Position numbers and translations under genes: made by a program
Shown here: positions 1 to 36,271 of the stretch, in pieces
How positions within the stretch are numbered: the stretch's first letter is position 1
Layout of the letters: each line of letters opens with the position of its first letter
Notes under the pieces: generated by a model
What the model was told of the DNA's origin: nothing
The model's database searches: none
What the model saw: only the letters and a program-made list of their open reading frames with translations
Source: an uncultured Candidatus Saccharibacteria bacterium
GTDB taxonomy: Bacteria > Patescibacteriota > Minisyncoccia > CAYRSW01
Length of the DNA stretch: 36,271 nucleotides
Direction: 5' to 3'
Assembly (NCBI GenBank): GCA_964427335.1
Contig: CAYRSW010000003.1
Span: forward strand, 4,902-41,172

Positions 1-2
1 TG

Positions 3-3000
3 TCGGGCGACCCAACGGCCGACGCTAATGCTACTGGTGTTTGTCCCGGCTCTGAACCAACAGCCGTTCAAGATGGCGGCTGGTTAGTATCCGGGAATGC
101 CGGTGGTGATTGGACTAACACTATTGGCGGCCATGTTTACCAGTCGGACTGCTCAATAGAGATTGGGGATGCTTTAGTTTTTGCTGAAGGAACCGGCTTT
201 TCGACTATAAGCAGCGTTACTGATGGCAGCTTTACTTTAAGCGGACTTTATCCGGGAACTTATAATTTGGTTGCCGTGGCGGCCGGTTATGATGATCAGA
301 TGATGAACGGTGTGGAGTATGGAGCTACTTGGCCGCAATTCTGCCTTTATACTGGCAGCGGCGGAGGAGGAGGAGGAGATACGGATAAACCCTACGTTAT
401 CTGGTCAGCCCCGAATGAGGGAATGATGGGTGCGCCGGTTGACATATCGCTTACGGCAGCGCCAATTACGATTGGTTTTAACAAGCCCTTGGATTCAACC
501 ACCATTAATACAAACTCTGTAAAGCTTAATTATTGGGACGGCTCTTCTGAACAAGCCGTTACTGTTGCGGTAAGCTATTCAGATACTGATTACACGATTA
601 CTATTTCTTCTAATACTAATCTTTCTTTTGGCAAAGATTATATGGCCGTGATTACTCCGGCCGTAAAAGATACGGCTGGCAATTCTGTCCAAGGCAATAA
701 TCCTATAGGAGGCCATCAAGTTTGGTTTAATACCGGATTTAATATGGGCAGCGGCTCAGAAACCTTCTCCACGGGAGGAGGAGCTATGCCGCCTTTTGTC
801 GTCGGCGCTATTCCTCGGATGAATATCAGCGATGTAGCCATAAATTCAAAAATATTTGTTGCATTTACTACATCTCTGGATTCCGCTTCTGTTTCGGCTA
901 CTACTATCCAGCTTTGGAAGCTGAATTCTTCTATGATTGAAGTAAGCCAAGATACTAGCGCTACGGTTACCCTTGAGCCAAATGAAAAAGAAATAGCCAT
1001 TATCACTCCTTCGGCAAATATGACTTCTAATACCTCTTATAGAATAAAAGTAAAGGGTAATGTTCGCTCAACCACCGGAATGTATTTGGAAATGCCGGAA
1101 GCTTCCGGTTTTCCAAATACGATGTTTATCTCAGAATTTAAGACCACAGAGGCAACTAGCGCGGACAGCACCGGGCCAACAGTGCAGGGAAATTCCCTTG
1201 ATATGTATAATGATGGTACTAATGTAGTCGGGGTTCCGGTAAGCTTAGGCAGTATTGAGATTTTCTTTTCAGAAGCTCTTGGCCCGACTACAGTAAATAA
1301 CACTACTATTTACTTAAAAGCCGGCACTTCCGATGTTTCCGGCACAGCCGAATACGACCCAATGGATAAAGTGGCTCGCTTCTTTCCTTCTTCAGCACTG
1401 GTTCCTTACACTACTTATACTTTAACCTATACTGCTGGTATTAAAGATGCTACATTCCCGGGCAATGCTCTTACTGCCGGCACTTATAGCTTTACTACCG
1501 GAGCGGCTGACACAACTGGCCCAGAAGTGATGTTTGCTTCAGCTGATGACTTCAGAATTGCTATTACCTTTTCCGAGCCAATGAATTCTACAACACCGGG
1601 TCAGCCCCAGTATACTAACTCGGTGCTTAATAAAGATAATTACGCTATTGCCTATTGGGGGACGGGTGATTCTAGCTGGCAGACTGCCACAGCCGGGGAA
1701 ATAGCTAATATAACGGTTGTGTATGATGCAGCCGAAAATACGGCTGAAATTCAAGGATTTGATTCTTATGCTCACCGGGGACATAAGTTTAAAGTGACGG
1801 TGACCGGCGTTAAAGACCGTTCAGGCAATGCTATTACCGAAAATGGCACAGTTAATGTTGGTCAAGGTATTATTCAGGATTCTGCCATGACCGGCGGAAT
1901 GATGGGGCCGGGAGGCGGTGGTATGATGGGGCCAACCGGCGGCGGCATGGACTTTATGAGTTTTGGTATGAAGCCCTGCGGCGCCTGGCCAATGAATATG
2001 ATGGAGGGAATGACTTCTCAATACATGGTTGACCTGCCTCTTTCAGTGGCTCTGGCAAACGGCGACCAGGTGCTTTTAACTTTCCCGGCTGGATTTGGTG
2101 TAGCCAATGCAGCAGCTGTGTCAGCCGCTGATAGTTTTATGAATGCTGATCTTAATGAGTTTGGTCCGGGCACAGTAACTATTAGTGGTGTTAGCAGCAC
2201 CGGCCAGACCGTTATTGTTACAATAGCGGCGACCGCACCTATTCCGGCTGATGATTTCCTGCACTTTGAGTTAAAGGGCATTAAGAATGGCCAGTCTCAA
2301 GGCACAGACACAATGAACTCTAATGGTTATTCAGTAACAATTAAGACCAAGCGTCCATCAACCGGGGCAATATTGGAAAGCTTTAGCACCATGCCTTTCT
2401 TCTTAACGCCCGGTGGAAATCTCTCTTTGTCCGGGCAAGTGTTATCCGGTGTCACTGGAATTAATGGAGTGACGGTTTTCTTGGGCTCGCCGATGACCGG
2501 GCCAATGGAGGCAACTTCGGCTGCTAACGCGGCTGGTGGAGGAAAAGCTGGTGAATATATCTTTTCCAGTCTTCCTTCCGGAGAGTATTTTCTCTTTACC
2601 AAACCATTTATGACCGTTAGCAGCACAGATTATCTTGGTGACCCAATGCCTAAAGGTATTTATGTAAGCTCAAATACTACTCAAAATATTACCATTAAAG
2701 ATCCAAGCACAGCGGCAGTTACCAATGTTACCGTTAAACTTAAAGGTAATTTTGGCACAGATGCCATAGATATTATGGCTGGGAGCGGGACGATGATGGG
2801 TGAAGGCGGCTTTGCAGTAAAACCGGGAATCAGCCCGGGTAATTGTACCGATTATGGTGTTGGCACTAACTGTACCCATACCCTTTATCTGCCAACCCAA
2901 TCCGAATCAACCTGGCACGTCGGTATTGGACCGGCTATGCCGATGGGACCAATGCAGATGGGTCCCATGCCGTCCATTGACTGGATACCGCCGGTTGAGC

Positions 3001-6000
3001 AGGATGTTTATATTGATTCCGGCGGGGTTGCCGCTCCAAGTTCACTTAACATTGGCATTACTACGGCCGACGAGAAAATTATTGGTTATGTTTATGATGG
3101 TAGGGCGGATGGTACTACTGATTTAGGCACCAGCAATGACTATGGTTTGCCGGTGAAAGATGTTGATATTGACGCTCATAGAAGAGAGGGCTTTGGTATG
3201 CCGGCTCACACCAGAACCGACGAGAGCGGCAAGTTTACTCTATCGGTGACTACCGGCACCTACTTCTTGAATGTTTGGTTTCCGGGTATGCCGCCGGCAC
3301 CGGAAAAGAAAGTTAGAATAGATGATAATGGAAGTTTGGTTGACGGCAATAGTTATTCTGATGTTTATACTGAAGGAATTCCGGTAACCACAGCAGCACC
3401 TCTGGTCTTTAAGCTGGGTAAAAGCGGTTATACTATTTCTGGAAATGTTTCTGACGGCACCAACCCGGTTGCTTACGCGCCGGTCTGGGCTTTCAACGAA
3501 ACTACCGGCTTTCATATTCCCGGCGGCACCGATTCGTCGGGCAGCTTCACCTTATATGTTCCTGCCGGCACCTGGAAAGTCCAGGCAAATATTTCGGGCA
3601 AAGGAGATACACCGCCGGAGACAGTGATTATTCCTACTTCTGAAAGTGATGGCTCTAAGAGAAATCTTTCACTTCAGTCCCTGACAAATGCGGCAACGAT
3701 TACCGGAACAGTCACAGTGACTGGCAGTGCCCAGGGCTGGGCTCATGTTTGGATTACCGGGACTGATTCTAATGGAGATTACTTTGAAAACGGGACACCG
3801 ACCAGAGGAGATGGAACCTATAGCTTGACTGCCCCGGCCGGCACCGGCTATGTGCTTTACTGCTTTATTCCAGACTATGGAGAGCAAGCGCCGATTAATA
3901 TCGGGACACTGACAGCTAGTCAATCTGTGACTGGCAGGAATTTTACTATAACTAGCGTTTCAGTAGCCACTCTTACTTTTGTCTTTAATAATTCAAGCAA
4001 CCTTTCCGGCAAGGAGGCCTGGGTTGATGTGTTTAACCAGACTACCGGAATGGGGCAAGGCCAGCATATTAACGATGTCAATGATATTCAGGCCTACGAA
4101 ACTCTTAAAGTGGTAGCTGGTGATTATAACATTCGCGCTCATATACCCGGATTTGGTGAGTATCAGCCAACTTCACCAACGCCGACGGCTGGGGTGGTAA
4201 CTCTTCCTACTGGGGCTACTACGGTGACCTTTAATTTACCGACTACCACCTATACTGTTTCTGGATTGGTTTATATTGATACTAACAGCAACAGTGTTTA
4301 CGATGTTGGCACTGATACGCTTATTACTGAAGGATTTGTTTGGCTGGAAAACTGGGAGAATGGTTATCACGCCGGCAGCGACATAGCCGGAGACGGCACT
4401 TATTCTGTGTACGTTCCGGGCGGAACCGGCAGGAACTTTTATCTCGGAGCCGATGTTCCGGGATATACCGCGCCGGCGCCCCAAAAGATTTCGGGCTTAA
4501 CCGGTGATCTTTCCGGCCAGAATATCGCCGTTATTGCCAATGACCGAACTATTTCCGGAAGGATTGTTAACTCATCCGGCGACGGCATTGGTTATTCTTG
4601 GGTTTGGGCAGAAAAAGTTGATTCGGCTCACGCCAGCAATCCAACTCTTGGTACCTTCTCAGGGCATACCCATACTGAAGCAGACCAGGATGGTTATTAC
4701 ACGCTTTCGGCCAGTTCCGGTTATTGGTGGCTTCATGCGGCCGGTCCCGGCTATCAAGAGACCTTTGAGACTACGGCTCGCGACTTAGTTGCTAATACCT
4801 CTATTACCGGAGCTAACCTGACAGTTAATGCTTTAGTTAGTTATACGGCTAAACCGCCTAAGATAAAAAATGTTAAACCATCCGAAGGTGGAGTGGTTGA
4901 TGATACAAACAACACCGGTGTTAAAATTACCATTCCGGCTACGGCTTTAGGCGACAGCACCGACTATGCAAAAGTAACCGTTACTGAAAAATCCGGCGGC
5001 GGAACTGATGCCAAGGCAACGCTGGGTAATACCTACTACGAGGTTAAAGCTACAGATAGTTCAGGTTCTGCTATCAGCGGTCAGTTGAATGAACCGCTTG
5101 AAGTAGAAATTCATTATAACGAGAGCGATTTACCGACTGGTTTTGATGAGTCGCAGATTACCTTTAATTCTATGGGTGAGAGCGGCGGCTGGCAGGAAGA
5201 TATGTTTACGGTTGATACTGACGCAAATATTATTCGGGTAAAGCTTAGTCATCTTTCCTCTGTAGCCACCACTTATCCATCTGACGCCGACAGACCAACT
5301 ACGCCCGGCAAGCCAAGCGTTAGCGGCGGCGCGAGCAGTATATCCCTTTCCTGGACTGCTTCTACTGATAATGTAGCCGTGGCCGGTTATGAGGTTTATC
5401 GAAGTACAACTTCCTCCGGGACATTCGCTAATATCAGCGGCGACTGTGAAGCAACTGGCAGTTTTGACTCTTCAGCGCTAGTTACTACTATAACCTATAC
5501 AGATTCCACGGCTGTTTCCGGCACTACTTATTATTACAAAGTTTCTGCTTATGATACTTCTGGTAATGCTTCGGCTGCTTCTTCTATTGTTTCTTCTGGT
5601 GTAAGACTAGGCGGCGGCAGTGGCGGCGGAGGAGTAGTCAGCGGCGGCGCAGCAGTAACTACTATTCCAGAGACCTCTACTGGAAATGTGACCGCCAACC
5701 CAACCAGAGGCGGTATTACTAGGGTAATTAATACTGACAACAGCAAGATTGAAATAACTCTGCCATCACAAGCGATTACATCAAATGCTGATTTGGTTAT
5801 TAGTAAAGTAGTTAAAGCCACAATCATTGTTGAAAGACCAGCGCCGGCTAATAAGTCCGTGGTTGGCGACTACGTTTACTCTCTAGCAGCCACTTATTCT
5901 GCAGTGGGCACTGCAGTTGCTAGTTTCGCAAAAAATGTCACCGTTAAATTCGCTTATACTGATGCGCAGGTTGCCGGGTTCAATGAGGCGAGCCTCGTTA

Positions 6001-6530
6001 TTTATCGCTGGGATGGTTCTGCTTGGCTTGGCCTAACCACAACGGTTAATACGGCTAATAACACGGCTGCGGCTGAAACTTCTCAATTCTCTTACTTTGC
6101 TTTGATGGGCGGGGAAGAAGGAGCTTTAGTTGACGGTGATGTAATAAGAAATCCCGATGCCGAAGGTATGGCTCAATTTGATGTCTATATTGCAAAGATT
6201 GTTGGCACAAAGTTATTTAAGCGGTTAATTTTGAGCCCTCATATTTTTGAAAGTTACGGTCACCTGGAGTGGTCAAATATCAAGCTGGTTGATACTGCTG
6301 CTATGGATAGCTACACTACCTCTAATTTAGTCAGGGCTTGGGATCCTACTGCTGACCTTGATGACCCCAAAGTTTATAAGCTAACTCCAGATGGCGACAC
6401 CGGCACCAAACAGTGGCTGAACATGACCGCCGCAGAGTTTGTCTTGGCTGGCTATGATTGGGATTCTATCTATATCATCAACAAAGTAGACAGAGACGCC
6501 TATACCACTGGCACTCCAATTACGCCGTAG
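3..6530 (+). CDS. Giant secreted/cell-surface mosaic protein, 5'-partial (continues beyond the left window edge)
   Basis: The frame is open from nt 3 to the TAG at 6528-6530. The listed start at 267 is an internal TTG, and the in-frame upstream peptide (..DGSFTLSGLYPGTYNLVAVAAGYDD) is itself a carboxypeptidase-regulatory-like repeat. By eye there are 4 SbsA/Big_5-type Ig-like modules (..NLSFGKDYMAVITPAVKDTAGNSV; ..SYRIKVKGNVRSTTG; ..YTLTYTAGIKDATFPGNAL; ..KFKVTVTGVKDRSGNAI). There are 8 beta-sandwich repeats of the G-x-[YF]-x-L..G-x-Y type (GKFTLSVTTGTYFLNV, GSFTLYVPAGTWKVQA, GTYSLTAPAGTGYVLY, GYYTLSASSGYWWLHA etc.). There is one Fn3 domain (SLSWTASTDNVAVAGYEVYRS..YYYKVSAYDTSGNAS, about nt 5295-5600), a Gly-rich linker and a C-terminal tandem module. 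No TM segment, LPXTG or lipobox is visible. Confidence 0.85.
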   Translation, partial: SGDPTADANATGVCPGSEPTAVQDGGWLVSGNAGGDWTNTIGGHVYQSDCSIEIGDALVFAEGTGFSTISSVTDGSFTLSGLYPGTYNLVAVAAGYDDQMMNGVEYGATWPQFCLYTGSGGGGGGDTDKPYVIWSAPNEGMMGAPVDISLTAAPITIGFNKPLDSTTINTNSVKLNYWDGSSEQAVTVAVSYSDTDYTITISSNTNLSFGKDYMAVITPAVKDTAGNSVQGNNPIGGHQVWFNTGFNMGSGSETFSTGGGAMPPFVVGAIPRMNISDVAINSKIFVAFTTSLDSASVSATTIQLWKLNSSMIEVSQDTSATVTLEPNEKEIAIITPSANMTSNTSYRIKVKGNVRSTTGMYLEMPEASGFPNTMFISEFKTTEATSADSTGPTVQGNSLDMYNDGTNVVGVPVSLGSIEIFFSEALGPTTVNNTTIYLKAGTSDVSGTAEYDPMDKVARFFPSSALVPYTTYTLTYTAGIKDATFPGNALTAGTYSFTTGAADTTGPEVMFASADDFRIAITFSEPMNSTTPGQPQYTNSVLNKDNYAIAYWGTGDSSWQTATAGEIANITVVYDAAENTAEIQGFDSYAHRGHKFKVTVTGVKDRSGNAITENGTVNVGQGIIQDSAMTGGMMGPGGGGMMGPTGGGMDFMSFGMKPCGAWPMNMMEGMTSQYMVDLPLSVALANGDQVLLTFPAGFGVANAAAVSAADSFMNADLNEFGPGTVTISGVSSTGQTVIVTIAATAPIPADDFLHFELKGIKNGQSQGTDTMNSNGYSVTIKTKRPSTGAILESFSTMPFFLTPGGNLSLSGQVLSGVTGINGVTVFLGSPMTGPMEATSAANAAGGGKAGEYIFSSLPSGEYFLFTKPFMTVSSTDYLGDPMPKGIYVSSNTTQNITIKDPSTAAVTNVTVKLKGNFGTDAIDIMAGSGTMMGEGGFAVKPGISPGNCTDYGVGTNCTHTLYLPTQSESTWHVGIGPAMPMGPMQMGPMPSIDWIPPVEQDVYIDSGGVAAPSSLNIGITTADEKIIGYVYDGRADGTTDLGTSNDYGLPVKDVDIDAHRREGFGMPAHTRTDESGKFTLSVTTGTYFLNVWFPGMPPAPEKKVRIDDNGSLVDGNSYSDVYTEGIPVTTAAPLVFKLGKSGYTISGNVSDGTNPVAYAPVWAFNETTGFHIPGGTDSSGSFTLYVPAGTWKVQANISGKGDTPPETVIIPTSESDGSKRNLSLQSLTNAATITGTVTVTGSAQGWAHVWITGTDSNGDYFENGTPTRGDGTYSLTAPAGTGYVLYCFIPDYGEQAPINIGTLTASQSVTGRNFTITSVSVATLTFVFNNSSNLSGKEAWVDVFNQTTGMGQGQHINDVNDIQAYETLKVVAGDYNIRAHIPGFGEYQPTSPTPTAGVVTLPTGATTVTFNLPTTTYTVSGLVYIDTNSNSVYDVGTDTLITEGFVWLENWENGYHAGSDIAGDGTYSVYVPGGTGRNFYLGADVPGYTAPAPQKISGLTGDLSGQNIAVIANDRTISGRIVNSSGDGIGYSWVWAEKVDSAHASNPTLGTFSGHTHTEADQDGYYTLSASSGYWWLHAAGPGYQETFETTARDLVANTSITGANLTVNALVSYTAKPPKIKNVKPSEGGVVDDTNNTGVKITIPATALGDSTDYAKVTVTEKSGGGTDAKATLGNTYYEVKATDSSGSAISGQLNEPLEVEIHYNESDLPTGFDESQITFNSMGESGGWQEDMFTVDTDANIIRVKLSHLSSVATTYPSDADRPTTPGKPSVSGGASSISLSWTASTDNVAVAGYEVYRSTTSSGTFANISGDCEATGSFDSSALVTTITYTDSTAVSGTTYYYKVSAYDTSGNASAASSIVSSGVRLGGGSGGGGVVSGGAAVTTIPETSTGNVTANPTRGGITRVINTDNSKIEITLPSQAITSNADLVISKVVKATIIVERPAPANKSVVGDYVYSLAATYSAVGTAVASFAKNVTVKFAYTDAQVAGFNEASLVIYRWDGSAWLGLTTTVNTANNTAAAETSQFSYFALMGGEEGALVDGDVIRNPDAEGMAQFDVYIAKIVGTKLFKRLILSPHIFESYGHLEWSNIKLVDTAAMDSYTTSNLVRAWDPTADLDDPKVYKLTPDGDTGTKQWLNMTAAEFVLAGYDWDSIYIINKVDRDAYTTGTPITP

Positions 6531-6579
6531 TGTTACCGATTTACGCTGATTAATAGCTGATTTTCACTGATTTTTAAAA

Positions 6580-6623
6580 GCCCTCGTCCCGCAGTACTGC
6601 GGGACGAGGGCTTTTTATTTTTT
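6580..6623 (+). terminator. Rho-independent terminator after the giant gene
   Basis: GC-rich hairpin GCCCTCGTCCCGCAG / CTGCGGGACGAGGGC (6580-6594 pairs with 6597-6611, about 13-14 bp usable stem), followed by TTTTTATTTTTT (6612-6623). Confidence 0.85.
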
Positions 6624-6641
6624 CATTTCGTCTATATTCTT

Positions 6642-6679
6642 GTCAAGCTTAGCTTGACTTAAGTAAGCTAAGCTTACTT
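6642..6679. promoter_or_regulatory. Two adjacent palindromes (candidate operator pair) upstream of and overlapping the holB promoter
   Basis: GTCAAGC-TTA-GCTTGAC (6642-6658) and AAGTAAGCT-A-AGCTTACTT (6661-6679). Both share the core AAGCTnAGCTT. Their centres (6650 and 6670) are 20 nt apart. The second abuts the predicted -35. Confidence 0.45.
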
Positions 6680-6706
6680 GTCAAAAATAAGCTCGGATGA
6701 TAGAAT
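6678..6706 (+). promoter_or_regulatory. Sigma-70-like promoter for holB (TTGTCA-N17-TAGAAT, with TGa extended -10)
   Basis: TTGTCA at 6678-6683, a 17-nt spacer, and TGATAGAAT at 6698-6706. The ATG at 6713 lies 6 nt after the -10 and has no SD, which implies a leaderless mRNA. Confidence 0.55.
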
Positions 6707-6712
6707 AATGAT

Positions 6713-7675
6713 ATGAGTGAGGTAAAAAAAAGGACCAACTGGAACATTATAGGTCACGAGAAACAGGTAAATTTTTTTCAAAAAAGTATCCGAAAGAATC
6801 GTCTTTCGCATGCTTATTTGTTTATTGGTCCTCAAGGAGTAGGGAAGACGACCTTAGCTTTAGCTTTTGCTAAGGCACTCGAGTGTGAGGATGGAAAAGA
6901 TGAAGATTTTTGCGGCCATTGTCGATCTTGCTTGGCAATTGAAAAAGGAAATCATCCCGACGTTCATTTAATAAGTCCCGAGAGCGAGAAAGAAGAAATC
7001 AGTATTGCTCAAATAAGAAAGTTGCGTCGAGATTTTACTCTTTCTGCTTTAAGCGGTTTATATAAAATTGGGGTTATTCAAGGGGCAGACCTTTTGGGCA
7101 GAGCGGCGGCTAATGCATTTTTAAAAACCTTGGAAGAACCCTTGGGTAAAACTATTTTTATTCTGACTAGTTCCTCCGAGTCCATTCTTCCAACCATTAG
7201 TTCACGCTGTCAGATTTTAAAATTTCCCGGCTTAAGTATAGTTGAGATAGAAGAAGAGCTTAAAAGACGGGGGGTTGTTCAGGCGAAAAGACTAGCCAGG
7301 GTAAGCCAGGGAAGGCCGGGGCTGGCTTTGAATATTATTAAAAACCCCGAAATTTTAGAGACCCAAGAAAATTTAATAAAAGATTTAATTTCAATTTTAG
7401 CATCCGATAATAATTATCGTTTTAAATACGTTGAAAATCTCGCTCAAGATAAACTTAAAATAAAAGAAACTCTTTCTTGTTGGACGACCTTTTTTAGAGA
7501 CATATTAATAAAGGGCTATATCGGGTTTGACGAGACTTCTGAAGTTCCACAAGTCAAGATTTCCAAAGAGAAAGCATTGACTGCTATCAAAAAACTTAGG
7601 AAAACTTACGATATTATTTTTAGCACTAATGTAAATCCCAGATTAGCGCTAGAAGTAATGATGCTAAATTTGTAA
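6713..7675 (+). CDS. holB: DNA polymerase III delta-prime subunit
   Basis: 320 aa. Motifs: HAYLFIGPQGVGKTT (P-loop-like), AANAFLKTLEEP, TISSRCQILKF (SRC motif). Size and motif order are typical of HolB. Confidence 0.78.
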   Translation: MSEVKKRTNWNIIGHEKQVNFFQKSIRKNRLSHAYLFIGPQGVGKTTLALAFAKALECEDGKDEDFCGHCRSCLAIEKGNHPDVHLISPESEKEEISIAQIRKLRRDFTLSALSGLYKIGVIQGADLLGRAAANAFLKTLEEPLGKTIFILTSSSESILPTISSRCQILKFPGLSIVEIEEELKRRGVVQAKRLARVSQGRPGLALNIIKNPEILETQENLIKDLISILASDNNYRFKYVENLAQDKLKIKETLSCWTTFFRDILIKGYIGFDETSEVPQVKISKEKALTAIKKLRKTYDIIFSTNVNPRLALEVMMLNL

Positions 7676-7680
7676 TAATT

Positions 7681-8745
7681 ATGTCTAAAAAAATCATCCC
7701 AATATTAATTCTTGTTTCTTCCTTAGTTATTTTGGCTGGGGCTTTGCCATCGCTAAGATGCAGCCAGCTTCGAGATGCCGGAGTCTTTAAATCAGAAGAC
7801 AGGGGTGCTACCTGGCGCCAAATTGTAAAAATAGACAAAAAACACTCTATTGCTTCAGTTAATATTTTAAGCATGGCTATAAATCCAAAAAGCCCTGATG
7901 TAATTTATTTAGGTACAGAGGGTAATGCGCTTTATAAGAGTGAGGACAAGGGCGAAACCTGGCAGAAAATGGTTGATGAGGGAGGTATTTTAGGAGGGCG
8001 CGCCGACATTTATGACATTGCCCTAGATTCTCAAAATCCTGATATTCTCTATATTGCCTCGTTTCAAGATTTTAAAGGCCGCCTTCTTAAAAGTGTTGAT
8101 GGGGCAAAAACATGGAAAGAAACCTATGTGGTCTCTCAAGAAAAATATTTAGTAGAGACCGTAGAGGTTGATCCTTATGAGTCACAAACTATCTATATTG
8201 GCACTGACCAAGGGGGCTTTTTACAGAGCCGAGACTACGGAGAGACCTGGAAAGTTCTTCGCTGGTTTGAAGCAAAAATTAACAAAATTGTTATTGATCC
8301 TTACGATACCCGGAAAATATTTATTAGCACCCGAGAAAACGGTATTTTTAAGACAGAAGATAAAGGAATAACTTGGCATGAGCAAAAGCAGGCTCTCCAC
8401 TATTTTCCCGGAGCAGATAAGGTAAAAGCATTGGTAATGGACCCAAAAGATTCAAATATTCTTTATTCGGGCTCCGACTACGGCATAGTAAAAACTTACA
8501 GCGGGGGAGCATCATGGGAAGGGGTAAATATTATTATTCCTCCTGCGGATTTACCGGTAACCTCTATTACTGTTGATTCTTTCAGAATCTCGGTTATCTA
8601 TGTCGGTAGCGGCAGTAATGTTTATAAAACCGAGGACGGCGGGGTGAATTGGCAAGTAAAAGATATTGGGACTACCAGAATAATTAAAACTATAGCTATT
8701 GACCCAAATAATTCTAATAATATTTACGTTGGAGTTTCTAAGTGA
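7681..8745 (+). CDS. Membrane-anchored BNR/Asp-box repeat beta-propeller protein
   Basis: N-terminal hydrophobic anchor (IIPILILVSSLVILAGA). Seven S/T-x-D-x-G-x-T-W type Asp boxes are present (SEDRGATW, SEDKGETW, SVDGAKTW, SRDYGETW, TEDKGITW, YSGGASW, TEDGGVNW), spaced about 40-50 aa apart. Confidence 0.7.
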   Translation: MSKKIIPILILVSSLVILAGALPSLRCSQLRDAGVFKSEDRGATWRQIVKIDKKHSIASVNILSMAINPKSPDVIYLGTEGNALYKSEDKGETWQKMVDEGGILGGRADIYDIALDSQNPDILYIASFQDFKGRLLKSVDGAKTWKETYVVSQEKYLVETVEVDPYESQTIYIGTDQGGFLQSRDYGETWKVLRWFEAKINKIVIDPYDTRKIFISTRENGIFKTEDKGITWHEQKQALHYFPGADKVKALVMDPKDSNILYSGSDYGIVKTYSGGASWEGVNIIIPPADLPVTSITVDSFRISVIYVGSGSNVYKTEDGGVNWQVKDIGTTRIIKTIAIDPNNSNNIYVGVSK

Positions 8746-8748
8746 ACT

Positions 8749-9300
8749 ATGATGGAAATTATTGAAAAAATAAAACCAGAACTGGAGGAAAGTATTGAGT
8801 ATTTTAAAAAGGAGCTTCTGACAATAAGGAGTGGCAGAGCAAATATTGGCTTAGTAGAAGATATAGAGGTTGAATGTTATGATTCAAAGATGCCTCTTAA
8901 GCAGCTGGCAGCAATACATATGCCTGAACCCCGCCAGATTGTAATTCAACCCTGGGATAAACAAATTCTGCCTCAAATCGAAAAAGCTCTCTCTTCCCAA
9001 TCAAGCTTAACTGTTCATCCAGAAGAAGATGCAATCCGGGTAATAATCCCTCCTCTTGATGAAGAGGCAAGATTAAACTTAGTAAAAAAGCTCAATGAAA
9101 AAGCAGAAGAGGTGAGGGTAGCTATCAGGGGCCATCGAGAAAAGGTTTGGAGAGAGATACAGGAAGAGACTCAAGAGGGACGTTTAAGAGAGGATGATAA
9201 ATTTCGCGCCAAAGACGAAATGCAGAAACTAATTGATGAGTATAACCAAAATTTAGAAGAGTTGAGGAAGAGGAAAGAAGAGGAAATAATGACTATTTAA
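8749..9300 (+). CDS. frr: Ribosome recycling factor
   Basis: 183 aa. LLTIRSGRANIGLVEDIEVECYDSKMPLKQLAAI and IPPLDEEARLNLVKK match the RRF pattern. Confidence 0.9.
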   Translation: MMEIIEKIKPELEESIEYFKKELLTIRSGRANIGLVEDIEVECYDSKMPLKQLAAIHMPEPRQIVIQPWDKQILPQIEKALSSQSSLTVHPEEDAIRVIIPPLDEEARLNLVKKLNEKAEEVRVAIRGHREKVWREIQEETQEGRLREDDKFRAKDEMQKLIDEYNQNLEELRKRKEEEIMTI

Positions 9301-9309
9301 ATTGTAAAG

Positions 9310-10389
9310 ATGTTACTAACTATTATTGTTTTTTTATTAATCCTTGGACTTCTCATTTTTGTCCATGAGCTTGGTCATTTTATTATGGCCAAACGTGCCG
9401 GGGCAAAAATAGAAGAGTTTGGTTTTGGTTTTCCGCCGCGAATTTTTGGCAAAAAAATAGGGGAAACCATTTACTCTTTAAACCTTATCCCTTTGGGGGG
9501 ATTTGTTAGAATTCTTGGAGAGTCAGGAGAAGAAAGAAAGAACCCGCGGAGCTTTGCCAATAAATCAACCTTCCAGCGTTTTAAAATTCTCATTGCCGGA
9601 GTATCAATGAATCTAATGCTAGCCGCGGTGCTCTTGAGTATTGGTTTTTTTTGTGGACTTCCAACAATTATAGATAGCGACCAAGGAAAAGCTCGCGAGG
9701 TAAAGATTCAAATTTTAAGTGTGTCCCCAAATTCTCCGGCTCAAGCGGCCGGAATAAAAATTGGAGACGAGATAAGAGAATTCCAAATTCCAAATTCCAA
9801 ATTTCAAATTAGTGAGGTGGAAGAGGTGCAGGAGTTGACTAAGGAATATGCTGGTCAGGAGATTATTCTTGAGATTAAAAGAGGAAGTGAAATTTTGAAC
9901 GTTTCGCTTGTTCCTCGAAAAAATCCTCCGGAAGCCGAAGGAGCAATGGGGGTAGCCCTGGCTAAGACGGCAATAGTTAGTTATCCCTGGTACAAATCTA
10001 TCTGGTTGGGAATTGTTACCACTTTTAATCTAACTCTTACTTTTATTTTTGCTTTTGCGAGAATCTTAAAAGATCTTATTTTTGGCAGAGTTTTAACCGC
10101 TGAAATATCTGGCCCGGTCGGTATTGCTGTGCTTACTTCTCAAGCAGCAAAACTCGGATTTATTTATGTTTTACAACTTACCGCTCTTATTTCTATAAAC
10201 CTGGCTATTATTAACGCTTTTCCATTTCCTGCTTTAGATGGGGGCAGAATCTTGTTTTTGGTTATTGAGAAAATAAAAGGCAGTCCGGTCAGTCAAAGAA
10301 TAGAGAGAGCAATTCATACCGCCGGATTTGTATTTCTGATAGGGCTGATAATTTTAATTACCTTTAAGGATGTAAAAAAACTGTTTTAA
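9310..10389 (+). CDS. rseP: RIP metalloprotease RseP (M50 site-2 protease with PDZ domain)
   Basis: HELGHF (HExxH) lies in the first TM segment. A central PDZ is present (PAQAAGIKIGDEI), as is the NLAIINAFPFPALDGGR motif. Polytopic membrane profile. Confidence 0.85.
   Translation: MLLTIIVFLLILGLLIFVHELGHFIMAKRAGAKIEEFGFGFPPRIFGKKIGETIYSLNLIPLGGFVRILGESGEERKNPRSFANKSTFQRFKILIAGVSMNLMLAAVLLSIGFFCGLPTIIDSDQGKAREVKIQILSVSPNSPAQAAGIKIGDEIREFQIPNSKFQISEVEEVQELTKEYAGQEIILEIKRGSEILNVSLVPRKNPPEAEGAMGVALAKTAIVSYPWYKSIWLGIVTTFNLTLTFIFAFARILKDLIFGRVLTAEISGPVGIAVLTSQAAKLGFIYVLQLTALISINLAIINAFPFPALDGGRILFLVIEKIKGSPVSQRIERAIHTAGFVFLIGLIILITFKDVKKLF
9779..9811. repeat. Heptanucleotide tandem array inside rseP: AATTCCA x3, AATTTCA x1, partial AATTA
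   Basis: Direct reading of gaATTCCAAATTCCAAATTCCAAATTTCAAATTag. It encodes EFQIPNSKFQIS in the PDZ region. Confidence 0.9.
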
Positions 10390-10393
10390 AACC

Positions 10394-11632
10394 ATGCTGC
10401 AATCTCAACTCTTCGCCAGAACTAAAAGAGAAATATCTAAAGAAATAGTTTTTGCAAGCCACAGATTGCTTCTGCGAGCTGACTTTATTCATCAATTTTC
10501 TGCTGGTGTCTATGCACTACTGCCTCTGGGTTTTAAGGTAATACGGAATATTGAGAAAATAATCAGAGAGGAATTTAATAAAATTGGGATTCAGGAATTA
10601 TCGATGCCTCTTTTGCAGCCGGCCGAACTTTGGGAGAAAACAGGAAGATTAAAAACCAGTGGAAAAGAATTATGGAGAATAAAAGATAGAAAAGGGGAAG
10701 AACTGGTCTTAGCGATGACTCATGAAGAAACAATTGCTGCTATTGCGGCCGATACCATTAGATCAGAAGATGCTCTATCGGTAATTGTTAACCAATTTGA
10801 AACCAAAGTGAGAGACGAAGAAAGACCTCGAGGGGGACTTCTACGTTTAAGGGAGTTTCTTATGCAAGATGCTTATTCATTTGACAAAGACGAAAAAGAC
10901 TTAAATCAGAATTTTCAGAAAATGGTAAAGATTTATAAAAAAATTTTTAAAAGGATGAATCTTCCGGTGATACCGGTTAGGGCTTCGACAGGCGTCATGG
11001 GAGGGTCAGAATCTTATGAGTTTATGGTAATTTCAGAGGCAGGGGAAGATAAAGTTGTTTTTTGTCCCAAATGCAATTTCGCTGCTAATGTTGAGATGCT
11101 GAGGGAAAAGCAAAAATGTCCTCAATGCGAAGAAAAGATGGAAATTAAAAAAGCAATTGAAGTAGCTCATGCTTTTAAATTAGGAACTAAATATAGTAAA
11201 GCAATGAATATTCTATATCAGGACAAAATTGGCAAGAAACATTTTGTCCAAATGGGTTGTTATGGAATAGGATTAGAAAGAACGATGGCGGCAATCGTTG
11301 AGGTCCATCATGATGAAAAAGGAATTATCTGGCCAGTGGCAGTTGCTCCCTATAAGATTCACTTACTTTCAATAGGCAGGGGTAAAGAGGTTGCTAAAAA
11401 ATCTCGAGCGTTGTATAATAAATTGATTAAAGAGAACTTAGAAGTGCTGTATGACGACCGCGACGAATCTCCCGGAGTCAAATTTGCTGACAGTGATTTA
11501 ATCGGCATCCCGATAAGATTAGTGGTAAGCCAAAAAACATTAGAAAAGGGGAGTGTGGAAGTAAAAAGACGGGACCAGGAAAAGGTAAAACTAATTAAAG
11601 TAAAAAAGTTAATAGAACAATATGCTAAATAA
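10394..11632 (+). CDS. proS: Prolyl-tRNA synthetase, bacterial-type core without the INS editing domain
   Basis: Class II motif 2 (ERPRGGLLRLREFLMQDAYSF) and motif 3 (MGCYGIGLERTMAAIVE) are present, followed by a C-terminal anticodon-binding domain. Only 412 aa. Between motifs 2 and 3 there is only CPKCNFAANVEMLREKQKCPQCEEKM. Confidence 0.85.
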   Translation: MLQSQLFARTKREISKEIVFASHRLLLRADFIHQFSAGVYALLPLGFKVIRNIEKIIREEFNKIGIQELSMPLLQPAELWEKTGRLKTSGKELWRIKDRKGEELVLAMTHEETIAAIAADTIRSEDALSVIVNQFETKVRDEERPRGGLLRLREFLMQDAYSFDKDEKDLNQNFQKMVKIYKKIFKRMNLPVIPVRASTGVMGGSESYEFMVISEAGEDKVVFCPKCNFAANVEMLREKQKCPQCEEKMEIKKAIEVAHAFKLGTKYSKAMNILYQDKIGKKHFVQMGCYGIGLERTMAAIVEVHHDEKGIIWPVAVAPYKIHLLSIGRGKEVAKKSRALYNKLIKENLEVLYDDRDESPGVKFADSDLIGIPIRLVVSQKTLEKGSVEVKRRDQEKVKLIKVKKLIEQYAK

Positions 11633-12674
11633 GTTACTGGGTCTATTTTCAAAAGATATTGGGATTGATTTGGGGACGGCTAATACTCTGGTCTATGTTA
11701 GAGGAGAGGGGATTGTTATTAATGAGCCCTCGGTAGTAGCGATTAATAAAAAAACTGGCCAGATTTTAGCTATTGGCAACGAGGCAAAAAAGATGGTTGG
11801 CAGAACCCCTGCTTACATTGTCGCCAGCCGTCCTTTAGTTGAAGGGGTAATTTCCGATTTTGAGGTTACCGAACAGATGCTTAAATATTTTATTAATAAA
11901 GTTCATCGTGAAGGTTTTACGTTGCTTCCTCGGCCACGAGTAGTAATCGGCATTCCTTCAGGAGTAACCGAGGTAGAAAAAAAGGCAGTTCATGACGCTG
12001 CCATTAATGCTGGAGCAAGATGTGCTTATCTAGTTGAGGAGCCAATGGCTGCTGCTATCGGAGCGCGGCTTCCAGTTCAGGAAGCCAAGGGAAACGTGAT
12101 TGTTGACATTGGGGGAGGCACTACCGAAGTAGCTGTTATCTCGCTCGGAGGAATTGTTACCTCCAAAAGTCTCCGTATTGCCGGCGATAAATTAAACGAC
12201 GATATTATAAGATATGCCCAAGACCAGTTTAATTTACTTCTGGGCGAAAAAACCGCTGAAGACATAAAGATTGCCGTTGGTTCCGCTTTTAAGTTAAACG
12301 AAGCTCTTGAGGCGCCGATGCGAGGTAGAGACCTGATTACCGGACTGCCTAAGGAGGTAATTGTTAATGACGAGCAAATAAGAGTTGCTTTGGCCAAATC
12401 AGTGGGAATTATTACAAACAGCATTAAGCAAACTATTGAAGAAACCCCTCCGGAATTAGTGGCTGATATTATGGAAAGAGGAATATATCTTACCGGTGGA
12501 GGAAGTTTATTGAGAGGCTTAGATCAATTAGTCGCCCAAGTTACTCAAATGCCCGTTAAAATTACTGAAGATGCTTTAACTACGGTAGCCAGGGGAGCCG
12601 GTATTATCTTGGAGGATATTGAATCTTTGCGAGAGGTTTTAGCGGAGGTGCAGACCGAAGAGCCACCAAGATAA
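11622..12674 (+). CDS. mreB: Rod-shape determining actin homologue MreB
   Basis: IGIDLGTANTLVYV, VVIGIPSGVTEVEKKAV, DIGGGTTEVAVISLGG, YLTGGGSLLRGL. Overlaps the proS stop by 11 nt. Confidence 0.93.
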   Translation: MLNKLLGLFSKDIGIDLGTANTLVYVRGEGIVINEPSVVAINKKTGQILAIGNEAKKMVGRTPAYIVASRPLVEGVISDFEVTEQMLKYFINKVHREGFTLLPRPRVVIGIPSGVTEVEKKAVHDAAINAGARCAYLVEEPMAAAIGARLPVQEAKGNVIVDIGGGTTEVAVISLGGIVTSKSLRIAGDKLNDDIIRYAQDQFNLLLGEKTAEDIKIAVGSAFKLNEALEAPMRGRDLITGLPKEVIVNDEQIRVALAKSVGIITNSIKQTIEETPPELVADIMERGIYLTGGGSLLRGLDQLVAQVTQMPVKITEDALTTVARGAGIILEDIESLREVLAEVQTEEPPR

Positions 12675-12742
12675 AACCAAAAATAAAAAACCAAAAATAA
12701 AAAACACATATCAAAAACTTAAAAATTCCTGAAACTTAAAAA
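12675..12742. repeat. A-rich direct repeats in the mreB-mreC spacer
   Basis: AACCAAAAATAAAA occurs twice in tandem (12675-12688 and 12689-12702). AAACTTAAAAA occurs twice (12715-12725 and 12732-12742). Confidence 0.85.
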
Positions 12743-12746
12743 CATC

Positions 12747-13544
12747 ATGATTCGTTTATTTAAAGAAAAAAAACTTTTAGTGGCTCTGGCAGTTGTTTTG
12801 CTGCTTATTTTTTTAAACTTTTTGGGATTTAGGGATTTTCAGAATCTTTTTTCTAGAGCAACCTCTCCTATTCAAGCTGGTTTTAATATCAGCTCTCAAA
12901 AAATTTATAATTTTTTTAGAGCGGTATCTACTTTGCCTAAGTTGAGGGGCGAAAATAAAAATTTGAAAGAGGAAAATCAAAAACTTCTCCTTCAGGTTAT
13001 TGGACTTCGGGAGAAGACTAAAGAAAACGAAGTTTTAAGAGCTCAATTGAATCAAGAGCAAGGAAAGGGGATGGAATTGCTTATGGCTCGAGTAATTGGG
13101 AGGGAGCCGCAAAATTTAGCCCAATTACTTTTAATAAATAAAGGTTTAAAGGATTACGTGAGCGTCGGCATGCCGGTAGTTGATAAGGGAGGTGCTTTGG
13201 TTGGTAAAATTGTTACTGTTTTTTCAAACACTTCCAAGGTATTACTAGCCACCGATCCCAATAGCATTATCAATGGAGTGCTTCAAGAGTCTCAAGTCAC
13301 TGGTATAGTAAATGGCAAATACGGCCTAGGAATGCTTATGGAGATGATTCCCCAGAACGAGGAAGTCAAAATTAGTGATGTTGTTGTTACTTCAGGGTTG
13401 GGCGGTGAATTCCCTTCGGGGGTTTTTATTGGGAAAGTAAATAAAATTATAGAGCAAGAAACTGAAATTTTCAAAAAAGCCTGGATAAAACCAGCTGCTG
13501 CCTTCAACCACTTAGAAACAGTCTTTGTTATATTAGAATATTAG
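12747..13544 (+). CDS. mreC: Rod-shape determining protein MreC
   Basis: N-terminal TM segment, coiled-coil region (ENKNLKEENQKLLLQV), C-terminal VVTSGLGGEFPSGVFIGKV motif, and position after mreB. Confidence 0.85.
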   Translation: MIRLFKEKKLLVALAVVLLLIFLNFLGFRDFQNLFSRATSPIQAGFNISSQKIYNFFRAVSTLPKLRGENKNLKEENQKLLLQVIGLREKTKENEVLRAQLNQEQGKGMELLMARVIGREPQNLAQLLLINKGLKDYVSVGMPVVDKGGALVGKIVTVFSNTSKVLLATDPNSIINGVLQESQVTGIVNGKYGLGMLMEMIPQNEEVKISDVVVTSGLGGEFPSGVFIGKVNKIIEQETEIFKKAWIKPAAAFNHLETVFVILEY

Positions 13545-13559
13545 CCAGTAGTAAAATTC

Positions 13560-14060
13560 ATGCGTATTGCCTTTGTAATCTTAGTTTGTTTTTTTATCGT
13601 CATACTTCAGACCACATTTGCGCCTAAGCTGGCAATTTATGGAGTTTTCCCTAATTTAATACTGGTGCTTGTTATCTTTAAGAGTCTCTTTAAAGATTAT
13701 AAAGAGATTTTCATTTGGCCATTAGCCGGCGGACTAATCCTGGACATTTTCTCTGGTTTTCCTTTTGGAGTATTTACTTTGAGTTTTTTAGTCGTTTCTC
13801 TGGCAGTAAGTTTCTTGAGCCGAAACATTTGGAGCAGTGAAAATATTGGCTTGGTAGTGATGCTTATTACTTTCTTAGGAAGCATCCTTTCGGGATTTCT
13901 TACGGCAATTTTTTCAAAATTAGGTTACTTGCTTATGAATCTTTCTTGGGCTTTCAATTTTAAACAAATTCTAGTTATAACTTTTAGCGAGGCAATTTAC
14001 AATGTAATTTTAGCGGCGATTTTGCTTCTGGTTTTAAAAAGATTGAGGTTTTTAAAATGA
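13560..14060 (+). CDS. mreD: Rod-shape determining protein MreD
   Basis: 166-aa polytopic hydrophobic protein directly after mreC. Its stop overlaps the next start (ATGA). Confidence 0.7.
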   Translation: MRIAFVILVCFFIVILQTTFAPKLAIYGVFPNLILVLVIFKSLFKDYKEIFIWPLAGGLILDIFSGFPFGVFTLSFLVVSLAVSFLSRNIWSSENIGLVVMLITFLGSILSGFLTAIFSKLGYLLMNLSWAFNFKQILVITFSEAIYNVILAAILLLVLKRLRFLK

Positions 14061-15973
14061 AAAAAGATGAGTTCAAAAAGTACAAGGTGAAATTATTTGA
14101 GAAAAATTTGCTTGAACCAGAAGAGATTTTTCTTGATGCACAAGCGAGAACCCCGGAGTCAAAATTACAGCTCCCTTTAAAAAATAAAGAATTTAAGTTC
14201 CTCTTCAAAATAATTTTTGCAAGTTTGTGTCTGCTGCTAATCAGAGCCGGTTGGCTTCAGATTGTAAAAGGTAATGACTTTGCCCAAAAAGCGCAGCTTA
14301 ATCGAATAAGAACAATCTATACAAAAACTTCTCGGGGTTTAATTTTTTCTAAAGACTTAAAGCCGTTGGTTTATAATATTCCTAGTTATGATTTAGTGAT
14401 TATTCCGAGAGAACTGTCTCGCCAAAAAGAAGCTCTAAAAGAAGAAATTTTAAATCTAGCCAGATTAACAGACAATACTTATGAAGATTTAATTGAGAAT
14501 TTTCGTGAAATTGATTTCGGTTCCTCGGAGGCGGTTTTACTTCAAGAAAATATTTCAAGGGACATTGCTCTTATTATAGAGACAAAGTTAGATTTGCTGC
14601 CCGGAGTAAAAATTCAGAAAAATATTACGAGACTTTATTTGGAAGGAGAAATTTTTTCTCACATTTTGGGTTATACCGGTATAGTGAATAAAGAGGATTT
14701 AAAAGCTCATCCAGATTATCTTTCTACGGACTATATTGGCAAAGGAGGGCTGGAATTAACTTATGAGCCCTATTTAAGAGGGGTGCATGCCGCTGAAATT
14801 CAAGAAATAGATGCCCGAGGGAACGTTAAAAAAATAATTTCTCGCCAGGATGGCTTGCCCGGCCAAAATTTAGTTTTGTGTTTAGATAAAGTTCTACAGG
14901 AAAAGATTTTTGAAGTTCTTACGAAGCATCTGGCTCAAAAAAAACTTACCCGCGCTGCGGCAGTGGCTATTGATCCTCGAGATGGGGGGATTTTGGCATT
15001 AGTAAGCTTGCCCACTTTTGATAATAATCTTTTTGCTCAAGGGATCTCTTTTGGTGAATATCAAGAGTTAATAGAAAATCCAGACAAACCTCTATTTAAC
15101 AGAACAATAGGGGGAATGGGGTATCCCCCAGGGTCTGCTATAAAGCCGTTGATAGCTTTAGCCGCTTTAGAAGAAGGGGTGCTGAAGCCCTCGACCGTGA
15201 TTGACTGTCACGGCGAAATATCAGTTCCCCATAAATATAATCCCAATATAATCCAGTATTTTAGGGATTGGAAAGCCCATGGTCCAACCGGCCTTATTAA
15301 GGCTATTGCCGAGTCCTGTAATGTGTTTTTTTATCATATCGGGGGCGGCTATAAAGATTTTGAAGGATTAGGTGCCAAAAGACTAGCAGAGTATTTAGGA
15401 TTATTTGGCTTAGGGGAGAAGCTCGGTATTGATTTAGGTGGTGAAGCAAAGGGGCTTGTGCCAACTCCTCGTTGGAAAGAAGAAGTAAAGCAAGAGCCCT
15501 GGGTTTTAGGCGATACCTACCATTTATCAATTGGTCAGGGGGATATTCTTACCACTCCTCTTCAAGTTGCTCTCTACACTGCTGCTATTGCCAATGGAGG
15601 AACTCTTTTTAAACCCCGCTTAGTTGATAAAGTAATGGATTCTCAAAAAAACATAATCGAGGATTTTGAGTCCCAAGTAATCCGCCAAAATTTTATTACT
15701 CCGGCAAATATTGAATTAATCCAAAAGGGAATGAGAGCAGCAGTAGAGTGGGGTTCGGCTAGGGCAATGAGTGCTCTTTTGCCAGAAATAGCTGGCAAAA
15801 CCGGCACGGCTCAATACGGCTCTCAAGGCAAGACCCATGCCTGGTTTACCAGCTTTGCTCCTTATGATAATCCAGAAATAGTTCTTGTGATTCTGGTTGA
15901 AGGAGGGGGAGAGGGAACCGAGACTGCGGTTCCAATAGCCAAAGAAATATTTGAATGGTATTTCGCAAAATAA
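14057..15973 (+). CDS. mrdA: Class B penicillin-binding protein 2 (elongation transpeptidase)
   Basis: N-terminal TM segment, then the SxxK (GSAIKP), SxN (ESCNVFF) and KTG (GKTGTA) motifs. Positioned after mreBCD. Confidence 0.8.
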   Translation: MKKDEFKKYKVKLFEKNLLEPEEIFLDAQARTPESKLQLPLKNKEFKFLFKIIFASLCLLLIRAGWLQIVKGNDFAQKAQLNRIRTIYTKTSRGLIFSKDLKPLVYNIPSYDLVIIPRELSRQKEALKEEILNLARLTDNTYEDLIENFREIDFGSSEAVLLQENISRDIALIIETKLDLLPGVKIQKNITRLYLEGEIFSHILGYTGIVNKEDLKAHPDYLSTDYIGKGGLELTYEPYLRGVHAAEIQEIDARGNVKKIISRQDGLPGQNLVLCLDKVLQEKIFEVLTKHLAQKKLTRAAAVAIDPRDGGILALVSLPTFDNNLFAQGISFGEYQELIENPDKPLFNRTIGGMGYPPGSAIKPLIALAALEEGVLKPSTVIDCHGEISVPHKYNPNIIQYFRDWKAHGPTGLIKAIAESCNVFFYHIGGGYKDFEGLGAKRLAEYLGLFGLGEKLGIDLGGEAKGLVPTPRWKEEVKQEPWVLGDTYHLSIGQGDILTTPLQVALYTAAIANGGTLFKPRLVDKVMDSQKNIIEDFESQVIRQNFITPANIELIQKGMRAAVEWGSARAMSALLPEIAGKTGTAQYGSQGKTHAWFTSFAPYDNPEIVLVILVEGGGEGTETAVPIAKEIFEWYFAK

Positions 15974-15987
15974 TTTCTGAAAATAAT

Positions 15988-16016
15988 TTGACAGAATTTT
16001 TTGATAAGATTAAAAT
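15988..16016 (+). promoter_or_regulatory. Promoter for greA (TTGACA-N17-TAAAAT)
   Basis: TTGACA at 15988-15993, a 17-nt spacer, TAAAAT at 16011-16016. The ATG at 16024 lies 7 nt after the -10 with no SD in between. Confidence 0.55.
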
Positions 16017-16023
16017 AAGTAAC

Positions 16024-16482
16024 ATGAATAAATACATTTCTAAACAGGGATTAGAAAAAATAGAAAAAGAACTCTTAATTCTTAAAACTCAAAAAAGAAG
16101 GGAGATAGCCGAAAAAATTCAGCAAGCAAAGGAAATGGGTGATTTATCAGAAAATGCGGAATATGCTGAAGCTAAGGCAGAGCAAGAGAGAGTGGAAAAC
16201 CATATTGCCGAGCTGGAAGAAATTATCAAAGAAGCAGAGGTTATTAGGGGCAGACAGAGTGGTTTAGCTGGGGTTAGCGTAGGTTCTAAGGTTAAGGTAA
16301 GGTCTAGAGGCAAAATACAATTTTTTTCTATTGTTGGCTCTGATGAAATAGACCCAGCAGAAGGAAAGATTTCAAATGAATCCCCTTTAGGCGCGGCACT
16401 GCTTGAGCATAGAGTAGGAGATACGGTAGAAGTATTAACTCCTACCGGGAAGATAAAGTATAAGATTTTAAAGATCTATTGA
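16024..16482 (+). CDS. greA: Transcription elongation factor GreA
   Basis: MNKYISKQGLEKIEKEL..GDLSENAEYAEAKAEQ..SNESPLGAALLEHRVGD is typical of GreA. The listed ORF start (15955) would overlap the end of mrdA and add a non-GreA extension, so I prefer the ATG at 16024. Confidence 0.88.
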   Translation: MNKYISKQGLEKIEKELLILKTQKRREIAEKIQQAKEMGDLSENAEYAEAKAEQERVENHIAELEEIIKEAEVIRGRQSGLAGVSVGSKVKVRSRGKIQFFSIVGSDEIDPAEGKISNESPLGAALLEHRVGDTVEVLTPTGKIKYKILKIY

Positions 16483-16507
16483 CAAATTTTATCTTATCTG
16501 ATAGGAT
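16479..16507 (+). promoter_or_regulatory. Promoter for the S55-like peptidase gene (TTGACA-N17-TAGGAT, with TGa extended -10)
   Basis: TTGACA at 16479-16484 (overlaps the greA stop), a 17-nt spacer, and TGATAGGAT at 16499-16507. Confidence 0.5.
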
Positions 16508-16567
16508 AATATGTAAACAGTCCTTTTAAAAAATAAAGTCAATTTAAGCTTGACAAGGGGGAAAAGC

Positions 16568-18472
16568 ATGAAAAGAATTGCTAGGATTTTAGGGATTTCG
16601 GTATTAATCGCATGTTTTGTAACGCTTTCTCTTTCTGGTTTGTCTGGACAGAGTTTCGCCGCTCAAGAGACCCAAGAAAAAGAATTTCTTTCAGTAGCGG
16701 AGATCGAGTCAGGAACAAAAGAGAACAACTTAATGGAAGGGGAAGGCTCGACTGTTTTTAGAGGAATTTTTCCAGAAAAATTTGATGCAAAAATTAATGG
16801 GGTATTGAAATTTAGTCCCGAGTGGGGACTTATTCTTGCTAGACTTGGCGGGGGACCGCTAAGAGATTTTAATGATGAGAAGTTAGGGTTAGAAGTAGTT
16901 GGGGTTATTTCTGCCATGAGTGGCTCCCCGATCTATATTGATGAAAAATTAGTTGGCGCTTTAGGTTACAGTGTAGGAAAAGAGACCATTGAAGCTTACG
17001 CCGGGATTACTCCTATCAACTTAATGATAGAATCAGGAAAAGATCAATCTTTACAAAATTCACAAGAAAAAGAAGATTATTTACTGCCCCACGATGCATT
17101 GCCCCTGGAAGCTCCTCTTCTAGTTTCTGGATTCAAAAAGAAATCTCTAGAGAATTTGGTCTCATTTTTTGAAAAGCAAGGGTTTAATGTTGGTGGGGTT
17201 ATGGACCTAAATCACCAAAGCGGTTCAGCCGAGCAAGCAGAATCAAGTTCAAATTCACATTCACTAAGACCTGGTTCAGGTATCGCGGTTTTATTGATGC
17301 GAGGTGATTTTACTGTTGGTTCGATTGGCACAGCCACCTATATTAAGGGAAAGAAAGTCTATGCCCTTGGGCATCCTCTTTTAGGCATGGGAGGCCTGGG
17401 AAATGTAGATTTTCCTTTTTACCAGTCCTGGATTTTAATGATTATTGCCTCTCGAGAGAAGTCTTTTAAATTAAGTGGCGGCGTAGTCGGAGGACCCTTG
17501 GGAACTATCAAAAAAGACACTTTTGCTGGAATAGTTGGAGTTTTAGATGAAAAAGCCCAGATGATTCCAGTAAAGATTCACCTTAAAAACGAGCAGGTAG
17601 AAAAAACTTTTAATGTAGAGATAGTTAATCATCGCATACTTACAAAAGAACTGTTTATACAAGCCTTTGAGAATGCCATGGATCGTTTTCAGTCGGATTT
17701 AAGTTTTTCTACTCTGAAGTTTGAACTGAAGATTAAGATTAAAGAAGCCGACGCGCTTGAGGTCAATGATATTTTTGTGACCGAAAAAGATGGTTTGGAT
17801 GGTTTTTTAAAGGAGTTTAATCAAAAAATAGTTAAGAATTCTCTTGACCCTCTATTTGATAGTCCATTTAAATTTGAGTTGGAGAGCGTTGAATTTGACG
17901 TTGAAATTTCAAAAGGCAGAAAGATCTTTAGTTTGGATCAAGCGTTTTTAACTAAAAATGGAGAACTATTGAAAAAAGGAGAGCCGGTTGAAAAAAAGGA
18001 TAGTCTAGAGTTGGCTCTGGTTTTAAAAGATATTGAAACTCAAGAAAAATATTTAGGCAGGTTTACTGTTCCAATGGCTGAAGGTATTGCCGACGGTAGT
18101 GTAGTAAGAATAAGAATAGATAGTGGCCGAAGCATAACCTTACTTGAGGATATTGAGTATCCCCAAGATTTGAAAGTCCAGATTGGACAATTGACCGAGT
18201 TTTATTTTCCCAACAACCAGATTTATCTACAGATTTTATTTCCTCTAAAAGAAGAGTTAGAGACTGATTCTAGCCAAATAACTTCTGATAGACAAAAAAC
18301 AGTTCGGGGTTGGAAAAAGATAACCGGGGAAGAAAGATTGCCTCCCAAAGGTAAAAGAGAAGAGATAAAGTTAGTAGAGATACTCTTTAACTTTGAGGGA
18401 GTAATAATAGCTGGTGAAGTTTTAACATTTCGTTTTGAAGAGCAGAAAGAGAGAGAGATTAGAGATATTTAA
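16568..18472 (+). CDS. Secreted SpoIVB-type (peptidase S55-like) serine peptidase domain protein with a long uncharacterised C-terminal region
   Basis: I prefer the ATG at 16568, preceded by AAGGGGGA, over the TTG at 16550. It has a Sec signal (MKRIARILGISVLIACFVTLSLSGLSGQSFA-AQ). VVGVISAMSGSPIYIDEKLVGALGYSVG..AGITPINLMIE resembles the S55 G-M-S-G-S-P-I active-site block as I remember it. The remaining roughly 450 aa are not recognised. Confidence 0.5.
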   Translation: MKRIARILGISVLIACFVTLSLSGLSGQSFAAQETQEKEFLSVAEIESGTKENNLMEGEGSTVFRGIFPEKFDAKINGVLKFSPEWGLILARLGGGPLRDFNDEKLGLEVVGVISAMSGSPIYIDEKLVGALGYSVGKETIEAYAGITPINLMIESGKDQSLQNSQEKEDYLLPHDALPLEAPLLVSGFKKKSLENLVSFFEKQGFNVGGVMDLNHQSGSAEQAESSSNSHSLRPGSGIAVLLMRGDFTVGSIGTATYIKGKKVYALGHPLLGMGGLGNVDFPFYQSWILMIIASREKSFKLSGGVVGGPLGTIKKDTFAGIVGVLDEKAQMIPVKIHLKNEQVEKTFNVEIVNHRILTKELFIQAFENAMDRFQSDLSFSTLKFELKIKIKEADALEVNDIFVTEKDGLDGFLKEFNQKIVKNSLDPLFDSPFKFELESVEFDVEISKGRKIFSLDQAFLTKNGELLKKGEPVEKKDSLELALVLKDIETQEKYLGRFTVPMAEGIADGSVVRIRIDSGRSITLLEDIEYPQDLKVQIGQLTEFYFPNNQIYLQILFPLKEELETDSSQITSDRQKTVRGWKKITGEERLPPKGKREEIKLVEILFNFEGVIIAGEVLTFRFEEQKEREIRDI

Positions 18473-18484
18473 AAAGGAGTTAAA

Positions 18485-18518
18485 AAGGAACTAAGCTCCT
18501 TGAGGAGCTTAGTTCCTT
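18485..18518 (+). promoter_or_regulatory. Perfect 16-bp hairpin containing a copy of the downstream SD (no T-tract)
   Basis: AAGGAACTAAGCTCCT (18485-18500) pairs with AGGAGCTTAGTTCCTT (18503-18518). The right arm carries GAGGAGCT, identical to the SD region GAGGAGCT at 18540-18547. Confidence 0.5.
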
Positions 18519-18548
18519 GAAGAAAATCAAAAAATCCTGGAGGAGCTA

Positions 18549-20372
18549 ATGAAGACAAAATTTTTGCGGTTAGTAATGATTGCTTTAGTGAGTATGGGGT
18601 TTATCTTGATAGGCCCGGGTTTAGTCAGAGCCGAAGAGGTAGAGCCGCCTGAAATAGTTCTGCCTTCGGATGAAGTTTTAAGGACAGAGCCTCAAGTATT
18701 AAGAAACGCGTCCACCAGTGATCCAAAAACGTTTAACCTTGTACTTGCAAATGAGACCAGTAGTACGGATGTTTTGAGTCCTTTATTTGAATCGCTGGTT
18801 CGGATGAACCCGATCACTTTGAACTATGATGACGAAGAGTATTCTGGGGTTTTAGCTGTCGGCTGGGAAGTTGACGAGACAGGAAGAATCTGGACTTTCC
18901 ATTTGAGAGAGGGAGTAAAGTGGAACGATGGAGAACCTTTTACTGCCGAAGATGTTGTCTTTACCCTCAAGGTAATTTATGATCCGGATATTCCCAACAG
19001 CACGAAAGATATCTTGAGTTTCGGGAAGGATAAAAAACAGATTACTTGCGAAAAGATAGATGACCATACTGTAAAATTTACCACCCCCGAACCATTTGCT
19101 CCATTTCTCCATAATGTCGGAGGAATGTCAATATTACCCAAGCATATCTTGAATAAGCCATGGGAAGAGAAAGACGAAGAGTTAAGTCCTGGTCAAAGAT
19201 TTAACCAGATGTGGACGATTGGTACTAAAGTTAACGAAATTGTCGGAACTGGACCATATGTGATAACGGAATATATACCAACCCAGCATATAAAATTCGG
19301 ACCGAATCCTTATTATTGGCGCAGAGACGAGAAGGGAAGACGCCTTCCCTACATAGAAAGAATTGAGACGATTATTGTTGAAAACCTGGAAACAATTAGT
19401 CTTAAATTCAAGGCTCATGAGATTGATACTTTAGGACTCCGTCCTAAAGATGTTGCTTTGCTGGGAGAGGAAATAAGAAAGCAAGAAGAAAAGGGGGAGA
19501 TGCCCGATAAAGTTCTACTGGAAGTCGGATTGAGTACTGGCACGACCTTTGTCGCTTTTAACCAAAATCCTAGACATTACATAAAAGATGGGAAAGTGGA
19601 CCCTAGACTGAATTGGTTTTCCGATCCTCAATTTATGAAAGCTATTGCTATGAGCATTGACTATGAGACCATAATTCAGAATGTTCTTTACGGATTAGGC
19701 GTGTCGACCTCTACTGTAATATCTCCTGTAGTTCGTACTTTTCACCACGACGGACTCGAAGCTTACAAATATAATCTAGATAAAGCTAGACAAATTCTTG
19801 ATCAAGCCGGATATAAAGTGGATGACAAAGGAGTAAGGCGAGATAAAAACGGAAATAAGATCAAATTCACTTTAATCACCAACAGTGGAAATGATACTAG
19901 AGAAAGTATCTCCAATATTCTAGTGGCGGATTGGACTGAAGAGCTAGGATTTGAAGTTCATTACCAACCTCTGGAATTCAATACGTTGGTTAAAAAATTA
20001 TTAGATAATTTCGATTGGGACGCGGTCGTAATCGGCTTGACTGGTGGTGTAGAACCCCACGGCGGAGCAAATGTGTACAAGTCATCTGGACAGTTGCATT
20101 TTTGGAATCCCGAGCAGGAGAGTCCAACTACAGAGTGGGAAAAAGAAGTGGATGCACTAGTTGATAGGGGAGCGAAAGAGCTGGACCTAGAGAAACGGAT
20201 TGAGATTTATAAGAGAATGCAAGAAATATTCTACCGACGGCTTTCCTATATTATGCTCCCTGTGCAAAAGATTTTTATCGCTCACCATAATAAGCTGAAG
20301 AACTATCGCCCGTTAACATTTGGGACTTATAAATCCGAGTACCGGTATATAGATACTAGGAAGAGTAAATAG
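18549..20372 (+). CDS. Peptide/nickel ABC transporter substrate-binding protein (family 5, OppA/DppA-like)
   Basis: 607 aa with SD GGAGGAG at 18539-18545 and an N-terminal signal/anchor (LVMIALVSMGFILIGPGLVRA). There is no lipobox Cys. VKWNDGEPFTAEDVVFT and the overall size are typical of SBP_bac_5. It is followed by permease and ATPase genes. Confidence 0.8.
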   Translation: MKTKFLRLVMIALVSMGFILIGPGLVRAEEVEPPEIVLPSDEVLRTEPQVLRNASTSDPKTFNLVLANETSSTDVLSPLFESLVRMNPITLNYDDEEYSGVLAVGWEVDETGRIWTFHLREGVKWNDGEPFTAEDVVFTLKVIYDPDIPNSTKDILSFGKDKKQITCEKIDDHTVKFTTPEPFAPFLHNVGGMSILPKHILNKPWEEKDEELSPGQRFNQMWTIGTKVNEIVGTGPYVITEYIPTQHIKFGPNPYYWRRDEKGRRLPYIERIETIIVENLETISLKFKAHEIDTLGLRPKDVALLGEEIRKQEEKGEMPDKVLLEVGLSTGTTFVAFNQNPRHYIKDGKVDPRLNWFSDPQFMKAIAMSIDYETIIQNVLYGLGVSTSTVISPVVRTFHHDGLEAYKYNLDKARQILDQAGYKVDDKGVRRDKNGNKIKFTLITNSGNDTRESISNILVADWTEELGFEVHYQPLEFNTLVKKLLDNFDWDAVVIGLTGGVEPHGGANVYKSSGQLHFWNPEQESPTTEWEKEVDALVDRGAKELDLEKRIEIYKRMQEIFYRRLSYIMLPVQKIFIAHHNKLKNYRPLTFGTYKSEYRYIDTRKSK

Positions 20373-20382
20373 TTAAAAAACT

Positions 20383-20414
20383 AGCTGGAAGGAATAAATT
20401 TCCCTCCAGCTTTT
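20383..20414 (+). terminator. Rho-independent terminator after the binding-protein gene
   Basis: AGCTGGAAGGA (20383-20393) pairs with TCCCTCCAGCT (20401-20411) with one mismatch, followed by TTT/TTTTAAAA. Confidence 0.65.
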
Positions 20415-20421
20415 AAAATAC

Positions 20422-20450
20422 TTGACTAAATTAAACTTATATGATAGTAT
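20422..20450 (+). promoter_or_regulatory. Promoter for the permease/ATPase genes (TTGACT-N17-TAGTAT, with TGa extended -10)
   Basis: TTGACT at 20422-20427, a 17-nt spacer, and TGATAGTAT at 20442-20450. Confidence 0.5.
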
Positions 20451-20499
20451 AAAAAGTCAGAACCTTGACAAAATAATATCATGATTTTACGGAGGTAAT

Positions 20500-21492
20500 G
20501 TGATGAATTCGATGATGCGCTACATCATTAAGAGACTTCTTTGGATTCCGGTAGTTTTGTTTTGTATATCTGTTTTGAGTTTCATGATTTATCAGTTGGC
20601 TCCTGGGGACTATTTTTCAAAATTAGCGATGAATCCCCAAATTTCTCCCTCGACTTTAGAGCAGATGAGAATTCAATGGGGATTAGATAAACCAGTATAT
20701 GTTCAATACTTTCTATGGCTCTGGCAGGTTCTTCATGGGAACTTGGGTACCAGTATCGCTTATAACACCAGTGTTACCAGCCTTATTCTTTCCAGGGCTT
20801 TTAGCACGATGATTTTAAGTGTTAACTCGATGGTTTTTACCTGGAGTTTAGCTATCCCAATAGGAATTGTTGTTGCGCTAAGGCCGAATACTTTTTTAGA
20901 TAGAAGTTTGTCGCTGGCTGCCTTTATCGGCATGAGCATTCCTAACTTCTTTTTGGCCTTTTTGTTGTTGTACTTGGCTCTCAAGACAGGATGGTTTCCT
21001 ATTGGCGGGACTTTTTCCCTTGCCTACAGCTCTCTTCCCTGGTGGGGAAAAATTGCAGATAGGTCCCGTCATTTAATCATCCCAACAATTGTTCTTGGAA
21101 CGGCTGGTATGGCTGGCCTGATGCGGTTAATGAGAGCGCAAATGATGGAGATAAAAAGCGCCGATTTTGTAATCGCGTGCAGAGCCAAAGGACTTTCCGA
21201 AAGGAAAGTGGTCCTTAAGCATATGTTAAGAAATGTTTTGAATCCCTTTATCACATCGATGGGATATTTATTCTCTGCGCTTCTTAGCGGGGCGGCGCTG
21301 ACTGAAATGGTTTTGGGTCTTCAGGGATTGGGACAGTTAATGCTTAAGGCAGTTTTATCACAGGATTGGCCTCTGGTTATGGGTGTACTACCCGTTAACT
21401 CTGTACTGCTTCTTTCAGGAATTCTTGTAGCGGATATTCTATTGACTATCGTTGACCCTAGAATAAGCTTTGAGTCCTTGAGGAGAAGATAA
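20500..21492 (+). CDS. Peptide ABC transporter permease (OppB/DppB-like)
   Basis: SD GGAGG at 20491-20495. The start is either GTG 20500 or, more likely, ATG 20503. It has six-TM character and an EAA-type loop (ACRAKGLSERKVVLKHMLRNVLNP). Confidence 0.85.
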   Translation: MMNSMMRYIIKRLLWIPVVLFCISVLSFMIYQLAPGDYFSKLAMNPQISPSTLEQMRIQWGLDKPVYVQYFLWLWQVLHGNLGTSIAYNTSVTSLILSRAFSTMILSVNSMVFTWSLAIPIGIVVALRPNTFLDRSLSLAAFIGMSIPNFFLAFLLLYLALKTGWFPIGGTFSLAYSSLPWWGKIADRSRHLIIPTIVLGTAGMAGLMRLMRAQMMEIKSADFVIACRAKGLSERKVVLKHMLRNVLNPFITSMGYLFSALLSGAALTEMVLGLQGLGQLMLKAVLSQDWPLVMGVLPVNSVLLLSGILVADILLTIVDPRISFESLRRR

Positions 21493-23651
21493 TGAAAGTA
21501 AAGATTATTTTTGAGAAAATAAAGTATATTTGGGGGAAAATGAATTGGCTGGTCAGAATTATGGTGTTGATTCTCGTTGGGTTATATCTGATGGCTGCCC
21601 TTGCTCCAATTATTGCTCCTTACGACTATAGAAAGATGCATCGGCGATATCCCGATGCATCTCCTTCAACGATTCATATAGGCAGCTTTCAACTTTCTTT
21701 TTCCAATCCGTATCTTTTTTCTAAAGGTGAAGGCTGGAAAGTTGATTGGCCTTATGTTTATCGGATAAAATTGATAGATCCTACTAGGAGGACTTATCAA
21801 GAGCTTAAAGATAAGAAGTATTATCTTCAGTTCTTTAAAGATGGGAGACTGTTTAGTGTTGAAAAATCGGCCAGGTTGTTTGTTTTAGGTACCAATAGGA
21901 ATGGATGGGACTTGTTCTCAAGAGTGGTTATGGCGGCCAGGGTCAGTTTAACTATTGGCTTTATCGGCGTGCTTATCTCTTTTGGTATTGGGATTCTTGT
22001 TGGCTGTGCTTCTGGATACTTTGGAGGATGGACGGATGATATCATTATGGGAATATGCCAAGTAATGATGAGTATTCCCGGATTTCCGTTGCTTTTGTTG
22101 TTGAGTATGGTTATTCCACCGCAGTTTAGCTCAACTATGCGGCTTTTCATGATTATTACAGTGTTGAGTCTTATCGGCTGGCCTGGACTGGCAAGAACAA
22201 TCAGAGGAATGGCGGCTAGTGTTAGAGCCCAAGAACATGTGACAGCAGCTAAAGCTCTGGGGGCGAGTAATTGGCGAATCATTACTCGCTATATAATCCC
22301 CGGGGTTCTTAATTATAGTATCGTGGCCGCAACGTTAAGTATTCCTGGCTTTATGTTAGGAGAAGCAGGACTTTCTCTGATAGGATTAGGGATAAGAGAA
22401 CCGGATGCCAGTTGGGGTAACCTACTGACGGCCGCTATGCAGAACATTAGCCAACTGGATAAAATGTGGTGGATACTTGTTCCCGGCGGATTTATTTTTA
22501 TCTCTATAATGAGTTTCAATTTCTTAGGAGATTTCCTGAGAGATTGCTATGATCCTCGAATGAAAGGTAGCAAGGGAATTGCAACAAAGTTTTTTCTTTG
22601 GGGACATTGGTTTATTTCTCCCAAAGTAGAAGAAGAGACAGACCTTTCGAAAGAATTACCAAAGAAAGAATACTCTTTAGAAGTTAAGAATTTAAGGACC
22701 TGTTTTGACACAGAGGCTGGAATTGTTAAGGCAGTGGATGGAGTAGGATTTTCTCTCAAAAAGGGAAAAACCCTGGGAATAGTGGGTGAGTCAGCTTGCG
22801 GGAAAAGCGTTACTGCTCTTTCTGTGTTGCGGCTTATTCAACCCCCGGGAAAAATCGTAGCCGGAGAGATAATATTTAACCAAAAGAATCTTCTTAAACT
22901 GAATCAATACCAGATCCGAAGAGTTAGAGGTAGAAATATCTCTATGATTTTTCAAGAGCCGATGACTTCACTTGACCCTATCTTTACGATAGGGAATCAG
23001 ATTGTTGAGGCGATATTAGAGCATGAGAATTTGAGTAAAACTCAAGCTTTAAATAAAGCCAAAGAGTTGTTGGCACTAGTTCAGATTCCCACTCCCGAAC
23101 AGACCCTTAATGCCTATCCCCATCAGCTTTCTGGGGGGATGCGTCAGCGGGTAATGATTGCTATTGCCCTCTCTTGCAATCCCCAAATACTCATTGCTGA
23201 CGAGCCAACCACGGCTTTGGATGTGACTGTTCAGGCGCAGATTCTAGAGCTTCTAAATGGACTAAAGAAAAAAATCGGTATGTCTGTGATTATGATAACC
23301 CATAATCTGGGGATTATCGCCGAAACCGCCCAAGATGTGGCGGTTATGTATGCAGGAAGGATTGTTGAATATGATTCGGCGGAAGGGATATTTGGAAATC
23401 CCAAACATCCCTATACTCGAGGACTTTACAAGTCTGTCCCTCGGTTAGGCAGTAGTGCTCTCAAGGTAAAACAGAAGTTGGAATCGATTCCAGGTAATGT
23501 CCCTAATCCTTTGCATTTGCCTTCGGGGTGCAGTTTTCATCCCCGTTGTGCCTACGCGAAACCTATCTGTAAAGAAAAGATGCCTTCACTTAAAGAAATA
23601 GGTGGAGGTCACTTGGTTAGATGTTGGGAAGTAGGAGGAAAAGATGAGTAA
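21492..23651 (+). CDS. Fused peptide ABC transporter permease (OppC/DppC-like) and ATP-binding (OppD/DppD-like) protein
   Basis: The N-terminal half carries LGTNRNGWDLFSRV and EAGLSLIGLGIREPDASWGNLL (OppC signatures). The C-terminal half carries Walker A GESACGKS, signature LSGGMRQR, Walker B LIADEPTTALD and the oligopeptide C-terminal block HPYTRGLYKSVP..CSFHPRC. It is one uninterrupted frame, and its start overlaps the previous stop (TAATG). Confidence 0.85.
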   Translation: MKVKIIFEKIKYIWGKMNWLVRIMVLILVGLYLMAALAPIIAPYDYRKMHRRYPDASPSTIHIGSFQLSFSNPYLFSKGEGWKVDWPYVYRIKLIDPTRRTYQELKDKKYYLQFFKDGRLFSVEKSARLFVLGTNRNGWDLFSRVVMAARVSLTIGFIGVLISFGIGILVGCASGYFGGWTDDIIMGICQVMMSIPGFPLLLLLSMVIPPQFSSTMRLFMIITVLSLIGWPGLARTIRGMAASVRAQEHVTAAKALGASNWRIITRYIIPGVLNYSIVAATLSIPGFMLGEAGLSLIGLGIREPDASWGNLLTAAMQNISQLDKMWWILVPGGFIFISIMSFNFLGDFLRDCYDPRMKGSKGIATKFFLWGHWFISPKVEEETDLSKELPKKEYSLEVKNLRTCFDTEAGIVKAVDGVGFSLKKGKTLGIVGESACGKSVTALSVLRLIQPPGKIVAGEIIFNQKNLLKLNQYQIRRVRGRNISMIFQEPMTSLDPIFTIGNQIVEAILEHENLSKTQALNKAKELLALVQIPTPEQTLNAYPHQLSGGMRQRVMIAIALSCNPQILIADEPTTALDVTVQAQILELLNGLKKKIGMSVIMITHNLGIIAETAQDVAVMYAGRIVEYDSAEGIFGNPKHPYTRGLYKSVPRLGSSALKVKQKLESIPGNVPNPLHLPSGCSFHPRCAYAKPICKEKMPSLKEIGGGHLVRCWEVGGKDE

Positions 23652-24606
23652 CCTTCTAGAAATTAAGAATGTTAAAAAGTATTTCCTTCGAGGAGGGGGC
23701 TTTTTAGTAAAGCCTCTTCCTCCGATACGAGCAGTTGATGGAGTTTCTCTAAAAATAGGAGAAAAAGAAACAGTTGGCTTAGTAGGAGAGAGTGGTTGCG
23801 GAAAAACCACAATAGGAAGAGTGATTCTCAAGCTTTACCAGCCCACAGAAGGAAAGATTTTCTTTGAAGGTAAAGATTTAACTAATCTAAGTAAGAAAGA
23901 AATGGAACCGTTAAGACGGGAGATGCAGATTATATTCCAGGATCCATTTAGTTCTTTACATCCTCGAATGAGAATAAGGCAGATTCTTAAAGAGCCATTT
24001 CTCATTCATAGAATTGGTTCAAAAAAGGATCAAAAAGAAAAAATTCTTGAGCTTCTTCAAGAAGTAGGGTTAGAGCCAGAAAGTCTCTTGAGATTCCCTC
24101 ACGAATTTTCCGGCGGTCAGCGTCAAAGAATTGGGATTGCCAGGGCCATTGCCTTGAATCCCAAACTGATTATTGCTGATGAACCGGTTTCGGCGCTTGA
24201 TGTTTCCATTCAGGCGCAGATTATTGATTTGTTGGATGACCTACAGAAAAAGTTTTCTCTATCGTATCTTTTCATCGCTCATGACCTAAGTGTGGTTGAA
24301 CATATCTCTGACCGCGTGATGGTTATGTACGTTGGAAAGATTGTTGAGCAAGCTGTGACGAGAGAATTATACGGGAATCCACTTCACCCCTATACCAAAG
24401 CTCTTCTTTCTGCTGTTCCTGTACCTGACCCGCATCTTAAAAAAGAAAGAGAGATTCTAAAAGGAGATTTACCTAATCCGGCCAATCCTCCTTCTGGATG
24501 TCGGTTTCACACTCGCTGTCAATACGCAAAACCCAAGTGTCGGGAGGAAGAACCAAAGCTGAAAGATGTTGGCGCAGGCCATAAGGTGGCTTGCCACTTA
24601 ATCTAA
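23644..24606 (+). CDS. Peptide ABC transporter ATP-binding protein (OppF/DppF-like)
   Basis: GESGCGKTT, FSGGQRQRIGIARA, IIADEPVSALD, HPYTKALLSAVP..CRFHTRC. Overlaps the upstream gene by 8 nt. Confidence 0.9.
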   Translation: MSNLLEIKNVKKYFLRGGGFLVKPLPPIRAVDGVSLKIGEKETVGLVGESGCGKTTIGRVILKLYQPTEGKIFFEGKDLTNLSKKEMEPLRREMQIIFQDPFSSLHPRMRIRQILKEPFLIHRIGSKKDQKEKILELLQEVGLEPESLLRFPHEFSGGQRQRIGIARAIALNPKLIIADEPVSALDVSIQAQIIDLLDDLQKKFSLSYLFIAHDLSVVEHISDRVMVMYVGKIVEQAVTRELYGNPLHPYTKALLSAVPVPDPHLKKEREILKGDLPNPANPPSGCRFHTRCQYAKPKCREEEPKLKDVGAGHKVACHLI

Positions 24607-24611
24607 ACACC

Positions 24612-24645
24612 CCCCTATCCTTAATAAAAGGATAGGGGTTTTTTT
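24612..24645 (+). terminator. Rho-independent terminator after the ABC operon
   Basis: CCCCTATCC (24612-24620) pairs with GGATAGGGG (24630-24638), followed by TTTTTTT (24639-24645). Confidence 0.85.
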
Positions 24646-24672
24646 GACAGATGAATGAGAACAAGTTAAAAT
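24644..24672 (+). promoter_or_regulatory. Promoter for lysS (TTGACA-N17-TAAAAT)
   Basis: TTGACA at 24644-24649, a 17-nt spacer, TAAAAT at 24667-24672. The ATG at 24685 lies 12 nt downstream with no clear SD. Confidence 0.55.
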
Positions 24673-24684
24673 AAGAGTAAGAAT

Positions 24685-26076
24685 ATGCCGATAAAAGATA
24701 TAAAAAAAGTTCGGCTTGAGAAACTTGAGGCGCTTAAAAAAGCCGGTATTAATCCTTTTCCGAGCCAGGTAAGACGGACTCACACCAACAAGCAAGTAAT
24801 TGATGACTTTAACAAACTTCTTAAAAAGAAGATTTCTTTGGTTGGCCGGATTCGAGCTATCAGGGGCCACGGCGGTTCAACTTTTATTCATGTTGAGGAT
24901 GGCACTGGCAGGATTCAGGTTTATCTTAAGCGGGACAAGTTAGGTAAAAAAGATTATAAGAATTTTCAAGATTTTTATGACATCGGAGATTTTATTGAGG
25001 TGGAGGGAACTTTATTTAAAACAAAAAGAGGCGAAAAAACTCTTGAGGCAAGAAATTTTCGGATGTTGGCTAAATCCCTTTTGCCTTTGCCGGAAAAATG
25101 GGAAGGGCTTGAGGATAAGGAAGTAAGGCGCCGGCAGCGTTATCTTGACCTTTTAGCTAACTCCGAGGTAAAAAAAAGATTTAAAACTTGTTCAAAGATT
25201 GTTGAAGCAATGCGTGAGATTCTTAAGAGCCAGGGATATTTAGAGGTGACAACTCCAACGCTTCAGCCGATTTACGGCGGAACTTTAGCAGAGCCATTCA
25301 CCACCTTTTACAGGGCCTTAGACCAAGAGATGTATTTGCGCATTTCCAATGAACTTTACCTCAAACGTTTAATTGTTGGCGGCTTTGAAAAAGTTTTTGA
25401 ATTTTCCATTGATTTTAGAAACGAAGGAATAGATAGTTTCCATAATCCGGAATTTATGCAGATGGAAACAATGTGTGCCTATGCCGATTATAAAGAGAAT
25501 ATGAAGTTAGCAGAAGATTTGATTTCTGGGGTAGCAAAAAAAGTTTTAGGAAAGACCAAAATAACCTATCAGGGAAAAAAGATAGATTTGACTCCACCAT
25601 TTAAAAGAATCAGTATGAGTGAGGCAGTAAAAAAATACACTGGCAAGACCCTTAAAGGAAGGGCTTTAGATGAGATTTTTGATAAAGAAGTAGTAGCACC
25701 GCAAATAGTTCAGCCCACTTTTGTTACAGGTTTTCCCAAAGAAACTTCACCTTTAGCTAAAGAGAGAAAGGATAATCCGGGCTTTACTGAACGTTTTGAG
25801 CTTATTATCGCTGGTAGAGAACTAACTAATGTTTATTCAGAGCTAAATGACCCAATAGAGCTCAGGGATAACCTAGAAGAACAGCAAAAATTAAGAAAAG
25901 TTGGTAGTCAAAAATTAGTCCATCCAATTGATGAGGATTTTATTGAGGCCTTAGAATACGGCATGCCGCCGACTTCTGGAATTGGCATTGGTATGGAAAG
26001 ATTATTTATGCTTCTTACGGATTCAGCTTCTATTAGAGATGTAATTTTATTTCCAGCTATGAAAAAGAAATCATGA
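24685..26076 (+). CDS. lysS: Lysyl-tRNA synthetase, class II
   Basis: OB-fold N-terminal domain, then FRNEGIDSFHNPEF, ERFELIIAGRELTNVYSELNDP and GMPPTSGIGIGMERL. Confidence 0.92.
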   Translation: MPIKDIKKVRLEKLEALKKAGINPFPSQVRRTHTNKQVIDDFNKLLKKKISLVGRIRAIRGHGGSTFIHVEDGTGRIQVYLKRDKLGKKDYKNFQDFYDIGDFIEVEGTLFKTKRGEKTLEARNFRMLAKSLLPLPEKWEGLEDKEVRRRQRYLDLLANSEVKKRFKTCSKIVEAMREILKSQGYLEVTTPTLQPIYGGTLAEPFTTFYRALDQEMYLRISNELYLKRLIVGGFEKVFEFSIDFRNEGIDSFHNPEFMQMETMCAYADYKENMKLAEDLISGVAKKVLGKTKITYQGKKIDLTPPFKRISMSEAVKKYTGKTLKGRALDEIFDKEVVAPQIVQPTFVTGFPKETSPLAKERKDNPGFTERFELIIAGRELTNVYSELNDPIELRDNLEEQQKLRKVGSQKLVHPIDEDFIEALEYGMPPTSGIGIGMERLFMLLTDSASIRDVILFPAMKKKS

Positions 26077-26666
26077 GAAAGGTTTTACTTGCTACTAGAA
26101 ACAAGGGGAAAGCTCGAGAGATAAAGAAGATTTTGGGTAGTTTGCCGGTTCAACTATTAAATCTTGATGACCTTAAAATTAACACTGAAGTGGCGGAAAC
26201 TGGTTCTACCTTTGAGGAAAATGCTGTTCTTAAGGCGACTAAATATGCCGAAATAGCAGGGATTCTGACAATGGCTGAAGATTCTGGCTTAGAAGTTGAT
26301 GCTTTAGCTGGTGAGCCGGGAGTGCTTTCTGCCCGATATTGTCCCGGGGAAGACAAAGATAGAACTAATTTGGTGCTTAATAACCTTAAAGGAGTTCCTC
26401 CCCGGAAGCGAACAGCTCGATTTCGCTGCGTGGTGGCTATTTATGAACCCAAAACTAAAATTCTTAAAACTTGCCAAGGGAAAATGGAGGGAATAATTAC
26501 CGAAGCTCCTCGAGGTGGAAACGGCTTTGGCTACGACCCAATTTTTTATCTGCCCAAATTCAAAAAAACAAACGCCGAAATTAGTATGGAAGAAAAAAAC
26601 AAAATAAGCCATCGGGGTGGGGGATTTAGAAAGGCAAAAGAAATAATAAAGAATCTAATATGCTAG
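26073..26666 (+). CDS. rdgB: Non-canonical purine NTP pyrophosphatase (RdgB/HAM1 family)
   Basis: LATRNKGKAREI, EDSGLEVDALAGEPGVLSARY, GGNGFGYDPIF, KNKISHRG. ATGA overlap with lysS. Confidence 0.88.
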   Translation: MRKVLLATRNKGKAREIKKILGSLPVQLLNLDDLKINTEVAETGSTFEENAVLKATKYAEIAGILTMAEDSGLEVDALAGEPGVLSARYCPGEDKDRTNLVLNNLKGVPPRKRTARFRCVVAIYEPKTKILKTCQGKMEGIITEAPRGGNGFGYDPIFYLPKFKKTNAEISMEEKNKISHRGGGFRKAKEIIKNLIC

Positions 26667-27934
26667 ACATAAAATTCATTAGAGAGAATCCAGATAAAGT
26701 TAAAGAGGGTTGCCAAAAAAAGCAGGTCAAGATTGATATTGATAAGCTTTTGGAGTTGGATGAGAAGCGGCGAAAATTATTACAGGATATTGAGGCCTTG
26801 AGGGCAGAGAAGAATAAGGCCTCGGAGAAAATTGCAAAAGCTAAGCCAAAAGAGAAGATTAAACTTATTAATGAGATGAAAGAAGTAGATGCTAAAACTG
26901 ACCATCTGGAGCCAGGATTGAAAAAGGTTGAAGAAGAGTTTAATAAACTAATGCTTCAAGTGCCCAATATGCCCTTGGATGAGGTGCCGGTGGGAAAAGA
27001 TGAGAGTGAGAATAAGGTAGTCCGCGAGGTAGGGGAGAAGTCCAAATTTGACTTCAAGCCGAAGAGTTATTTAGAAATTGCTGAGAAATTAGACTTAATC
27101 GATGTTAAAAGAGCAGCCAAGGTTTCAGGAAGTCGTTTCGGCTACCTGAAGAAAGAAGCAGTTCTACTTGAATTCGCCTTAATAAATTTTGTTTTTGACA
27201 CCTTGCTAAAAGAAAAGTTTATTCCAGTTGTTCCTCCGGTAATGTTAAAACCGGAAATGTTAGAAAGAACGGGTCATCTTAGCGAAAAAGATCGTCCGGA
27301 GAGATATTTTATTGAAAAAGATAATCTATATTTAGCAGGAACTGCTGAACAACCGATTGCCGCTATGCACGCTGACGAAATTTTTGACGAAAAAGATTTA
27401 CCACGCAGATACCTTGGCTTTTCAACTTGTTTTCGACGAGAGGCTGGAGCCTATGGGAAGGATACCAAGGGAATTTTAAGGGTTCATCAATTTGATAAAG
27501 TGGAGATGTTTAGTTTTTGTCGTCCGGAAAAGTCAAAAGAAGAGCATCAGCTTTTCTTGTCCTGTGAAGAAAAAATAGTACAACTCTTAAAAATTCCTTA
27601 TCGGGTAGTACAAATTTGCACAGGAGACCTTGCATTTCCGGCGGTCGCCGCTTACGACATAGAGGCCTGGTTGCCTAGTGAGAATAAGTACCGTGAGACT
27701 CATAGCGCCTTTAACGATACCGACTTTCAAACCAGAAGATTAAATATTCGTTATCGACGAACCGAAGATAGAAAACTTGAATTTACACATGCTTTAAATG
27801 GGACAGCTTTAGCAATCGGAAGAGCAATTATTGCCATCATTGAAAACTACCAACAAGAAGATGGGTCGGTAAGAATTCCAGAAGTTTTAAAACCATATTT
27901 GGGAGGTTTGGAAGTAATAAAAGCCGGGGCATAG
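26660..27934 (+). CDS. serS: Seryl-tRNA synthetase
   Basis: N-terminal coiled-coil arm, then CFRREAGAYGKDTKGILRVHQFDKVE (motif 2) and NGTALAIGRAIIAIIENYQ (motif 3). Confidence 0.92.
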   Translation: MLDIKFIRENPDKVKEGCQKKQVKIDIDKLLELDEKRRKLLQDIEALRAEKNKASEKIAKAKPKEKIKLINEMKEVDAKTDHLEPGLKKVEEEFNKLMLQVPNMPLDEVPVGKDESENKVVREVGEKSKFDFKPKSYLEIAEKLDLIDVKRAAKVSGSRFGYLKKEAVLLEFALINFVFDTLLKEKFIPVVPPVMLKPEMLERTGHLSEKDRPERYFIEKDNLYLAGTAEQPIAAMHADEIFDEKDLPRRYLGFSTCFRREAGAYGKDTKGILRVHQFDKVEMFSFCRPEKSKEEHQLFLSCEEKIVQLLKIPYRVVQICTGDLAFPAVAAYDIEAWLPSENKYRETHSAFNDTDFQTRRLNIRYRRTEDRKLEFTHALNGTALAIGRAIIAIIENYQQEDGSVRIPEVLKPYLGGLEVIKAGA

Positions 27935-27959
27935 CTTAGTCCGGCTTAAAGCGCTGGCG

Positions 27960-27994
27960 AAAATTATATTTTCAATAATTGAAAATATAATTTT
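27960..27994. repeat. Perfect 17-bp AT-only inverted repeat with a 1-nt centre
   Basis: AAAATTATATTTTCAAT-A-ATTGAAAATATAATTTT. It is preceded by a GC hairpin, AAGCCGG (27921-27927) pairing with CCGGCTT (27941-27947), that encloses the serS stop codon. Confidence 0.9.
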
Positions 27995-28058
27995 GGGAGT
28001 TATAGAGATCGAAATCAATTTATTTTTTCAGATAGAGTCTTATATAAGTAATTTGCAC

Positions 28059-28087
28059 TTGCTGTATAGCGCGAGATACGTTATAAT
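28059..28087 (+). promoter_or_regulatory. Promoter for the orphan ORF (TTGCTG-N17-TATAAT)
   Basis: TTGCTG at 28059-28064, a 17-nt spacer, consensus TATAAT at 28082-28087. The ATG at 28094 lies 6 nt after the -10 with no SD. Confidence 0.5.
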
Positions 28088-28093
28088 TTTTGT

Positions 28094-28504
28094 ATGCATT
28101 ATACCACCAGACAAATCGTTGGTTTAATTCTATGGTGGACGGAAGGAACTAGATCTCGACGAGACAAAAGATGGAAGAACGCTGTCTCTTATCCAATCGA
28201 AATAACTAATACAGATCCGGAGATAATTAGAATTTTTTTGGATTTTTTAAGAAATGATATTGGTATTATCGAAGAAAGACTAAAATTACAGTTGCAAATT
28301 CACGAAGATAATGACTTAAAAAAGTGCGAGAAATATTGGTCAGGAATAACCAAAATACCAAGATCTCGCTTTAATAAGACTATTATTAGACCTCTAGGAA
28401 AGAAACGAGGAAAAACAGAAGGAACGTGTAAAATAAGGTACACTGATAAAAAAACTTATTATAAATTATTAGGTTTCTTAAAGGATATCCTTAACCAACT
28501 ATAA
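28094..28504 (+). CDS. Orphan 136-aa basic protein, tentatively a single-motif LAGLIDADG-like homing-endonuclease fold
   Basis: QIVGLILWWTEGT near the N-terminus resembles a LAGLIDADG/..GLxxGEG block ending in an acidic-Gly pair. It is followed by PIEITNTDPEIIRIFLDFLRNDIGI, a pattern typical after that motif. Lys/Arg-rich C-terminal half. It has its own promoter. The assignment is by eye only. Confidence 0.3.
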   Translation: MHYTTRQIVGLILWWTEGTRSRRDKRWKNAVSYPIEITNTDPEIIRIFLDFLRNDIGIIEERLKLQLQIHEDNDLKKCEKYWSGITKIPRSRFNKTIIRPLGKKRGKTEGTCKIRYTDKKTYYKLLGFLKDILNQL

Positions 28505-28510
28505 AATAAA

Positions 28511-28587
28511 CGGAGCGTAGCCTAGTGGCTTAAGGCGCCGCCTTTGGGAGGCGGAGATCCCGGGTTCAAATCCCGGCGCTCCGACCA
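28511..28587 (+). tRNA. tRNA-Pro (anticodon UGG) with genomically encoded CCA
   Basis: Hand-folded cloverleaf. Acceptor stem: CGGAGCG (28511-17) with CGCTCCG (28577-83). D stem: GCCT with AGGC. Anticodon stem: CCGCC with GGCGG, loop TT-TGG-GA (anticodon at 28545-47). 5-nt variable loop. T stem: CCGGG with CCCGG, loop TTCAAAT. Discriminator A, then CCA at 28585-87. Confidence 0.92.
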
Positions 28588-28600
28588 TTATAAATATTTT

Positions 28601-28623
28601 TTCCCGAGGCTTAGCCTCGGGAA
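28601..28623. repeat. 10-bp hairpin immediately 3' of the tRNA (copy 1 of a related pair)
   Basis: TTCCCGAGGC-TTA-GCCTCGGGAA, with T-run upstream and A-run downstream, so it is not a canonical terminator on either strand. Confidence 0.7.
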
Positions 28624-28636
28624 AATAACAAAAACT

Positions 28637-29026
28637 ATGACTAACAAAATTATGGCAATTGCTTTGATCGTTTTGGACCTGAAAAAAGCGATTGACTTTT
28701 ACCAAAACAAGCTTGGTCTAAAACTCAAAACTAATGAAGAAGGCTTTGCTGATTTTGAAACTGAAGGCGCAACTTTGGCACTTTTAGAAAAGAAAGTTGC
28801 TGAAGATTTAGCCGGCAAAGGAAAGGTAAGCGCCGACGCAAATTTACCACGTCCCGCAATTTTGGGTTGGGACGCAGTTGAAGATGTAAACGCTCTATAC
28901 AAAGAACTTAAAGAAAAGGGTGTTGAATTTACAGTTGAGCCAAAAACAATGTCTTGGGGTCAAAGAGTTGCCTATTTTTCCGATCCTGACGGCAACCTTT
29001 GGGAAATTTCTCAATGGACAAAGTAA
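28637..29026 (+). CDS. VOC-family (glyoxalase / bleomycin-resistance / dioxygenase fold) protein
   Basis: I take the start at ATG 28637 because the listed 28544 start runs through the tRNA. VLDLKKAIDFYQNKLGL..FSDPDGNLWEI is the typical VOC pattern. About 129 aa. Confidence 0.75.
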   Translation: MTNKIMAIALIVLDLKKAIDFYQNKLGLKLKTNEEGFADFETEGATLALLEKKVAEDLAGKGKVSADANLPRPAILGWDAVEDVNALYKELKEKGVEFTVEPKTMSWGQRVAYFSDPDGNLWEISQWTK

Positions 29027-30003
29027 GAGCTACCAAATTAAATAATCAGACAAAATTGGAAATAACCCCAACAACGCCTTTTTATTTTGATTCAACTTTT
29101 CATAAACCGGACCATTTTCCGACGGGTGATACAAAATGGGAGTCGGGCAAGAGATGGCAAACAATGCTGTGGGAGGGAGAGAAGTTGGGGTTGATTTTTG
29201 AAGATAAAGGCACTAAGCAAAAACCAAGAGTATCTGTAAGGATTTTTTCTTCCAAGAAGTTAACGCCAAAATTTCTAAATTCATTTAAGCAGGAAATTAT
29301 CTGGAGATATAATCTAAATCTTGACCTCTCTGGATTTTACCGTGACGTTAGCAAAGACTCTTTACTAAAGCCGATCATCAAAAAATTTCGGGGCTTGCGG
29401 CCTATGCATCCAGGGTCACTTTACGAGTATTTCATTATCGCCATCGTTTTACAAAACACTACTGTTAGAAGAAGCGTATATATGATGCAAGCCCTTTTTG
29501 AGAATTACGGACGTTTATTGAAATTTGATAATCAGAGATTTTGGTATTTTTGGGAGCCAAGGATTTTAGCAAAAGCAAGTGAACAAAAATTACGAGATTT
29601 AAAAATGGGTTATCGAGCAAAATCCTTAATTAAAATTTCAGAGCCATTCGCCAAAGGAAAAATTAATGAGTTGGAGTTCAGACAAAAAAGCGCAGAAGAA
29701 CAAGAAGAAATGCTTATATCTCTTTACGGAATTGGTCCCGCTTCGGTCGGCTATATTATGCTTGATGTCTTTCATCGTTGGGATTATTTGAATCATATCT
29801 CGCCTTGGGAACAAAAGATTTACACCAAAATTTTTTTCAATAAAGACTACGAAAAAAATTTAGTGCCGGTTGATAAAATGCTTAAACATTTTGACAAGTG
29901 GGGTAAGTGGAAAAATTTAGCGGTTCATTATGTTTGGGAAGATATTTGGTGGAAGCGTCGAAATGAGCACATTCCTTGGCTTGAGAAGCTTATTCGGCTC
30001 TGA
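28999..30003 (+). CDS. HhH-GPD superfamily DNA glycosylase (AlkA-like architecture)
   Basis: Helix-hairpin-helix LISLYGIGPASVGYIMLDVF, preceded by YEYFIIAIVLQNTTVRRSVYMMQALF, with an N-terminal AlkA_N-like extension. The start could be 28999 or ATG 29014; both overlap the VOC gene end. Confidence 0.6.
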   Translation: MGNFSMDKVRATKLNNQTKLEITPTTPFYFDSTFHKPDHFPTGDTKWESGKRWQTMLWEGEKLGLIFEDKGTKQKPRVSVRIFSSKKLTPKFLNSFKQEIIWRYNLNLDLSGFYRDVSKDSLLKPIIKKFRGLRPMHPGSLYEYFIIAIVLQNTTVRRSVYMMQALFENYGRLLKFDNQRFWYFWEPRILAKASEQKLRDLKMGYRAKSLIKISEPFAKGKINELEFRQKSAEEQEEMLISLYGIGPASVGYIMLDVFHRWDYLNHISPWEQKIYTKIFFNKDYEKNLVPVDKMLKHFDKWGKWKNLAVHYVWEDIWWKRRNEHIPWLEKLIRL

Positions 30004-30010
30004 AGTTAAT

Positions 30011-30048
30011 TTCCACGAGGCTTCTATAAGGCTAAGTCTTGGGGAAAA
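30011..30048. repeat. Degenerate second copy of the 28601 hairpin
   Basis: TTCCACGAGGCTT..(CTATAAGGCT)..AAGTCTTGGGGAAAA compared with TTCCCGAGGCTTAGCCTCGGGAAAA. The same ends are kept, and the stem is maintained with G-U pairs and one mismatch. Confidence 0.5.
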
Positions 30049-30070
30049 TTAGTGACAGGATATTAAAAAA

Positions 30071-30091
30071 GCGGTCTTTAAAGCCGCTTTT
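30071..30091 (+). terminator. Small rho-independent terminator after the glycosylase gene
   Basis: GCGGTCTT / AAGCCGC stem (one bulge), flanked by AAAAAA upstream and TTTT downstream. Confidence 0.55.
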
Positions 30092-30099
30092 CGGTGTTC

Positions 30100-30119
30100 G
30101 AAACCTGACTGAAACCTGA
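30100..30119 (+). promoter_or_regulatory. Tandem direct repeat GAAACCTGA-CT-GAAACCTGA (candidate operator of clpC)
   Basis: Perfect 9-mers at 30100-30108 and 30111-30119 (period 11 nt). The second copy covers the -35 position of the predicted clpC promoter. Confidence 0.45.
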
Positions 30120-30131
30120 TTTCAATTTATA

Positions 30132-30140
30132 TGCTAATAT
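30132..30140 (+). promoter_or_regulatory. Extended -10 element (TGcTAATAT) for clpC
   Basis: TGCTAATAT lies about 50 nt upstream of the SD GGAGG (30183-30187). No good -35 hexamer is present, which is consistent with an extended -10 promoter. Confidence 0.4.
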
Positions 30141-30190
30141 TCTAAGATAAGAAGTACCTTTAAAAAATTTTGATAAGATGACGGAGGTTA

Positions 30191-32668
30191 ATGATGAATT
30201 TTACGCCAGAAGTAGCCAAAGCGATCACGTTGGCTAAAAAAGAAGCGATGAGACTTGAAGATGACTCAGTGGGCACCGAACATCTGCTTTTAGGTCTTCT
30301 TCACCAAAGAGATATAGTAGCTACTCAAGTTTTAAGGGAATTGGGAGTGGACAGAACGCGAGTATATGAGATTATAGAATCTATGAAAGAGGGGATGGGT
30401 GGAGGAATTATTTCTCCTTCTAAGGGATTCTTTTCGGAATTCTTTCAACCAGAGTTTAATGAAGAATCTCATATAGCTATACGGAGAGCAATTCTATATG
30501 CAAGGGATGCGGGCATTATTAACACCGAACATCTCTTAATAGGATTAATTGGAGGAGGGTGCGTCGCTGGAGGAGGGACTACCGCTGCTCAGATTCTAAC
30601 AAAGCTTGGAGTAAATTTACAAGGATTAAAAGAGAGGGTTCTTATTCTTCTGAAAGAAAAAGGGAAAGAAAAAGAAACAAAACCTTCTCTTCATGAAGAA
30701 GCTGGGACCGTTCGGACATCAACACCAATACTTGATCAATTCGGCCGTGATTTGACTGCTTTGGCAAAAGAGGGGAAATTGGATCCGGTGATTGGTCGGA
30801 AGAAAGAAATTGAACGACTAATGCAAATACTTTGTCGGCGAACCAAGAGCAACCCAGTTCTTATCGGAGAAGCTGGGGTAGGAAAAACTGCTATCGCAGA
30901 AGGACTAGCTCAAAAAATTGCTAAGAGTGAAGTTCCTGAAGTTCTCGCAAATAAAAGAGTAGTTACTATGGAGCTAGGAGGAATAGTAGCGGGAACGATA
31001 TATCGGGGAGAGTTCGAGAAACGGATGGAGGAAATATTAAGGGAAATAAGAGCTGCAAAAAATATAATTCTCTTTATAGATGAAGTTCACACTTTAATTG
31101 GAGCTGGAGGAGCTCAAGGAGCTATAGATGCCTCAAATATTTTAAAGCCAGCATTGGCCAGAGGAGAACTTCAGTGTATCGGAGCAACAACCCTAAACGA
31201 GTATCGTAAGTATATAGAAAAAGATTCTGCACTGGAGCGGAGATTTCAGCCAATAATGGTGCTGGAGCCAACAGTTAAGGAAACTATTGAGATCCTCAAA
31301 GGTTTAAGAGATAAATATGAGGTCTTTCACGGAGTAAAAATTACCGACGGAGCAATCACGGCTGCAGTGAAGAATTCCCATCGATATATTCAGGATAGAT
31401 TTTTACCTGATAAAGCTATTGATGTGATGGACGAAGCAGCAGCCAGAACGAAACTTAAAACTAGAATTGTTCCGGAAGAGGTTAAAAAACTAGAAAGAGA
31501 GATTGAACAGGTTGAAAAGGAAAAAGATGCAACAGTAAAAGCTCAAGAATATGAAAAAGCAGCCGATATTAGAGAGAAGAGAAATGAATTAAAAGAAAAA
31601 CTTGAACAAAAAAAAGCACAATGGGCCCAAAATAAAGAAAGCCAAGCCCCAGAAGTTACGGAAAAAGAAGTTGCTGATATTGTTTCCAGCTGGATGGGTA
31701 TTCCTCTTCAGGATTTGACTGAGGAAGAACAGATGAAGCTTATCCGCATGGAAGAAACTCTAAAAGAAGCAGTTATTGGCCAGAACGAAGCAGTAAAGAT
31801 AATTTCACAGTCTATTCGGCGCGTTAGAGCTGGAGTGAAGAGTATCAAACGACCAGTAGGAGTTTTCTTCTTTATCGGTCCTACCGGCGTTGGAAAAACC
31901 TATTTGGCTAAAAACTTGGCCAAGTTCCTGTTTGGGAAAGAAGAAGCCTTAATTCAGCTCGATATGTCTGAATATATGGAAAAATTCAATGTCTCCCGAC
32001 TTATTGGTGCTCCGCCTGGTTATGTAGGATATCAAGAAGGAGGAGAACTAACTGAAAAAGTAAGGCGTCAGCCCTATTCGGTAATTCTTCTGGATGAAAT
32101 AGAAAAGGCGCACCCCGATGTATACAATATTCTGCTTCAGATTATGGACGACGGTCGGCTTTCTGATAATTTAGGACACTCAGTGGATTTTAGAAATACG
32201 GTTCTCATTATGACTTCTAATTTAGGAACAGAGCAGTTAATAAAAGGGGCTAAGGTAGGATTTGAAGCAGACCAAGAGAAGGGTTTATCTTATCGGGATA
32301 TTAGAAATCAGGTTCTAGCTGAATTTAAAAAGAGTTTTCGTCCCGAATTTTTGAATCGGCTAGATGAAGTTGTTGTTTTTCACATTTTAGGTAAGAAAGA
32401 AATTAAGAAAATTGTTGATTTGATGCTTGATGGGGTAGGGGAGGCGCTTGGAGAGAAAGGAATTAAACTTAAGGTTACCGAGCCGGCAAAAGACCTTATC
32501 GTTGAGCAGGGATACGACCCAGACTTTGGAGCACGACCCCTAAGAAGAACCATTCAGAGATTGATAGAGAATCCTTTGAGCGAAAAAATTCTTGCCGGAA
32601 AGTTTAAAGAAGGAGATACTATTCGAATATCTATGAAAGAGGAAGGTATTGTTTTTGATAATAAATAA
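30191..32668 (+). CDS. clpC: ATP-dependent Clp protease ATP-binding subunit ClpC (class I AAA+)
   Basis: Two Clp_N repeats ([10 protein letters not shown] / [10 protein letters not shown]), Walker [10 protein letters not shown] and GPTGVGKT, a UVR-like linker ([23 protein letters not shown]), and sensor-2 GARPLRR. Start is at ATG 30191 or 30194. Confidence 0.9.
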
Positions 32669-32685
32669 AGAATAAAGCAAGTTTA

Positions 32686-32722
32686 AAGGGCTTTATCCTG
32701 AGATAAGAGCCCTTTTCTTTTT
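32686..32722 (+). terminator. Rho-independent terminator after clpC
   Basis: AAGGGCTTTATC (32686-97) pairs with GATAAGAGCCCTT (32702-14) with one bulge, followed by the T-run TTTTCTTTTT. Confidence 0.75.
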
Positions 32723-32750
32723 GGGTTGAGTATGGTAAAATTGAATTACT

Positions 32751-33902
32751 ATGAAAAAAAGTCAAGAGTTTTTAAGAACTTGGGTTGAGATTAGTAAAAG
32801 TGCTCTTATCCATAACATAGGGCAATTTAAGAAATTGATTAAGCCGCGGGTGAAGCTTATGGCGGTGGTTAAAGCCAATGCTTATGGTCATGGATTAGTA
32901 AAGACTTCAAAAATTGCCGCAAAGGCTGGGGCTAATTGGTTAGGAGTTGACTCAATAGATGAAGCCCTAGATTTAAGAAAGGCGAAGGTTAAGACGCCGA
33001 TTTTAGTTTTAGGTTATGTGCCGCAGTCTCGGTTGGGGGAGGTGATAACTAATAACATTAAGCTTACTTGTTATAATCTTGAGACTATAGAAATATTAGG
33101 AAAACTTGCTCCAAAACTTGAAAAAGTTGCCCATATCCATCTGAAAATAGAGACTGGGACTAATCGGCAAGGAGTAGAGCCGGAGGCGATTCCCGAGTTT
33201 ATTAAGCTTATCAATGAGTATCCATTTGTTAGGTTAGAAGGAATTTCTACTCATTTTGCTAATGCCGAAATCCCAAGTTCTTCTTTTACAAAAGGACAAC
33301 TGGTTAAATTTAGGCAAGCAATTAAAATTTTCCAAAATTATAAAATTAATATTCCCGTTAAACATACAGCCTGCACCGCAGCCGTTATTGCTTTTGAAGA
33401 AACTCTCTTTGACATGGTTAGAGTTGGTATTGGTTTATATGGTCTTTGGCCGTCTATAGCAATCAAAAATTTAGTTAGTAAGAAGAAAAACATCAAATTC
33501 CAGCTAAAACCTGTGCTTAGCTGGAAAACAAAAGTAGCTCAAGTGAAATTTTTAAAGAAGGATTCTCCAATTGGATACGGATGTCAGGAATCAGTAGTTC
33601 GTGATTCAAAAATAGCTGTTTTACCGGTGGGATACGCCGATGGTTACGACCGCAAATTTTCCAGTATTGGTAATGTATTAATAAAGGGCAAGCGAGCAAA
33701 AGTTCTGGGGCGCGTTTGTATGAATATGACGATGGTGGATGTAACGAATATAAAGGATGTTGGGCTTGAAGAAGAGGTTGTGCTCTTGGGCAGACAAGGC
33801 AGTGAAGAAATTAGTGCTCAAGATTTAGCAGGAAAACTGGAAACAATAAATTATGAAGTAGTCTCAAGGATAAATCCGTTAGTGCCAAGAATTTATGTCT
33901 AA
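32751..33902 (+). CDS. alr: Alanine racemase
   Basis: PLP-lysine motif AVVKANAYGHG, plus ..GYADGY.. and NYEVVSRI near the C-terminus. An upstream TGGTAAAAT (32733-32741) extended -10 lies 9 nt before the ATG. Confidence 0.9.
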   Translation: MKKSQEFLRTWVEISKSALIHNIGQFKKLIKPRVKLMAVVKANAYGHGLVKTSKIAAKAGANWLGVDSIDEALDLRKAKVKTPILVLGYVPQSRLGEVITNNIKLTCYNLETIEILGKLAPKLEKVAHIHLKIETGTNRQGVEPEAIPEFIKLINEYPFVRLEGISTHFANAEIPSSSFTKGQLVKFRQAIKIFQNYKINIPVKHTACTAAVIAFEETLFDMVRVGIGLYGLWPSIAIKNLVSKKKNIKFQLKPVLSWKTKVAQVKFLKKDSPIGYGCQESVVRDSKIAVLPVGYADGYDRKFSSIGNVLIKGKRAKVLGRVCMNMTMVDVTNIKDVGLEEEVVLLGRQGSEEISAQDLAGKLETINYEVVSRINPLVPRIYV

Positions 33903-34908
33903 AAAACTCAAAATTGCGGTTTTAATGGGTGGGGTGTCTAGTGAAAGAGATATTTCTTTGGCTACCGGAAGAAACGTAGTCTCTTTTTTAGATAAGAAAA
34001 AATATGAAGTTTTTGCTATCGAAGTAAAAGATAAAGTAAGCTGGATTTCTAAAGTTAGAAACAAAAAGCCCGATTTAGTTTTTATAGGGCTACATGGAAA
34101 GTTTGGGGAGGATGGCGAAGTCCAGGGCGTATTGGACGATTTGGGAATTCTCTATACTGGTTCTGGTGAGCTTGCTTCGATGCTGGCGATGGATAAACTT
34201 ATCACTAAACAGATTTTTAAAGCCAAGAATATTTTCACACCCTCCTATGTGGTTATTGACCAGCAGCAATATTATTTTGAAGGGCAAGGGTCAGTAAAGA
34301 GGATTCTCTCTCAACTGAAGTTACCTTTAGTTATAAAACCATCTGCTTCTGGTTCTAGCATTGGGGTTACTATTGTTAAAGATAAGAAAGATATAAAGGG
34401 GGCTCTTAAGGCGGCTTTCAAAGAGGGCAAACAGGTGCTTATTGAGAAATATATTTTTGGCACAGAAATAACTGTGCCGGTTTTAGGCAATAAAAATCCC
34501 AAAGCACTGCCTGTGATTGAGATAGCTCTCAAGAGAGATTTTTTTGACTTTAAAGCAAAATATAATCCTAAATTATGTGATGAAATTGTTCCGGCAAGGA
34601 TTTCTCGTAAATTAACCAGAAAAGCTCAAGATTTAGCCTTAAAAGTCTATCAAGCTTTTGGTTGCCGCGGTTTTGCACGCGTAGACATGATAGTAGAAAA
34701 ATCCGAAATCCCTGCCCGCCAATCGGCTGGAGCCTCAAGGCGACTGGCAGGCGGGCGAAATCCGAAATCCGAAATATACGTCCTGGAGATTAATACTATT
34801 CCGGGCTTAACTGAAAATAGTTTGGTGCCTAAGTCAGCTAAGGCAGCTGGAATGGAATTTCCTCAACTTTTAGATAAAATTATCAATTATGCATATGAGA
34901 AGGTATAG
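33895..34908 (+). CDS. ddl: D-alanine--D-alanine ligase carrying a 22-aa in-frame insertion
   Basis: GGVSSERDISL, GLHGKFGEDGEVQG, KPSASGSSIGV, ARVDMIV..YVLEINTIPGLTENSLVP. The insertion is described in the findings. Confidence 0.9.
   Translation: MSKKLKIAVLMGGVSSERDISLATGRNVVSFLDKKKYEVFAIEVKDKVSWISKVRNKKPDLVFIGLHGKFGEDGEVQGVLDDLGILYTGSGELASMLAMDKLITKQIFKAKNIFTPSYVVIDQQQYYFEGQGSVKRILSQLKLPLVIKPSASGSSIGVTIVKDKKDIKGALKAAFKEGKQVLIEKYIFGTEITVPVLGNKNPKALPVIEIALKRDFFDFKAKYNPKLCDEIVPARISRKLTRKAQDLALKVYQAFGCRGFARVDMIVEKSEIPARQSAGASRRLAGGRNPKSEIYVLEINTIPGLTENSLVPKSAKAAGMEFPQLLDKIINYAYEKV
34699..34775. repeat. GC-rich palindromic core (34712-34757) flanked by the 13-nt direct repeat AAATCCGAAATCC, inside ddl
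   Basis: Direct repeats at 34699-34711 and 34758-34770. The core is CTGCCCGCCAATCGGCTGGAGCCTCAAGGCGACTGGCAGGCGGGCG, with GCCCGCC/GGCGGGC termini. The flanks are GAAATCC heptamer arrays. Confidence 0.85.
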
Positions 34909-35701
34909 GAAGAGAAAAGCAAAAAAGATATTAATTTCGGTTCTTATCCTTTTTTTATTTAGCGGGATTTTTTATTTTTTATTTTTTTCGCAAGTTTTTA
35001 AGATTAATAATTTTATAATATCCGGAGGACGCTCTTTAGTTCCCGAAGAGGTAGAAGAAACTCTTAGGTCTTTTCTGAATCGTCGCTGGTTTCTGATTCC
35101 GGCCAACAATTTTTTTATTCTTAAAGAAGGGGAACTAGAAAAAGCAATCCTTGATAAATTTAAAAGAATAGAAGGGGTAGATATTCAAAAAGGATTTCCC
35201 AACGCCCTAGAGGTAGAAATAAAAGAAAAAAACTTAAATCTTATTTGGTGCCAGAAAAAACAAGAAGAAAGGAAGTGCTTTTACTTGGATCAAGATGGAA
35301 TGGTTTTTGGTAAAGCTTTTGATATTGACCTAGAAAATCTGGACAGAGAAAAACTCATCAATGGCCCATTTATTTTAGTGGAGGAAGAGAGAGAAAGCTT
35401 TAGTTCTTTGGAAGAAAAAATTGCCGTCTCTGAACTAGTTGATTTTATTTTTCAAATAAAATTAATCCTGCCCAAAATAGCAGGATTAAAAATGGTAAAA
35501 GGCAGTATCGGTTTGGCTTCAGCTGGCCAGATTAATGTAGAAACCGAAGAGGGATGGCAAGTTTATTTTGATACAACTCGAGAACTTACCAGCCAAGTTA
35601 AAATTTTAGACTTGGTTCTAACAGAGAAGATTACTAAAGAAGAAAGAGAAAGCTTAGAGTATATAGATTTGAGGGTGCCGGGAAGGATATATTATAAGTA
35701 A
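34889..35701 (+). CDS. ftsQ: Cell division protein FtsQ/DivIB (POTRA domain)
   Basis: Basic N-terminus, a single TM segment (ILISVLILFLFSGIFYFLFF), then a POTRA-like segment (FKINNFIISGGRSLVPEEVEE). Positioned after ddl. The start is ATG 34889 or 34895. Confidence 0.65.
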   Translation: MHMRRYRKRKAKKILISVLILFLFSGIFYFLFFSQVFKINNFIISGGRSLVPEEVEETLRSFLNRRWFLIPANNFFILKEGELEKAILDKFKRIEGVDIQKGFPNALEVEIKEKNLNLIWCQKKQEERKCFYLDQDGMVFGKAFDIDLENLDREKLINGPFILVEEERESFSSLEEKIAVSELVDFIFQIKLILPKIAGLKMVKGSIGLASAGQINVETEEGWQVYFDTTRELTSQVKILDLVLTEKITKEERESLEYIDLRVPGRIYYK

Positions 35702-35735
35702 ATTTCTAATTTCTAATTTCTAATTTCTAATTCCC
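35701..35735. repeat. Heptanucleotide tandem array AATTTCT x4 plus AATTCCC
   Basis: Perfect copies at 35701, 35708, 35715 and 35722, with a variant at 35729. The array starts on the last base of the ftsQ stop and contains the stop codon (35727-35729) of the convergent gene. Confidence 0.9.
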
Positions 35736-36271
35736 GATGTGATATACAAGGATGGAATGACCGATGACGGTGACTGGTTCGCGGGTTTCCAACCACCAAT
35801 AAGAATTTTCCCAATCTTGAAAGCTGGTTTGGTAGAGAGTGGCCGAAACAGCGAGCCAGCCGGTAGTTGGGCCGTTGGAGCTGCGCCACTGGATAAATTT
35901 TTCACCTAGATAATATTCAGGAGAACCACCGCCAAAGTAATCGACCTTAATCTGGTCGATTTTATAATCCTGGACAAATACAGCCAGCCGCTTCAAGTCC
36001 TGACCCCAATCAACATTAGAATCAACCATGTATTTATAGCCATTTTTAGGCCCACCAATAATTTCATTGAAATAAGCGATGTAATGCGGATAAACTATAA
36101 AGTTACTTAACGCGTACCACACTAATAATAAACCAATAAAGCAATAAATTAATAAATTAATAAATTTTTTAAATTTAACCCAATCAAATATTTTAACTAT
36201 CTGACCACTAATTAAAATATAAACAAACGGAAAGGTAGGCAAAACATGCCTGACACCAATATTAAGATTAC
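35727..36271 (-). CDS. C-terminal part of a GT39/ArnT-PMT-like membrane glycosyltransferase, 5'-partial (continues beyond the right window edge)
   Basis: The minus-strand frame stays open from 36242 to the window end (..NLNIGVRHV-L-PTFPFVY..), so the listed TTG start is internal. The C-terminal soluble region (YFGGGSPEYYLG..GWLAVSATLYQ..YWWLETREPVTVIGHSILVYHI) resembles the tails of GT39-type enzymes as I remember them. Confidence 0.5.
   Translation of the reverse strand, partial: NLNIGVRHVLPTFPFVYILISGQIVKIFDWVKFKKFINLLIYCFIGLLLVWYALSNFIVYPHYIAYFNEIIGGPKNGYKYMVDSNVDWGQDLKRLAVFVQDYKIDQIKVDYFGGGSPEYYLGEKFIQWRSSNGPTTGWLAVSATLYQTSFQDWENSYWWLETREPVTVIGHSILVYHIGN

Follow-up and report, generated by a model that had tools for sequence, protein, structure and literature searches.

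A short GC-rich hairpin element inserted in frame in the ddl gene of a Saccharibacteria bacterium and dispersed across unrelated genes

The window, that is the whole analysed stretch of 36,271 nucleotides from an uncultured Candidatus Saccharibacteria bacterium, carries on its forward strand a ddl gene for D-alanine--D-alanine ligase (33895..34908 in the open reading frame list, 337 aa). The product displayed the Pfam domains Dala_Dala_lig_N and Dala_Dala_lig_C, and its best PDB match was a Ddl (E = 2e-63). The gene holds 66 extra in-frame nucleotides, consisting of a 45-nt hairpin and 21 nt of GAAATCC heptamers, with the frame kept and zero stop codons. The site reads AAAATCC GAAATCC (45-nt element) GAAATCC GAAATCC GAAATAT (34698-34777). 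The left part of the heptamer array, AAAATCC GAAATCC, spans 34698..34711 (+), as delimited from the sequence, a pattern search and the comparison of the L003 and L001 arrays. The hairpin element, placed by boundary comparisons at 34711..34755 (+; 34712-34756 fits equally well), encodes residues 273-287 (PARQSAGASRRLAGG) and is composed of a 5' arm CCTGCCCGCCA (34711-34721, +), a loop ATCGGCTGGAGCCTCAAGGCGAC (34722-34744, +) and a 3' arm TGGCAGGCGGG (34745-34755, +). It is followed, as read from the sequence, by the right part of the array at 34756..34777 (+), a junction C and then GAAATCC GAAATCC GAAATAT, and TRF reported a repeat of period 7 at 34756-34775 (2.9 copies, 100% match).

This sequence at 34699-34777 was found to be as an earlier, sequence-only reading had described it. 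The 13-nt direct repeat AAATCCGAAATCC is present at 34699-34711 and 34758-34770, 59 nt apart, the frame is kept by one further heptamer after the right repeat (66 extra nt), and the inverted termini GCCCGCC (34714-34720) and GGCGGGC (34750-34756) are in place. The core was also GC-richer than the gene, as had been proposed: G+C reached 74% in 46 nt over the core, against 39% for ddl and 40% for the whole window. Two figures had to be corrected, since RVDMIV and YVLEINTIPG stand 27 residues apart instead of 26, and the element is 45 nt long instead of a 46-nt core. The core was predicted to fold at -28.1 kcal/mol as RNA (z = -2.45) and at -13.0 and -11.3 kcal/mol as the two DNA strands. A second copy was absent from the 36-kb window with two substitutions allowed per arm, and each related locus held the ddl copy alone.

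At the protein level, the insert falls in an enlarged loop EKSEIPARQSAGASRRLAGGRNPKSEI between two beta-strands (34699..34779, +; protein alignment and AlphaFold model), which is 22 aa longer than in insert-free orthologues. The expectation that this loop would be longer than in other Ddl proteins was borne out, with about 24-26 residues here versus 3-4 in solved Ddl structures. On either side of the insert, the columns invariant in 15 aligned Ddl sequences were intact, among them D264, E298 and N300, which we take, from E. coli DdlB, to be the catalytic Asp and the E-x-N residues. The AlphaFold model of the protein had a mean pLDDT of 80 and a pTM of 0.81. Residues 273-290 showed pLDDT values below 50 and lay between strands 261-268 and 294-300, and the insert is thus predicted by the model to lengthen a hairpin turn and to be unstructured. 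The model therefore agrees with the loop position proposed earlier; exposure of the loop at the surface, which had also been proposed, is a probable consequence of this position.

The state of the ddl site was compared in seven orthologues including the window, the relatives being the only six with more than 70% identity in a protein search. In L004, L005 and L006 the site was empty (…AAAAAATCAAAAATATAC…; 0 extra nt). L003 had five heptamers (AACATCC three times, AACATCT and AGCATCT) without a core, amounting to 21 extra nt, and L001 read AACATCC AACATCC (42-nt core) AACATCC AACATCT AACATCT, with 63 extra nt. L002 contained a different hairpin (…GAGGCTAAGCCTC…CCCGAGGCTTAGCCTCGGG…; 33 extra nt), and the window contains the heptamers plus the 45-nt core (66 extra nt). 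Every one of these extra lengths is a multiple of three. The filled L001 site and the L003 site, empty of the core, differed by a clean 42-nt element, and the L001 and window elements occupied the same site in opposite orientation. The ddl site is therefore polymorphic for both the presence and the orientation of the element. The orthologues without the insert, or with unrelated sequence in its place, shared 81-86% DNA identity. The insert had been suspected to be optional, and the three close insert-free orthologues were indeed 22 codons shorter, exactly at this point. The same architecture was observed in an independent JGI assembly (L001).

A neighbour-joining tree of ddl DNA grouped the sequences as (((L001,L002),window),L004), with L003, L005 and L006 outside, indicating that the insert states are not in line with descent. 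A tract of 60 nt just upstream of the insert was mosaic: L001 was identical to L003 at 51/60 positions and to L002 at only 42/60, and the gene-wide identities were reversed (78% for L001-L003 and 89% for L001-L002). Judged from the alignment, this tract suggests that alleles may have been exchanged by recombination. One report describes natural competence in cultured Saccharibacteria (PMC10187176). Within a small clade, a single ddl loop has seen three independent events, which fit a hot spot, such as the A-rich slippery tract, and fit equally a strong filtering of insertions to a few tolerant loops.

Species-representative genomes were scanned with the pattern TCCCYGCCYGCCA-N(10-40)-TGGCRGGCRGGC, in which four Y/R arm positions were left free. 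At least 119 loci were found, the chance expectation being about 1-2 loci by a back-of-envelope estimate with equal base frequencies. The matches listed were concentrated in Patescibacteria, with some in other phyla, and about 40% of the 80 titled ones bore CPR labels. The CPR hosts listed were Gottesman-, Curtiss-, Doudna-, Davies-, Roizman-, Woese-, Moran-, Uhr-, Komeili-, Nomura- and Magasanikbacteria and Saccharibacteria, and the others were Bacteroidota, Lewinellaceae (contigs of 0.5-0.9 Mb), Desulfobacteraceae, Ignavibacteria and MAGs labelled Gammaproteobacteria. Several genomes had 2-3 matches each. Metagenomes were scanned with a flank-free pattern, GCCCGCCA-N(10-40)-TGGCAGGCGGG, and at least 120 loci were obtained, the matches in high-GC loci looking like chance. 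Positions -3 to -1 were C, C and T in 93, 83 and 84 of the 116 matches listed, chance ones included, and the matches lacking CCT were mostly in high-GC loci. This conservation of CCT defines the unit of the element as CCTGCCCGCCA...TGGCAGGCGGG. Positions -4 and +1 were not conserved (-4 was A in 38, G in 37, C in 32 and T in 9). Both patterns fix most arm positions, and the sampled copies are thus those with well-kept arms, as opposed to diverged or decayed ones.

The family consists of dispersed, GC-rich imperfect palindromes with a length of 33-54 nt. The 11-nt arms form nine Watson-Crick pairs plus T.G and C.A. Both non-Watson-Crick positions were kept in 81/100 distinct copies and only 4/100 were fully paired, showing that the element is an inherited asymmetric sequence and not a convergent hairpin. 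The alternative 7-bp perfect register GCCCGCC/GGCGGGC was discarded, because the C that it requires after the 3' arm is not a conserved base. Loops were usually 10-23 nt long and clustered at 11, 14, 17, 20 and 23 nt, with 19 nt as another peak, and CAGGCG(A/C) commonly ended the loop, adjoining the 3' arm. Two apparent arm types turned out to be reverse complements of each other, from which it follows that the window and L001 elements are oppositely oriented. Compensatory changes were considered for the T/C arm positions swapped between these two copies and were rejected, the element being simply the same one reversed. The boundaries of the element are precise: they are fixed by the L003/L001 difference, by the points where the similarity to the L158 copy ends and by the CCT in the flank-free scan. 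No Rfam family matched the window hairpin with an E-value cutoff of 10, and 15 loci with varied copies were likewise without a match reaching the gathering score. In the literature, searched by arm sequence and by CPR/Patescibacteria palindromic-element topics, no description of the hairpin family was found. These searches agree with the earlier statement that no such element is described for CPR, and the family is apparently new to the literature.

A considerable part of the copies was located in genes. Among the matches listed, 46/127 copies of the genome set were in open frames of at least 750 nt, and 16/74 copies of the unbiased metagenome set were in long open frames (22-36% across both sets). 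In the genome scan, the length was a multiple of three for 42/46 copies in frames of at least 750 nt versus 19/44 outside (Fisher p = 1e-6), and the independent metagenome set replicated this, with 13/16 versus 17/39 (Fisher p = 0.016); in both scans the copies counted as outside had no frame of 300 nt or more. Frame preservation has thus been under selection, and the in-gene multiple-of-three rule indicates selection for read-through translation; it also indicates that an insertion normally adds nothing but the element. On the basis of these frame statistics, the ddl insert is probably translated. All six orientation-frame combinations were used by in-gene copies, giving different peptides, and no orientation preference relative to the coding strand was observed (21 vs 25 in the genome set and 10 vs 6 in the metagenome set). 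The host genes confirmed by Pfam encode RNase J, GatB, LysRS, MurF, YchF, IF-2 and TsaB, while CysRS, LeuRS, PurL, CCA-adding enzyme, SHMT, G6PDH and RluD were recognised only by reading translations. In the YchF copy of L117, about 13 residues appeared by eye to be added, as encoded by its 39 nt. The core had been proposed to be foreign, palindromic and repeated elsewhere, and the same family was indeed recovered in many other housekeeping genes. The collection scans revealed both coding and intergenic copies outside ddl, and, as had been noted, the gene that holds the core in frame is presumably essential.

The repeats flanking the core had been regarded as a target-site duplication, a claim that did not hold. 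L003 has a five-heptamer array without the core and differs cleanly from L001, showing that the core adds no duplication, and most copies of the family have no flanking direct repeat. No direct repeat of at least 3 nt was present at 45/71 unbiased copies. A direct repeat of at least 5 nt was found at 15% of the unbiased copies vs 2.4% of controls, and a 7-nt direct repeat (at least 6/7 identity) at 12% of copies vs 1% of controls, period 7 being the only one enriched. The supposed duplication is instead a heptamer microsatellite. In 1.1 Mb of low-GC loci, 10 arrays of period 6, 61 of period 7, 22 of period 8 and 5 of period 9 were counted. Period 7 was the commonest short tandem repeat in these loci, with a hairpin nearby or not, and most of its arrays had 3-5 copies. 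Eight of the 61 period-7 arrays were within 35 nt of a hairpin vs about one expected by a rough estimate, an excess of about sevenfold. An excess of heptamer repeats in bacterial genomes, with mostly about four units in Xanthomonas, has been described and explained by polymerase slippage (PMC4692102). Inside an essential gene, such an array can change without a frameshift only by three units at a time, in agreement with the additional 21 nt in ddl. A 7-bp duplication made by repeated insertion and excision at ddl was rejected, since every intermediate would be frameshifted and L003 and L001 differ by the element alone. The window has two more period-7 arrays, one at 9779-9810, in frame in an RseP-like gene, and one at 35701-35732.

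The element has been dispersed to unrelated genes. The copy in L158 had one mismatch in 45 relative to the window element and was in frame in a TsaB-like gene, and the similarity between both ended exactly at CCT and GGG. In L197 the window loop was found exactly reverse-complemented between arms of the same orientation, and the L001 loop recurred exactly in L179. Tandem and nested forms were observed in L115, L142, L168 and L198, and many intergenic copies were nested in other hairpins. No match was obtained in viral contigs and no full-length match in cultured plasmids and phages, so that these searches lend no support to a phage or plasmid as the vector. All-against-all clustering of the 1,665 ORFs within 3 kb of copies gave only housekeeping families and a small Y1-transposase cluster, and no transposase was bounded by the arms in loci of 8-14 kb. 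Four Y1-like genes were located within 3 kb of copies, including those of L077, which is a PF01797 match, and L022; these two genes were inspected and were flanked by different palindromes. Two loci have paired copies that could bracket a gene. In L046 the flanked gene encodes a large secreted protein and not a transposase, and the paired copies of L103 were a fold-back assembly artefact.

Taken together, the data are probably best explained by a selfish mobile DNA hairpin of Patescibacteria and a few other phyla, which inserts precisely and is tolerated in frame in the ddl loop. A copy would arrive as a precise unit from CCT to GGG, in either orientation and normally without target-site duplication. 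In gene-dense genomes most insertions would probably be lost, and the surviving copies would be either intergenic, or in-gene with a multiple-of-three length and a peptide in a permissive loop. In ddl, the element may have landed in a pre-existing or co-arising heptamer microsatellite, (GAAATCC) of about 4.7 copies, at the beta-hairpin turn that immediately precedes the E-x-N motif. Read-through by the ribosome would give a 22-residue longer and probably disordered loop in an enzyme that stays functional. Filled ddl sites may spread by recombination between alleles. The insert appears to be neutral or tolerated and not useful, and the movement presumably takes place at the DNA level, perhaps via single-stranded hairpin DNA or by allele recombination. 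A further-reaching version, which we regard as doubtful, would make it a cross-phylum element of a new mechanism. Single-stranded hairpin DNA would be inserted and excised precisely without duplication, by an unrecognised enzyme or by host replication and repair. The two conserved mismatches would mark the strand, and the element would be a major source of the lineage-specific loops of CPR housekeeping proteins, with a mechanistic link to heptamer-array formation.

The conservation of arms and mismatches across phyla could instead reflect a cellular function. The hairpin would then be a functional cis-acting signal under selection, namely a binding or processing site of a conserved protein, a signal for replication or recombination, or a structure in the mRNA by which ddl/ftsQ expression is tuned. 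Besides the arms and the two mismatched positions conserved across phyla, the loop motif CAGGCG(A/C) conserved beside the 3' arm and the many intergenic copies nested in other hairpins are in line with such a signal. We consider it improbable all the same, as the element stands in either direction with respect to transcription, at the one ddl site too, the closest orthologues lack it, and it is scattered over unrelated positions of unrelated genes. In addition, no U-tract follows the hairpin, the scan did not call it a terminator, and Rfam gave no match. Selection could also have acted at the protein level, the loop being a lineage-specific adaptive Ddl extension and its palindromic DNA incidental. 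This is very improbable: the insert is certainly in frame, stop-free and in a loop, but orthologues at 81-86% DNA identity are without it or have unrelated sequence there. Moreover, unrelated genes contain the same DNA in each of the six orientation-frame combinations, so that different peptides are encoded, and the model predicts no structure for the insert.

An origin on the spot, by replication slippage and template switching, would be the simplest account of the heptamers, given that period-7 arrays are common in these loci and that bacterial heptamer repeats have been attributed to polymerase slippage (PMC4692102). However, the 45-nt core has no local template and is nearly identical to copies in other genes and genomes. 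The dispersed copies thus refute a local origin for the core, so that this proposal, scarcely credible for the insert as a whole, stands only for the heptamers. It is just as hard to credit that the insert is removed or bypassed in expression, with the direct repeats as take-off and landing sites. Known bypass elements include T4 gene 60 and the yeast mitochondrial byps, and the matching direct repeats around a stable hairpin resemble them. Yet the frame is preserved without stop codons, most copies have no flanking repeats, and in-gene copies have lengths in multiples of three, which would be needless if the element were skipped. Least plausible of all is an assembly or chimera artefact. Nothing specific points to it, apart from one fetched locus, L103, being a fold-back artefact; on the other hand, the same architecture is present in the independent JGI assembly L001, the family occurs in hundreds of independent assemblies, and the insert is in frame in a gene that is otherwise intact. 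All these alternatives, whether a functional signal, an adaptive loop, a local origin, a bypass or an artefact, fit the data worse than a selfish hairpin.

Some of the unusual insertions seen in CPR proteins, among them aminoacyl-tRNA synthetases, IF-2, Mur ligases and RNase J, would find an explanation at the DNA level in a selfish hairpin of this kind, and its motif can be recognised in annotation and structure modelling. The element also represents a tractable system for the study of how a 40-nt hairpin moves, since its ends are sharply defined, alleles with and without it exist, and a single site holds it in both orientations.

Several known systems share features with the ddl-type element. 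REP/REPIN-RAYT sequences are likewise short, GC-rich imperfect palindromes with conserved mismatches and many copies, without target-site duplication. REPs are defined as extragenic and carry a conserved 5' tetranucleotide, whereas 22-36% of the ddl-type copies were in long open frames and nothing was conserved upstream of the arm. Classical MITEs (Correia, ERIC, RUP, Nezha) have in common with it the terminal inverted repeats, the lack of coding capacity and the dispersal. They are usually 100-400 bp long, with a fixed-length target-site duplication and a recognisable parent IS, while the ddl-type element is much smaller, most copies show no duplication and no parent IS was seen in loci of 8-14 kb. 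Elements derived from IS200/IS605 are marked by two different hairpins, one at each end, and by a conserved 4-5-nt target that directly adjoins their left end on the 5' side; in contrast, the ddl-type element is a single hairpin with no upstream consensus. By these defining features, it falls outside REP/RAYT, classical MITEs and IS200/IS605 derivatives alike. Translational bypass elements differ too: their coding gap is not frame-constrained and often has a stop codon after the take-off site, whereas the ddl insert is in frame and stop-free and in-gene copies follow the multiple-of-three rule. The flanking GAAATCC units fit the class of heptameric simple sequence repeats, with tandem 7-nt units and an over-represented period of 7, except that the array here is inside an essential gene and such arrays were found beside hairpins about seven times more often than a rough chance estimate.

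A likeness in form exists to the GC clusters of yeast mitochondria, which are 30-50-nt GC-rich palindromes in an AT-rich genome and are optional between strains. They are sometimes in frame, as in the optional cluster of var1, and have AT-rich repeated flanks and gene-conversion-like tracts, and no dedicated transposase is known for them. They belong to another domain of life and are unrelated in sequence, and the analogy is functional only. A functional analogy with Rickettsia palindromic elements (RPEs) had been drawn from the start, and it holds, the same family being in frame in many housekeeping genes. As with the ddl-type element, RPEs are palindromic repeats lying in frame in unrelated housekeeping genes, and they are read through, adding a peptide compatible with the fold; translation in the present case is deduced. 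RPEs are about 150 bp long and form ten families, restricted to Rickettsia, each encoding a conserved peptide (PMC10969869). The ddl-type element, in contrast, has 33-54 nt, crosses phyla and encodes no single conserved peptide, with six orientation-frame combinations in use. By its size, host range and frame usage, it is not an RPE. Selfish DNA in protein-coding genes, best known from Rickettsia, would thereby be extended to CPR and beyond, by an element three times smaller than RPEs and common to several phyla.

The GC-rich hairpin element of ddl, the D-alanine--D-alanine ligase gene (window 33895-34908, + strand), was found in several arrangements among the loci fetched in the family scans. 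At L197 (2322-2363), the exact reverse complement of the 23-nt loop of the window copy (34722-34744) was observed, while the orientation of the arms was unchanged. The two loops thus stand in a flip/flop relation, a hint of inversion or of hairpin-mediated copying. A 33-nt form of the element is present at L115 (7463-7561) as three head-to-tail copies, and at L142, L168 and L198 the 5' arm is duplicated within composite forms, showing that the element also occurs in tandem or nested arrays. The 5' arm, CCCTGCCC (window 34711-34718, complement), is the complement of the octamer GGGCAGGG, the FtsK-orienting (KOPS) sequence of E. coli. In view of the YGCC periodicity, this match is probably a coincidence.

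Heptamer arrays, such as the GAAATCC units beside the ddl hairpin, were also observed elsewhere. Two more are found in the window, each of 4.6 copies: an AATTCCA array (9779-9810), in frame in an RseP-like gene and giving the peptide EFQIPNSKFQIS, and an AATTTCT array (35701-35732), located between the stop codon of an ftsQ-like gene and a convergent gene. The orthologous site of the latter in L001, a locus whose ddl element has the opposite orientation, contains 3.4 copies. Among the fetched loci of the Candidate Phyla Radiation (CPR), period 7 was the commonest short-period array, above every other short period.

A second hairpin family, distinct from the ddl element, has the sequence CCCGAGGCT(T/A)AGCCTCGGG. 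Its window copy (28603-28621) is terminator-like and lies directly downstream of tRNA-Pro. The identical 19-mer is present at L002 (1299-1317), within the different in-frame ddl insert of that locus, and a close variant is intergenic at L006 (4625-4645), where ddl has an empty site. In L001 (560-800), an additional GC-rich, palindrome-laden segment of about 190 nt, absent from the window (compared: 20372-20500), separates the gene of the peptide-binding protein from that of the permease. The motifs GGCAGGCG and GGCGGG lie in this segment, which may be another small mobile element. Other short GC-rich peptide repeats recur in host proteins, for example SLGEGQGGV (three times within one LeuRS ORF, L081), SRLRGNDNG (L061) and PLPQGEG/SPGEGRV (L024), which suggests that more families of in-frame palindromic insertion exist in CPR genes.

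The G+C content of window positions 1-7300 is clearly above that of the rest, many 46-nt windows reaching at least 63%; a 2087-aa ORF (267-6530) occupies most of this region. At L103 (6480-7230), the sequence folds back on itself perfectly over several hundred bases, with a palindrome at the centre. Most likely this structure is an artefact of the assembly, and L103 was left out of the counts.

At L134, a Y1-transposase-like ORF with HUH and Y motifs (154-732, - strand) carries one in-frame copy of the hairpin element close to its C-terminus; a Pfam search with this ORF gave no matches at 1e-5. Y1 (IS200-like) transposase genes were also found at L077 (1860-2570) and L022 (1760-2560), each with its own inverted palindromes on both sides, AGGGGTTTAACCCCT and ACACCTTAGAGGTGT, respectively. 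These two look like REP/RAYT-style units of CPR or related genomes.
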